Positions 1-64,000 of a stretch of 64,000 bases of DNA are shown one piece after another. The notes beneath the pieces were generated by a model. It did not search any database, was not told the DNA's origin, and saw only the letters and a program-made list of their open reading frames with translations. The DNA is taken from assembly GCA_963765575.1 (NCBI GenBank), contig CAVXWZ010000011.1, positions 448,001 through 512,000 of the forward strand. The letters run 5' to 3'. The stretch is from an uncultured cyanobacterium (GTDB lineage Bacteria; Cyanobacteriota; Cyanobacteriia; PCC-6307; Cyanobiaceae). The position numbers were made by a program, and so were the translations under genes. How positions within the stretch are numbered: the stretch's first letter is position 1; every line of letters begins with the position of its first letter.

Positions 1-1
1 T

Positions 2-328
<327 letters not shown>

Positions 329-405
329 GCGCGTTCAAGACTGTGCTTGTCATGCTGTGGCCTGGTGGCTAGGGATGCAGCAGGACTCCTGTCTCCAGGC
401 CAATC

Positions 406-1206
406 ATGCCGGTTCTGCGCTTCGAACAGACCCATCAGTGCCCTTTCCCGGTAACCACAACAGGCGTAAGCACCGCCTTGACGGTGTGCGAAGTGGGCAA
501 CGACCCCATGCTTGCCTTTCTCACGCAAACCGGCTACAATGACGAGATTGTGTATCTCGCTCTGGGCTGTTGCGTTGAGTATTTCCGCCAGCCAACGCCA
601 GCCAATCGGGAAGTGATTTCCGGGATGGGATTCAATCCGATCACCAAGAAAATCTGGTGTGGATCCACAACCTCCCAGGGGAATGAGGTGTTTTCGTTTG
701 ATCCCGCCACGGGTCAGGAAGTGGCCGCGCTCGATCTGTCGGCAGACAGCACGCTTTCCCTTCCCGGTGGCTTTGCCACCAATGGTCTGTTCTTCGTCCG
801 CGCCTCCGGTAGTAACCTTGAATTGCGCTCCATGGGTGGTGTCAAGCTGGGGCAGATTCAGTTTCCAGGCCGTTCGATCACAGCGATCTCCCAGTCGCCC
901 TGGAGCTGGACCTTTGGCGATAGGGGCAACAACGAGATCGTGGTGATCAATCCCTTCGGTGCCGAGGTCGCAACCGCGCCGGCCCCTGGCTCTGCCGGAG
1001 GGCTGCAGGCCATCGCCTACGACACGGTGAGCGACATGAGCGCCCATCCTCAGGTTTGGCAGCCCGATTGCACCATCGGTGATCCGGGAACGATTCATCA
1101 TCCCGATACCCCCTGGAATCCCACCCCCTGGCAGTTTCGCCACCGGCTGTACGTGGCGAACGAGAACGACCAGATGATCTACGCCGGCTATCTCACGGAG
1201 TCCTGA
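406..1206 (+). CDS. Hypothetical protein, beta-rich, possibly a beta-propeller (YncE/NHL-like)
   Basis: Clean 266-aa ATG ORF with normal composition and repeated blade-like motifs (ISGMGFNPITKKIW, ITAISQS, LQAIAYD, LYVANEND); visibly lower GC than the flanks. Confidence 0.6.
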   Translation: MPVLRFEQTHQCPFPVTTTGVSTALTVCEVGNDPMLAFLTQTGYNDEIVYLALGCCVEYFRQPTPANREVISGMGFNPITKKIWCGSTTSQGNEVFSFDPATGQEVAALDLSADSTLSLPGGFATNGLFFVRASGSNLELRSMGGVKLGQIQFPGRSITAISQSPWSWTFGDRGNNEIVVINPFGAEVATAPAPGSAGGLQAIAYDTVSDMSAHPQVWQPDCTIGDPGTIHHPDTPWNPTPWQFRHRLYVANENDQMIYAGYLTES

Positions 1207-1301
1207 GTCTCGTTCTGTCACTTCGCCCTTGGCCCGAGCCCTGATCGCTGGCGGAATCTCCAGGCCATTCCTAGCCTGGGCCTCCAGCGGCGGAGCTGAC
1301 G

Positions 1302-2629
1302 ATGGCCGATCCAGCGTCCCCCGATCCTGCAACCCCCGATCCGGCACCCCCTGAACCCACGTCCCCCCAGGCCAAACCGGGATGGTGGGCAAACGCCAGG
1401 GGCTGGCTGCGGCAGTACCTGCCGCAGCTGCCCACCCTGGTGGTGGCGTTGGCCACGCTGCTGGGGGTGAGCACCCTGAGCACGCGCATGAGCACTTCGG
1501 AGATGCTCCTCGCCCAGATCGACAACCTCAAGCAAGAGGACAGCCTGCCGCGCAACATGTCGATCCTGGCGATTGAGCACACCCTCGCCAGCCGCAGTCC
1601 GGTGGAGGGCGTGCACCACGATCTGCTGCTCACCCACGTGCTCGGCGAGGTGCTGATGCACGACAAGGCCAGGGGTGATCTGCTGGGGGAGAACAGCGAG
1701 GCGGGCATCCAGCGCCGGGGCCAGATCCAGCGCATCCTGCTGGCCTCGATCCGCGACCTCAACCCCCGCTGCGCCCATGGCTTCACCAACCTGGGCGACG
1801 CCAGCGGAGCGAGCACCGGCAAGACGGGTTGCAGTTCAGCAGCAGCAGCAGCACCCACGGGGCCAGCCCCCGCCAGCCCCTGAGCGAGGTCGTCGCGAGC
1901 CCCGCCTGCCGTCACGCGGCGGCCCTGGGGGTGTGGACCGGCTGGTGGCCTGGGAAGGCCTCCCGCGCCGAGGTGCTGCGCACGTCGGTGCAGCGCCTGG
2001 CCGAGATCACCCCCACCATCTCGGGCGAATCCCAGCTGCCCCTCTCCAGCCAGATCACCACCAGCGCGATCGAGCGCCGGGCCGGAGCGGCGAGCGCGGG
2101 GGCCTCCGGCATCGATCTGGAGCGCCTCAGCCAGGAGCAGATCCGCTCGGCTTCGGAGATCGTGGCCGGTGCCGTGGCGCTCGACCAGCAGAAGCGGATG
2201 GTGTCGGAACGGCACGGCAAGCTGCCGGGCCTGCCCCATGTGTTCATCCACTACGACGACCCGGAGGCGGTGAAGCCGCTGCAGACGCTGGCCGAACGGC
2301 TCAGCGGCTCGGGCGCCTATTTCGTGGACCGCACCCTGCGCCATGTGCCCCCCACTGCCAGGGCCTGTGCCCCCAGCTCCCAGGTGAAGTTCTTCCACCA
2401 GGCCGATCGCGAGCTGGCCACGCAACTTCTGATCGCCGCCAACTCCGGCAGCGGGAACGGGCGCCCGGACACCTGGACCATCGATGACAAGGCCGGTCTG
2501 ATCGACCTCAGCAACTGGAGCCTGGCCGCCAAGGTGCCGCGGGGGCAGCTGGAGCTGTGGCTGATCAGCGACGGCCCCAGCTGCCGGCCGTCCACCGGAG
2601 CTGAGGTATCCACGGCCAGCAGCGACTGA
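1302..2629 (+). CDS. Hypothetical membrane-anchored protein, probably one ~440-aa gene split by a frameshift near 1860
   Basis: ORF 1302-1883 has a Pro-rich N-terminus and one TM helix (LPTLVVALATLLGVSTL). It overlaps ORF 1829-2629, and adding one G to the G-run at ~1859-1862 fuses the frames (...APTG-ASPRQPLSEVV...). Confidence 0.55.
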
Positions 2630-2637
2630 GCCAGGGC

Positions 2638-3084
2638 TCAGCTCGTGAAGCAGGCCAGATCCATCGCGGCAGGGAGGCCTGGCCGCGGCTGCTCCAGCTT
2701 GCGCAGCAGGCGCCGATCCGCCGTGATCAACGTGGCCTGTTCCTGCTCGGCCAGAGCCACATAGAGGCAGTCGTAGGCAGGGTGAACGAGCTCCCGGCAC
2801 CAGTGGCCGGCCCGGGAAAGAAGCGCCGTGGCGGGAACCAGCAGGTGGAACGGCTCGGCAGCACGGTGGGCCAGCACCTGGAACTGCTCGGTGGTGATCG
2901 CCCCCAGCCGCAGGCTTTTCCAGGCCGTGTTCAGCAGTTCCACCAGCACCAGATCCGGCGCCAGCAGGAGCGTGCCCGGCGTGGCCTCCAGCAGCCGGGC
3001 GGCCTGCTGCGATCCCGGCACCGCGGCGAACCAGCCGAAGGCCACCGAAGCGTCCACCACCCAGGTGTGGGGATCAGCGGCCAT
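2638..3084 (-). CDS. PIN-domain (VapC/FitB-like) toxin
   Basis: PIN motifs VVDASVA, APDLVLVE, YDCLYVALA and LITADRRL; overlaps the upstream antitoxin. Confidence 0.9.
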   Translation of the reverse strand: MAADPHTWVVDASVAFGWFAAVPGSQQAARLLEATPGTLLLAPDLVLVELLNTAWKSLRLGAITTEQFQVLAHRAAEPFHLLVPATALLSRAGHWCRELVHPAYDCLYVALAEQEQATLITADRRLLRKLEQPRPGLPAAMDLACFTS

Positions 3085-3307
3085 CGCGATCGTCGCGGAT
3101 CAGGGCTGCCACGTTGAGACTGCGGCCCGCTTCCGGCGTGGTCGCCCGCAGGCGCGCCAGCTCCTCCCGAAGCGACTCGTCTCCGCGAACGGTAGCTGTG
3201 AGCAGATCGCGCAGGCTCTGTTCCAGGGAGACGCCCTGGGCCCAGGCGCGTGCCCGCAGCGCGGCCAGCACCTGGTCGTCCAGTTGCCGGATCAGCACCT
3301 GAGCCAT
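3074..3307 (-). CDS. FitA-like ribbon-helix-helix antitoxin (77 aa)
   Basis: MAQVLIRQLDDQVLAALRARA...SLEQSLRDLL is a FitA/StbC-type RHH N-terminus; C-terminal LIRDDRD; directly upstream of the PIN toxin. Confidence 0.88.
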   Translation of the reverse strand: MAQVLIRQLDDQVLAALRARAWAQGVSLEQSLRDLLTATVRGDESLREELARLRATTPEAGRSLNVAALIRDDRDGR

Positions 3308-3319
3308 CGGGCCTCGAGT

Positions 3320-3341
3320 TGATAGCGCCAATGATAGCGCC
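3320..3341. promoter_or_regulatory. Putative antitoxin operator: TGATAGCGCC direct repeat, 12-bp period
   Basis: TGATAGCGCC at 3320-3329 and 3332-3341, 13-34 bp upstream of the antitoxin ATG; resembles the FitA half-site TGATAGCA. Confidence 0.5.
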
Positions 3342-3440
3342 CAAGGCCTTGGGCGCCCTGGTCGTTGGCAGCGGCGATGTTGCGCATCGTTGCGCTGCCG
3401 GCATCCAGCGTGGCAACGCTGATGCGGTCGTTGCCGAGGT

Positions 3441-4064
3441 GTGTGGATGCCTGCCGTTGTGTTGTTGCTGCGGGCCCGGACTACCCGCCGCTGTTTGCCG
3501 CCCCAGCAGGCGGGATTTTTATTGCCACTGTCGCTGACTGTGGTGCTGTTGTTGATGCTCAGCAGCATGATGCTGCTCACCCTGGCGCTGCAGAGCCGGC
3601 TGCAGGCCGCCGTGCAGCGCCAGCGGCGCCTGGCGGAAGACCAGCTGATCAACGCCGCCCAGCAGTGGGCCGGCCACCTGCAGCGCCACTGCCCGGAAGC
3701 GCTGGCCCATGCCCACGACCGTTGGGACGGGCAGCCCTTGGGCACCGAGCAGGGCTGCGGGGGGCTGGAGGCCGGAGCTGACTACCGGCTGGTGAGCTAT
3801 GCGCCGGGCGGCGACCCCCAGCCGGGCACCGCCCCCGACCAGGGCACCGGCGAACTGGTGCTGGAGCTCAGCGACGCCGAACCCGCCTCGCGCGGCGCCT
3901 TTGCGTTGCACTGGCGGCGGCAGCCAGTTCTCCTGGAGCCCCAGGGCGAGGAAGGTGCCACCACCCTCGGCCCGCCCCAGCTGATGGGCCTGGAGGAGCG
4001 GGGGCTGCGCGCTGCCGCCTCCGCCGCCGCGGCTGGCGCCTCCGAGCTGGAGGTGGGGCCATGA
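3441..4064 (+). CDS. Type IV pilus minor pilin, PilX-like (start uncertain)
   Basis: Prepilin-like QQAG|FLLPLSLTVVLLLMLSS lacking Glu5, as in PilX/GspK; first gene of a translationally coupled four-gene operon. Confidence 0.7.
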   Translation: MWMPAVVLLLRARTTRRCLPPQQAGFLLPLSLTVVLLLMLSSMMLLTLALQSRLQAAVQRQRRLAEDQLINAAQQWAGHLQRHCPEALAHAHDRWDGQPLGTEQGCGGLEAGADYRLVSYAPGGDPQPGTAPDQGTGELVLELSDAEPASRGAFALHWRRQPVLLEPQGEEGATTLGPPQLMGLEERGLRAAASAAAAGASELEVGP

Positions 4065-4408
4065 ACCTGGTGGAAGTGCTGGTGGCCAGCTGCCTGGTGC
4101 TGGGCTCGGCCACGGGGTCGCTGGGCATCTGGGCCCGCACCGTGCACTCCAGCCACGAGGCCGCCGCCCTGCTGCGGCAGCAGCGCCAGGCCGATGAACA
4201 GCTGCTGGCGGTGCAGGCCCAACTGCAGGCCCTGGCCGCCGAGCAACGCGCCAGCGGTGCGCCGGTGCCGGCGGTCTGCCCCGACCTCACAGGCCTGGGC
4301 GTGGAGGGCTCCGGCCCGATCGTCAGCGTGAGCGTGGAGACCGGGGCGGATCAGCGCCGCCAGCGGGTGTTCGACCTGGCGGCCTACGGCCTCTGTGGGG
4401 GGACGTGA
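4061..4408 (+). CDS. Type IV pilus minor pilin, PilV-like
   Basis: MNLVEVLVASCLVLG class III-type helix with Glu5; ATGA overlap with the preceding gene. Confidence 0.7.
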   Translation: MNLVEVLVASCLVLGSATGSLGIWARTVHSSHEAAALLRQQRQADEQLLAVQAQLQALAAEQRASGAPVPAVCPDLTGLGVEGSGPIVSVSVETGADQRRQRVFDLAAYGLCGGT

Positions 4409-4887
4409 TGGGCGTGCGTGTTGATCGCCGCAGCGCTGGCGCCAGCCTGCCGGAGCTGCTGGTGGCGGTGGTGGTGCTGGGGGTGCTGCTGGCGATCGGC
4501 GGCTTCAGCGGGCAGGGCTTTCTGGCCCGGCAGCGGGTGGAGGTGGCGGCCCGCGAGCTGGCGAGCACGATCGAGCGCGAGCGCGATCTGGCCCTGCGCC
4601 ACGGCCGCAGCCGCAGCCTCGCGGTGGAGGGCTCCGGCGGCTTGCTGGCGGCGGCCGCCGTGGCCGGCGGGCGGCTGGAGATCAGCCACAACCTGCCCGA
4701 GCAGCTGCGCTTCACGGCCAACGGCCTGCTGCTCGATGGCGGCACGGTGGTGGTGGAAGGGGCCGGCACCGATCTGCGCCGCTGCCTGGTGATGGCGCTG
4801 CCGATCGGCGTGCTGCGCCTGGGCCGCGACGAGGGATCAGGGGGCGCCGTGAGCGCCAGCACTTGCGTGCGCGACGAGGGGGCGTGA
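4405..4887 (+). CDS. GspH/FimT-family pseudopilin
   Basis: G|ASLPELLVAVVVLGVL prepilin site; ARELASTIERERDLA helix; LRFTANGL...GGTVVV...RRCLVMALPIG C-terminus. Confidence 0.8.
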   Translation: MMGVRVDRRSAGASLPELLVAVVVLGVLLAIGGFSGQGFLARQRVEVAARELASTIERERDLALRHGRSRSLAVEGSGGLLAAAAVAGGRLEISHNLPEQLRFTANGLLLDGGTVVVEGAGTDLRRCLVMALPIGVLRLGRDEGSGGAVSASTCVRDEGA

Positions 4888-5498
4888 TGGGGGCTCTAGG
4901 CCGGAATCGGGGCCAGCGCCGCGATGGCTTCACGCTGGTGGAGCTGCTGGTGACGCTGCTGCTCTCGGGCCTGGTGCTCACCGCCGTGCTGCAGCTGCTG
5001 GTGGGCGACCTGCGCCAGGTGGGCCGGCTGGGCCGCTGGCTGCGGGAGCGGCAGGCGGGCGAGCGCACCCTGGCGCTGCTGCGCGAGGAGCTGCAGCGGG
5101 CCGAATGGGTGAGCCTGGGGGCCGCAGGGGCGCCGCTGCCGGCCGGCTGCGCCCTGGCGGGCCGCGCTCCGGTGCTGCTGCTGCAGGGCCGCACGGCTGG
5201 CGGGACGCCGGCCGCGGTGCTCTACACCTACGGCCCGGCGCCCTCGGCGATCTGGCGCGGGGCGGTGCTGATGCGCTGCGGCCCGGCCTACGGCCTCGAT
5301 GGCGACTGGAGCGAGGGCTCACCGGTGGCGCGGGTGCTGATCGATGCCCTGCCGGCCGCCGGCGGTTTCGCCGTGACCGGCAGCGTGCCGGGGGTGCTGC
5401 GGCTGGAGCTGGAGCGCCAGCTGGCCGATGGCCAGACGATCCGCCAGCAGCAGGTGGCCCTGGGGGCGGGGCCGCCGGCGGCCATGGATCAGCCCTAG
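4887..5498 (+). CDS. Type IV pilus minor pilin, PilW-like
   Basis: RRDG|FTLVELLVTLLL prepilin cleavage/methylation motif; LMRCGPAYGLDG motif; TGATG coupling. Confidence 0.8.
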   Translation: MGALGRNRGQRRDGFTLVELLVTLLLSGLVLTAVLQLLVGDLRQVGRLGRWLRERQAGERTLALLREELQRAEWVSLGAAGAPLPAGCALAGRAPVLLLQGRTAGGTPAAVLYTYGPAPSAIWRGAVLMRCGPAYGLDGDWSEGSPVARVLIDALPAAGGFAVTGSVPGVLRLELERQLADGQTIRQQQVALGAGPPAAMDQP

Positions 5499-5569
5499 AA
5501 GCGGACACAGGCAAAGGACGGCCGCCCCTGCCGGCCAGGTTCCAGGTCTGCTTCCCCCCACTGCGATCA

Positions 5570-5586
5570 CCCCCGGTTCGCGGGGG
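5570..5586. terminator. GC hairpin between convergent genes (possible terminator)
   Basis: CCCCCG-gttcg-CGGGGG inverted repeat; no clear U-tract. Confidence 0.3.
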
Positions 5587-5652
5587 CTGAGGAGGGCTGG
5601 GTGGTGGATGACATCGACGCGGTCATCGAGGCCCTGAGGCTGCGCTGTGACG

Positions 5653-6300
5653 TCAGCCGTCGAAGTCGTGGCAGAGGAAGGAGCCGTCGGGACGGCGCAC
5701 CAGGTTGCCCTGGTAGGCGCCAGTGCGGGCGATGCGGTCCCAGTAATCCATCTTGTCAGTGCCGAAGGTGAACGAGAGCAGCACCACCGGTGGATCACAG
5801 GTTCCCGGTTCGGTGGAGTGGATGAACTTGTCGCCAAAGATGATGCCCTTGCCGATCCGGTAGGGATAACGCCCTTCGCTGCCATCGGTCTTCTTGTAGA
5901 GCAGAGCGGCGGGAGGGTCGCCCAGTTGCAGGGGGGTGATCAGGGTGAAGGCCTGCTGGAGCGTGTCGATCCAGTCTTCGTGGAAGCTGGGGGCCGAGCA
6001 ATGGCTGCGCTGCACCAGGAAGCCGGAGTAGAGCCGCGGGGCGTGCTCGAGATCCAGCAGAGGCCGCACCACCTGGGCGCCGCCGAGATCATCGAACAGC
6101 TGCCGGTAGACGCGGAACATCGCCAGGCTGTTGGGGGAGATCCAGGCGATGTCGCTGTGTCAGGGGGGGTGCAGCACCTGGAAGTCTGCTGATTGCCGAT
6201 ACATCTCCAGGTGGGGCTTCAGACGTTGCAGCTCTCCAGCATCGAGATCCACTTCAAGCACGTTGGCGGCATCGAGCTCGGGGTTGTGGAAGGGGAACAT
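5653..6300 (-). CDS. 2OG-Fe(II) oxygenase-like protein interrupted by one in-frame TGA at 6160-6162
   Basis: ATG at 6300; the two ORFs are in the same frame (...VLHPP*HSDIAWISPNSLAMFRVY...); HxD motif (FHED) and distal His (FIHSTEP). Confidence 0.6.
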
Positions 6301-6310
6301 CGTGGGCGGT

Positions 6311-7838
6311 TCAGCCGGGGAAGACGCCCAGAGCCTGCAGGGCCGGCCAGCGCCCGCCGCTGAAGCGCTCGATCTCCTGCTGCAGCACATCGAGGGGCGG
6401 CTCGGGCCCCAGGGCACTGAGGCCCGCCTGCACGCAGCCGCTGAGCAGCTCGCCGCTGAGCCCCTGGCTGAGGCCAGTGGCCATCAGCTGTTCGCTGGGG
6501 GGCACGGCGACAGCCTGGCCGATGCGGGCTGCGGCGAGGGAGCCGAAGGCCGCGCCCTCGGCGCTGAGCCTGGCGATGGCGCGGTTCACGCCCTGGAAGC
6601 CAGCCAGGGCCTCTCGCCAGCGCCGCCGCGGTCCAGACCCAGCCGGCCGGCGGCCAGCAGCAGTGCCACCTGCACCACGAGGTCTTCCGGCGGCTGCGGG
6701 CATGCCGCCAGCAGCGCGGCCAGGGGCTGGGGCCCGGGCGCCAGGGCCTCCTCCAGTGCCCGGTAGGCCTCCAGGTGGCCGGTGACATCGCCGTAGCTGG
6801 TGGAGAACACATAGGCCTCCAGGGGCGGGGCCTCCTGCGGCCGCACCTGCAGCGCCGCCAGCCGCTCCTCGCGGGCCGAGGCGGTGAGCCGGCATTCCCC
6901 GAGCACGAACAGATCACGGCGGAAGCACTTGTTGGTGGCCAGATCCACGAGCAGCTCGCGTACGCGGGGGTTGGCCTCCTGGCGCAGCACGGCCTGCACC
7001 TGGGGCGGCAGCAAGTGGGGGAAGAGCTCGGAGAGGTGGGCAGAACAGATGTAGCTGAGCTTGTGGGCGGCGCAGCGTTCATGCAGCTGGTGCACGTAGA
7101 GGGGCTGCCAGCCGTCATTGGCGTATTCCTGGCTGAGGTAGAGGGGCGGGAAGCTCTCCAGCAGGTCCAGGTCGTTGCGCAGGCCGGGGCAGGCCTGGGC
7201 CAGGGTGGTGGGGTCGGCCCCGTCGCCCAGCAGCGCCTTGAGGTGGTGGCGGCCCGCTGAATCGGCTGCAGGGCAACGGCGGGATCGCTGCGCCGCCGCT
7301 CCATGCCCACCAGCTGGTGCAGGGCCGTGCGGCCCAGCCAGCCGGGAAAGCAGTTGTAGGAGCAGTAAAACAGGCCGCCGGGACGCAGGCAGGAGGCCGC
7401 GGCTGCAAACAGAGCCTGCTGCACGGGCTCCACCACCCAGGTGGCCACGCCGTGGGCACCGACGTAGTCAAAGCGAGGGGCGCCGCCGGCGGCATCCGCC
7501 AGGGGGTTTGGATCACTGGCGAGGGCGAGCACATCAGCCTCCAGGAAGCGGATGTTGCTGAGCTCCAGAGCGGCGGCGAGGCTTTCGGCCTGAGCGATGT
7601 GGGTGGGCAGGAAATCCACGCCCACGAAGGGTCCTTCAGGATGCAGGGCGGCCAGCAGGCAGAGGCCGTAGCCGGTGCCGCAGCCCAGATCGAGATAGCG
7701 GAAGGGAGCGCCGTCGCTGGGGCGGCCGGGAGCCACCCCCTTCACCAGGGCGGCGAAATCGATCCAGCCCGGCGCCATCTCCCGGTAGTAGCCGCTGGTG
7801 TAGGCGGCATGGGAGTAGTAGCCATGATCCCAGCTCAT
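6311..7838 (-). CDS. Class I SAM-dependent methyltransferase with methyltransferase regulatory domain; several frameshifts
   Basis: MSWDHGY...YTSGYYREMAP, YLDLGCGTGYG, FDYVGAHGVATWV, FYCSYNCFPGW, YLSQEYANDGWQPLY and FRRDLF motifs spread over three frames. Confidence 0.8.
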
Positions 7839-7866
7839 GGCGCGGTGCTCAACGGGGGCGGGGCAT

Positions 7867-7893
7867 AAAAAGGCGGCCGTGGTGCGGCCGCCT
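7867..7893 (-). terminator. Rho-independent terminator downstream of the pilin gene
   Basis: Minus strand AGGCGGCCG-cacca-CGGCCGCC-TTTTT. Confidence 0.8.
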
Positions 7894-7906
7894 CATGGTG
7901 CGGCGC

Positions 7907-8333
7907 TTAGGCAGATGGCCCTGGGCGTTCAGGCGCCGGGGGTGACGGCGCCGTTGGCGTCGATCGAGGCCGCCCAGTACGGGCGTTGGTGCCCTCGCCT
8001 GCCGTCACCGTGTAGGTAGTGTCCAATGCGCAGGCGGAGGTCTGATCTGCACCCTGGTGCGGTCGACGCCGGTCTCGAACTGTCTTCGTCGCCGGTGGCC
8101 AGCAGGGCTGCGCAGTTCTTGGCGGCAGCGGTGGCCGCCACATTGGCGGTGTTCTCGTTGGCACGGCCGATCTGGTTCACGTAGGCGCCATAGCCCACGC
8201 CACCGAGCACGCCCAGGATCACGATCACCACCAGCAGCTCGATCAGGGTGAAGCCCTGGGCCGACTCCGGTCGATGCCGCGCGGGAGTTGAGCAGTTGCA
8301 GCAGCAGCCGCTGCCTGTAGGTGGAGCAGACAT
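7907..8333 (-). CDS. Type IV major-type pilin (PilA-like); frameshifted in leader and C-terminus
   Basis: AQG|FTLIELLVVIVILGVLGGVGY prepilin motif; cyanobacterial-type leader (TYRQRLLLQLLNSR) in an adjacent frame; Ala/Thr/Asn-rich body; followed by a strong terminator. Confidence 0.8.
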
Positions 8334-8451
8334 GGGGAGGGAGGAGCGACTCTACTGATCCAGCGAAGCAAACACGGGGTTCGCTGGGGCAGGCCCTGGC
8401 AGGTGAAGTCACCGAGAGATCGCTGAGATCCGACACAGCCGGCGGGGCCGA

Positions 8452-11400
8452 TCAAGCCCCGTTGGCGGGCCATGGCGAAGAAGGCCTGCTCAAGCTGGTG
8501 GGCAAGATCCTCACCGTCGTACAGGGAACTCGCCAGCACCTGGTGCTGTAGGGCTCAGGCTTCTCGATCCGCAGGCGGGCGACGTCGCCGCTGAGCTGCC
8601 CCACGATCTCGGCGAACTGCGATGGATCGTGGGCGATCCAGTCGTCGTGGCCCAGGGTCTGGAGGATCGAGCAGGTCATCCGGCCCGCGGTGGTGGCGCC
8701 CAGGATGCCCACCACGGGTACCCCCATCGACAGGGCCTCAAAGGTGGTGGTGGCGCCGGCCCAGGGGGTGGCGTCGAGGGCAATGTCGATCCCCTGGTAA
8801 CAGCGCAGGTGCTCCGCGAAGGTGGCGGTGCGATCCAGGAAGTGCAGGCGTGCCGGATTCACTCCTCGGCGCTCCAGCCCCTCGCGGATGCGCAGTCGCG
8901 GAGCCGCGGAATCACTGGAGACGCTTTTGAGGTGCAGCTCGCAAGTGGGGGTGGTTCGCAGTGCTGCGGCCCAGTAGTCGAGTGTTTCCTGGCGCACCTT
9001 GCCGAACTGGTTGAAGGAGCCCAGCACAGGGGCGGACGGGGCTTGCAGGGTGGAGGCGGCAGCGGGCAGTTCCGGTTGGCGGCGGCTGGCCAGCCATAGC
9101 CGGGGCAGGCGCCAGAGCCCTTCCACGTAGTGATCCGCAAGCTCCGGAGCGGCGGTGATCCTGTCGCCGATGAACCAGTCGATCGTGTCCAGGCCGGTGC
9201 TGGCATGGAAGCCGATGTAGTGGCACTGCACCGGGGCGCAACGCTCAGCGAGCAACTCAAGGCCGCTGTTGGTGGTGAATCCGGAGGTTTCCATCAACAC
9301 GTGGTATGAGCGGCTGCGGAGGCGCCGTCGCGCCTCCTGACGATCCACATCGCCCAGCGGAATCACGGCATCCACATGCCTTCGCAGCTGATCGGCCCAG
9401 GGCGTGTGGTGCTCCTTCACCTCGATGAGCTCGATCTCCAGTCGCTGGCGGTTGTAGTGGCGCAAGAAGGGTTCAAGAAACAGGCTCACCACGTGATCCC
9501 CGATCTCGGCAGAGAGAATGCCCACCCTCAAACGGCCCTGCGCGGATGGGAATGTGAGCGCTCTGCTTGGCGTGGACTCGATCGCTGCATCTGAGCGCAC
9601 CTGGCGCCAGTAGCAGCGCAGGTGGCTGAGGTGCCGGGCCACGGCGTCCCTGCCGGAGATCGAGTGCACGAAAGCCAGCGATGGTGAGCATTCCGATTGC
9701 CTTGATCAGCCGCAAGCAGTTCATTAAGTAGCTGTTCGGCTTCGAGGATCTTCCCTGGGTGACACGCAGGGAGATGGTCTGGGCCAGTGCACCGAGGTGC
9801 CGGTTCTCCCCATGCAGCATCTGTGCCCAGATCGCCTCAGCTTCCTCGTGGCGATCAGGGAGATCGCCGAAGATCGAGGCCTTGCGCAGAAGGGCCTCTT
9901 CGTTTCTGGGATCCTGCAGCAGGGCCTGCTCCAGGCTGGCGAGGGCGTTCTCCCGGTCGCCCAGTTCGTCATAGGCGATGGCCAGGTTGGCGTAGTCCGC
10001 CGATTTCCCTTCGGTCGTTGCCAGCAGCAAGCCGAAGTGCAGCACGGCCTGGTGGAGCACCGCTTCGCTGGCCTGGGGCTCACCTCTTTCACGAAGGGCG
10101 AGGCCCAGTTCCACGAGCAGAGCTGGGTCGCTTGGATTCAGCTCCACGGCACGCTGCAGCAGGGCTGTGGCTTCAGAGCTCGAGCCCAGGCTGAGCAGGC
10201 ACTTGGCGAGGTAGTGCAACGAAGTTGGACAGTTGATGCCCAACTGCATCGCCCGCTGGATCAGTCCCTGGGCGGCAGTCCCATCACGAGCCTGCAGCCT
10301 CTGCCAGGCCTGTTTGCTCAGGTTGAGCTGGAATTGATTGCGGATGGCCTGCTCGGGAGATCCCTGGGGCAGGCATGGAAAACGCCGATCCAGCAGCCGG
10401 AGGCGTCTCGCTGCCATGCCCCGCTCTTCACCGCAAAAACCAAGCTCAAGCAGGCGTTCCAGACGTGCCCGGCTGCGCTCGCCCAAGTAGAAGGCGGAAT
10501 AGGCCCCGAGAATTTCGTCGGCTTCCAGGAATCCGGAGAGGAGCCAGTCGGCCAAGCGACCTCCCGGATCAAGTTCGTCGTAGCGCCGCAGCGGCGGCAG
10601 CAACGGATCCTGAAGGTCCAGCGCTTTGTCAGCTTGGAGCGCCGGGATCAGTTGGCCCAGCGAGCGCACGGCCTCGGTGCGCTCCCCCAGCTCCGCTGCC
10701 ACCCGCACCAGGCTGGCCAGCCCGCTGAGCCGCTGGTTGCCGTGGGCCTGCTCACTCAACAGCCTGTAGCTGCGCTGCAGAGCACCCAGGCGACGAGTGA
10801 CCGGCTGGTCAGGGTCCTGGGAATAGGCCCACAGGGCCAGGGGCTCGGCCAGGCGCCGCGTTTCGCTGCCCTGCTGCTGCTCCCACGTGGAGGCAAGGGC
10901 CTGGCCGTAGAGCCGCTGTGTGAGCGCCCGGCACCAGTGATAAGCCTCCAGCCCTGCTGGTTCGGGGGGGGCTGGGCTGGCGGTGGGCACCAGCCAGCCA
11001 TCGGCTTCCAGGGCCGCTGCGCGATCGGGCTTGGCGGCAAAGAGATTGAGCAGGTAGCCATCCACCCCGTCCGCTGGATCGAAGGGCATCAGGGCATTGA
11101 GCCCGGGGACCAGCCGATAGCAGCCGTAACCGAGGGCCTGGAAGCGCTCCACCAGCTCCAGGTGCAGATCGGCGCCGTCCTTGAGCTCAAACATCACCAG
11201 GGGCGAGAGCTCAGCGAAGAAGCGCTGGCCGCCGGCCAGGATGCGCTCTTCCTCGCCTTCGGCGTCGATCTTGAGCAGGTCCACCTGCTGCCAGCCGAAG
11301 CTGTCCAGGCAGGCATCGAGGGTGGTGAGGGGCACCTCTTCCCCTGGGCCCTGCTGCGGGCCCAGGCTGTTGAGTTCCGATTGGCCCGACATCTGCAGCC

Positions 11401-11768
11401 AGGTCGTGCCGGTGTGATCGGAGAGCGCCTGGCGCTCCAGGTGCAGCCAGGCTGGTGCCATTGGCGGCGATGCTGGCTGCCAGCAGAGCGGCGGTGTCGG
11501 AGGCCGGCTCGAAAGCCCACACCTGCCCGCCGGGCCCCACCCGTCGGGCCAGAGAGAGGGCATAGACGCCCATGTTGGCGCCGATGTCCACCACCGTTTG
11601 CCCTGGCTGCACGAGGCGGCGCAGGAACTTGATTTCGTCCTCAAACCAGTCACCCTGTTCCTGCAGCACGTAGGGCGTGATCTGATCAAGCGAATCGGGC
11701 ACCACCACCTGGGTGCCGTCCACGAGGGTGACGGTGAGGGTGGCTTGGGTGCTGGTCATCGGCGGCAC
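8452..11768 (-). CDS. FkbM methyltransferase - TPR - GT41 (O-GlcNAc transferase/SPINDLY-like) fusion, ~1100 aa, about 4 frameshifts; 3' end approximate
   Basis: FkbM: VVDIGANMGVY, WAFEP, TTLD, LLKIDAEGEE. TPRs: ALLQRAVELNPSD, SLEQALLQDPRNEEA. GT41: RLRVGILSAEIGDHVV, APVQCHYIGF, LGSFNQFGKV, DIALDATPWAGATTTFEALSMGVPVV. Shifts near 11460, 9750, 9670 and 8545. Confidence 0.8.
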
Positions 11769-11795
11769 TGGCTTGCTTCGACGCTAGGTCGAAGC

Positions 11796-12687
11796 TCAGC
11801 TTTCAAGAGCGAGATCTGGCCGGCTGAGCAGCACTGAGCCCAGGTAGCACTCCTGCCACTGCGTGCTCTGGCGGCGGTCCAGTTCGCCCAGCAGCAAGGC
11901 CTGCCAGGTCGAAGGCGTCGTAGAGCTCATGCAGCAGGAATGCCGCTGCCTTGAGCTGACGCTCGCTCCACTGCTCGCGGTGGCGGAAATCGCGCACGTA
12001 GATCGCGTCGGCCCAGAGCAGCTGGCTGATGGCGGCGTTGGGATCGGCACCAAGCTGGAGCGGGCGAAAGGGGCGTCCCATGGTGTAGGCGAAGCGCAGA
12101 AAACTGAAGCCCTGCCGGCGCAGCAAGGCATCCACATCGCCGAACAGGGGCTGGCCTTCGTAGAGCTCCACGAATTCCACCTCGCACTGCAGCACCGCCA
12201 CATCCTTCAGGGTTTCGGTGGCGTGCTCCAGCACCATCCGCTCGGCCCCCTGCACATCGAGCTTGAGGAAGTCGGCCGGCCGTGCCTCCTCCAGGTCGTC
12301 GAGCCGGCGGGTGTGCATGGGCACGTCTTTCTCCACCTGCATCAGGTCTCCCAGGGCCGGGAACAGATCAATGGTGGAGCGGGCCGGCGGATAGAGCGAG
12401 GAGGTCATCGGCACGTTGGTGACGTGCAACGTGTGCTCCTGGCCATCGCCCAGCGCCCAGGGCAGGTAGCGGAGCGCGCCGCTCTGGGCGGCCGCCTGCT
12501 GGTTCAGGCGCTCACACTCCTGCGCCAGCGGCTCGAAGCCGATCACCTCGGCGCAGCCTTCCATCGCCCAGCGCACCCAGGGCTCCGGCTCACCCGCCAG
12601 CGCCAGCGCGCCCACATCCAGGCAGCGCAGCGGCCGCTCCAGCTGCAGAAACTCGAACCAGGAGCGAACGGATGGGGCGGACTCCAA
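11796..12687 (-). CDS. FkbM-family methyltransferase; frameshift near 11910
   Basis: CLDVGA, VIGFEP, SSLYPP, TRRLDD, DFLKLDVQGAE, CEVEFVELYEGQPLFGDVD and QLLWADAIY motifs; TTG start inferred. Confidence 0.85.
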
Positions 12688-12750
12688 GCTGCAGCCGGCT
12701 GATTCCCCCAGGATGCTGGGCCTCAGGCACCCCAGCCACAGCCTGCGCCC

Positions 12751-14072
12751 ATGAGTCGCCCCCGTTCCCTGCGCGAGCGCCTGCAGAGCACCACCTTCCT
12801 GGCGGTGCTGGCCGGCTACGGCGTGCTGCTGGTGCTCAACCAGGGCCTGCAGGTGCTGCAGCGCCGGAGCGCCCACGGCCAGTTGGTGGTGGCGGTGCGG
12901 CAGGAGCTGGACAGCCGGCCGGCTGGAGCTGCCCTCCGTTGGTCCGCTGCGCCTGCCCGGTGGTGATGAGGTGAGGTCGGCGGAAGCAGCGCGAGCCGCT
13001 GCGGATCGAGCGGGCGGGGGAGCAGCGCTGGCTGGTGAGTGCCAGCGCTGGGCTGGAGGTGCGCCAGAACATCACCGCCGCCCTGCAGGCCGAGCGCCGC
13101 GGCCAGTGGCTGCTGCTGGCGGTGGCGGGCTTCTCCAGCCTCGTCACCAGCGCCTTGCTGCGGCCGGTGCTGCGTGATGGCCTGCTGGAGCCGCTCACAG
13201 GTGCTCAGCCAGGCCCTGGCCGCCGCCGAGCCCGATGCCGCCCGGCCGGATCTGATCGTGGAGGCCGAGCAGCCCGATCGAGCTGCAGCCGATCGCCCAG
13301 GCCTTCAACGCCCTGCAGCGGCGGCTGGCGGCAGCTGGGAGCAGCAGCGCACCTTCATCGATGGCGTGGCCCACGAGCTGCGCACTCCGCTCACCCTGAT
13401 CAGCGGCAACGCCCAGCGGCTGGAGCGGCTGCTGGCGGCTGCCGGGGCCACGGTCGCCGTGGCGCCCCTGCGGCCGCTGGGCGCGCAGCATCCAGGCCGA
13501 GGCCGACCGCATGACGCGGCTGGTGCGCGATCTGCTCGATCTGGCCCGCCGCGACAGCGGCCGCCTGGAGCTGACGGCCCTGCCCCTCGATGCCGGCGAG
13601 GCCCTGCTGGCGGCCTACGAGCGGCTGGAGAGCCTGGCCGCCGGCCGGCTGCGCTTGCAGGCGCCCCGATGCCGATGCCGATCTGCGCGTGCGCGCCGAC
13701 CCCGATCGGCTCGGCCAGTGCCTCACCAACCTGGTGGAGAACGCCCTCAAGTACGCCCCGGCCCCCACGCCGGTGGAGCTGGCGGTGGAGCGGTGCGGCG
13801 ACACCGTGGTGCTGCACGTGCGCGACCACGGCCCCGGGATTGCCCCCGAGGAGCGCGAGGCCGTGTTTCAGCTGTTCCAGCGCGGTTCGGCCGCGCCGCT
13901 GGCCTCCGTGAGCGGCAGCGGCATCGGCCTGGCGATGGTGCGGCTGCTGATGGAGCGCATGGGCGGCACGGTCCAGGTGGACGATGCCCCGGGGGGCGGC
14001 GCCGACGTTCAGCTGCTGCTGCCGGCGCTGGCGCCCTCCTTGAGCACGAAGCCCACGCCGCGCACGGTGTGA
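12751..14072 (+). CDS. Sensor histidine kinase (TM-HAMP-HisKA-HATPase); multiple frameshifts
   Basis: Two TM segments; HAMP ([16 protein letters not shown]); H-box [17 protein letters not shown]-box [10 protein letters not shown]1 DHGPGI; G2 GSGIGLA. Confidence 0.85.
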
Positions 14073-14774
14073 ATCAGCTTGGCCTCGCCGGGCAGCTCGA
14101 GCTTGCGGCGCAGGTAGCGGATGTACACATCCAGCAGGTTGTCGTCGCCCACGAACGGGCTCGCCCCACACCGCCTCCAGCAGCGCCAGCCGCTCCTGCA
14201 CCCGGTTGGGCTGGCGCAGCAGCTGCAGCAGCAGGTCGTATTCGCGCACGGTGAGCTGGATCGCGCGCCCGCCCCGGCGCACCTCCCGGGCGGCGGTGTT
14301 CACCCTGAGGTCGGCGAACTGCAGCAGCTCGCTGGCCTCCTCGCCGCCACTGCCGGTGCGCCGCAACCGCGCCCGCACCCGCGCCAGCAGCTCCTCGATC
14401 GAAAATGGTTTGGTGAGGTAGTCGTCGGCGCCGGCGTCGAGGGCCTCCACCCGCTCGCTCACCGCGTCGTGGGCGGTGAGCATCAGCACCGGCGTGCTGA
14501 TGCCGCTGCTGCGCAGGCGCCGGCACACCTCCAGGCCGCTGAAATCGGGCAGGGTCCAGTCGAGCAGCACCAGCTCCAGACCGCCGGCGCGGATGCGCGT
14601 CAGCGCCTGCTGGCCCGTGCCCGCCGTGTCCACCCCGTAGCCCTCGGCCTCCAGCTCGCCCTGCAGAAAGCGGCGCAGCTCCGGGTCGTCGTCGACGATC
14701 AGCAGGTTGGATGCTGATGCAGGTGCTGCTGGTGGCGGGGGCGGTGGCATGGCAGTGGGTGACGGCATCGCCAT
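14009..14774 (-). CDS. OmpR-family response regulator; frameshift near 14160
   Basis: [34 protein letters not shown]-terminal [14 protein letters not shown]...[10 protein letters not shown] in the shifted frame ending at TGA 14009-14011. Confidence 0.9.
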
Positions 14775-14821
14775 CCCCAGCTTGATGCCAAGGCAGGCTG
14801 GAGCCCCATGGGCGTGCTGCC

Positions 14822-16684
14822 GTGCTCGAGCAAGCCCTGCAGGCCTTCGGGTGCGGCGATCTGGCCCGGGCGGAAGCGCTGCTCATCCGCCTCTGGCAGC
14901 AGCAGCCCACGTCCGCGGTGGCGGCTCTGCAGGGCCAGGTGCTGCGGGCCGCCGGCCGCTGGGCCGACGCCATCGCCTGGTTTGAGCGGGCCCTGGAAGC
15001 CGACCCCGGCGATGCCCGGCCCCGCCTGGCCATCGGCCAGATCCAGCGCCAGCAGGTGGATGGCGAGGCGGCGCAGTCCAGCTTCGAGCAGGTGGTGCTG
15101 CAGGCCGGGCTGGCGCTGGCCTTCGGGGCGGATCAGCCCCTGCGGCTGCTGGAGCTGGGGCTGGCCTACGCCGAGCTGGAGCAGCCCGATGACGCCATCG
15201 CCGCATTGCAAGCGGCACTTGCTTCAGATCCAGCGCTGGTTGAGGCCCACCAGACCCTGGCCTCGCTGCTGCGGAAGGAGGGCCAGCTGGGGGAGGCGCT
15301 ACGGCATCACGAAGCACTGGCCCGTCTGCAGACCGATCCCCTGGTGGCCCAGGTAGATGTGGCCCAGTGCCAGCAGATGGCGGGTGACCCGGAAGGAGCC
15401 CTGACGGTGCTGGAAGGGCTCCTGGAGCAGGCCGGACCCGACCCCAGGATCACCGGTTCATTCCTGTTCGTGGCCTCCGTTGCCGGGCGGCGCTGGCTGC
15501 AGCGCCGCTGCGAGGTCGCTGACACGCACTGGCGGCTGCTCGGCGCCGGCACCGCGCCCACACCGCGCGGTGGCCAGGTTGCAACACCCCGCCGCCCCCT
15601 GCGCGTGGGGATTCTCAGCGCCGAGCTGGGCACCCACCCTGTGGGCCATTTCCTGGAATCGTTCCTGCGCCATCACGACCGCACCCGGCTGCAGCTGGTG
15701 CTGATCGAAACCCAGCCGCGCTGGGAAGAGCGCAACCGCACCCTGCGCGCCCTGGCGCACGATTCCCTGCTGCTCCCCCAGGCCGATGCGGCGACGCGCC
15801 GCGCATTGATTCGTGAGCGGGGCTACGAGGTGCTCGTGGAGACGAGTGGCTTCACCACCGCCAGTGGTCTGCCGCTGCTGGCCGAACGCCTGGCGCCGGT
15901 GCAGTGCCACTACGTGGGCTTTCACGCCAGCACCCATCTGCCCACGCTCGATTGGTTCATCGCCGATGCGGCGTTGCTGCCGCCGGAGTTGGAGCCCCAG
16001 TTCAGCGAGCGCATCTGGCGGCTGCCCCGCCCCTGGGCGGCCTACAGCCCGCCAGCCGAGCTGCCGCCGGCCATCTCCCTGCCGGCCTCGGCGGCACCGG
16101 TGTTCGGCTCCTGCAACCAGGTGGCCAAGCTGGGGCCCGCAACGCTCAGCTACTGGGCCGCTGCGCTGCGGGCGGTGCCGGAGGCCGAGCTGCTGGTGAA
16201 GCACCGTCACACCGCTGATGCCGGCGTGCGCGAGCGCATCACTACCACCCTGGCGGCCTCTGGGGTAGATCCCGCCCGGCTGCGCTTCGAGGGCTGGGCC
16301 CCCGACTGGGCCGCCCACATGGCCGCCTACAACCGCATCGACCTGGCCCTCGACGCCACCCCCTGGAGCAGCGCCACCACCGCCTTCGAGGCCCTGGCGA
16401 TGGGCACCCCGCTGGTGGCGATCCGCGGCGCCACCCTGGCCGGCCGCATGAGCACCGCGGTGCTGGAGGGCTTCGGCGAGCCGGGCTGGATCGCCAGCGA
16501 CCTCGAGGGCTTTGCAGCGATCGCCCGCGAACTCACGGCCGATCTGCCGGCCCTGCGCGCCGCGCGGGGCGAGCGCCGGCGGCAGGCCCTGGCGGGCCCC
16601 CTGTTCGATGGCGCCGACCTGGCCCGGGCGCTGGGCGAGGCGCTGGAGGGGATGGCCGGTCAGGCCAGCGGCTCCTTCAGTTGA
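14822..16684 (+). CDS. TPR + GT41 O-linked GlcNAc transferase (SPINDLY-like) family protein
   Basis: N-terminal TPRs; RPLRVGILSAELGTHPVG, LAPVQCHYVGF, FGSCNQVAKL and DLALDATPWSSATTAFEALAMGTP motifs; intact 620-aa ORF. Confidence 0.9.
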   Translation: MLEQALQAFGCGDLARAEALLIRLWQQQPTSAVAALQGQVLRAAGRWADAIAWFERALEADPGDARPRLAIGQIQRQQVDGEAAQSSFEQVVLQAGLALAFGADQPLRLLELGLAYAELEQPDDAIAALQAALASDPALVEAHQTLASLLRKEGQLGEALRHHEALARLQTDPLVAQVDVAQCQQMAGDPEGALTVLEGLLEQAGPDPRITGSFLFVASVAGRRWLQRRCEVADTHWRLLGAGTAPTPRGGQVATPRRPLRVGILSAELGTHPVGHFLESFLRHHDRTRLQLVLIETQPRWEERNRTLRALAHDSLLLPQADAATRRALIRERGYEVLVETSGFTTASGLPLLAERLAPVQCHYVGFHASTHLPTLDWFIADAALLPPELEPQFSERIWRLPRPWAAYSPPAELPPAISLPASAAPVFGSCNQVAKLGPATLSYWAAALRAVPEAELLVKHRHTADAGVRERITTTLAASGVDPARLRFEGWAPDWAAHMAAYNRIDLALDATPWSSATTAFEALAMGTPLVAIRGATLAGRMSTAVLEGFGEPGWIASDLEGFAAIARELTADLPALRAARGERRRQALAGPLFDGADLARALGEALEGMAGQASGSFS

Positions 16685-16688
16685 GCGC

Positions 16689-16838
16689 CTACGCACCACC
16701 CGCATGACTGCGCTGGCTGGCGAGTGCCAAGGAGCTGGCCCGGCGCCTGTCGCGGGATTTCGCCCGTTCCAGGCAGCGAGCACCGAATTGGTGACCAACG
16801 ACCAGATCGACCTGCTGCGTGATCAGGCAGGGGTTTGA
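16689..16838 (+). pseudogene. Degenerate VapB/CopG-type antitoxin
   Basis: Residual RTT start motif without ATG; RHH core missing; C-terminus GFRPF...VTNDQIDLLRDQAGV; TGATG coupling to the PIN toxin. Confidence 0.6.
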
Positions 16839-17280
16839 TGCGGGCCCTGCTCGACATCAACGTGATCATCGCTCTGCTGGATCGGGGGCATGTGCTGCAC
16901 GCCGCTGCCCGCCGCTGGATGGAGCGTGAGATCCACCATGGCTGGGCCACCTCCCCGATCACCGAGAACGGCGTGGTTCGTATCCTGTCGCAGCCTGCCT
17001 ATCCCAACCACCGTCCTGTGGCCGTGGTGGCCAGGCGCCTTGCCGAAGCCTGTAGCCACGCCAGCCATGCCTTCTGGCCCGATCCGATCAGCCTGCTGGA
17101 TCCAGGCTTGATCCGCTGGGAGCGGCTCCTGGGACCTCGACAGATCACCGACAGCTACCTGCTGGCGCTCGCCATGGCCCATGGTGGCCGCTTCGTGAGC
17201 TTTGATCAGCGCATCGGCCGGAACTCGTGCCTGGAGCCAGCGCGGCCCACCTGGCAACGATTGCTGTCACCGACGCCTAG
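16838..17280 (+). CDS. VapC-family PIN ribonuclease toxin; frameshift near 17220
   Basis: MRALLDINVIIALLD..H.LH, ITENGVVRILS, QITDSYLLALA, FVSFDQRI; the natural end ELVPGASAAHLATI...* lies in another frame. Confidence 0.85.
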
Positions 17281-17339
17281 GCCCTGCGGGTCAACGGCCA
17301 GCGGCGCTTTCGGCTTTGAGCAGGAATCCCACGCCGGGT

Positions 17340-17421
17340 GCAGCAGCTGCAGCAGCAGGTCGTATTCGCACCCGGTGAGCTGGATCCCGCAGCCCATGGC
17401 AGCGGCACCACCCGTGTGTTC
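17340..17421 (-). repeat. Degenerate partial duplicate of the response regulator gene (14216-14301)
   Basis: 30-nt exact match GCAGCAGCTGCAGCAGCAGGTCGTATTCGC plus CGGTGAGCTGGATC; encodes [15 protein letters not shown] versus [15 protein letters not shown]. Confidence 0.85.
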
Positions 17422-17467
17422 GTGTTGGCGCGCGTCGCGCCTACGCCCTCCTCACGCACCCCTCTCT

Positions 17468-17660
17468 TCACCGCCTCCACGGCGTAGGTCTGCAGCTCGC
17501 GCAGGGCTGGATCGAGATCCAGGCAGGCCAGCTTGGCCAGCTCTGCCAGGTCGTGGCGGCGGGGCGGCTGCTGGTCGGCCAGCACGATCCAGGCCTTGAG
17601 CATCTTCTCCACCGCCTGCTGGGCGGTGAAACCCCAGTCTTCCTCTTCAGCCGGCGACAT
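17468..17660 (-). pseudogene. HEPN-domain toxin remnant
   Basis: WGFTAQQAVEKMLKAWI...PRRHDLAEL...YAVEA HEPN motifs; N-terminal helix missing; C-terminus truncated. Confidence 0.75.
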
Positions 17661-17952
17661 AGAGCACCCGCCCCTCGCGGGCCACATCGCCCATCACGTG
17701 CCAGCGCGACCCCGCCAGCCGCTCGGGCTTCTGCTGGGGGGTGAGCCGGGGCTCGGCGCAGATCACCGCCAGGTCGAGGTCGGATTCGCAATGGGCGTCG
17801 CCACGGCCTCGGGAGCCAAAGGCCACCACCGCCCGCACACCCGGCACAGCGCAGAGCCGGCGCAGGGCAGCCGTGAGCGGTTCCGGGTCCAGCCCCGGGC
17901 CCAGGGTCACCGGGGCCGGTAGGCCTGTTGGCCATCGGCAAAAGCTAGCCAT
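17647..17952 (-). pseudogene. Minimal nucleotidyltransferase (MNT) antitoxin, probably with an internal deletion
   Basis: VVAFGSRGRGDAHCESDLDLAVI motif and AREGRVLY end; the VDLV strand carrying the third Asp is absent. Confidence 0.75.
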
Positions 17953-18042
17953 GGGGCCATCAGGCCCGGATCGCTGCACAGCCTGGGATTGCGGCAGCCG
18001 TGCCGCCTCCAGCCATGCTGGAGACCTTCCCTTCCCCCCGCC

Positions 18043-18468
18043 ATGCCGCTCCCCCTGCCCGTGGTGCCCACGGCCCAGCTGCCGGCCCTGCCGGCGCTGG
18101 TGACCCTGCTGGCCGTGCTGCTCTACCTGGCCACGGCGCTGCTGGTGGGCCGCGCCCGCTTCCGCCACGGCGTCAAGCCCCCCGCCAGCGATGGCCCCGA
18201 GCCCTTCCAGCGCGCCCTGCGGGTGCAGCAGAACACCCTGGAGCAACTGGTGTTCTTCCTGCCTTCGCTGTGGCTGGCGGCGCTGTTTGCTGATGTCCGC
18301 TGGGCCAGCCTGCTGGGCTTCATCTGGGTGGGCGCCCGGGTGGCCTATGCCGTCGGCTATCTGCAGGCCCCCGAGAAGCGCGGGCCGGGCTTCGGGATCA
18401 GCTTTCTGGCGGCGTTGGCCCTGTGGCTGATGGCCCTGGTGGGGGTGCTGCGGGCGCTGGCGAGCTGA
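18043..18468 (+). CDS. MAPEG family membrane protein
   Basis: VGRARFRHGVKPP...FQRALRVQQNTLEQ...RVAYAVGY motifs, 4 TM. Confidence 0.92.
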   Translation: MPLPLPVVPTAQLPALPALVTLLAVLLYLATALLVGRARFRHGVKPPASDGPEPFQRALRVQQNTLEQLVFFLPSLWLAALFADVRWASLLGFIWVGARVAYAVGYLQAPEKRGPGFGISFLAALALWLMALVGVLRALAS

Positions 18469-18548
18469 TCAGCGGCCGCCGCCGGTATGGGATCACCGGC
18501 ATGGGATGAACTGGCGCGGCATTGTGGGGGCGCTGACCGCCTGCCGCC

Positions 18549-19685
18549 ATGCATCGCTTTCGCCGGTTCTCCGTCCTGGCCCTGCTGCTGGCGCTGGTGC
18601 TGGGGGGGATCGGCTGGCGCGCCGCCCTCGCCCAGACCCCGGCACCCCAGGCACCGGCACCCCAGGCACCGGCCCCAGCGCAGCCGGCGGCGTCTCCCGC
18701 TGCTGACGCCGGGCCCCCCGCTGCCGATGGCCAACCCGCACCCGCACCCGACGCCAAGGCCGAGGCCAAGGCCGTCACCTCCGCGGTGGTGCGGGGGCCG
18801 GTGGGGGTGATCAGCAACGAGGGCGGCACCATCGGCGTGCTCAGCGGGGCTGATGGGGTGCTGCTGGTGGACGCCGGTTTCGCCCGCCAGGCCGCGCCGA
18901 TCCGCGCCGCCATCGCCGCGCTCTCCAGTCCTGCGGCCCCAGCCAAGCCCTCGCCCCCGGCGCCACCCAAGCCGGCAGCGGCGGCTGCCGCGGCCGCCAA
19001 GCCAGAAGCCACCCAGCCCGCCGCCGCCGCCCCCATGCCGGCGCCGCGCCTGCTGCTGAACACCCATTTCCACGCCGACCACACCGACGGCAACGCCGGC
19101 TTCGCCGCCACCGGCGCCGTGATCGTGGCCCACGAGAACACCCACCGGCGCCTGGCCGAGGGTTCGATGCTCGAGGCCTTCCAGCTGGTGACGCCGCCGG
19201 CGCCGCCCGCCGCCCTGCCGCCGATCACCTTCGAGCGCGACCTGCGCCTGCGCTTCAACGGCGAAACCATCGACCTGCTGCACCTGCCCGCCGCCCACAC
19301 CGACGGCGATGTGATCGTGCGCTTCCGCACCAGCGACGTGATCCACGCCGGTGACGTGTGGTTCAACGGCATGTATCCCTTCATCGACACCCGCCACGGC
19401 GCCACCCTGGCCGGGGCCATCGCCGGGGTCGACCGGCTGCTGCTGCTCGCCGGTGAGGACACCCGCATCATTGCCGGCCACGGCCCGGTGGGCAGCCGCA
19501 GTGAGCTGGTGGCCTACCGGCGCATGCTCGCCACCGTGCAGCAGCGCCTGGTGGCCCTCAAGGCCCAGGGCTTCACCCTGCCCCAGGTGGTCGAGGCCCG
19601 CCCCCTGGCCGACCTGGAGGCGAGCTGGGGCCAGGGATTGTTCACGGGCGATCGCTGGCTGGAGCTGATCTGGAACGGGGTGTGA
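18549..19685 (+). CDS. Secreted MBL-fold metallo-hydrolase (cyclase-like)
   Basis: Signal peptide; NTHFHADHTDGN, AHTDGD, HAGD and GHGP motifs. Confidence 0.9.
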   Translation: MHRFRRFSVLALLLALVLGGIGWRAALAQTPAPQAPAPQAPAPAQPAASPAADAGPPAADGQPAPAPDAKAEAKAVTSAVVRGPVGVISNEGGTIGVLSGADGVLLVDAGFARQAAPIRAAIAALSSPAAPAKPSPPAPPKPAAAAAAAAKPEATQPAAAAPMPAPRLLLNTHFHADHTDGNAGFAATGAVIVAHENTHRRLAEGSMLEAFQLVTPPAPPAALPPITFERDLRLRFNGETIDLLHLPAAHTDGDVIVRFRTSDVIHAGDVWFNGMYPFIDTRHGATLAGAIAGVDRLLLLAGEDTRIIAGHGPVGSRSELVAYRRMLATVQQRLVALKAQGFTLPQVVEARPLADLEASWGQGLFTGDRWLELIWNGV

Positions 19686-19740
19686 GCCGGGGTCTGGCGG
19701 CGATCGGGTGATCATGGCTGCGCACCCCCAGCCCGCCGCG

Positions 19741-20658
19741 ATGGGTTCCACCCCACCCCCCGCCCCTCCGCCCCTGGGCCCCCCGTCCCCCGCCCTGCTC
19801 GACCGGCTGCGCCCCGGCACCCTCTCGGCGCGCATGGCCCGCTGGGGGGTGGTGATCGTGCTGACCTACGTGCTGGTGGCCCTGGTCACACCGCTGCTGG
19901 TGCAGGCGGGCCTGCTGCCCGATGCCAACGCTGGCCTCGACAACCCCATCTACGCCCCGCCCTCGCCGGCCCACTGGTGCGGCACCGACCGCCTCGGCCG
20001 CGACGTCTGCGTGCGCACCCTGGCCGCCAGCGGCGTGGCCCTGCAGGTGGTGCTGCTGGCCCTGGTGGTGGCCCTGATCGTGGGTGTGCCCCTGGGCATG
20101 GTGAGCGGCTACCTGGGCGGCTGGGTGGACCGGCTGCTGGTGCTGCTGATGGACACCCTCTACACCCTGCCGGTGCTGCTGCTCTCGGTGGTGCTGGCCT
20201 TCCTGCTCGGCCGCGGCCTGCCCAATGCCGCCGCCGCCCTTTGCGTGGTCTACATCCCCCAGTACTTCCGCGTGGTGCGCAACCAGAGCGCCCAGGTGAA
20301 GGCCGAGCTCTACGTGGAGGCCGCCCGCTCCCTGGGCGCCGGGCCGGCCTGGATCCTGCGCCGCTACCTGTTCCGCAACGTGATCACCTCGGTGCCGGTG
20401 CTGCTCACCCTCAATGCCGCCGACGCGGTGCTGGTGCTGGGCGGTCTGGGCTTCCTGGGCCTGGGCCTGCCGGAAACGATTCCCGAATGGGGCGGCGACC
20501 TGCAGCAGGCGCTCACGGCCCTGCCCACCGGCATCTGGTGGACCGCCCTCTATCCGGGCCTGGCGATGTTTGTGCTGGTGCTGGGGCTGTCGTTCCTGGG
20601 GGAGGGTCTGGAGAGCTGGCTGAGCGGCTCCAGCCAGTCCTCCCGGGCCGCCCGCTGA
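19741..20658 (+). CDS. Peptide/nickel ABC transporter permease (DppC/OppC-like); start uncertain
   Basis: HWCGTDRLGRD; EAA motif YVEAARSLGA; PEWG. Confidence 0.92.
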   Translation: MGSTPPPAPPPLGPPSPALLDRLRPGTLSARMARWGVVIVLTYVLVALVTPLLVQAGLLPDANAGLDNPIYAPPSPAHWCGTDRLGRDVCVRTLAASGVALQVVLLALVVALIVGVPLGMVSGYLGGWVDRLLVLLMDTLYTLPVLLLSVVLAFLLGRGLPNAAAALCVVYIPQYFRVVRNQSAQVKAELYVEAARSLGAGPAWILRRYLFRNVITSVPVLLTLNAADAVLVLGGLGFLGLGLPETIPEWGGDLQQALTALPTGIWWTALYPGLAMFVLVLGLSFLGEGLESWLSGSSQSSRAAR

Positions 20659-20661
20659 GCG

Positions 20662-21522
20662 ATGGCGGTCGCCACCCTGCACTGCTGGCGGCCCCCCGCC
20701 GGGGAAGCGGGAGCCGGCGTTGTGCGGCCCTGGGCGGTGCTGGCCCTGGTGCACGGCATCGGCAGCCATGGCGGCAGCTTCGCGCCGCTGGCCGAGGCGC
20801 TCACGCCCGAGGGCCTGATCCTCGTGGCGGTGGACCTGCCCGGCCACGGCCGCTCCCCCGGTCGCCAGGGCGATGTGCGCCACTGGCAGCAGCTGCGCGC
20901 CGCCGTGGATCAGCTGCTGCAGCGGGCCAAGCAGGAGGCGCCGGAGCTGCCCTGTTTTCTGCTTGGCCACAGCCTCGGCGGCGCCATCGTGCTCGATGCC
21001 GCTGAACGCGAGCAGGCGAGTGAGGGCGGGCGCCTGCGGGGGGTGGTGGTGAGCAACCCGGCCCTGGCGGTGGAGCCCAGCGGCCCGCTGCGCCTGCGGC
21101 TGCTGCTGGCCCAGCTGCTTTCCCGCCTCTGGCCGGGCTTCACCCTCGCCACCGGCATCTCCCTGGCGGCGGCGGCCCACGACCCGGCGGTGGGCGAGCG
21201 CATCGCCGCCGATCCCCTCCGTCACGACCGCTGTTCCGCCGCCCTGGCGGTGGCCTGGCAGCGCTGCAGCCGCGCCCTGATGGCCACCGCGGCCGCCTTC
21301 CCCCTGCCGCTGCTGGTGCTGCAGAGCAGCGGCGATGGGGTGATCAGCGCCGCCGCCGTGCAGCGCTATGTCGAGATGATTCGGGCAGGGGCAGCACTGC
21401 GGGCAGGGCCGCCGGATGTGACCCTGCGCCTGTATGAGCAAAGCCTCCATGAGCTGTTCGACGACCGCGAGCGCAACGCCGTGATCGCCGATCTGCTGGC
21501 CTGGCTGCGGGCCCATGGCTGA
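20662..21522 (+). CDS. Alpha/beta hydrolase, lysophospholipase-like
   Basis: LVHGIGSH, DLPGHGRS, GHSLGG nucleophile elbow, HELF. Confidence 0.9.
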   Translation: MAVATLHCWRPPAGEAGAGVVRPWAVLALVHGIGSHGGSFAPLAEALTPEGLILVAVDLPGHGRSPGRQGDVRHWQQLRAAVDQLLQRAKQEAPELPCFLLGHSLGGAIVLDAAEREQASEGGRLRGVVVSNPALAVEPSGPLRLRLLLAQLLSRLWPGFTLATGISLAAAAHDPAVGERIAADPLRHDRCSAALAVAWQRCSRALMATAAAFPLPLLVLQSSGDGVISAAAVQRYVEMIRAGAALRAGPPDVTLRLYEQSLHELFDDRERNAVIADLLAWLRAHG

Positions 21523-22945
21523 GCGCCGCCGCGATCGCGTGCAGCCGCCGCTGGCGCCGATCCGGCCCGCCTACAGCCCCGCCCTGCTGCGGCTGGTGCA
21601 TGGATTGCTGCCGCTGCTGCTGCGTTGGCGCCTGGTGCCCTGGCTGCCGGCGGGCATCACCCACCTGGCGCTGGCGAACGGCGCAGCGCTGGTGGCGCTG
21701 CTTGAGCAGTTCCGCGCCGGCCGCTGCCGTCTGCTGCTGGCCTTCCGCCACAGCGCCGCCGACGATCCCCTCTGCGGCCTCTGGCTCCTCGGGCGCGGCC
21801 TGCCCCGCGCCCTGCGGCCCCAGCCCGTGCACTTCCTCTACGACCGCGGCATGCCCCTGTGGGCCGGACGTCCCCTGGGCTGGCTGCTGGCGGCCCTGGG
21901 CGGGGTGTCGCTGCGGCGGGGCCGCCAGCCCGACTGGAGCGCCCTGCGCCAGGCCCGCGCGTTGATGCGCGACGGCCCCTTTCCCTTCGCGGTGGCGCCG
22001 GAGGGGGCCACCAACGGCCTGGGGGATGTGCTCGGCCCGCTCGAGCCCGGCAGTGCCCGGCTGGCGCTCTGGTGCCGCGACGACCTGCGCCGCGCCGGCC
22101 GCTCCGAGGCGGTGTGGATCGTGCCGATCGGCATCCACTACACCTACCCCGATGCCGCCTGGCCGCGGCTGCAGCGGCTGCTGGAGCGCCTCGAGCGCCA
22201 GATGGGGCTGGCGCCACTGCCTCAGCCCCTGCCTCAGCCCCAGCAGCGGGCGGAGTTGCTGCCGGAGTTCTGCCGCCAGCGGCTGCTGCGCCTGGGCGAG
22301 CAGCTGCTCACGGCCCTGGAGGCCTTCTACGGGCGCTTCGGCGAGGGTGCCGGGCCTCCGAACGGCGCTGCCGGAGCAACGGCTGACGGCGCTGCCGGAG
22401 CAACAACGGCTGACGGCGAGGCTGGGGCGGCTGATGGCCCCCCGAACGGCTGCGACGGCCGCATCGCGGCCCTGCGCCAGCGGGTGCTGCGGCTGGCGGA
22501 AACGCGCCTGAAGGTGCAGCCGGCCGGCAGCCCTGAGGACCGCTGCCGCCGCCTTGAGGAGGTGGCCTGGCAGTGGATCCACCGCGAGGACCTGCCGCCC
22601 CGCCGGCACTTGCCGCCCCTGCAGCGCAACCTGGCCGACCGGGCCGCGGCCGAGGCCGCCCTGGCCCTGCAGCACATGCGCCTGGTGGAAACCTTCGTGG
22701 CCGTCTCCGGCGGCTACCTCGACAAGCCCAGCTTCGAGCGCTGCGCCGACATCGCCCTGCTGCTCCACGACGGCCTGGCCCGCCTGGGCGGCGGCGCCCT
22801 GCCGGCCCGTCCCCGCCTGGGCCGCCGCCACGCCCAGCTGCGGGTGGCCACGCCGCTGGCGGTGCCGGCTGAGCCCGGCGGCCGCCGCCAGCTCGACGCG
22901 CTCAGCGCCCTGCTGGAGCAGCGCCTGCGCGCTGGCCTGCCCTGA
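21515..22945 (+). CDS. Glycerolipid acyltransferase (PlsC-like, cyanobacterial long form)
   Basis: FRHSAADD (HX4D) and APEGATNG motifs. Confidence 0.85.
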   Translation: MAERRRDRVQPPLAPIRPAYSPALLRLVHGLLPLLLRWRLVPWLPAGITHLALANGAALVALLEQFRAGRCRLLLAFRHSAADDPLCGLWLLGRGLPRALRPQPVHFLYDRGMPLWAGRPLGWLLAALGGVSLRRGRQPDWSALRQARALMRDGPFPFAVAPEGATNGLGDVLGPLEPGSARLALWCRDDLRRAGRSEAVWIVPIGIHYTYPDAAWPRLQRLLERLERQMGLAPLPQPLPQPQQRAELLPEFCRQRLLRLGEQLLTALEAFYGRFGEGAGPPNGAAGATADGAAGATTADGEAGAADGPPNGCDGRIAALRQRVLRLAETRLKVQPAGSPEDRCRRLEEVAWQWIHREDLPPRRHLPPLQRNLADRAAAEAALALQHMRLVETFVAVSGGYLDKPSFERCADIALLLHDGLARLGGGALPARPRLGRRHAQLRVATPLAVPAEPGGRRQLDALSALLEQRLRAGLP

Positions 22946-22984
22946 GCCAGAATTGGATCCGTTGATGATCTGCCGCAGCGTGCC

Positions 22985-23302
22985 ATGCCCTGGTGGCTCG
23001 ATCTGGTGCTGTTGGCCAGCGCGGTGGCCTTCTGGTGGAGTGCCAACCGCGAGCCGGACGACGTCTGGGTGCTGCTCAAAGGCCTGCTCGCCCTGGTGTG
23101 CCTGGCGGTGGTGCTGCTGGGCGGCCGCCAGGTGCCGCTGGAGCTGCTGGCCCTGGGCCTGGCCCTGTGGCTGCCGAGTTCCACCAGCCCCCACCTCTGG
23201 AGCCGCAGCGCCGGCCGCGGGCTCGGTGGCCGTCAGCAGCGCAGCCGCAGCGTGCGCGGCAGCTCCTCGGCGATGGCGCCTTCGGCGTCCAGGGGCGGAT
23301 AG
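22985..23302 (+). CDS. Small hypothetical membrane protein
   Basis: Three hydrophobic segments; tail overlaps the trmH 3' end. Confidence 0.55.
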   Translation: MPWWLDLVLLASAVAFWWSANREPDDVWVLLKGLLALVCLAVVLLGGRQVPLELLALGLALWLPSSTSPHLWSRSAGRGLGGRQQRSRSVRGSSSAMAPSASRGG

Positions 23303-23922
23303 TCGCGGCCCTGCCGGCGGCACCACTCAGCCACCTGCGGGTAGGCCCACTCGAACAGCTGGCGGCGGTAGCGCTCCGGCGCCATGCCGGCGCCGCCGCT
23401 GGGCACCAGCCCCGCCGCCTGGCGCTGGCGCAGGGCCTCGAACAGCACGGTGGCCGCCGCCACGCTCACGTTCAGCGACTGCACCATGCCCCGCATCGGG
23501 ATCACGATGGGCTGGTCCACCAGCGCCGCGGCCGCTGCGCTCAGACCCCACTTCTCGGCCCCCAGCACGAAGGCCGTGGGGCCGCTGAAGTCGCAGCTGC
23601 GGTAGTCCACCGCCTCGGCGCTCAGGTGGGTGCCGTAGAGCCGAAAGCCCTGGCGCTTGAGCTCCGTGAGCGCCGCGGCGCTGTCGCTGTGCAGCTGCAG
23701 CGGCACCCACTTCTGGCTGCCCTGGGCGGTGCTGTTGAAGGTGGGCAGCCGTCCCTGCAGGCACACCGCATGGGCTTCCAGCACCCCCACCGCATCGCAG
23801 CTGCGCAGGATCGCCGAGAGGTTGTGGGGCTTCTGCACGTGCTCCAGCAGCACCGTCAGATCGGCCATGCGCCCGTCCAGCACGGCCCGCAGGCGTTCGT
23901 AGCGGCGCGGCAGCAGTGGCAT
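23233..23922 (-). CDS. trmH: tRNA (guanosine(18)-2'-O)-methyltransferase
   Basis: KPHNLSAILRSCDAVG, LGAEKWG, IPMRGMVQSLNVSVA, LFEWAYP. Confidence 0.93.
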   Translation of the reverse strand: MPLLPRRYERLRAVLDGRMADLTVLLEHVQKPHNLSAILRSCDAVGVLEAHAVCLQGRLPTFNSTAQGSQKWVPLQLHSDSAAALTELKRQGFRLYGTHLSAEAVDYRSCDFSGPTAFVLGAEKWGLSAAAAALVDQPIVIPMRGMVQSLNVSVAAATVLFEALRQRQAAGLVPSGGAGMAPERYRRQLFEWAYPQVAEWCRRQGRDYPPLDAEGAIAEELPRTLRLRC

Positions 23923-23992
23923 CGTTCCGATCGGCTCGGCACCATTGAACCCCCGCGGCTGGGCCGGAAACCCCCGCCGCTGGTCGGTCGCG

Positions 23993-24361
23993 ATGGGCTT
24001 CGATCAGCAGGTCTACGCGGCCGTGGCCCTGATTCCGGCCGGCCGGCTGGCCACCTACGGCCAGATCGCTGAGCTGATCGGCGCCTACGGCCGGGCGCGG
24101 CAGGTGGGCTGGGCCCTGCGCCGCCTGGCGCTGCCCTCGCCGGTGCCCTGGCATCGGGTGGTCAATGCCCGGGGCCGCATCAGCTTCACCCCCAGCCGCG
24201 AGGGCAGCGACTGGATCCAGCGGGAGCTGCTGCTGGCCGAAGGCATCGCCGTGGATGCCGAGGGACAGCTGCCGTTGAGGCGCTATCTGTGGGTGCCGCC
24301 TTTCGAGCTGCACCCCCCTGTCTCCTCCACCGACCCCCCCAGCGGCCCCGGGCCAGGCTGA
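23993..24361 (+). CDS. MGMT-family alkyltransferase-like protein (Atl)
   Basis: TYGQIA, ARQVGWAL, PWHRVVN (Trp in place of the catalytic Cys). Confidence 0.9.
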   Translation: MGFDQQVYAAVALIPAGRLATYGQIAELIGAYGRARQVGWALRRLALPSPVPWHRVVNARGRISFTPSREGSDWIQRELLLAEGIAVDAEGQLPLRRYLWVPPFELHPPVSSTDPPSGPGPG

Positions 24362-25754
24362 AGCCGGCACCACCGGCCTGGCAGCGCGGCAGCTGGCCTG
24401 GCAGGTGCTGCTGGCGGTGGCCGCTGGCGCCTACGCCGACGTGGCCCTGGAGCGGGAGCTGCAGCGCAGTGATCTGGCAGTCGCCGATCGCGCCCTGGCC
24501 ACCGAGCTCGCCTACGGCGCCATCCGCCAGCGCTGGCTGCTCGACGCCTGGCTCGACGCCCTGGGCCGGGTGCCGGCGGCCCGCCAGCCCCCGAAGCTGC
24601 GCTGGCTGCTGCACCTGGGCGCCTACCAGCTGCTGTTCAGCCAGCGGGTGCCGGCGGCGGCGGCCGTGAGCACCACCGTGGAGCTGGCCAAGCGCGGCGG
24701 ACTGGGGCGGCTGGCGCCGGTGGCCAATGCCCTGCTGCGCCAGCTGCTGCGCCGCCGTGAGGGCCTGGAGGACGTCGTGGAGCTGGGCTTGAACCCGGCT
24801 GTGGAGCCCTGGCGGGGCCTGCCCCTGCCCAGCGACGCTGCGGCTGGACTGGCCCTGCGCCACTCGCTGCCGCCCTGGCTGGCGGAGTTGCTGCTGCAAT
24901 GGCTGCCGCCACAGCGGGCCGAGGCCTTTGGGCGGGCCTGCAACCAGCCGCCCGCCCTCGACCTGCGCGTGAATCCCCTGCGCAGCAGCCGCGAGGCGCT
25001 GCTGGCGACCCTGGCGCAGGCGGGGGTGCAAGCCCAGGCCCTGGCTGGCGAGGGGCTGGAGCAGGCCATCAGCATCGCCGGCCGGGTGGGTGATCTGCGC
25101 CGGCTGGGCGGCTATGCCGAGGGCCACTGGTGCGTGCAGGACCGCAGCGCCCAGCGCATCGCCGCCCTGCTCAGTCCCCGGCCCGGGGACCGGCTCCTGG
25201 ATGCCTGCGCCGCCCCCGGCGGCAAGAGCACCCACCTCGCTGAATTGAGCGGCGATCTGGGTGAGGTGTGGGCGGTGGACCGTTCGGCCAAACGCCTGCA
25301 ACGGCTGGAGCGCAATGCTGCCCGGCTGGGTCTGGGCTGCATCCGCACCCTCAGCGCTGATGCGGCCGAGCTGGCGGGGCTGAAGCCCGATTGGCAGGGC
25401 CAATTCGATCGCGTGCTGCTGGATGCCCCCTGCTCGGGGCTCGGCACCCTGGCCCGCCACGCCGACGCCCGCTGGCGCCTCCAGCCGGAGGCGATTGACG
25501 GGCTGGTGGCGTTGCAGCGGCGCTTGCTGGAGGGGGTGGTGCCGCTGCTGCGGCCGGGGGGCGTGCTGGTCTACGCCACCTGCACCGTGCACCCAGCCGA
25601 GAACGGCGAGTTGATCGACGCCTTCCTGGCCGCCCACCCCGGCTGGTGCCAGGAGCAGCGCCGGCAGTGGTGGCCGGGCGAAGGGGAAGGCGATGGCTTC
25701 TTCGCGGTGCGGCTGGTGGCGCCCGCAGCCGCTGCAACAGCCGCCTGCAGCTGA
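24318..25754 (+). CDS. rsmB: 16S rRNA m5C967 methyltransferase (start uncertain; first canonical start is 24405)
   Basis: NusB-like N-domain; VQDRSAQ, DACAAPGGKS, LLDAPCSGLG, YATCT. Confidence 0.92.
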   Translation: MSPPPTPPAAPGQAEAGTTGLAARQLAWQVLLAVAAGAYADVALERELQRSDLAVADRALATELAYGAIRQRWLLDAWLDALGRVPAARQPPKLRWLLHLGAYQLLFSQRVPAAAAVSTTVELAKRGGLGRLAPVANALLRQLLRRREGLEDVVELGLNPAVEPWRGLPLPSDAAAGLALRHSLPPWLAELLLQWLPPQRAEAFGRACNQPPALDLRVNPLRSSREALLATLAQAGVQAQALAGEGLEQAISIAGRVGDLRRLGGYAEGHWCVQDRSAQRIAALLSPRPGDRLLDACAAPGGKSTHLAELSGDLGEVWAVDRSAKRLQRLERNAARLGLGCIRTLSADAAELAGLKPDWQGQFDRVLLDAPCSGLGTLARHADARWRLQPEAIDGLVALQRRLLEGVVPLLRPGGVLVYATCTVHPAENGELIDAFLAAHPGWCQEQRRQWWPGEGEGDGFFAVRLVAPAAAATAACS

Positions 25755-25814
25755 GCGGACTGAGCAGGAGGCCTGGGCTTCGGGGCTGGCCCCGGGCTCA
25801 GGGCAGCGCCCGGC

Positions 25815-28091
25815 TCATGGCAGCGGCAGCGGCGGCGGTGGCGGTGGCGGCGGTGGTGGCGGCGCCGCGGCGGCAGGCTGTGGCGGCGGTGGAGTGGGGG
25901 CCGGTGCTGCGGCTGGCGCTGCGGCTGGAGCGGGGGCCGGAGTGGGCGCCGGAGTGGGGGTCGGTGCGGGTGCGGGCGCGGGGGAGGTGCTGGGGCGGGG
26001 CGCCGGCGCCGGGTCGGGACGCACCGCAGGGGTGGAGCGGATGGCGCGCTCGGGGGCGGGCTCCGGCTCCCAGCTGGGCTCGGGGATCGGTGTGGGGTCG
26101 TTGTCCTCGTCCACGGGCCTGCTCCAGGTGTCGGCCTCCCGATCCCTGCGGCGCTGCTCGGCGGTGGCAGCGGGGGGCTTGGGCTTGGGTTTGGCCGCCG
26201 GCTTCTTGAAGCTGCCGGTGAGCGCTGGTTTGGGCGGAAACTGCTGCACCGGCATCGACTTGGTGATCGGCACCATGAAGCTCTTCCAGGCGTAGCTGGC
26301 CGCCACACTGCTGCTGCCGGTCTTGCGGTTGGTGTCGTAGCCCAGCCAGATCGCCGTGGTGAGCTGGGGAATCGAGCCCACAAACCAGAGGTCGCGGGCG
26401 CCCTCGGAGGTGCCCGTCTTGCCGGCCACCGGCCGATCGCCGAGGGCCGCACCGCGACCGGTGCCGCTGCTCACCGCCCGCTGCAGCATCCACTGCATCG
26501 CGTCGGCCACCTCGCTGCTCACCACCCGGGAGCCCTTGTCGCCATCCACCCGGCGGCTCCAGAGCAACTGGCCATCCGGGCCGTAGATCTCCTCAAACGG
26601 AGTGGGCTTCACATAGACGCCGCGATTGGTGATGGCGGCATAGGCCGCGGCCATGTCGAGCACGTATTGCTCGTTGGCACCCAGCACCATCGAGGGGTAT
26701 TCGCCGATGTCGCCCACCATCCCCATGCTCTTGGCAACCTCCACCACCTTGGGGTAGCCCACCTTCTCGGCCAGGTCCACCGAGGCTGCGTTCAGCGACT
26801 GGGCGATGGCATTGCTGATCGAGGTGGTGCTCTTGGCCGTCGCGCCCTTGATGCAGAACAGCTTGGGGGGCCAGCCGTCCTTGATGCAGCGCTTCTGGTT
26901 GTTCACCGTGTCTTCCGGCTTCAACCCAGCTTTGAGCGCCGCGGTGTAGGTGAACAGCTTGAAGGTGGAGCCCGGGGAGCGCAGGGCCTGGGTGGCCCGG
27001 TTGAACTGGCTGGCGTTGAAGTCCTTGCCACCCACCATCGAGCGCACCAGGCCCGTGCCCGGCTCGATCGCCACCAAGGCTCCCTGCAGGCTGCCGGTGG
27101 CCCGGGCCCGGATGGTCTTCTGGGCCTCGTCCTGCCAGGCCAGATTGATGCTGCTGCGCACCGTCAGTCCGCCCACCTCCAGCTGCTCCTTGCTGAGCAC
27201 ACGGGCCAGTTCCTGCTGCACCCAGCTGCCGAAGTAAGGCGCGCGGCTCTCCCAATACTTCGGGTCGGCCGGTTTCAGCCCCAGGGGCGAGCCCTCGGCC
27301 TCGATCTGCTGGCTGGAGCTGATGAAACCGGCCTCGCGCATGCGGCGCAGCACGGTGCGCCGGCGCTGCAGGGCCAGGTCGGGATTCACCAGTGGTGAGT
27401 ACACCGACGGAGCCGGCGGCAGGCCGGCGATCATGGCCGCCTCCTGCAGGTTGAGTTGCTCCGGAGTCTTGGAGAAGTAGATCCAGGCCGCATCGGCCAC
27501 GCCATAGGCGCTGGAGCCCAGATACACCAGATTCAGATACTCCGTGAGAATCTCACGCTTGCTCAGCTGGCGCTCCAGCTTCCCGGCCAGGGCCGCTTCC
27601 TTGACCTTGCGCACCAGGGTGAGGTCCTGGCTGAGGAAGACCGTGCGGGCCAGCTGCTGGGTGATGGTGCTGGCCCCCTCCTCCACCGAGCCCCGGGAGA
27701 TGTTGCGGACCATGGCCCGCATGATCCCCTGCAGGTCGACACCGTCGTGGCGGTAGAAGCGGCGATCCTCCGCGGCCACGAAGGCCTGCTCCACCAGGGG
27801 CGGCACGGCGCCGCTGCTGAGCTTCTCCCGCGCCACCGGGCCCAGCTTCTGCACCACCTGGCCGTCGGCGGAGAGGATCGTGAGGGTGCCGGGGCGGTTG
27901 AAAGTGCTGATGCCGCTGGCATCGGGCAGCAGCGAATCGAAGCTACGCACCACGGTGGACTGCACCGCCGCCACGCCGCCACCCAGCACCGCCGCGGCGA
28001 CTCCCGTGACCACCAGCCTGCGGCGGGCGGCGGCGTGGCGTCCCGCCGGCACAGCGGAGGGACTGGCCATGGTGGGGGCTGTGCGGGTCAT
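25815..28091 (-). CDS. Class A penicillin-binding protein (PBP1A family) with Pro-rich tail
   Basis: EDRRFY, GASTITQQLAR, SPGSTFK (SxxK), SLN, GKTGT. Confidence 0.95.
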   Translation of the reverse strand: MTRTAPTMASPSAVPAGRHAAARRRLVVTGVAAAVLGGGVAAVQSTVVRSFDSLLPDASGISTFNRPGTLTILSADGQVVQKLGPVAREKLSSGAVPPLVEQAFVAAEDRRFYRHDGVDLQGIMRAMVRNISRGSVEEGASTITQQLARTVFLSQDLTLVRKVKEAALAGKLERQLSKREILTEYLNLVYLGSSAYGVADAAWIYFSKTPEQLNLQEAAMIAGLPPAPSVYSPLVNPDLALQRRRTVLRRMREAGFISSSQQIEAEGSPLGLKPADPKYWESRAPYFGSWVQQELARVLSKEQLEVGGLTVRSSINLAWQDEAQKTIRARATGSLQGALVAIEPGTGLVRSMVGGKDFNASQFNRATQALRSPGSTFKLFTYTAALKAGLKPEDTVNNQKRCIKDGWPPKLFCIKGATAKSTTSISNAIAQSLNAASVDLAEKVGYPKVVEVAKSMGMVGDIGEYPSMVLGANEQYVLDMAAAYAAITNRGVYVKPTPFEEIYGPDGQLLWSRRVDGDKGSRVVSSEVADAMQWMLQRAVSSGTGRGAALGDRPVAGKTGTSEGARDLWFVGSIPQLTTAIWLGYDTNRKTGSSSVAASYAWKSFMVPITKSMPVQQFPPKPALTGSFKKPAAKPKPKPPAATAEQRRRDREADTWSRPVDEDNDPTPIPEPSWEPEPAPERAIRSTPAVRPDPAPAPRPSTSPAPAPAPTPTPAPTPAPAPAAAPAAAPAPTPPPPQPAAAAPPPPPPPPPPPLPLP

Positions 28092-28092
28092 C

Positions 28093-29073
28093 TCACGCCA
28101 CCAGGAAGCTGTGGCCGATCGCCAGGGCCGTCACCAGCATCCCCAGCACCAGAAAGGGCTGGGCGCTGGCCTGGTATTTGACGTCAAAGGCCACCGGATC
28201 GCGCAGCAGCCAGATGTCCTGGAAGGTGATCTGGGGAATGATCAGCAGCACCAGCAGCACAGCAGCAAAATGCTGACCGATCGCGATCAGCACCGCAACC
28301 ATGGCGATCTGGAAGATGTCGATCATGCCGGCGCTGATCCAGCTGGCCGTGCGGATTCCGAACACCACCGGCAGCGACTGCAGGCCCAGGGCGCGGTCGC
28401 CCTCGACGCTCTTGAAGTCGTTGACCACGGCGATGCCCAGGCCCGCCAGCGAGTAGGCCAGGGTGAGCAGGGCCGTGGCCCAGGTGAGCTGGCCGAACAG
28501 GGCCTGACCGGCCCACCAGGGCAGGGCGATGTAGCTCGCGCCCAGGGCGTAGTTGCCGAGCCAGCCGTTCTGCTTGAGCTTGAGCGGCGGCGCCGAATAG
28601 ATGAAGCTCACCAGGGAGCCGCCCAGGGCCAGCAGCAGCAGCACCGGACGGCTGTGTCCCGCCCAGACATCGAGCCCGTAGGCCACGGCCAGGCCGGCCA
28701 GCAGCAACACCCAGATCTGCGCTTTCACCTGGGCCAGGGGAATGGCCCCCGAGGGGATCGGCCGGTAGGGCTCGTTGATCGCGTCGATCTCGCGGTCGTA
28801 GTAGTCGTTGATCGTCTGGGTGTAGCCGGCCAGCAGTGGCCCGCTCATCAGCATGCAGGCGATTGAAGCGCCCACCTGGGGCAGGGTCCAATGGAAATTG
28901 CCGGAGGCGGCGGCGCCGCAGATCACTCCCCAGATCAGGGGGATCCAGGTCACCGGCTTCATCAGTTGCAGCCGGATTTTCCAGATGTTGTCACTGCCGG
29001 CAGCCCCCTTCATGCCCAGCAACTGACGGGCCGCTGAGCCGCTGCTGGCTTCGGGGTTGGGGCTGTTGGTCAA
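28093..29073 (-). CDS. chlG: Chlorophyll synthase
   Basis: ARQLLGMKGA, LQLMKPVTWIPLIWG, NDYYDREIDAINEPYRPIPSG. Confidence 0.97.
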   Translation of the reverse strand: MTNSPNPEASSGSAARQLLGMKGAAGSDNIWKIRLQLMKPVTWIPLIWGVICGAAASGNFHWTLPQVGASIACMLMSGPLLAGYTQTINDYYDREIDAINEPYRPIPSGAIPLAQVKAQIWVLLLAGLAVAYGLDVWAGHSRPVLLLLALGGSLVSFIYSAPPLKLKQNGWLGNYALGASYIALPWWAGQALFGQLTWATALLTLAYSLAGLGIAVVNDFKSVEGDRALGLQSLPVVFGIRTASWISAGMIDIFQIAMVAVLIAIGQHFAAVLLVLLIIPQITFQDIWLLRDPVAFDVKYQASAQPFLVLGMLVTALAIGHSFLVA

Positions 29074-29100
29074 GGCCTCGGATTCAGGCGGGCAGGGTGC

Positions 29101-29316
29101 TCAGGCGGGCGCGATCTCGTCGTCGAAGAACCAGGCGGTGCGGCCACCGGTCAGATCCACCACAAAGCCGATGCCACCGCCGTCCACGGTGCGAAAACCC
29201 TTGACGGTGCCATTGGGATCGCTCTGCAGGATGGCCACCAGGTCGGCTGGGATGCGATCGCGGACACGCATCACACGCACCTTGGAACCAACGTTGATCG
29301 TGGCAGCCTGGGCCAT
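29101..29316 (-). CDS. petP: Cytochrome b6f subunit PetP (DUF2862)
   Basis: VGSKVRV.RVRDRIP...[14 protein letters not shown]...WFF; adjacent to chlG. Confidence 0.85.
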
Positions 29317-29453
29317 GGGCGGGCGAACGACGCGATACAAAAGTGGCGCAACCTTACCAGCGCCACTCGAGCGGCCCGGTCCTCCACGGGCCACCCGCCC
29401 CGCTCCCGGTTCGAATCCCCAGCTGCCCCCAGGCTCCCCTCGAAGCTCTCGCC

Positions 29454-30281
29454 ATGGTTGCCAAGCGCATCATCCCCTGCCTCGATGTGGCCGATGGTCG
29501 GGTGGTGAAGGGCGTGAACTTCGTGGGCCTGCGCGATGCTGGCGATCCGGTGGAGCTGGCCTGCCGCTACAGCGCCTCCGGCGCCGATGAGCTGGTGTTC
29601 CTCGACATCGCCGCCAGCCACCAGGGCCGCGACACGCTGGTGGAGCTGGTGCGCCGCACCGCCGAGGCCGTGACCATCCCCTTCACCGTGGGCGGCGGCA
29701 TCAGCAGCGTCGACGGCATCACCGAGCTGCTGCGCGCCGGTGCCGACAAGGTGAGCCTCAATTCAGCGGCGGTGCGCGACCCGCAGCTGGTGGCCCGGGG
29801 CGCCGAGCGCTTTGGCTGTCAGTGCATCGTGGTGGCGATTGACGCCCGCCGACGCACCCCCGAGGCCACCGCCGAGGCCACCGCCGCCGGCGCGCCAGGT
29901 GAGCCCAGCGGGCCGGGCTGGGATGTCTATGTGAAGGGGGGGCGGCAGAACACGGGCCTCGATGCCCTGGCCTGGGCACGGCGGGTGGTGGCGCTGGGGG
30001 CGGGCGAGATCCTGCTCACCTCCATGGACGGCGACGGCACCCAGGCCGGCTACGACCTGGAGCTCACCCGGGCCGTGGCCGGGGCGGTGGCGGTGCCGGT
30101 GATCGCCTCCGGCGGCGCCGGCTGCATCGACCACATCGCCGCGGCCCTCGACCCGGGGCCCCGGGGCGGCCAGGCGGCGGCGGCGTTGCTGGCGTCCCTG
30201 CTGCACGACGGCGTGCTCACGGTGGAGGCGATCAAGAGCGAGCTGCTCGGCCGCGGCCTGCCGATCCGCCCCCTCGACTGA
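29454..30281 (+). CDS. hisF: Imidazole glycerol phosphate synthase subunit HisF
   Basis: [42 protein letters not shown]. Confidence 0.97.
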
Positions 30282-30347
30282 GGCCCCTCGACTGAGGCCC
30301 CAGCCAGGTTGCGGATCGGCCAGGGCTCTCATTTATCCCCCATTGGT

Positions 30348-30365
30348 GTTACCTGCCGTTACATT
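30348..30365 (+). promoter_or_regulatory. Putative RpaB-binding HLR1 element
   Basis: GTTACCTG-CC-GTTACATT resembles (G/T)TTACA(T/A)(T/A)-N2-(G/T)TTACA(T/A)(T/A); in an AT-richer intergenic region. Confidence 0.45.
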
Positions 30366-30400
30366 GGTAGCGAAACCACCACTTTCCCCCGCCTCCCCCC

Positions 30401-30730
30401 TTGGCCGCCCTGCACCACCCCGTTACCACCACCCTCGCCCTGGTGCTGATGGGTGTGGTCATCGCCCTGGTGGCCTGGGCCCTGCAGCTGATGCAGGCGG
30501 CCAATGACCGTCAGGACTTTTCCTTGATGCTGGCCGGCTGCATGGTCTGCTGCTCGGCCGTCGGCCTGGCCACGGTGATGGTGATCACCCTCACCGGCCC
30601 GAGCCGGCTGCTGGCCGAACCCCTGACCCCCGACGCCGGCGTCAGCCTGGATGCGGTGCTGCTCCCTGACCTGCTGTTCTTTGCCGAGCCCGGCCCCGCG
30701 AGCCTCGATGGCGACATTCCCGCCAGGTGA
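30401..30730 (+). CDS. Small hypothetical membrane protein
   Basis: Two TM helices; QDFSLMLAGCMVCCSAVGLATV; located between hisF and menG. Confidence 0.7.
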   Translation: MAALHHPVTTTLALVLMGVVIALVAWALQLMQAANDRQDFSLMLAGCMVCCSAVGLATVMVITLTGPSRLLAEPLTPDAGVSLDAVLLPDLLFFAEPGPASLDGDIPAR

Positions 30731-31430
30731 TGCGCGGGCGGTGAATGATCTGTTCGAGCAGATCGCCCCCCGTTACGACCAGCTCAACGACCTGCTCAGC
30801 CTCGGACTGCACCGGCTCTGGAAGCGACAGGCGATCGCCTGGCTGGCCCCCCGCCCGGGCCAGCAGCTCCTGGATCTCTGCTGCGGCACGGGCGATCTGG
30901 CCCTGCTCCTGGCGGCCCGGGTGCGGCCCGGCGGCAGCGTGCAGGGCCTGGATGCGGCCGCTGCCCCGCTGCGCCTGGCCCGGCAACGGGCGGCCCGCCA
31001 ACCCTGGCTGCCGGTTGCTTGGCGGCAGGCCGATGCCCTGGACACGGGCCTGGGAGCCGGTGCCGCCGATGGCGCCGTGATGGCCTACGGCCTGCGCAAC
31101 CTGGCCGATCCCGCCGCTGGTCTGGCGGAACTGCGGCGCCTGCTGCGGCCGGGGGCGCGGGCGGCGGTGCTGGACTTCAACCGCCCGGACCCCGCCAGCT
31201 TGCGAGGCCGCCGCACTGCGGCCCTGCAGCGTCAGCTGCTGCGCCGGCTGGTGGTGCCGGTGGCCACCGGCGTGGGTCTGGGGGAGCACTACGCCTACCT
31301 GGAGAGGAGCCTGGAGCGCTTCCCCACCGCCGCCGAGCAGCAACAGCTGGCCGGCGCTGCCGGCTTCACGCACGCCCGCCACCGGCCCCTGGCCGGCGGG
31401 CTGATGGGCCTGTTGCAGCTGGTCGCCTGA
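30708..31430 (+). CDS. menG: UbiE/MenG-family (demethylphylloquinol) methyltransferase
   Basis: [43 protein letters not shown]. Confidence 0.9.
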
Positions 31431-31525
31431 ACCGCCGGCCCGCCCAGGTGCCCGACCAGGTGCTCGCCCAGGGCACTCGGGCAGACTCGCAGCCGCCCCC
31501 GGCACCCCCCTCCCGGCCCACACCT

Positions 31526-32395
31526 GTGCACTTCCAGGACATCACCGCCACCCTCAACCGCTTCTGGGCCGAGCAGGGCTGCCTGATCCTGCAGCCCTAC
31601 GACACCGAGAAGGGCGCCGGCACCATGAGCCCCCACACGGTGCTGCGGGCGATCGGGCCCGAGCCCTGGGCCGTGGCCTACCCCGAGCCCTGCCGCCGCC
31701 CCAGCGACGGCCGCTACGGCGACAACCCCAACCGGGCCCAGCACTACTTCCAGTACCAGGTGCTGATCAAGCCCTCCCCGGACGGCATCCAGGAGACCTA
31801 CCTGGCCTCGCTGGCGGCCCTGGGCATCCGCGCCGCCGACCACGACATCCGCTTCGTGGAGGACAACTGGGAATCCCCCACCCTCGGCGCCTGGGGCGTG
31901 GGCTGGGAGGTGTGGCTCGATGGCATGGAGGTGACCCAGTTCACCTACTTCCAGCAGTGCGGCGGGCTCGACTGCCGGCCGGTGTCGATCGAGATCACCT
32001 ATGGCCTCGAGCGTCTGGCCATGTATCTGCAGGACGTGGAGAGCATCTGGGATCTCTCCTGGAACGGCGTGCGCAGCTACGGCGACATCTGGCTGCCCTT
32101 CGAGAAGGGCCAGTGCACCTACAACTTCGAGGCCTCCAACCCCGAGCGGCTGCAGCAGCTGTTCGCCCTCTACGAGGCCGAGGCCGGCGATCTGGTGGAG
32201 CGGGGCCTGCCGGCCCCGGCGCTGGATTACGTGCTCAAGTGCAGCCACACCTTCAACCTGCTGGAGGCCCGCGGCGTGATCTCGGTGACCGAGCGCACGG
32301 CCACGATCGGCCGCATCCGCGTGCTGGCCCGCCAGGTGGCCGAGGCCTGGCTGGCGGAGCGGCAGGCGCTGGGCTTTCCGCTGCTGGCGGGGTGA
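31526..32395 (+). CDS. glyQ: Glycine--tRNA ligase alpha subunit
   Basis: HFQDI...[42 protein letters not shown]. Confidence 0.97.
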
Positions 32396-32646
32396 TTGAG
32401 CCCCGCCGGCAGCGCTGGCTGCAGCACGGGCTGCGGCTGCAACGTTGGCTGCGGCGGGGGCAGCCGCGGCGCGGCTTGCTGGCAGCGGTGCTGCTGCTGG
32501 GCAGCTTCCAGCTCGGTCGGCTGAGTGAGCGCAACCGCCTGCCCTGCCGCCTGCGGCCCCTGGCGCCGCTGGTGGAGCCGCTGCTGGGCCGCAAGCTGCC
32601 CAGCCCCCAGCTCTGTGATCTGCTGCTGCGCCTGCCGCCGTTCTGA
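32392..32646 (+). CDS. Small hypothetical protein
   Basis: GTGA coupling to glyQ; one hydrophobic helix. Confidence 0.5.
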
Positions 32647-32739
32647 AGAGCGGCCACCGGCTTTGGGCTACGGCCACCGGCTTTGGGCAGCGGCCCGGGC
32701 GGGGGGGGGCAACCCTGAACCCCTGGCTGTCGTGAGGGG

Positions 32740-34734
32740 ATGGGGGCGCGCACGCTTAAGGGAATGGTCTGGGCCCTGCTCCTGGCCCTGGTGCTGGTGC
32801 GGGCGGTGCTGGCGAGCCTGCAGCCGCTCACCCCGGCGGCCGGCGATCCAGCCCTGGCGCTCGCGGGCCAGCGGGGTGCCCTGCCGGTGCGACTGGAGGG
32901 CCGGCTGCTGGCCGACCCCCGCGCCTTCGGCGACGGCCGCGACGAGCGCTGCACGGCCCTGCTGCAGCTGCCGGTGGGCCGCAGCGAGCTGCAGTTCAGC
33001 CCCTGCCCCCAGCCGCCCCTGCGCCAGGGCTGGCGGCTGGCGGTGCACGGTCAGTTGCGCCGGCCCCGGCCGGCGCCCCATCCCCTGCTGGGGGGCCCCG
33101 CCGAGCGGCTGGCCCGCCGCCAGGCCGCCAGCCAGCTGCGGGTGGAGGGCTTTGCGGTGGTGGCCCGCCCCGCCACGCCCGTGGCCGACCTGCGCCGCCA
33201 GCTGGCTGGCCGGCTGATGGAGCGCGCCGGGCCGGAGCGGGGCGGTGTGCTGGCGGCCCTGGTGCTGGGTGGCGCCGTGGTGCCGTTGCCGGCGGAGGTG
33301 CGTGAGCTGTTCCGGGCGGCCGGTCTCTCCCATGCCCTGGCCGCCTCTGGGTTTCATCTCAGCGTGCTGCTCGGGGCGGTGCTGCCCCTGGCCCGGCGGC
33401 TGCCGCGGGCCCCCCGGCTGCTGCTGGCCTTCGGGGCGATGGGCCTGTTTGTGCTCCTGGCCGGTCTGCAGCCGTCGGTGCTGCGGGCGGTCTTGATGGC
33501 GGCGATCGGTGTGCTGGTGCTGGAGTGCGGCCAGCGGGGACGCCCCCTGGCGATCCTGCTGGCCAGTGCCCTGCTGCTGCTGCTGATCTGGCCCCGCTGG
33601 CTGGCGGAGGTGGGCTTTCAGCTCAGCGTCACGGCCACCGCCGCCCTGGTGCTCTGCGCCGGACCGCTGGAGCAGGCGCTGCGCCTGCGCCTGCCATCCG
33701 CCTGCCCCGGCTGGCTGGCGGGTGCCACCGCCGTGCCCCTGGCCGCCTGCCTCTGGACCCTGCCGCTGCAGTTGCTCCACTTCGGCGTGGTGCCCCTGTA
33801 TGCCCTGCCGGCCAACCTGCTGGCGGCGCCGCTGCTGACGCCGCTCACCCTGGGGGCGATGCTGCTGGCCCTGCTCAGCCTGGTGCTGCCGCCGCTGTTT
33901 GGCCTGCTGCTGCCACCCCTGGCGGCCCTGGCGGGGGTGCTGCTGGCGATTGTGCGCGCGGTGGCGGCCCTGCCCATGGCCCAGTGGCAGCTGGGGCGCC
34001 CCACACCGTTGCTGGTGGCGCTGCTGGCTGCGGGGCTGCTGGGCCTGCTGTGGCCGGGCCTGGCGCGGCGCTGGCGGCGTCTGGCGCCGGCCCTGGTGGC
34101 CCTGGCCTGCGGGCTGCATCTGGCCCAGCTGCAGGCCGACCAGCTGCTGTTGGTGCACCAGGGTCGCCGCGACCTGCTGCTGGCGCGCCACCGGGGCCGC
34201 GCCGCCCTGGTGGCCCTGCAGGCCGATGGTTTCAGCTGTCATCAGGCCGCCCAGCTGGCCCGGGGCCTGGGGGTGGCCCGTTTCGACTGGGCCCTGCTGC
34301 TCGATCCGCTGCCGCCGGCGGCGCCCGCCTGCTGGGACGAGCGGGCGGGGCTGGTGCTGGCCAGCTCCGATGGCAGCCCGCCGCTGCTGCCCGGCCAGCG
34401 CCTGCGCAGCCCCGGCCTCAGGGCCGAGGCCATCGCCATGGCCAGCCGGGGCCTCTGGCTGGAGGTGGGGCGGCGGCGCTGGCTGCTGCTGCCGGATCGC
34501 CAGGACCTCTGGGCCTGGCGCGATCAGCAGCGCCGGGCTCCCCGGGATGGGCGCCGCCAGGGGGCCACGGCCGATGGCCTCTGGCTGGGCTTCCATCCGG
34601 GGCCCCGGGAGCGTCAGTGGCTCGCCGAGCGGGGCCCCGAGCACGTGTGGATCAGTGGCGCGCCCCAGTCGTGGACTCCCCCCAGCTGGCGGGCCAGCGG
34701 CCGCAGCGGCTGGCTGCAGCAGACCCTGAGCTGA
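32740..34734 (+). CDS. comEC: ComEC/Rec2 competence channel
   Basis: GLSHALAASGFH, PSVLRAVLM, VGFQLS, ANLLAAP. Confidence 0.92.
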   Translation: MGARTLKGMVWALLLALVLVRAVLASLQPLTPAAGDPALALAGQRGALPVRLEGRLLADPRAFGDGRDERCTALLQLPVGRSELQFSPCPQPPLRQGWRLAVHGQLRRPRPAPHPLLGGPAERLARRQAASQLRVEGFAVVARPATPVADLRRQLAGRLMERAGPERGGVLAALVLGGAVVPLPAEVRELFRAAGLSHALAASGFHLSVLLGAVLPLARRLPRAPRLLLAFGAMGLFVLLAGLQPSVLRAVLMAAIGVLVLECGQRGRPLAILLASALLLLLIWPRWLAEVGFQLSVTATAALVLCAGPLEQALRLRLPSACPGWLAGATAVPLAACLWTLPLQLLHFGVVPLYALPANLLAAPLLTPLTLGAMLLALLSLVLPPLFGLLLPPLAALAGVLLAIVRAVAALPMAQWQLGRPTPLLVALLAAGLLGLLWPGLARRWRRLAPALVALACGLHLAQLQADQLLLVHQGRRDLLLARHRGRAALVALQADGFSCHQAAQLARGLGVARFDWALLLDPLPPAAPACWDERAGLVLASSDGSPPLLPGQRLRSPGLRAEAIAMASRGLWLEVGRRRWLLLPDRQDLWAWRDQQRRAPRDGRRQGATADGLWLGFHPGPRERQWLAERGPEHVWISGAPQSWTPPSWRASGRSGWLQQTLS

Positions 34735-34761
34735 GCGCTTCGTAGAGTGGCCGCGGCACCT

Positions 34762-34846
34762 GGAGAGGTGGCTGAGTGGTCGAAAGCGAACGACTCGAAA
34801 TCGTTTGAAGGGCAACCTTCCGTGGGTTCGAATCCCACCCTCTCCG
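34762..34846 (+). tRNA. tRNA-Ser(CGA)
   Basis: Cloverleaf GGAGAGG...CCTCTCC; anticodon arm AACGA-CTCGAAA-TCGTT; long variable arm; GTTCGAATC. Confidence 0.97.
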
Positions 34847-34975
34847 TTTCCATCACCCCGCTCAGCACTCCCGGGCCTGCCGCCGTTGTCAGCCCCCGGT
34901 GGTGCAGATCCCGATCCGGCCCCCCTGGAGTGTCCTGGGGCGGCAGGGCAGCATGGGCTCCCGTTTCTCTCCGCC

Positions 34976-35926
34976 GTGACCCTCGCCTTTCTGGGAGACA
35001 GCACGCTCGATTTCGGCAACCTCAACGCCTCGGCCCGGTCGCTGGGCGAGCGCCGGCCCTTCCGCAATGGGCGCTACGACGGCGGCGGCAATGTCAAGGC
35101 CTCGGATGGCTTCGTGCTCGGCGAGCAGCTCGCGCGGCGTCTGGGGGCCGGCAGTCGCCGCTCACCGGCCCGGCTGCGATCCGCCGAGCTGATCAACCTC
35201 TCCGATCGACCGCTGAGGCGGGGTCTGCGCGACAAGGATGCCAACGCCGAGGTGTTCAATTTCGCCTACGCCGGTGCCACCAGTGGTGGCCGTGGCTCCA
35301 CCACCGCCGGCCTGGATGAGTTCCGCATCGGCCTCAAGCGCCAGGCCGCCACGCTGACCAAGGCAGCCCGCTTTGTGCCGCCTTCCAAGAACCTGGATCT
35401 GGTCATCAGTGGCGGCACCAATGACGTCTTCGATTATCTCGACAGGAACGAGGGCAAGGTGAGGCGGGCGATCCTCACACCCGGCACCCGGGATGAGCGC
35501 CGGCTGGCAACGGGTGTGGCGCGTCAAGTGGTCACCAATATCGAGGATAGCCTTGATTCAATTACAGGTCTTTATGATGAAGCCTTGGTGATCGGCACCA
35601 CCAAGCTCAGTGCCCTGCCCAGGATTCGCGAGGCCTCCAAGGGCTTTGGGCGGGTGCCACTGCTGGGGGGATCCCTGACAGCACGGTTCAAGAAATTTGT
35701 GGACAGGATCAGTCGAACGATCAACGAAGATCTTGAGGAAATCTATAATTCCAATGACAGGAATGGGGTCTTTGTGGTCAACGGCATCGATACCTGGAAC
35801 GACCTCTCGAAGAAGCCAGGCTTCGTTGACAACATTCACCCCAACTCCCGCACCAACGGCCGCCTGGCTGATCTGGTGGCGTCCCAGATCCGAAAAACCT
35901 CTGCCCTGGACAGCTTCGGTTTCTGA
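34976..35926 (+). CDS. SGNH/GDSL-family hydrolase
   Basis: Blocks I FLGDST, II NFAYAGA, III GGTND and V DNIHP. Confidence 0.85.
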   Translation: MTLAFLGDSTLDFGNLNASARSLGERRPFRNGRYDGGGNVKASDGFVLGEQLARRLGAGSRRSPARLRSAELINLSDRPLRRGLRDKDANAEVFNFAYAGATSGGRGSTTAGLDEFRIGLKRQAATLTKAARFVPPSKNLDLVISGGTNDVFDYLDRNEGKVRRAILTPGTRDERRLATGVARQVVTNIEDSLDSITGLYDEALVIGTTKLSALPRIREASKGFGRVPLLGGSLTARFKKFVDRISRTINEDLEEIYNSNDRNGVFVVNGIDTWNDLSKKPGFVDNIHPNSRTNGRLADLVASQIRKTSALDSFGF

Positions 35927-35934
35927 ATCGGGTC

Positions 35935-36282
35935 TCAGATCACCTTGGAGGCGGCGAAGGCATCGGTGATTTCGTACACCGACCAGCCGTGCAGCAACAG
36001 GTGACGCACGAACAGGGAGGCTTCAGCGTCGCCTGCAAACATCCGCTCTTCAATCGTCTGAGCGGGCTCGGTCACTGCCGCCTTGAGGTGGTGCATGGCG
36101 CAGTAGTCCCTGGGGCTCGTGTAGTAAACGACCCACTTGCCCCGGTAGGGGGCTCCGCAGTCGCGCAGGCTGATCAGGGGCGTCATGGCGTCCCAGGTCA
36201 TGGGCTCCAGGGCGTTGCTGAGGGCGCTGGTCAAGGCGGAGGCTCGGCCAGCCGCCTCAAGGACGGAATCAGAGATCAGCAT
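35935..36282 (-). CDS. Hypothetical protein (115 aa)
   Basis: ATG ORF with normal composition; convergent with the GDSL gene. Confidence 0.55.
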   Translation of the reverse strand: MLISDSVLEAAGRASALTSALSNALEPMTWDAMTPLISLRDCGAPYRGKWVVYYTSPRDYCAMHHLKAAVTEPAQTIEERMFAGDAEASLFVRHLLLHGWSVYEITDAFAASKVI

Positions 36283-36562
36283 CGGGCTCAGGGGGGGTGG
36301 CGGATGGGGAGGCAGGCAGGGTCTGGGTTCAGTGGCGCAGGGCTCCCGTCAGAGCGGGATGGAGCCATGGCTTGGGTCTGAACAGGTGGAGCTCTGAAAG
36401 GCCGCGAGCTCTGAATGGCCGCCTGACTTGTGGATCCAGCCAAGGTCGAATCGGCCCCTGTTCTCTGTAGGGATCACTACCAACGTCATGGCTTGTGATC
36501 CCAGGGCCAGCCCCCTCGGCGCCGCCCCTCCAAACTGAGACCAGATCGCTTGTGCTGGCTGG

Positions 36563-36892
36563 ATGGCCTGGTTTGTGAAGATCGAAGAGGGCATCGTCGA
36601 GAAGGCCCGCTTCGACGCGGTGGTGCCGGCCCACCTGGCCTGGCTGCAGGAGCTGGAGCGGCAGGGGCATCAACCCCGCAGCGGCTACTGGGCTGACCGG
36701 CGGGGCTGCAACGGCGAAGGGGCCGGCGGCATGTTGCTGTTCTGGGCCGCAGACTGGGCCCAGGCCGACCACCTGGTGCGCAGCGATCCGCTCATCCAGG
36801 CCGACTGCGTGCGCTGGAGCCTGCACGAGTGGCGTCTGGTGCACGGCGAGCTGCCGCTCAGGAGTGGAACAGCAGCACCAGGCCGGAGCTGA
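36563..36892 (+). CDS. YciI family protein
   Basis: FVKIEEG...PAHLAW...SGYW...GGMLLF...DPL. Confidence 0.85.
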   Translation: MAWFVKIEEGIVEKARFDAVVPAHLAWLQELERQGHQPRSGYWADRRGCNGEGAGGMLLFWAADWAQADHLVRSDPLIQADCVRWSLHEWRLVHGELPLRSGTAAPGRS

Positions 36893-37100
36893 GCTGGTGG
36901 AATTCCCGCTCCTCCCGGCTGAGGTCGAGCCCCACCTGCAGTCCCTCCTTGAGGGCGTCGTCGAAGGGCGGTGAGGTGGGAGGGGCACCGGCGTTCCAGA
37001 GAGCGGCGATGCCCACCGGAGTGGCATGCCAACGAAACCGCTGTGTCGTTCCGATCTCCGGCTCGCTCAGGGCGGCTTCCAGAAGTTCGCGAATCGGCAT
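36858..37100 (-). CDS. Conserved small picocyanobacterial protein
   Basis: FRWHATPVGIAALW...ALKEGLQVGLDLSREEREFH...LVLLFHS; located between yciI and cbiB. Confidence 0.7.
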   Translation of the reverse strand: MPIRELLEAALSEPEIGTTQRFRWHATPVGIAALWNAGAPPTSPPFDDALKEGLQVGLDLSREEREFHQLSSGLVLLFHS

Positions 37101-37149
37101 GGTTCCCCGGACCCGAAGGCAGCTTCGGCAGGGCTGGGCGACCGGGCAA

Positions 37150-38136
37150 TCAGCTGAGAGCTTTCGTGATGAAGGCGGCCCCCAGCAGCCACACCAGCGT
37201 CAGGCGCCGGCTGAGCGCCAGCATCCGCTCCACCGCGGCGCGGTCTGGAGCCGGCTCGCCGGCGGCCAGCAGTGGTTTGCGCTGCAGTTCGCCCCCGTAG
37301 TGATTGGCGCCACCCAACTGCACGCCCACGCTGTGGGCATAGGCCGCCTGGGACACCCCCGCATTCGGGGAGGGATCGGGCGCCCCATCCCGCAGGGCGA
37401 GCCGCAGCCCGGACCACACCCCCCCCAGGCCCCGGCCGGCGGCCAGCGGCAGGCTCAGGGCCACCAGGCGGCAGGGCAGCCACACCAGCAGATCGTCCAG
37501 CCGGGCTCCAGCGCTGCCCAGCCAGGCCAGGCGGCCGCGGCGGTAGCCCAGCATCGAATCGAGGGTGCTGGCCGCCTTGAACCCCCAGGCCAGGGCCAGG
37601 GGCCCCGGGGCGGTGGGCACCAGCGTGGCCAGGGCCGCCCCCAGCAGCATCCAGAACAGGGGCGCGAACAGGCCATCCACGCCGTTTTCGCTGGCGGTTT
37701 CGGCCAGGGCCCTGAGGATCTCGCCGCCGCTGAGCTGGTGGGTGTCGCGGCCCACGATGCCGGCCAGGCGTTGCCGGGCGGGCCCCAGATCCTCGGCGCT
37801 CAGGAGCTTGAGCACGCCGTTCACGGCGTCGTCGAGGCTGCGGCCGGCCAGGGCGCTGGCCAACCCCACCACCACCACGGCCACCCCCACGGCGCTGTGG
37901 GCCGCCCAGCGCTCCAGCAGCCAGCCGGCAGCCCCGCTGAGCCCCACCACCAGCCCGGTGATCGCCGCACCGGCGCAGCGCAACCGGCCGGGCCGATCGC
38001 CGGCCCAGCCCTCGGCCAGCCGCCGCAGGCGCTCAATGCTCCAGCCCATCACCTGCACCGGATGCAGCCAGCCCAGCGGATCGCCCAGGACTCGATCGAG
38101 CAGGGTGGCCAGCAGCACCTGCAGCAGCAGCGCCAT
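37150..38136 (-). CDS. cbiB: Adenosylcobinamide-phosphate synthase CbiB/CobD
   Basis: GDPLGWLHPV, IVGRDT, ETASENGVDG, STLDSMLGY, SPNAG. Confidence 0.95.
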   Translation of the reverse strand: MALLLQVLLATLLDRVLGDPLGWLHPVQVMGWSIERLRRLAEGWAGDRPGRLRCAGAAITGLVVGLSGAAGWLLERWAAHSAVGVAVVVVGLASALAGRSLDDAVNGVLKLLSAEDLGPARQRLAGIVGRDTHQLSGGEILRALAETASENGVDGLFAPLFWMLLGAALATLVPTAPGPLALAWGFKAASTLDSMLGYRRGRLAWLGSAGARLDDLLVWLPCRLVALSLPLAAGRGLGGVWSGLRLALRDGAPDPSPNAGVSQAAYAHSVGVQLGGANHYGGELQRKPLLAAGEPAPDRAAVERMLALSRRLTLVWLLGAAFITKALS

Positions 38137-38140
38137 CGCT

Positions 38141-40248
<2,108 letters not shown>

Positions 40249-40300
40249 TTACGCAACGCCCCCCGTTCCCGGCCCCAGCCCAGCAGCTGGGCCGCGGGTC

Positions 40301-40903
40301 TCAGGCCTCGCTGGGGTGGGCGATCACCCGGTCGATCAGGCCGTACTCCTTGGCTTCGGCGGCACTGAGGAAGTAGTCGCGGTCGGTGTCCTTCTCGATC
40401 TTCTCGAAGGGCTGGCCGGTCATGTCGGCCATGCTGTGGCTGAGCATGTCCTTGATGCGCAGGATCTCCCGCGCCTCGATCTCGATGTCGCTGGCCTGGC
40501 GCTGGCTGGTGCCCCCCAGGGGCTGGTGGATCATGATCCGGCTGTGGGGCAGGGCCAGGCGCTTGCCCTTGGTGCCGGCGCCGAGCAGGAAGGCTCCCAT
40601 GCTGGCCGCCAGCCCCACGCAGATCGTCACCACCTCACTCTTGACGTACTGGATCGTGTCGTAGATCGCCAGGCCGGCGGTCACCGACCCGCCGGGGGAG
40701 TTGATGTAGAGGTAGATCGGCTTGGAGTTGTCATCCGAATCCAGATAGAGCATCTGGGCCACCAGGGCATTGGCCACCGCGTCGTTCACCTCAGAGCCCA
40801 TGAACAGGATGCGCTCCACGCCCAGGCGGGTGTAGATGTCGACCCAGCGCTCGTACTGGCTGCCGGGCAGGCGGTAGGGAACGCTGGGGGTGCCGATGGG
40901 CAT
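40301..40903 (-). CDS. clpP3: Clp protease proteolytic subunit (ClpP3 type)
   Basis: [27 protein letters not shown]. Confidence 0.92.
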
Positions 40904-40976
40904 GGCTGGGTGCGGGGTGGTGGTGAGGTGGTGGTGAGGAGCTGAACTGTGGAGGGCTGAGGTCCCTGAGCAGGGC

Positions 40977-41675
40977 TCAGCCGATGCCGGCGGGGCTGCG
41001 TTCGGCGGCCAGAGGAACGCCGTTGGGCAGGTCTTTCTGGCTGGTGAGCACGCGGTCGATCAGGCCGTACTCCCTGGCCTCCTCGGCGGTGAGGTAGGTC
41101 ATGCGGTCGGAGTCCTTGCCCAGCTGCTCCACGCTCTTGCCGGTGTTATGGGACAGCATCTCCAGCAGGGTGTGCTTGTTGTGCAGCACCTCCTTGGCCC
41201 GGATCTGGATGTCGGTGGCCTGGCCGCGGGCACCGCTGCGGGGCTGGTGCAGCACGATCGAGGCATGGGGCAGGGCCGCCCGCTGGCCCTTGGCGCCGGC
41301 GCTGAGGATCATCGCCGCCGTGCCCATGGCCTGGCCGATGCAGATGGTGTGCACCGGCGGCTTGACGTAGCGGATCGTGTCAGCGATGGCGAAGGCCTCG
41401 GTTTCGAAGCCGATGGCGTCGCCGGTGAACCAGGAGGTGCCGGTGGAATTGATGTAGAAGAAGATCGGCTTGTCGGGGTTGTCGAACTCCAGATAGAGGA
41501 GCTGGGCAATGATCAGCTCGGTCACGTCCACGCCCATCTGGCGCTTGGCGTCGTCGTCGCTGAACAGCGGCAGGCCCAGGTAGACGATCCGCTCCTTGAG
41601 CAGCAGCGACGGCAGATCCGGCGGCGGGGTGCGCATTACGGCGGAATCGCCGTAGTAGGGGGCTGACACCGACAT
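40977..41675 (-). CDS. clpR: Non-catalytic Clp subunit ClpR
   Basis: [26 protein letters not shown]; catalytic Ser replaced (AMGTA). Confidence 0.9.
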
Positions 41676-41707
41676 CCGCAGACCTTGTTCTGGCACTGGA
41701 TCGGAGC

Positions 41708-42811
41708 CTAGCGGGGCCTGCCCGAAGCCCGCTCCCCCCGGCTGCGGTTGTGCTCCAGCTGGGCGAACACGATCCGGCCGGTGGGGTTCTGCAGCGCTCC
41801 GGTGATCACCACCGGCAGGCGCTCGCCCAGGCGGCCCCTGGCCCCTTCCACCACCACCATGGTGCCGTCGTCCAGGTACCCCACCCCCTGCTCGGCCTCC
41901 TTGCCGTCGCGCACGATCTTGAGCTGCAGCTCATCGCCCGGCTGGACCTCGGGCCGCAGGGCGATCACCAGCTCGCTGAGGTTGAGCACCTTGATCTCCT
42001 TCACCTCGGCCACCTTGGCGAGGTTGTAGTCGGCCGTGAGCAGGGTGCCGCCGGTGTCGGCGGTGAGGGCCTGGAGCTTGTCGTCCACCCCCTTGCCCTC
42101 GTAGCGGGTGCTGTTCACCACCAGCCGCCGGCCGTAGGCCTCGCGCAGCTGGCTGAGCAGCTTGAGGCCACGGCGGCCCCGGGCGCGCTTGTCGGCGTTG
42201 CCGGAATCGGCCAGGGCCTGGAGTTCGTCGATCACGCACTGGGCCACGATCACCTGGCCCTCCAGCAGCCCGGAGTCGAGCAGGCCGCGGATGCGGCCGT
42301 CGATGATCACGCTGGTGTCGAGGATCTTGGCGCTGGCCGGCTGCAGCACCCCCTCGGCCACCAGCAGGGCCTCGGTGCTGCTGGGGTTGAACAGGCGCAG
42401 CAGGGTGCGGCCATGCACCTCGGCCAGGTTGTAGCCCGACACGCCGAAGAAGACGTTGCTGAGCACCGCCGCCAGCGGCTTGATGAAGATCACCTCCCAG
42501 GGCAGCGGCAGCAGCAGGATCGGCGCCAGCAGCAGGTTGGCCACCAGCAGGCCCAGGATCAGGCCCACGGCGCGGCTCACCAGCAGGTCGGTGGGCATCG
42601 AGCGCACCTGCTGCATCAGGCGGCGGCGCAACTGGCTGAAAAAGAACCCCGCCAGCAGGCCGAAGAAGGCCCCAAAGCCCGCCAGCACGGTGCGCAACTG
42701 CTCCGGGTTGTTGACCTGCACCAGCAGCGACTCCGGCAGCAGCTCCACGCCCAGCCAGCCCGCCGCCGCCCCGGAAACCAGGAACAGAATCAGGATGAGG
42801 GAGTCCACCAT
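41708..42811 (-). CDS. Membrane PIN/TRAM-domain protein (YacL-like)
   Basis: N-terminal TMs; ILDTSVIIDGRI; RGRRGL; GVGYLDDGTMVVVE. Confidence 0.92.
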   Translation of the reverse strand: MVDSLILILFLVSGAAAGWLGVELLPESLLVQVNNPEQLRTVLAGFGAFFGLLAGFFFSQLRRRLMQQVRSMPTDLLVSRAVGLILGLLVANLLLAPILLLPLPWEVIFIKPLAAVLSNVFFGVSGYNLAEVHGRTLLRLFNPSSTEALLVAEGVLQPASAKILDTSVIIDGRIRGLLDSGLLEGQVIVAQCVIDELQALADSGNADKRARGRRGLKLLSQLREAYGRRLVVNSTRYEGKGVDDKLQALTADTGGTLLTADYNLAKVAEVKEIKVLNLSELVIALRPEVQPGDELQLKIVRDGKEAEQGVGYLDDGTMVVVEGARGRLGERLPVVITGALQNPTGRIVFAQLEHNRSRGERASGRPR

Positions 42812-42910
42812 TCCCGTCGCCCCGATGTGCTGTCCGCTCAGGCAGGCAGCATGCCTGAAACCCGGGCCCTTGGCCGGCAGGGGTAACCGCACTTGATCGT
42901 GTCCGCACAC

Positions 42911-44188
42911 ATGCCGGCGCGCAGCGCCTACCTGCACCTTCCCTTCTGCCACCGCCGCTGCTTCTACTGCGATTTCCCGGTGGTGCCCCTGGGGGATCGG
43001 GCCGCCGGCGAGGCCGGGGCGCCGGGCTCCACCTCGATCGCCGCCTACCTGCAGCTGCTGCAGCGGGAGATCGCCGCCGCCCCCGCTGGCCCACCGCTGA
43101 GCACCGTGTATCTGGGTGGCGGCACCCCCTCGCTGCTCACTCCTGTCCAGGTGGAGGGGTTGCTGGCGGCACTGCAGCGGCGCTTCGGCCTGGCCCCCGG
43201 CGTTGAAATCAGCCTGGAGCTCGATCCGGCCAGCTTCGATCAGGCCCGCCTGAGGGGCTATGCGGCCGCCGGCGTCAACCGCGTCAGCCTTGGCGCCCAG
43301 AGCTTTGACGACAGCGTGCTGGCCGTGCTGGGGCGGCGCCACCGGGGGGAGCACGTGGGCCAGGCCGCCGCTTGGCTGGAGCAGGCCCGCCGCCGCGGCG
43401 CCCTGGCGAGCTGGAGCCTCGATCTGATCCAGGCGGCGCCGGGCCAGGACGGCGCCGCCTGGCGGCAGCAGCTGCGCCGGGCGGTCGCCAGCGGCGCCCC
43501 GCACCTGTCGGTCTACGACCTCACGATCGAGCCCGGCACCGTGTTCGCCCGGCGGCTGGAGCGGGGGCAGCTGGAGCTGCCCGATCACGACCGGGCCGCC
43601 GACCTGATGGAGATCACCTGGGCGGAGCTCAGCGCCGCGGGCTACGGCCACTACGAGATCTCCAACTACGCCCTGCCCGGCCATGCCTCGCGCCACAACC
43701 GCGTCTACTGGAGCGGCGCCGGCTGGTGGGGCTTCGGCATGGGTGCCACCGCCGCCCCCTGGGGGGAGCGCCAGGCCCGGCCGCGCACCCGGGCGGGCTA
43801 TGCCGCCTGGCTGGACCAGGGCCCGCTGGCGGGCGCCCCGCCTGGAGCTGGTGCCGGCATGCCGCTGGACGAGCGTCTGCTGGTGGGCCTGCGCCGCCGC
43901 GAGGGGGTGCGGCTGCCGGCGCTGCTGGCGGGCGCCGGCCTGTCGCCCAGCCAGAGCGAGCGGGCCCTGGTGGAGCTGCGCCGACGGCTGGCCCCCTGGC
44001 GGAGCGAGGGGCTGCTGCTGGAGGAGGGAGGGCGCTGGCGGCTGGCCGATCCGGCCGGCCTGGCCCTCAGCAATGGGGTGCTGCGGGAGCTGCTGAGCTG
44101 GTGGGAGGAACGGGGTGGCGCTGGGCCGCGATCCAGTGGCGCAGCGCCTCCACCGCCCGCAACCGCCCCGGCAGCAGCGGCGGGCTGA
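42911..44188 (+). CDS. hemW: Radical SAM heme chaperone HemW
   Basis: [38 protein letters not shown]. Confidence 0.93.
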
Positions 44189-44918
44189 AGGGCGGCTGAC
44201 TGGTCGTCAGGCCCAGCAGGTCGGCGGTGACCCGCACCTGGCCATCGCAGGCCTCGCCGGCGCCGATGCCGATCACGGGAATCTGCAGCTGCGCGCTCAG
44301 CTCGGCGCCCAGCTCGGCCGGCACGTGCTCCAGCACCAGGGCGAAGCAGCCCGCCGCCTCCAGGGCCTCGGCATCGTGGCTGAGGCGCCGCCGGCTGGCC
44401 GCGTCGTTGCCCTGGCGCCGGTAGCCGAGGCGATGGACCGACTGGGGCGTGAGGCCGATGTGGCCCATCACCGGAATGCCGCTGCGCACCATCCGGTCGA
44501 TCGCGGCCAGGGTTTCCGGCTCGGCGCCCTCCAGCTTCACCGCCGCCGCCGGCGTTTCCTTCAGCACCCTGCCGGCGGCGGCCACGGCGTCATCGGCAGC
44601 GCACTGATAGCTGAGGAAGGGCAGATCGCAGATCAGCAGCGGCTCCTGGCCTGAGACGCCGACGCTGGCCAGACCCCTGCTGGCGGCCCGGCAGTGATGC
44701 AGCATCTCGTCCAGCGTCACCGGCAGGGTGGTGGGGTGGCCAAGCACCACCATCGCCAGGGAGTCGCCCACCAGCACCGCGTCGGCGCCGGCTTCGGCGA
44801 CCAGGGCCGCCGAGAGGGCATCCCAGGCGGTGAGCACGGTGATCGGCAGGCCGGCCAGTTTGCGACGCACCAGATCCGCGGGGCGCTGGGGCACGGCGAG
44901 GGAAGGCGGAGATGGCAT
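44067..44918 (-). CDS. panB: 3-methyl-2-oxobutanoate hydroxymethyltransferase
   Basis: [43 protein letters not shown]. Confidence 0.96.
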
Positions 44919-44933
44919 TGCTAGCATCATCGC

Positions 44934-45027
44934 GACTCGGACCCACGCGGCCCCGACGCCCAAACCTGGTCAGGACCGGAAGGGAGCAGCCACACGGGAT
45001 GCTTGGAGCAGGCGTGGATTCCGGGTC
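44934..45027 (+). ncRNA. ffs: Signal recognition particle RNA (4.5S)
   Basis: Conserved domain IV GGTCAGGACCGGAAGGGAGCAGCC; terminal stem GACTCGG...CCGGGTC; located between panB and ftsZ. Confidence 0.93.
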
Positions 45028-45141
45028 ACCCAATTCCTGCCAAGCCCGCCATGGGGGCGGACAAGCAAGGCTCGCCCGCGGCCCTAGGCGCTCGACCTGG
45101 CGGCCCTAAGCGCTCGACCTTCGGCTCTCAGCTCTCACTCC

Positions 45142-46380
<1,239 letters not shown>

Positions 46381-46506
46381 GCTGTCGTGTGCCTGGAGGG
46401 CGGAATCGGTGAAGTTTCACACGATTACCGGGTTTCTGGGGGGCCTGCTGCTCGTCTGCGCACATTACAGGCCCTGATCGACCGCCTCCCCCCAAGCCTG
46501 ATCCGA

Positions 46507-47337
46507 TCAGGGCCGGGAGGGCGGGCTGGCCGGTTTGGGCGGTGCCACCAACGCCAGTTCGGGCTGTTCCGGTTCGGTCAGGTCGAGTGCCTGCAGCTTC
46601 TTGCCCTGCAGGTGGGGAGGCAGGGTTTCGATCAGGTGGTCGAGTACCTCAAGCCGGCGTGGCAGCCTGGCATCATCGGGCCCCAGGCGCACGCTGCCCA
46701 GGCGCTTGCTCTGCACCGTGAGGCTGCCGTCCGGCTCGAAACGGATCTGGGCCAGGTCGGCGCGCAGGCGTTTGCGCGTCTCCAGCATCAGGCTGAGGGC
46801 CGACCGGTGGCTCTCCTGCCAGCCCAGCACCCGCAGGCCCGCAGCCGCAGCGCCAGCCAGGGGCTTCCCCTGGCTGGCGCTCATCCAGTGGCCCTGGCGA
46901 TCCACGTAGCCCTCCTCCACCCCGCCTGGTCCGCGCCGCTGGGCCCGGGCCACCGGTTCCCGGTCCACCAGCTCCACCCGCAGCCGTGCCGGGGCCATCC
47001 AGCGGCTCACCCGCACCTGCTCCACCGGCAGGTCGGCCTGCAGCTCAGCCGCCAGGCGCCGCGGCTCCAGGCTGAGCAGGGGCTGGGGGAAGCTGATTCC
47101 GGCGGCGCTGATCACCTGCTCGCGGCTCACGTGGCTGCTGCCCTGCACCTCCACCTGCTCAGGGCTGCCGAGGGTCCAGCCATGGCGCAGCAGCAGGGTG
47201 CCGCTGCCGGCGCTCAGCCCCAGCAGTACAACCATCCTCCAGAGGTTGCGCAGCAGCTCATGGCGTCGCTGCAGGCGCAGTTCACGCCGCCGCTCGACAC
47301 CCGGCGGCAGGGGGCTGGCCCGGCTCACAGCTCGCAA
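46507..47337 (-). CDS. ftsQ: Cell division protein FtsQ
   Basis: TM plus POTRA domain; located upstream of ftsZ. Confidence 0.85.
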   Translation of the reverse strand: MRAVSRASPLPPGVERRRELRLQRRHELLRNLWRMVVLLGLSAGSGTLLLRHGWTLGSPEQVEVQGSSHVSREQVISAAGISFPQPLLSLEPRRLAAELQADLPVEQVRVSRWMAPARLRVELVDREPVARAQRRGPGGVEEGYVDRQGHWMSASQGKPLAGAAAAGLRVLGWQESHRSALSLMLETRKRLRADLAQIRFEPDGSLTVQSKRLGSVRLGPDDARLPRRLEVLDHLIETLPPHLQGKKLQALDLTEPEQPELALVAPPKPASPPSRP

Positions 47338-47735
47338 CGGGAGCGGGCCATCAGCTCATCCATCCAGCGCCGCGCCCGTTCGGCATCGGAGAAGGCCAGA
47401 TCCTTCTGGTCTCCGCCCCCCACCAGCCGCAGCCGGCAGGCACCTTGCGACTCCTCGGTGAGGGGGGCTTCGCCCGAGCTCAGGGCGAGCAGCTCCACCA
47501 GCTCGAGCTGTTTGATCACGAAACTGCCCTGCTGCTGCAGTTGGCCGGCCTCGAAGCGGCTCCAGCTCAGCACCCCATCCACCAGCCGGGCGGCGCCGCA
47601 GCCGTCCAGCTTCGCCAGCTCGGATCCCTGGGCCCAGTCCCGGAACAGTTGCTGCCGGCGGCGCTCCAGCCAGCCCAGGGCCGCCAGCAGCACGAACACC
47701 ACCAGCAGCGGTAGCCACAGCAGTCCGCGAATCAT
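47325..47735 (-). CDS. Conserved hypothetical membrane-anchored protein
   Basis: GLLWLPLL...LGWLERRRQ...ELAKLDG; coupled between ddl and ftsQ. Confidence 0.8.
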
Positions 47736-48889
47736 CGCCCCAGGCCTCCGGCAAGACGGGTGTGGCCGCATTCTCCCGCCGTCTGCAGCAGTTCGTGCAC
47801 CAGGGCGTCGAGTGCAACACCACTGGCCTGCCACAGCATGGGGTACATGCTCTGGCTGGTGAAACCCGGCAGGGTGTTGATCTCGTTCAGCCAGAGCTGG
47901 CCACTGGCCTCCGCGTAGAAGAAGTCCACCCGGGCCAGGCCGCTGGCGCCCACCGCCTCGCAGGCCTGGATGGCCATCGTTCGGGCCCTGGCGGCGATCG
48001 CCTCGGGCACCGCTGCCGGGATCACGGTGTGACTGAGGCCGTCGCTGTACTTGGTTTCATAGTCGTACCAATCGGCGTCAAAGCGGATCTCGCCCAGCAC
48101 CGAGGCCTCGAGCGCCCGCCCGCCACCGCCCTTCACGGCGCATTCCAGTTCCCGCGCGGCAACCCCCTGCTCCACCACGATGCGGGGATCGAGGGCCGCC
48201 GCCGCCGCCAGTCCCTGCTGCAGCTGGCTGCGGCCTGTGGCCTTGCTGATGCCCACCGAGGAGCCGAGGTTGGCGGGCTTGACGAAGCAGGGATAGCCCA
48301 ACTGCCGCTCCAGACGGTCCAGCAGTCCTTCAGGGTCGCGCTGCAGGTCGGCGGCGGCCACGCAGGCATAGGGCACCTGGGGCAGGCCGGCGGCGGCGAA
48401 GGCGGCCTTCATGGCCTGCTTGTCCATGCCCACGGCGGAGCCCAGAACACCTGAACCCACAAACGGCTTGCCCATCAGCGTGAACAACCCCTGGATGGTG
48501 CCGTCTTCGCCGTTGGGGCCGTGGAGGACGGGCACCCACAGCTCGATCTCCAGGGCGCCGGGGGGGAAGCCCCGGAAGCCCGGCTGCGGCGGCGGTGCAC
48601 CGGCGGCGGCCAGGGCGGCCCGCAGCTGCTCGCTGCTGGCTGGAGTTCCCTGGGCCAGCACCGCGTCGGCCAGCTCGGGCCCCCACCAGCGGCCCAGCGG
48701 ATCGATGTAAAAGCAGCGCAGGGCATAGCGGCCGCCGTTGGCCCCCTGGCGCAGGCCCCGCGCCACCGTGGCCGCCGAGCGGATCGACACGGCGTGCTCC
48801 CCGGAGGCCCCCCCGAAGATCAGGCCGACGGGGATCGGGGCGGGTTCGGGCGCTGGATCGGGGGCGGTGGCGTGGACGGCAGCGGGCAT
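47732..48889 (-). CDS. ddl: D-alanine--D-alanine ligase
   Basis: [45 protein letters not shown]. Confidence 0.97.
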
Positions 48890-48957
48890 CGGCAGGCGCA
48901 GGAACCCAGCCCGTGGCGCGGCGGACGGTTGCCGTCACCGCCACGCTGGGCTGAAAC

Positions 48958-50345
48958 TCAGGCCAGTGTGCCGCTCAGGGAGAAGGCGCGCACCTCCTGG
49001 ATCAGTACATCCACCAGTTCGCCCGGCCTGATCTCGGTGCCATCGCGCCGCTTGGCGGGGAAGAAGGTGAGCCGGTTGGTGCGGGTGCGGCCCATCACCT
49101 GGGCTGGATCCTTGGGATTGGTGCCCTCCACCAGGATCTGCTCCCGGCGGCCGGCGTAGCGGCCGCTGCGCGCTCTGGCCTTGGCCTCCACCAGGGCATT
49201 GAGCTCCCGCAGCCGCTCCACCTTCACCGCCTCGCTGAGCTGATCGGGCCAGTCGGCAGCGGGGGTGTTGGGCCGCGGCGAGTAGGCGGCGGTGTTCACC
49301 TGGTCGAAGCCGATCTCCTCCACCAGATCGAGGGTGCGGCGGTACTGGGCGTCGGTTTCGCCGGGGAAGGCCACGATCACATCGGCGCTGATGGCGGCAT
49401 CGGGCAGGCGCTGGCGGATGCGCTCGATGATGCGGCGGTAGCGATCCACCGTGTAACCGCGGGCCATCGCCTTGAGCACGGCGTCATCGCCGCTCTGGAA
49501 GGGGATGTGGAAGTGCTCGCACACCTTGGGCAAGCGCAGCGCAGGCCTCGATCAGCCGCTCGGTGAAGTAACGGGGGTGGCTGGTGGCGAAACGGATCCG
49601 CTCGATGCCCCGCCACGTCGTGCACCTGATGCAGCAGGTCGGTGAGGGTGTGCTGGCGGCGGCCCTCGGGGGTGATGCCGGGCAGGTCGCGGCCGTAGGC
49701 GTCGATGTTCTGGCCCAGCAGGGTGATCTCGCGGTATCCCCTGGCCGCCAGTCCCTCCATCTCCAGGCGGATGGCCTCAGGCAGGCGGCTCTGCTCCTGG
49801 CCGCGCACCGTGGGCACCACGCAGTAGGTGCAGCGCTCGTTGCAGCCGTAGATCACGTTGACCCAGGCGCACACGGCGCTGTCGCGGCGGGCGGTGGTGA
49901 TGTCTTCGAGGATGTGGTGCTCGCCGGTGGCCACCACCTGCTGCCCCTGCTCCACCTGGCCCAGCAGGGTGCCCAGCCGGTTGGCGTGCTGGGGACCCAT
50001 CACCAGATCCAGCTCCGGCACGCGCCGCAGCAGGGCTTCCCCCTCCTGCTGGGCCACGCAGCCGGCCACCACCAGGGTGAGGTTGGGGTTGGTGCGCTTG
50101 CGCTGGGCCTGCCGACCCAGGTAGCTGTACACCTTCTGTTCGGCGTTGTCGCGAATGGTGCAGGTGTTGTAGAGCACCAGATCCGCCTCCAGCTCGGCCT
50201 GGGCCGCGCGGTAGCCCATCGTTTCAAGGATTCCGGCCATGCGCTCGGAATCCGCCTTGTTCATCTGGCAGCCGAAGGTGGTGATCCAGTAGCTGCCCCG
50301 TCCGCCGACCTGCGGGCGGGTGGTGGTGGAGAGCGTTGCCGTCAT
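48958..50345 (-). CDS. miaB: tRNA methylthiotransferase MiaB; frameshift(s) at ~49530-49620
   Basis: [29 protein letters not shown] in a third frame, HIPFQSG, TRAM end GRTRTN. Confidence 0.95.
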
Positions 50346-50386
50346 GGCATCCAGTGTGCTGGACGGCGCCACCGGCCGGGCCGGGC

Positions 50387-52276
50387 TCAGCCCTGCTCCA
50401 GCAGCAGCAGCTGCTGGTTGGTGCGGCCCAGCTTGCGGGCCAGATCCTGGTGCAGGGCCTGCAGCAGGTCGATCACCACCTGGGGCTGTTCCTGCTCCAG
50501 CAGGGCGTAGACCTCCCTGGTGAGCACGTAACAGGTGCCCGCCTGCTCGGCCACCACATCGGCCGTGCGGGGCGAGTGGCTGAGGAAGGCGATCTCCCCG
50601 AAGCACACGCTGGGGCTGAAGGTGGCGAAGCGCACTGGCTGCTCCACCGCCGGGGGGCGGAGCACGACGCTGAACAGCCCCGATTCGATCAGATACACCT
50701 CATCGCCGGCCTCCCCCTGGCGGCACACCAGATCCCCCTCGTTGTAGGAGCGGCGCTCCAGCAGCGGTTCCAGCAACGTGCGGGTGGAAGGAGGCAGATA
50801 CTCCAGCAGTCCCAGGGAGCAGTTGCCGGCCAGGGGCTCTCCCCTCGTCAGCAGCAGATCCTCGAGCAGCAGGTCTTCGGCCACTTCCAGGGCCCGGTCC
50901 AGGTTGGAGAAATAGCGGTTCTGAGGCGGGGCACCGCCGGCGTCGTGCTGCGGCCAGAACTCCGTGAGGTGCTCACCGCGACAGAGCAGGCAGCGCACGC
51001 CGCGCTGGCTGAGGTCGTCGATCTGCTCCTGCAGCAGAGCGGCGTCCACCCGGGGCATGGCCAGCACCTGGCCCAGATCGACCACCAGGATCGCCCCGGC
51101 CGCGGCCCGGCTCTGCATCTCCGCCAGCAGCTCCTCCACCGCGGCGAAATCCAGCACCCCCTGGGCCTGCAGGATGTGGATGTGGTCGCCTTCGCGGTCC
51201 AGCAAGTCACTTTCGCCCTCGCTGCGCCAACGCCGCGAGCGGCGCTTGAGGGCCGTGGTGGCTGAGCGGATTGTGTTGCCGGCCCTCGATGGCTGGTTGA
51301 ACAGATGCAATTGCAGCCGCTTGGAGATTTCCTCGCAGACGGCGATGCCGCGGCTGGAGTTGCCGTAGCTGTCGAGGGGTGGGGAGTAAACGGCGATGCC
51401 AAGGCGGCCCGGCACCACTGCCATGACGCCGCCACCCACGCCGCTCTTGGCGGGCATGCCCACGTTGTAGAGCCACTGGCCGGTGTAGTCGTACATGCCA
51501 CAGCTGCCCATCACGGCCAGCACATTGGTGGTGATCTCGGGATCGATCACCACCGTGCTGGTCACGGGATTGCGTCCCTGGCAGGCCAGGGTGGCGGCCA
51601 TCACCGCCAGATCCCTGCAGTTCACCGACACGGCGCACTGGCGGAAATAGAGCTGAAGACCCGGCTCCGGATTGGTGCCGATGATGTCGAAATTGCGTAA
51701 CAGATGGCCGATGGCCCTGTTGCGGTGCCCCGTATCGCGCTCGGAGCGGAACACCGATTCATCCACCCCCAGCCGCCGGCCTGCCATGTCCGAGTAGAAG
51801 TCCATCAGCAGGGTTTCGGCCCGTTCCGGGTCGTGGGCCATGACCTGGGCCGTGGTGGCGATCGCGCCGGCGTTGATCATCGGGTTGCGGGGGATTCCCG
51901 ACACCGGATGGAGGCTGATGGCGTTGAAGGCATCGCCGGAAGGCTCGACCCCAACTTTTGAGGTCATGTAGTCTTCTGTGTGGAGTTTGAGGGCTAGCGC
52001 ATAGGTGAATGGCTTGGAGATTGATTGGATTGTGAATTCTTTTCTTGTCTTTCCGATTTCGTAAATTCGCCCATCGGTGGTGGCGATCACGATGCCGAAA
52101 TCCTTGGGGTCGGCCTTGCCGAGCTCGGGGATGTAATCCGCTGGTTTGCCGTCGTCCAGGTCCTGGAAGCGGGCATGGAGATCCTCCAGAATCCGCTGGA
52201 TGGCGTCGGCATTTTGAGCCTGCAGACCCTCCAGAACCCGCTGAATGGCATCGGGGGTTCTGTCTGCTGTTGGCAT
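50387..52276 (-). CDS. glsA: Glutaminase A with C-terminal STAS and cyclic-nucleotide-binding domains
   Basis: [45 protein letters not shown] (GVLDFAAVE...VVDL); cNMP (QGEAGD, FGEIAF, PRTADV). Confidence 0.92.
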
Positions 52277-52398
52277 TGCGGCGCGCTCAAACCGGCAGGA
52301 TCACAAGCCCTGGTGTCTACGGATTTCTGTGCCCACTGCTACCGCGCACAATTTTGGTGCGCTGGACTGTGCGAACTTGAGCCCATTCGCCGCCGCTG

Positions 52399-53526
52399 AT
52401 GTACTGCCGTCTGCGCCGTTTCCGGCTCACCAAGGCCGTGCCACTGGCGATCAGCCGGGGCACCACCGCTGCGGTGGAGCATCTGCTGGTGGAGATCAGC
52501 CACGCCGGCATCACCGGTCATGGGGAGGCGGGTGGTCTGGATACCGGCCACCGCCATTACGAGACCGCCGCGATCGCCCAGGAGCTGGAGGAGCTGGCGC
52601 CCCGGCTGGAGGGTCTGGCGCCCGAGCCCCTGCAGGCCCTGGAGCCCCTGCTGGCGACGTTGTCACCCCCCGCCCGCTGCGGTGTGGATCTGGCCCTGCA
52701 CGACTGGTGGGGCAAGCGGCTGGGGCAGCCCCTGCACCGGCTCTGGAATCTGGACCCGGCGGCCGGCGTCGCCACCAGCGTCACCCTGGGCCTGGCGGCA
52801 CCGGCGGCGGTGCTGGAGCGGCTCGAGCGCTGGTGGGCCCAACTGCCAGCCACCCGCATCAAGCTCAAGCTGGGCAGTTCTGACGGCACCGATCACGACC
52901 GCCGGCTGCTGGCTGTGGTGGCCGCGGCGATCGAGCGGCGGCGCCAAAGCTGCGGCGGGCCCTGTGAGCTCCAGGTGGACGCCAACGGCGGCTGGGATCT
53001 GGATGCCGCACGCACCATGCTCGAGCCGCTGCTGCGGGCCGGGGTGGTGCTGCTGGAGCAGCCCCTGGCGCCGCTGCTCGATCCCGAGCGCGATGCGGCC
53101 GGCTTCGCTGCCCTCGGGCCCGACTGCCCCATGCCCCTGGTGGCCGATGAGAGCTGCTGGGATCTGCGCGACCTGCTGCGCCTGGCCCCCCATGTGCAGG
53201 GCATCAACATCAAGTTGCTCAAGAGCGGCGGTCTCACCGAGGCGCTGCTGATGGCCCGCGTGGCCCGGGGCCTGGGGCTGGGGGTGATGCTGGGGTGCTA
53301 CTCCGACGGTGGCTTGCTCAATGGCGCCGCCGCCCAGCTGCTGCCCCTGGTGCGCTGGCCCGATCTCGACAGCCACCTCAACCTGGTCGACGATCCCTTC
53401 ACCGGGCTCGCCCTCAGCGGCGACAGGCTCGTGCCCCCCAGCGCCGCGGGCCTGGGCATTGCCCTGCGGCAGGACCGGGGGTTGGTCGCCGGCGCAGCAG
53501 GGGCTGGTCAGGGGGGGCCGTGCTGA
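52399..53526 (+). CDS. L-Ala-D/L-Glu (dipeptide) epimerase, enolase superfamily
   Basis: IKLKLG, VDANGGW, LEQP, ADES, NIKLLKSGG, DLDSHL. Confidence 0.92.
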   Translation: MYCRLRRFRLTKAVPLAISRGTTAAVEHLLVEISHAGITGHGEAGGLDTGHRHYETAAIAQELEELAPRLEGLAPEPLQALEPLLATLSPPARCGVDLALHDWWGKRLGQPLHRLWNLDPAAGVATSVTLGLAAPAAVLERLERWWAQLPATRIKLKLGSSDGTDHDRRLLAVVAAAIERRRQSCGGPCELQVDANGGWDLDAARTMLEPLLRAGVVLLEQPLAPLLDPERDAAGFAALGPDCPMPLVADESCWDLRDLLRLAPHVQGINIKLLKSGGLTEALLMARVARGLGLGVMLGCYSDGGLLNGAAAQLLPLVRWPDLDSHLNLVDDPFTGLALSGDRLVPPSAAGLGIALRQDRGLVAGAAGAGQGGPC

Positions 53527-54572
53527 AGCCCGACCAGCGGCTGGTGCTTTTGCTGCACGGCGGCCTGGCTGATCTCAGCGGTAAGACCGGGCTGGCCCTG
53601 CTGCGCTACCGCCACGGACCGATCGTGGCGGTGGTGGATCCGGCCCATGCCGGTCAGCCGCTGGTGGAGGTCACGGGCATCGAGCGACCGGTGCCGGTGG
53701 TGGCGTCCCTGGCCGCAGCGCTGCCCTTCGATCCGGAGGTGGCGGTGGTGGGTCTGGCCCCTTCGGGCGGGCAGCTGGCGGCGGCGGTGCGGGCCGACCT
53801 GGCTGCTGCCCTGCGGGCGGGGCTGAGCGTGGCCTCTGGGCTGCACAGCCGCATCGGCGACGATCCCCAGCTGGCACCGCTGCGGCGCGATCCCGCCTGG
53901 ATCTGGGATCTGCGCTGCGAACCGCCCGCCCTGGCCGTGGCCAGCGGCCGGGCGGCGGCCCTGGCCTGCCGGCGGTTGCTGGCGGTGGGCAGCGACATGG
54001 CCGTGGGCAAGATGAGCGCCTGCCTGGAGCTGGAGGCGGCGGCCCGGCGCCAAGGGCTGCCGGCCCGCTTCGTGGGCACCGGCCAGGCCGGCATCCTGAT
54101 CAGCGGTGCCGGCGTGGCCCTCGATGCGGTGCGGGTCGACTACGCCGCCGGTGCGGTGGAGGCGGCGGTGCTGGAGGCCGGCGCCGCCCTGGGGTCCGAC
54201 GGCCTGCTGCTGGTGGAGGGCCAGGGCTCGCTGGCCCATCCCGGCTCCAGCGCCACCCTGCCGCTGCTGCGCGGCAGCCAGCCCACCGCATTGCTGCTGG
54301 TGCATCGGGCCGGCCAGCGCCACCTCAAGGGGTTGCCTGAGGTGCCGATCCCACCGCTCAACGACCTGATCGCAGCGGTGGAGGCCCTGGCTGCCCTGGG
54401 CCGGGCCGATGGACGACGTCCGCGGGTGCGGGCCGTGGCCCTGAACACGGCCCTGCTCGATGCCGCCAGTGCCGCCGCCCACCTGGCCGACACCGCCGAT
54501 CGCACCGGACTGCCCTGTGGGGATCCGGTGCGCCAGGGCGGCGCGGGTCTGCTGGAGGCTGTGCTGGCCTGA
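53520..54572 (+). CDS. DUF1611 P-loop protein
   Basis: GKTG, APSGG, GSDMAVGKM, TGQAG, EGQGSL.HP; usual partner of the epimerase. Confidence 0.9.
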   Translation: MLKPDQRLVLLLHGGLADLSGKTGLALLRYRHGPIVAVVDPAHAGQPLVEVTGIERPVPVVASLAAALPFDPEVAVVGLAPSGGQLAAAVRADLAAALRAGLSVASGLHSRIGDDPQLAPLRRDPAWIWDLRCEPPALAVASGRAAALACRRLLAVGSDMAVGKMSACLELEAAARRQGLPARFVGTGQAGILISGAGVALDAVRVDYAAGAVEAAVLEAGAALGSDGLLLVEGQGSLAHPGSSATLPLLRGSQPTALLLVHRAGQRHLKGLPEVPIPPLNDLIAAVEALAALGRADGRRPRVRAVALNTALLDAASAAAHLADTADRTGLPCGDPVRQGGAGLLEAVLA

Positions 54573-54590
54573 GCAACGGCCAGAAAAAGG

Positions 54591-54664
54591 GGCGAGCGAG
54601 GGGATTCGAACCCCCGAATAGCGGCGCCACAAGCCGCTGCCTTAACCACTTGGCGACGCCCGCC
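54591..54664 (-). tRNA. tRNA-His(GTG), including G-1
   Basis: GCGGGCG...CGCTCGC acceptor stem; anticodon arm GCGGC-TTGTGGC-GCCGC; C discriminator. Confidence 0.97.
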
Positions 54665-54708
54665 GTGGTGGGTGCCAATGTACCAATGCGTCCGGCTGCT
54701 GATCGCGC

Positions 54709-55119
54709 TTGCCCTCCGCGCCCCGAGGTTCCTGGCTTGGTGCTCTCCTGCTGACGGCTGGAGCCGCGGCCGGGCTGGCGATCAGCAACCCGGCACCGCC
54801 GGCGTTCGAGCGCTTCGCGGCGGCCCACCTGGTGCAGGAGATCGAGCGCCAGGTGTGTGCTGGCGATGTGCTGCCGCCCCTGGTGCGTTTGGCGCTGCCC
54901 AACTGCTCCGAGCTGGTGCAGGACCAGAACGAGGCCATCGGTGCCCTCGTGAGCAGCCAGACCCGGCGCTGGAACCTGGGCCTGCTGAGCATCTACCGCA
55001 GCGATGTGGGCGGCCAGGAGGTGCTGCTCTGGCAGGTGCCCCAGTTCCGGGCCACCGTCGTGGGGGTGGCGGGCCAGTTTCTGGTGCTGCAGGCCAGCAT
55101 CGACGACGTGCAGCCATGA
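54709..55119 (+). CDS. DUF4359-family protein
   Basis: N-terminal hydrophobic helix + SNP, two Cys, TRRWNLGLLSIY, VGVAGQF. Confidence 0.8.
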   Translation: MPSAPRGSWLGALLLTAGAAAGLAISNPAPPAFERFAAAHLVQEIERQVCAGDVLPPLVRLALPNCSELVQDQNEAIGALVSSQTRRWNLGLLSIYRSDVGGQEVLLWQVPQFRATVVGVAGQFLVLQASIDDVQP

Positions 55120-56406
55120 CGGCCGCTCCCGGCCGCCTGCGCCTGCGCCTGCCCCGGGCCCTGCTCGACCCTCGCCTGGGCGGCTGGCCGGTGAATCGGG
55201 ACGATGGCCTGGTGGCCGTTGAGCTGGAGCAGCGCCAGGGCCTGATCACGGCCCTGCGGCCCTTGGCTGCCTGCCCCTGGGGAGGCGCTGCCCCTGGGGC
55301 TCACGCCCCTGGTGGAGCCCCATGCCCACCTCGACAAGTGCTTCACCGCCGCCGCCTTCCCCAACCCCGGCGGCACCATCGCCGGCGCCATGGCCGCCAA
55401 CCGCCGCGAGAGCGAGCAGCGCAGCGGCGAGCAGGTGCTGGAGCGGGCCGAGCGGGCCCTGGAGCGGGCGTGGCGCCATGGCCTGCGCGCCATCCGCAGC
55501 CACATCGACAGCGGCGGGCCGGCCACCCGCCCCAGCTGGGAGGCGTTGCTGGAGCTGCGCCGGCGCTGGGCCCAGCGGGTGGAGCTGCAACTGGTGGCCC
55601 TGGTGCCCCTGGCCCACTGGAGCAGTCCGGAGGGCGAGGACCTGGCCCGCTGGGTGGCTGATCGCGGCGGCTGGCTGGGGGGGGTGCTGGGACCGCCCTA
55701 CGGCCGCCTGCGCTCCGATCGGGATGCCCTGGGGGGCCTGCTGGCGCTGGCGGAGCGCCTCGGCACCGGGGTCGACCTGCATGTCGATGAGGCCGATGAC
55801 CAGCCCGGCCGCGGCGTGGCGCTGGTGGCCGCTGTGGCCGCCGAACGGCGCAGCGGCGTGCCGATCACCTGCAGCCATGCCGCCAGCCTGGCCCTGCTGG
55901 GCACGCGGCGGCTGGAGCGGCTGGCCGAACGGCTGGCGGAAGCCGGGATCGCGGTGGTGGCTCTGCCGCTCACCAACCTGTGGCTGCTGGGCCGGCGGCC
56001 GCAGCGCACGCCGCGGCTGCGGGTGCAGGCGCCGATCCGCAGCCTGCAGCGGGCCGGGGTGCTGGTGGCCGTGGGGGGCGACAACGTGCAGGATCCCTGG
56101 TATCCGGGCGGCGACTTCGACCCGATCGAGCTGCTGCGGCTGGTGCCGCTCACCAGCCACCTCTGGCCCGCCCAGCGCCAGGGGCTGGCTCCGTTCACCA
56201 CGGCCCCAGCGCGCCTGCTCGGACTGGCCTGGGACGGGCTGGTGCGCGAGGGCGGGCCCGCCGACCTGGTGCTGCTGGCCGCCGACGGCTGGCCAGACCT
56301 GCTGGCCCGCAGTCCCCGACGCCTGGTGCTGCGCGCTGGCCGCTGCCTGCCGCCGCCTGCCCTGCAGCAACCCTCGGCCCTGCTGCCAGCCGTCAGCATG
56401 GCCTGA
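55116..56406 (+). CDS. Cytosine deaminase-like amidohydrolase; frameshift at ~55270-55300
   Basis: EPHAHLDK, RSHID, DLHVDE, SHA, GGDNVQDPWYP; N-terminus MTAAPGRLRLRLPRALL in another frame. Confidence 0.88.
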
Positions 56407-56420
56407 GCCGTCCCCGCCCC

Positions 56421-57818
56421 GTGCCGCCCCGTTCCCGCGCCCAGCCGCCCCGTCCCAGCGATGCCGAGATCGATACCCTGGCGGGCGAGCTGGGCGGGCT
56501 CGATCCGCAGCTGGAGCTGGTGACGGCCGCCGAGGCGGGCGAGCTGCAGCGCCTCTCGCGCGATTTCTACGACTACTCGCCGGTGCTGGTACCCCAGCTC
56601 GCTGGCCAACGGGCCCAGCTGGCGGTGCGGGCCACGACCGTGGAGCAGGTGCGTCTGGTGGCCGGGGCCTGTGCCCGCCAGGCCATTCCCCTCACCGTGC
56701 GTGGGGCCGGCACGGGCAACTACGGCCAGTGCGTCCCCCTGGCCGGTGGCGTGGTGCTGGAGCTCAGCGGCCTGCGGCGGCTGCGCCACCTGGATCCGGC
56801 CAGCGCCGTGGTCGAGGTGGAGGCCGGGGCCGTGATGGCCGCCATCGACCAGCAGCTCGCCCCCCACGGCCGGGCCCTGCGGCTGCTGCCGAGCACCTGG
56901 CGCAGCGCCACCATCGGCGGCTTCATCGCCGGTGGTGCCGGTGGCATCGGCTCCCTGCGCTGGGGATTCCTGCGTGATCCCGGCAACCTGCTGGGGCTGG
57001 AGGTGGTGACGGTGGAGCCCGAGCCGCGGCTGCTGCGGCTGGATGCGGCCGCCAGCGCCCCGCTCAACCACGCCTATGGCACCAATGGCATCCTCACGGC
57101 CCTGCGGTTGCCCACCACCGCAGCGCTGGACTGGCAGCAGCTGGTGGTGGGTTTTGCCAGCTGGGATCGGGCCCTGGAGGTGGCCCTCGCCCTGCCGGCC
57201 ACGGCGTTCCTGCTCAACAGCCTCAGCCTGCTGGAGGCTCCGGTCGCAGCGCGCTCCCCCTGGCCAGCCGGCTGTCCGGCGGCGGCGGATGGCGAGCACC
57301 GCCTGCTGTTGCTGGCGGCCCCCGATACCCTCGAGCCCCTGCCCGCCTGGCTGGCCCAGCGGGGCGGCACGCTGCTGTGGCAGGCCCCCCAGGGCACCAG
57401 CCGCGGCCTGCCCCTGCGCGAGCTGTGCTGGAACCACACCACCCTGCACTGGCGCGCCCAGGTGCCCGGTTGGACCTACCTGCAACTGCTGCTGCCGGAA
57501 CCGGCGGCGCCCTGCCTGGCGGCCCTGCGCCAGCGCTGGGGGGCCGACCTGCTCTGGCACCTGGAGGCGGTGCGCCAGCACGGGGCGCCGCGGCTGGCGG
57601 CCCTGCCGCTGCTGCGCTGGCAGGGGGAGGAGCGGTTGCGGGAGCTGATGGACCAGGCCCGGGCCCTGGGGGCGGTGCTGTTCAACCCCCATGTGCTCAC
57701 GGTGGAGGATGGCGGGCTGGGGGTGGTGGACGCCGATCAGGTGGCCGCGAAGGCCGCCCACGATCCTGCCGGCCTGCTCAACCCGGGCAAGTTGCGCGGC
57801 TGGGGGCCAGGCTCCTAG
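56421..57818 (+). CDS. FAD-binding oxidoreductase (GlcD-like)
   Basis: SRDFYDYSPVL, RGAGTGNYGQ, TIGGFIAGG, HAYGTNGI, DPAGLLNPGK. Confidence 0.9.
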   Translation: MPPRSRAQPPRPSDAEIDTLAGELGGLDPQLELVTAAEAGELQRLSRDFYDYSPVLVPQLAGQRAQLAVRATTVEQVRLVAGACARQAIPLTVRGAGTGNYGQCVPLAGGVVLELSGLRRLRHLDPASAVVEVEAGAVMAAIDQQLAPHGRALRLLPSTWRSATIGGFIAGGAGGIGSLRWGFLRDPGNLLGLEVVTVEPEPRLLRLDAAASAPLNHAYGTNGILTALRLPTTAALDWQQLVVGFASWDRALEVALALPATAFLLNSLSLLEAPVAARSPWPAGCPAAADGEHRLLLLAAPDTLEPLPAWLAQRGGTLLWQAPQGTSRGLPLRELCWNHTTLHWRAQVPGWTYLQLLLPEPAAPCLAALRQRWGADLLWHLEAVRQHGAPRLAALPLLRWQGEERLRELMDQARALGAVLFNPHVLTVEDGGLGVVDADQVAAKAAHDPAGLLNPGKLRGWGPGS

Positions 57819-58378
57819 CAGTCCAGGCTCAGCCGGGTGTCGGCGCCGGTGCGGGGGTTGGTGCCCTCGGCCTCGCGGCAGAGCTGCCGCTGGTCGGCGC
57901 GGTCGATCAGGGCCTCGCTGAAGTCGGCGTTGGTCACCGTGGCGCCGGTGAAGTTGCTGCCTGCGGCGATCACACCGCTGAGCACGGCATCGGTGAAGTC
58001 GGCGCCGGCGAAGTCCACCTTGTCCATGAGCACTCCGCTGAGGTCGGTGCCGCGGAAGCTGGCCTGGGGGAAGGCGGCCTGGGTGAGGATCGCCCCGTGC
58101 AGGTTGGCGCCGTCGAAGTTGGCGTGGCGGCCGGCGGCGCCGGCGAAGGAGGTGTTGGCCAGATCCTGGCCGTGGAAATCGGCCTCGTTCTGGTTGGTGA
58201 GGGTGTAGTCCACGCCGGAGAACTCGGCCCGCGCCACCGCCGGCAGCAGCGCCAGCGTCAGTGCCAGGGCCGCCGGCAGCAGCAGGGCCAGGCCCAGGGC
58301 CGCGGCGATCCGCCGGATGCCCGTGGCCAGGGGGCCGCGGGCGGGGCGGCTGGCTTGGAGCGGGGGGGGAGTCGCCAC
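57815..58378 (-). CDS. Pentapeptide repeat protein (exported/lumenal)
   Basis: Signal peptide; A(D/N)(L/F)xx repeats; C-terminal LC..A.GTNPRTG..TR.SL.C. Confidence 0.9.
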   Translation of the reverse strand: MATPPPLQASRPARGPLATGIRRIAAALGLALLLPAALALTLALLPAVARAEFSGVDYTLTNQNEADFHGQDLANTSFAGAAGRHANFDGANLHGAILTQAAFPQASFRGTDLSGVLMDKVDFAGADFTDAVLSGVIAAGSNFTGATVTNADFSEALIDRADQRQLCREAEGTNPRTGADTRLSLDC

Positions 58379-58437
58379 AGCAAAGACCGTCAATGTGCTG
58401 ACCTTCACTCTGGCCGCCGCCGCCTCAACCCGCCGCC

Positions 58438-59727
58438 TCAACCCGCCGCAGCGAGCAGCTGGCCGATGAGATAGAGCGAGCCGGCCACGATCACCGGGCC
58501 CCGGGCCCCGGACCCGCATTGGCCATGCTCGGCGGCCTGGCGGATGGCGGCGGCCGGATCCGCAGCCGCGACCAGTTGCTCGACCAGGTGCGGGTGCCGC
58601 TCGGCGGCCAGGGCCTCCTGGAGCTGGCGCACGGTCCAGCTGGCGTGACCCGCCACCGGCACGATCCAGGCCCGATCTCCCGGTGCCAGCAGGGCCGCCA
58701 CGATCTGGGGGGCCTGCTTGGTCGCGAGCAGGCCCAGCACCCACCGCCGCGGCCCCGCCGGCAGGCCGTAGCGGGCCGGATCGGCATCCAGTTCGGCCCG
58801 CAGGGCCACGGCTGCGGGTGGGTTGTGGGCCCCGTCGAGCAGCAGTGCCACCCCTTGCCAGCGGTGCTGCTGCAACCTGCCCGGCCAGCGGGCGGCGGCG
58901 AACCCGCGCCGGATGGCCCCATCGCTGATCGACCAGCCGCGCTCGCCCAGGGCCCGCAGCATGCCCAGGGCCACGGCGGCGTTGCCGGCCTGCACCGCTC
59001 CGGGGAGTCCCAGGGGCCAATGGCCCAGGTCCAGCGGCGGCTGCCAGCGCAGCTCGGCCCCCACGGCCAGCGCCCGCCGGCGCAGCACCGCCGCGGCCGC
59101 CGGCAGCTGGGTGGCGCTCACGGCCACGGCGCCCGGCTGCAGCACCCCCGCCTTCTCGGCCGCGATGCTGGCCACGTCCGGCCCCAGAAACTCCTGATGG
59201 TCAAGACCGATGCTGGCGAACCCCAGCACCTCCCGGCCCGGGTGGCAGCTGGTGGCATCGAGGCGGCCCCCCAGCCCCACCTCCAGCACCACCAGCTCCT
59301 GGCCGCTGGCGGCGAAGGCCAGGAACGCCGCCGCCGTGACCAGCTCGAAGGGGGTGAGCCGGTGGCGCTGGCCCACCGTGCTGGCCCGCTGCAGGTGGCG
59401 CCGCAGGTCGGCGGCGGCGATCGGGTCAGGCCCCAGGCGGATGCGCTCGGTCCAGCTCACCAGGTGGGGGGAGGTGTAGAGCCCGGCACGGATGCCGGCC
59501 GCCAGCAGGGCCTGGTGCACGAGGGTGCAGATCGAACCTTTGCCGTTGGTGCCCGCCACCTGCACCGCCGCGAAGCGGCGCTCGGGATGGCCCAGATCGG
59601 CCAGGGCGGCGTGCAACCGATCCAGGCCCAGATCCACCCCCCGGCGGCTGAAGGGCTCGATCAGGTCGGCAAAGGAATCGCTGGGGCCGTTAAGGCCCAG
59701 GGCAACCGGCTCGGGGCGCTCAGGCAA
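58438..59727 (-). CDS. folC: Folylpolyglutamate synthase / dihydrofolate synthase
   Basis: VAGTNGKGS, TSPHL, EVGLGGRLDAT, WPGR, LDGAHN, GSLYL. Confidence 0.96.
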   Translation of the reverse strand: MPERPEPVALGLNGPSDSFADLIEPFSRRGVDLGLDRLHAALADLGHPERRFAAVQVAGTNGKGSICTLVHQALLAAGIRAGLYTSPHLVSWTERIRLGPDPIAAADLRRHLQRASTVGQRHRLTPFELVTAAAFLAFAASGQELVVLEVGLGGRLDATSCHPGREVLGFASIGLDHQEFLGPDVASIAAEKAGVLQPGAVAVSATQLPAAAAVLRRRALAVGAELRWQPPLDLGHWPLGLPGAVQAGNAAVALGMLRALGERGWSISDGAIRRGFAAARWPGRLQQHRWQGVALLLDGAHNPPAAVALRAELDADPARYGLPAGPRRWVLGLLATKQAPQIVAALLAPGDRAWIVPVAGHASWTVRQLQEALAAERHPHLVEQLVAAADPAAAIRQAAEHGQCGSGARGPVIVAGSLYLIGQLLAAAG

Positions 59728-60970
59728 GGCTCAGCAGGGCGCGCTCCAGTCGCTTCACGGCCAGGCGCAGCTGGCGGCCCTTGATCGTGAGCGGTGGGGC
59801 GAAGCGCACCACGGTGGCCCCGGCGGGCACCAGCAGCAGCCCCTCGGCCAGGGCGGCCTTCACCACCTCCGGCGCACTCGGGGCCCCCGGCTGCAGCACC
59901 AATCCCTGCAGCAGCCCCCACCCGCGCTGGCCGGCCAGCAGAGCGGGGTGACGGGCCACCAGGTCCTCCAGCAGCTGCTGCAGCTGCTCGCCCTTGCGCC
60001 GCACGTGGCCGAGCAGGCCGCGCCGCTCAATTTCCGTGAGCACCGTGAGCCCGGCCCGGCAGGCGAAGGGGTTGCCCCCGAAGGTGCTGGCGTGGTCGCC
60101 GGGTCGGAAGTGATCCACCGCCTGCTTCACCGCCAGGGCCCCGATGGGAATGCCGCCCCCCAGCCCCTTGGCCAGGGTGAAGGCGTCGGGCTCCACCCCC
60201 AGTCGTTCGTAGCCCCAGAGGCGGCCGCTGCGGCCCACACCGATCTGCACCTCATCGAAGATCAGCAGGATGTGGTGCTGGTCACAGAGCTGGCGCAAGC
60301 GCTGGAAGAAGGCCGGATCGCCGGGGTTCACGCCCCCCTCCCCCTGCAGGGGCTCCACCAGCACCGCCGCCACCGCCGGACCACCGGCTTCACAGTCGGC
60401 CAGCAGGGCCTCGAACGCGGCGATGTCGTTGTAGGGGAAGTAGCGGAACCCCTGCACCAGCGGCTCGAAGCCCTGGTGGTAGCGGGGCTGGCCGGTGGCC
60501 GTGACGGCCGCCAGGGTGCGGCCGTGGAAGCTGGCCTGGGCGGTGAGAATCAGGGGCAGGCGCCCCTCGCGGCCGTCGATGCCGCGCACCTGGCGCCCAT
60601 GCTTGCGGGCCAGCTTGATGGCGGCCTCGTTGGCCTCGGCACCCGAGTTGCAGAAGAACACCCGGTCGAAGCAGCTGTGGCTGGTGATCGCCGCGGCCAG
60701 CTGCTCCTGCTCGGGAATGCGGTAGAGGTTGGAGACGTGTTGCAACTGCCCCAGCTGCCGGCAGAGCACCTTGCGCAGGCGCCGGTCACTGTGGCCAAGG
60801 GTGCACACAGCGATGCCGGCGACGCAGTCGAGGTAACGGCGGCCATCACTGGCCCACAACCACACCCCCCGGCCCCGCACCAGCTCCAGCGGGAAGCGGG
60901 CATAGGTGTCCATCACCGAACTCACAGGCGCGCTCCGCTGTGGGGCATCGCCAGCGGGGGCCACAGCCAT
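59720..60970 (-). CDS. argD: Acetylornithine aminotransferase
   Basis: VMDTYARF, FCNSGAEANEAAIK, FHGRT, EPLQGEGG, DEVQ, AKGLGGG. Confidence 0.95.
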   Translation of the reverse strand: MAVAPAGDAPQRSAPVSSVMDTYARFPLELVRGRGVWLWASDGRRYLDCVAGIAVCTLGHSDRRLRKVLCRQLGQLQHVSNLYRIPEQEQLAAAITSHSCFDRVFFCNSGAEANEAAIKLARKHGRQVRGIDGREGRLPLILTAQASFHGRTLAAVTATGQPRYHQGFEPLVQGFRYFPYNDIAAFEALLADCEAGGPAVAAVLVEPLQGEGGVNPGDPAFFQRLRQLCDQHHILLIFDEVQIGVGRSGRLWGYERLGVEPDAFTLAKGLGGGIPIGALAVKQAVDHFRPGDHASTFGGNPFACRAGLTVLTEIERRGLLGHVRRKGEQLQQLLEDLVARHPALLAGQRGWGLLQGLVLQPGAPSAPEVVKAALAEGLLLVPAGATVVRFAPPLTIKGRQLRLAVKRLERALLSLA

Positions 60971-60993
60971 GGCGGCAGCAGGGGAGTAAGGAA

Positions 60994-61075
60994 TAGGAGC
61001 GGTGGGACTTGAACCCACATGCCCGAAGGCGCTCGATTTTGAGTCGAGTCCGTCTACCAATTCCGGCACGCTCCC
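60994..61075 (-). tRNA. tRNA-Leu(CAA)
   Basis: GGGAGCG...CGCTCCT acceptor stem; anticodon arm CTCGA-CTCAAAA-TCGAG; variable arm. Confidence 0.96.
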
Positions 61076-61087
61076 AGAATTGGAAGC

Positions 61088-62491
61088 TTAGGCGGCAAGG
61101 GGTGAGGGGCTGGATTCGCTACCCGTGGGTGCGCAGCGCGTGATCGAAGCTCCCACCGCATTCAGCTTGCCTTCCAGGTCGGCATAGCCACGGTCGAGGT
61201 ATTCGAGGCCGTAGACATCACTGATGCCCTCGGCCCCCAGGCCCGCCAGCACCATCGCCGCTGAAGCGCGCAGGTCGGTGCCCTGCACCGGAGCGCCACT
61301 GAGGCGGGCGACGCCTTCGATGAAGGCGGTGTTGCCCTGGGCGCGGATGGAGGCCCCCATGCGCTGCAGTTCAGCCACGTGTTGCAGCCGGTTCTCGAAG
61401 ATGGATTCCGTCACCATGCTGGTGCCCTCGGCGGTGGCCAGCAGGCTCATGAACGGGGCCTGCAGGTCGGTGGGAAAGCCGGGAAAGGGCTGGGTGCGCA
61501 GATCCACGCCCTGGATCTGCTGGGCCGAGAGGGTCAGACCCTCGCCGTCATGGTCAATGCGGCAGCCAACCTGCTCAAGTTTGCTGAGCACGGCGCAGAG
61601 ATGGCCGGGAATCACCGGCGCCACCCGCAGGCTGGAGCGGGTGATGGCGGCTGCCAGCAGGAAGGTGCCGGCTTCGATGCGGTCAGGAATCACGCCGTAG
61701 TCGGCGCCATGCAGGCGGTCGACGCCAGCGATGCGGATGGTGGAGGTGCCCGCGCCGCGGATCCTGGCACCCATGGCCATGAGCAGATCGGCCAGATCCA
61801 CCACCTCGGGCTCCAGGGCGGCGTTTTCGATCACCGTCTCGCCGTCGGCGAGGGCGGCAGCCATCATCAGGGTCTCGGTCGCCCCGACACTGGGGCAGTC
61901 GAGCAGGATGTAGGCCCCGCGCAGGCGGCGGCAGGGACCCGGCACAGCCGCCGTGACCACGCCGTGCGCAATGGTGACCTGGGCTCCAAGGGCTTTGAGA
62001 CCCTTGACGTGCTCCTCCACCGGCCGGCTGCCGATCTTGCAGCCGCCGGGCAGGGGCACCCGGGCCATCCCCATCCTGGCGAGCAGGGGGCCGATGCAGA
62101 AGAAGCTGGCCCTGAGGCTGTTCACCAGCTCATAGGGAGCTTCCGAGGCATTGATGCCGGAGCCGTCCAGTTCGAGAGCATCGCCATGGCGCTCCACCCG
62201 GCCGCCGAGGCTCTCGAGCATGTCGGCCATGCCGTCGATGTCGGTGAGGGCCGGCACGTTGCGCAGCCGGATCGATTCCGGGGTCAGCAGGCAGGCCGCC
62301 ATCAGCACCAGTGCTGAGTTCTTGGCGCCGCTCACCCGCAGCTCGCCGCTGAGTGGACGGCCGCCGATGATGCGCAGAAAGGAACGATCGCTATCCAGGT
62401 GATTCTCGCTGTTGGAGGACTCGGCGGGCGCAGGCGAAGCCTTCTGGGGCGCCGTGGCCGTCGAGCGTAGGCCGGAGTTGCCGGAGTGCAT
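61088..62491 (-). CDS. murA: UDP-N-acetylglucosamine 1-carboxyvinyltransferase (start uncertain)
   Basis: [43 protein letters not shown]. Confidence 0.97.
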
Positions 62492-62735
62492 GGCAGCCGC
62501 GTCGTCGCCGCTGGCGGCAGGGCTGGTGCGGGGGACAGCGTTGAGGATCACGGGTTGGGCTGCCCCTGGAAATGCTGCCGCATGATGCCAACAAACCCGT
62601 ATTCCGTCCAGTACGCCGCCATGCGAACTGGCCTTCCCGCGGCCTGGGGCCCCGCCCTTGCGTGCTGGAGATGGGCCAGGTGAGCGGCCCAGGTGATGTC
62701 GTAGCCTTCAGCCGTCGCCAGAGTGCGGCAGCCAC

Positions 62736-62819
62736 GCGGATGTGGCGGAATTGGTAGACGCGCTAGTTTCAGGTACTAGTGGCAGCAATGTCGTGGGAGT
62801 TCAAGTCTCCCCATCCGCA
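62736..62819 (+). tRNA. tRNA-Leu(CAG)
   Basis: GCGGATG...CATCCGC acceptor stem; anticodon arm CTAGT-TTCAGGT-ACTAG; variable arm. Confidence 0.96.
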
Positions 62820-62956
62820 TGATTCCGGTTCCCCACCATGACCAGATCCTGGTGGTGGCCCGGGTTGTTGAATCCTTGCCCAGGCCATTGCCTTGACCGG
62901 GATTCTGGTGGAACCATGATTTTCTGGCCACGCCAAGCGCGGCGCTTGCTGTTCCG

Positions 62957-63775
62957 ATGACCTCTCCGTCGGAGCTGATCACCAGCCGCCGCAATCCCCT
63001 GGTTCGGCGGCTGCGTCAGTTGCAGGAGTCCCGGGGGCGGCGGGAGCAGGACTTGCTGCTGCTGGAAGGCACCCACCTGCTGCAGGAGGTGCTGCGCCTG
63101 GGCCTGGCACCCACCGATCTGCTGGTCACCCAGGCCTGGGCTGTGGCCCATGGCCCCCTGCTGGAGCGGCTTCCCCCCGGCTGCCGGCCCCAGCCGGTGA
63201 GCGCCGAGGTGCTGGCGGCCGTGGCCAGCACCCGCCATCCCGATGGCGTGGTGGCCACCCTGCCGCTGCCAGCCAATTCCCCAGCGGCGGCCCCCCCTGG
63301 CGGCGTCGCCGGGTTGGTCTTGGCGCTCGACACGATTCAGGATCCGGGCAATCTCGGCACGCTGATGCGCACAGCCCTGGCCGCCGGGGTCGATGGCCTG
63401 TGGTTGGCCGATGGGGCCGACCCGCACCAGCCCAAGGTGCTGCGCGCTTCGGCTGGTGCCGCCCTGGCCCTGCCCCTATGGCGCACCACCAGGTCGGCGC
63501 TGCTGGCTCACCTCAACGCTCTGGCGGCCGAGGGCCTGCAGCTGGTGGCCACCCAGCCGCCCCCCAGCGCCGCCCAGCCCTACTGGCGCCTGGATTGGAG
63601 CCGACCCACCGTGCTGCTGCTGGGCAGCGAGGGCGCGGGCCTGGCGCCGGAGCTGCTGGCGCTGGCCAGCGAGCGGGTGACCATTCCCCACCACCCCGCT
63701 GTGGAGTCGCTGAATGTGGCGGTGGCGGCGGCGCCGCTGCTGCTGGAGCGCTGGCGTCAGCAGGCCGGCCGTTGA
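62957..63775 (+). CDS. TrmH/SpoU-family RNA methyltransferase
   Basis: [36 protein letters not shown]. Confidence 0.93.
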
Positions 63776-63824
63776 GCCTGAGCAGGACACGGGGGAGAAT
63801 GGTCGCCAGCAGACCCTGGTCCCT

Positions 63825-64000
63825 GTGAGCGACGCCCCTGGCAACGACAGCTTCGATTTCGATGTGATCGTGGTCGGCGCCGGCTACGGCGGCTTCGACG
63901 CCGCCAAGCATGCGGCTGACCACGGCCTGCGGGTCGCCATCGTTGAATCGCGGGACATGGGCGGCACCTGCGTGAACCGGGGCTGTGTGCCTTCCAAGGC
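63825..64000 (+). CDS. lpdA: Dihydrolipoyl dehydrogenase, 5' part; runs off the window
   Basis: [12 protein letters not shown]...[13 protein letters not shown] redox-active motif. Confidence 0.93.

Follow-up and report, generated by a model that had tools for sequence, protein, structure and literature searches.

A variable type IV pilin slot with candidate glycosylation and lysine methylation genes in an uncultured picocyanobacterium

The window analysed here, a stretch of 64,000 nucleotides from an uncultured cyanobacterium of the family Cyanobiaceae, holds a major type IV pilin gene among genes for putative modifying enzymes. The question raised by this locus is whether these enzymes form one dedicated pathway, glycosylating the pilin and then methylating or oxidising the sugar, as the initial annotation proposed, or whether they have separate roles and histories. 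The reading favoured here, with a probability of about 0.55, is that of a modular, exchanged pilin slot, in which GT41 glycosylation, FkbM O-methylation and lysine methylation of pilins by a PKMT-type enzyme would be combined.

Gene order and assembly of the locus

All the named genes were found, in the order and orientation given by the initial annotation. On the minus strand, from high to low coordinates, these are a stand-alone FkbM gene, an FkbM-TPR-GT41 fusion, the major pilin, a PF10119 methyltransferase and a gene with a 2OG-Fe(II) oxygenase fold; the plus strand carries four minor-pilin-like ORFs (3441-5498), a histidine kinase (12751-14072) and a TPR-GT41 gene (14822-16684). The features are as follows.

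3441..4064, plus: minor pilin 1, PilX/K-like, no E5 (ORF; 65% to G008 orthologue; no match in a Pfam search)
4061..4408, plus: minor pilin 2, PilV-like (ORF; kept in relatives)
4405..4887, plus: minor pilin 3, FimU/GspH-like (PF07963, TIGR02532)
4863..5498, plus: minor pilin 4, PilW-like (PF07963)
5653..6300, minus: Fe(II)/2OG oxygenase-fold gene, likely a pseudogene in the window allele (HxD...H intact)
6311..7838, minus: predicted PKMT/KmtA-type (PF10119) protein-lysine methyltransferase (frameshifts near 7241 and 6610)
7867..7894, minus: terminator-like hairpin and U-run, 3' of the major pilin (fold z -3.1)
7929..8333, minus: major type IV pilin, GVLGGVGYGAY subtype (PF07963, TIGR02532; frameshifted in the assembly)
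8452..11762, minus: fusion of FkbM, a domain of ~250 aa, TPR and GT41, SPINDLY-like (best PDB match SPINDLY, E 8e-50)
11796..12690 (ends approximate), minus: stand-alone FkbM-family methyltransferase (PF05050 E 6e-18, TIGR01444; 71% to G008)
12751..14072, plus: sensor histidine kinase (PF02518; frameshifted in the assembly)
14036..14774 (start approximate), minus: OmpR-type response regulator (PF00072, PF00486)
14822..16684, plus: second TPR-GT41, intact, 620 aa (PF13844 E 1e-29; His, Lys and DxxPW motifs present)

This grouping is not due to chance, because matches to GT41, FkbM and PF10119 in this genome are confined to the window locus and to a second copy of it, on contig C10. The co-oriented run is common to the window, the C10 copy and the relative G008. 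Frameshifts interrupt several window genes. At 7241, 8551, 9679, 9751 and 11450, the assembly is contradicted by indels in short-read contigs, most of which differ from it by a further 0-2 letters; these five sites coincide with mapped gene breaks, which are therefore likely to be assembly errors. None of the short-read contigs listed covers the pilin break or the break at 6610. In G008, the same cassette reads through without the breaks, and the major pilin orthologue is intact. Given the terminator-like hairpin behind the pilin, which has similar folds in three other copies (G008, C10 and G168), the minus-strand run need not be a single transcript; this hairpin is absent from the terminators listed by the consensus scan, and a promoter scan of the locus found no promoter. 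The histidine kinase is a conserved border of the slot, present in 19 of 27 genus genomes. A role as a defence system was rejected, as the sole PADLOC match is to the SAM domain of mad2, which is generic.

Families of the modifying enzymes

By sequence and modelled structure, the SAM methyltransferase is a member of the PKMT/KmtA family of protein-lysine methyltransferases. The G008 orthologue (509 aa) has a class I SAM domain and a PF10119 regulatory/dimerisation domain, the layout of the OM-PKMT family (about 500-550 aa). The profile match to PKMT1/2 is full-length (E 6e-48, positions 5-506), and the model of the G008 orthologue has the full-length four-domain PKMT1/2 fold, with a Foldseek TM of 0.69 and, in structure comparison, a Z of 29.3 and an rmsd of 4.3 over 445 aligned residues. 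The next structure match is the lysine methyltransferase Rv2067c (Z 22.3), the remainder scoring 17 or less, and the three closest solved structures are all protein-lysine methyltransferases. The AdoMet-binding Asp102 and His146 of PKMT1 (PMC11784438) align with D75 and H129, which are invariant in 66 homologues. Members of this family include Rickettsia PKMT1/PKMT2, which act on OmpB, and KmtA of Acinetobacter Tol 5, which acts on AtaA; the Cyanobacteriota are placed solely in cluster A, the table of which contains the genus Cyanobium (PMC11784438). The window enzyme shares with them its sequence and fold over the full length of about 510 aa, and the AdoMet Asp/His pair, but the substrates of OM-PKMTs are large outer-membrane proteins or adhesins, whereas the gene for the putative window enzyme is tied to type IV pilin operons. 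A literature search found no earlier pilin link for an enzyme of the PKMT/KmtA type. The prediction that this enzyme methylates a pilin is evenly balanced; modelling of a complex of the methyltransferase, the pilin head and SAM gave no answer (score 0.00) and was set aside.

Both GT41 genes encode TPR and two GT41 lobes, with the catalytic Lys and the N-lobe His kept. In G008, the fusion is a single 1102-aa ORF with PF05050, TPR and PF13844; an atlas search with its middle domain of ~250 aa returned unnamed clusters only. Like the Arabidopsis O-fucosyltransferase SPINDLY, the fusion, a bacterial enzyme, has the equivalents of His495, Lys665 and His728 and a bulky aromatic residue, in this case Trp, at the position of Y744, to which SPINDLY work attributes a donor-size rule, whereas Ser496 is replaced by Val or Pro (PMC9715652). 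By this rule the Trp points to a smaller sugar, and the genome has a gmd gene with an fcl-like gene behind it; the GT41 enzymes may use GDP-fucose or another small hexose instead of UDP-GlcNAc. The FkbM genes match PF05050/TIGR01444 above cut-off, and NoeI, a fucose methylase, belongs to the FkbM family. Since FkbM is fused to GT41, we infer that it methylates sugar hydroxyls, and it probably acts on the pilin glycan added by GT41. Other fusion partners of FkbM are a second FkbM (L029) and a PKMT-type enzyme (L066). Speaking against fucose, the Ogt of S. elongatus has been reported with UDP-GlcNAc as donor (PMC9306852). This enzyme (locus Synpcc7942_0051) glycosylates PilA (PMC9306852; review PMC12288463), and GT41 adjoins pilA in 77 of 201 cyanobacterial genomes (PMC9306852). 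GT41 also adjoins the major pilin in the window (the gap is 85 bp in G008), and very probably glycosylates this pilin.

The oxygenase fold is supported by an AF2 model of the G009 homologue (pLDDT 94.6) and by matches to DSBH oxygenases with a Z of about 12; a profile search against PDB sequences gave no match. The HxD...H motif is invariant, as is Asp109 in 38 sequences. In HalD/BesD-type halogenases, Gly or Ala replaces the Asp ligand (HxG/A); this ligand is kept here, HalD being merely an atlas look-alike, and a halogenase of this type was rejected. In the window, a TGA (6160-6162) breaks the reading frame at the place of Trp47, an otherwise invariant residue for which the C10 copy has a Trp codon. 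This TGA is real rather than a sequencing error, because two short-read contigs span the site and agree with the assembly, and the gene is likely to be dead in the window allele. In G009 and G010, the oxygenase accompanies the methyltransferase and GT41 was not found. The 56 metagenome oxygenase loci, many of them short, yielded no pilin motif; a PF10119 gene lies directly upstream in one (L134) and GT41 ~1-2 kb off in two. The oxygenase was thus rejected as a pilin-specific enzyme, as no pilins adjoin its distant homologues; it is a rare add-on travelling with the lysine methyltransferase.

Linkage to pilin operons and exchange between genomes

In a survey of 220 genomes of the family, linkage to pilin genes, the check named in the initial annotation, held for GT41, the FkbM module and the SAM methyltransferase. 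The proposed five-enzyme cassette proved not to be a conserved unit: the methyltransferase was found in 46 genomes, the FkbM module in 15, the oxygenase in six and GT41 in 77, the last by a search at E 1e-13 that overlooks divergent GT41s (examples in L042, L049 and L098). FkbM, FkbM-GT41, pilin, methyltransferase and oxygenase occur together in one of these relatives (G008, in which the oxygenase is truncated and the regulator lacks a second GT41 as its neighbour). In 34 of its 46 carriers, from nine genera, the methyltransferase is no more than 5 kb away from a pilin gene, and in 12 genomes it follows a pilin operon on the same strand within 50 bp, with some junctions overlapping. Minor pilin 4, with an orthologue in 145 of the 220 genomes, served as the neighbourhood anchor; in none of 18 cases did a SAM-methyltransferase paralogue, taken as a control, lie within 20 kb of it. 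The pilin-linked methyltransferase often occurs without GT41 or FkbM, and at the pilin loci of G009, G010 and G071 the GT41 and FkbM module was not found, a statement limited for GT41 to these three genomes because divergent GT41s are overlooked. Most of the unlinked copies fall into two clades of a quick tree (SH-aLRT 100) and lie beside giant Ig/RCC1 or unannotated repeat proteins, which would fit a role like that of KmtA towards AtaA. Outside the family, a pilin was next to the methyltransferase in 0 of 23 loci, all short, and one plasmid homologue (Azospirillum) sits within a glycosyltransferase cluster.

The window major pilin is rich in Ser/Thr, has Lys at mature position 45 and ends in Ala; it is lysine-poor, with one Lys readable in its frames. 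Major pilins have 1-4 lysines (median 2 both with and without a linked methyltransferase; p 0.06 for total Lys against linkage). Lys45 is present in 33 of 34 methyltransferase-linked and 47 of 61 unlinked pilins (naive Fisher p 0.009), an association reduced to p 0.10 after dropping the largest genus (g63) and to p 1 in independent pairs. Major pilins adjoining GT41 are no richer in Ser/Thr (p 0.24); accessory pilins have a Ser/Thr excess (p 0.0001) by a statistic that ignores kinship, and this was not used as evidence.

Alleles vary between and within genera. G168, from another genus, is 73, 64 and 74% identical to G008 in pilin, FkbM-GT41 and methyltransferase, versus 44-49% in the flanking minor pilins, whereas G187, from the same genus, has 28% identity in the pilin, 50% in the methyltransferase and 61-62% in the minor pilins. 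On contig C9 of the window assembly, the pilin is a different one and the block is missing. In relatives, the interval near lepA forms a hot spot in which toxin-antitoxin genes and IS elements have gathered, a setting in which some of the methyltransferase-pilin linkage may be passive.

Competing explanations and known systems

What is established for this locus comprises the gene content, the families of the proteins, the linkage, the variation among alleles and the similarity across genera, and we infer all of the substrates. Under the favoured reading, the variable slot would hold the major pilin and exchangeable modifying genes; the TPR-GT41 enzymes would put a small sugar on pilin Ser/Thr, the FkbM domains would O-methylate this sugar, and the separate PKMT/KmtA-type enzyme would methylate lysine of the pilin proteins themselves. 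A single five-enzyme pathway, with the oxygenase and every methyltransferase working on the GT41 sugar, could draw on the common orientation of the genes in the window, C10 and G008, the fusion of FkbM to a PF10119 enzyme in L066, and the PF10119 homologues among glycosyltransferases on the Azospirillum plasmid and, in the available part of one report, in a Dickeya flagellin island (PMC9650423). It is distinctly unlikely, given that the structures closest to the PF10119 enzyme are all protein-lysine methyltransferases, that this enzyme occurs at pilin loci without GT41 and FkbM, and that the oxygenase, in 6 of 220 genomes, has a nonsense codon here, is truncated in G008, accompanies the methyltransferase with no GT41 found in G009/G010 and has distant homologues away from pilins. 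Of the initial proposal, probable pilin glycosylation by GT41 is kept, as known for adjacent ogt-pilA genes, while sugar tailoring by the PF10119 methyltransferase is improbable and the oxygenase is not a fixed member of a cassette. The roles that it named, in phage or grazer evasion and in sinking, are putative.

The PKMT-type enzyme might instead target other exported proteins (a large PilX/PilY-like tip protein, porins or giant adhesins) and ride the pilin hot spot, with GT41 and FkbM alone modifying the pilin. The known substrates of the family, OmpB and AtaA, are large outer-membrane proteins with many lysines (PMC11784438), major pilins have few lysines, the lysine co-variation test failed, and in many genomes the methyltransferase is the last gene of operons opening with a PilX-like gene of 500-1050 aa. 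This explanation is nevertheless rather improbable: in the window, G008, G028 and G168, the methyltransferase lies behind the major pilin (gap of 94-254 bp in the three intact loci), these loci contain no giant protein gene, and the methyltransferase has moved together with the major pilin between genera. That the genes are unrelated cargo gathered at the insertion hot spot near lepA would agree with the many toxin-antitoxin pairs and IS elements of relatives and with the GC content of the slot (64-70%, slightly below the 72-76% of the flanks), but is very unlikely in view of the 12 genomes in which the junction with a pilin operon is on the same strand and tight or overlapping, the domain fusions and the experimental Ogt-PilA link (PMC9306852).

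A broader version of the slot reading is put forward tentatively, at somewhat below even odds: in picocyanobacteria, enzymes of the PKMT/KmtA type would have been co-opted to methylate lysines of type IV pilins as their dedicated task, and would be the first enzyme family connected with this modification; here they would be joined by SPINDLY-like GT41-FkbM fusions installing an O-methylated deoxyhexose; pilus "serotypes" would be exchanged as cassettes, both inside populations and between genera, and the small oxygenase may act on methyl-lysine. Pili are a main contact surface of picocyanobacteria, and with one defined enzyme family linked in 34 genomes to pilin operons, the question of pilin lysine methylation becomes testable; if true, the substrates of PKMT/KmtA enzymes would extend from outer-membrane adhesins to type IV filaments. 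Lysine trimethylation has been reported for the Synechocystis PCC 6803 pilin (Kim et al. 2011), so that a cyanobacterial pilin can bear methyl-lysine, but the methylated site is a C-terminal Lys, whereas the window pilin ends in Ala; the available parts of accounts of this modification name no enzyme for it.

GT41 beside pilA and GT41 with FkbM in islands at flagellin are already known, and the GT41-pilin part alone is ordinary. The window has in common with cyanobacterial ogt-pilA loci a TPR-GT41 beside the major pilin, with the catalytic Lys kept, and differs in having two GT41s, one fused to FkbM and the domain of ~250 aa, and in adding FkbM, PKMT-type and oxygenase genes; the word "methyltransferase" is absent from the main text of PMC9306852. 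Enterobacterial flagellin islands, in which GT41 and FkbM are known together, resemble it as variable islands beside a filament subunit, with SPINDLY-type GT41, GT41-methyltransferase fusions and FkbM (PMC4875605). The filament is a type IV pilus in the window rather than flagellin, and the window slot, unlike these islands, is devoid of sugar-biosynthesis genes. The flagellin site also hosts islands with a lysine methylase (FliB), whereas the predicted window methylase is of the PKMT type, and genes for glycosylation and lysine methylation, mostly exclusive of each other in flagellin islands (PMC4875605), co-occur in the window.

Organization of the pilin-modification locus

The initial annotation placed FkbM, FkbM-TPR-GT41, a major pilin, a PF10119 SAM methyltransferase and a 2OG-Fe(II) oxygenase in a single minus-strand block, with a second TPR-GT41 nearby, and family scans bore out all of the genes that it named. 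The assembly containing the window contig (C11) comprises 2.7 Mb in 11 contigs, and homologues in public sources are named Cyanobium, Synechococcus and Aphanothece. Many genes of the locus are broken by frameshifts in the assembly and were traced across the breaks by tblastn with intact orthologues; short-read contigs show indels at 7241, 8551, 9679, 9751 and 11450, mostly with 0–2 other letters differing. The counterpart in a relative (G008) is uninterrupted, encoding FkbM (300 aa), FkbM-TPR-GT41 as a single ORF (1102 aa), pilin (136 aa), methyltransferase (509 aa) and then the oxygenase. A terminator-like hairpin lies 3' of the window pilin. The following genes are found at the edges of the locus:

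406–1206: gene between lepA and the minor pilins, no Pfam match
1302–2629: gene between lepA and the minor pilins, no Pfam match (single 425-aa ORF in G008)
2638–3307 (−): PIN/VapC-type toxin-antitoxin genes, of which relatives have many more in the interval
16835–17260 (+): PIN/VapC-type toxin-antitoxin genes, on the other side

The block is bordered by a conserved histidine kinase on one side and a conserved minor-pilin operon on the other, and the content of this slot varies between relatives.

Content of the slot in relatives' genomes
Pilin only: G002, G018, G019
Pilin + methyltransferase + oxygenase: G009, G010
Pilin + GT41 + FkbM-FkbM: G015
FkbM-GT41 + pilin + methyltransferase: G008, G028, G168

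The source assembly itself contains three versions of the entire lepA-pilin region (on contigs C9, C10 and C11), compared over window positions −10000 to 16750 (C11:438170-464753), and these are likely to be alleles of co-binned strains. C10 has the gene set of C11, with about 11–24% substitutions in FkbM and GT41; for the methyltransferase and oxygenase the figure is mostly 0.4–3%, the 5'-terminal bin reaching 7%. C9, with a different pilin and none of the block, also carries a transposase and a trio of ABC exporter-like genes. G168, from another genus, is much closer to G008 in the block (73, 64 and 74% identity for pilin, FkbM-GT41 and methyltransferase, respectively) than in the flanking minor pilins (44–49%), which points to transfer of these three genes as one unit. 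This is a real, modular pilin-modification locus.

A predicted pilin lysine methyltransferase

The main new, testable element of the locus is the methyltransferase, a PKMT/KmtA-type enzyme that is likely to act on pilin lysines. It matches Rickettsia PKMT2 (E 5e-23) and PKMT1 (1e-21), and a 66-sequence profile spans PKMT1 end to end (E 6e-48). Its structural model (pLDDT 94) is closest to PKMT1/2 (TM 0.69, Z 29.3), followed by Rv2067c (Z 22.3) and other methyltransferases (Z ≤17); all three top-matching families act on protein lysine. KmtA methylates the adhesin AtaA, and Cyanobium is listed in its cluster, with no link to pilins made in the sections consulted (PMC11784438). A mostly open literature yielded no published tie between the PF10119/PKMT-type family and pilins, although Fig. 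S4 of PMC9306852 may show such neighbors; a search of PMC13759059 for the term "methyltransferase" was negative.

The expected linkage to pilins holds for this gene. It is present in 46/220 sampled family genomes, and in 34 of these, from nine genera, a copy is no more than 5 kb away from a pilin gene (33 by extracted loci, G077 by coordinates), although these are not 34 events, given the interdependence of kin. In 12 genomes it lies ≤50 bp behind a pilin operon on the same strand. In nine genomes, none of the copies examined was as close as 5 kb to a pilin (a single copy each from G234 and G207 left out; the G108 copy at a contig end), and three fell outside the tally (G026 and G260, short contigs; G064, 3 kb only). 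A paralogous SAM methyltransferase, used as a control, was near the anchor (PilW-like minor pilin 4) in 0/18 genus genomes. The gene occurs in 19/225 genomes from other cyanobacterial families, with a pilin seen in 0/23 loci of about 3 kb; the link, thus, appears to be specific to this family at this range.

Minor or large PilX-like pilins may instead be the substrate, as may a different exported protein. Lysines are few in the major pilins, and Lys45, present in 33/34 pilins of methyltransferase-linked genomes versus 47/61 in others (101 pilins; 168 genomes with a match), showed no retention effect after kinship correction. Pilin methylation is also disfavored by plasmid PF10119 homologues, one within a glycosyltransferase cluster and another within a type VI secretion cluster (L282:6995-8530, inside an operon on an Aureimonas plasmid).

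Most unlinked copies fall into two supported clades, with giant surface-type proteins as neighbors. Those of one clade (876–1546 aa; L011:10449-15086, L063:11085-15449, L064:5051-9229, L065:6712-9339), with no Pfam match in the three scanned, are candidate S-layer or adhesin substrates. At L057–L060, a PKMT-type gene and a TPR-GT41 adjoin giant DUF4347/Ig/RCC1 proteins and may form a second module, one that would glycosylate and methylate a secreted protein.

The oxygenase

The oxygenase is predicted to fold as a 2OG-Fe(II) oxygenase, and its HxD...H triad is invariant; no match stands out in fold comparison. The window copy has a TGA at the invariant Trp47, a real break, as two short-read contigs are unchanged there; the G008 copy lacks its first ~45 codons and that of G010 has an upstream stop. 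The gene occurs in 6/220 family genomes: next to the methyltransferase, in the pilin slot, in G008, G009 and G010, and elsewhere in G083, G233 and G240. G001, outside the sample, has the former arrangement. A pilin was seen in none of 56 metagenome loci with the oxygenase, many of them short. Its distribution follows the lysine methyltransferase, not GT41, which argues against the sugar oxidation initially proposed; action on methyl-lysine is a speculation. An independent pairing is seen at one of the 56 metagenome loci, on a low-GC (34%) contig (L134:2-2137), where the gene immediately preceding the same-family oxygenase encodes a PF10119 methyltransferase. Two small-genome relatives (L070, L071) have the oxygenase amid TPR-sulfotransferase, TPR-2OG oxygenase and FkbM genes.

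Probable glycosylation genes

Both window GT41s retain the catalytic Lys and His. In the PDB, the FkbM-GT41 fusion matches SPINDLY best (E 8e-50), with human OGT behind it (1e-36). At the residue equivalent to SPY Y744 both GT41s carry Trp, a feature tied to donors smaller than GlcNAc (PMC9715652), and gmd is present in the genome with an fcl-like gene after it (assigned by its sequence, not by family scan). These features would suit a smaller donor; the S. elongatus Ogt, reported to put GlcNAc on PilA (PMC9306852), speaks against it. The same source has ogt adjoining a pilin in 77/201 genomes, so the GT41-pilin link is already known. GT41-methyltransferase fusions and FkbM genes are also described in flagellin islands (PMC4875605). 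As for glycosylation, the locus represents a variant of pilin and flagellin islands that are already known.

The FkbM module occurs in 15/220 family genomes, mostly near pilin or GT41 genes; its fusion partners include GT41, another FkbM and the PF10119 enzyme. In all of its fusions it is followed by an unnamed domain (L003:10684-13989, residues ~225-500; window ~10300-11100), for which an atlas search returned hypothetical clusters only. In some genomes, other TPR proteins occupy the pilin-adjacent position (L038:1603-3312, L044:2974-4782, L045:1891-3357), one with a weak GT9 match, and are possible alternative pilin glycosyltransferases.
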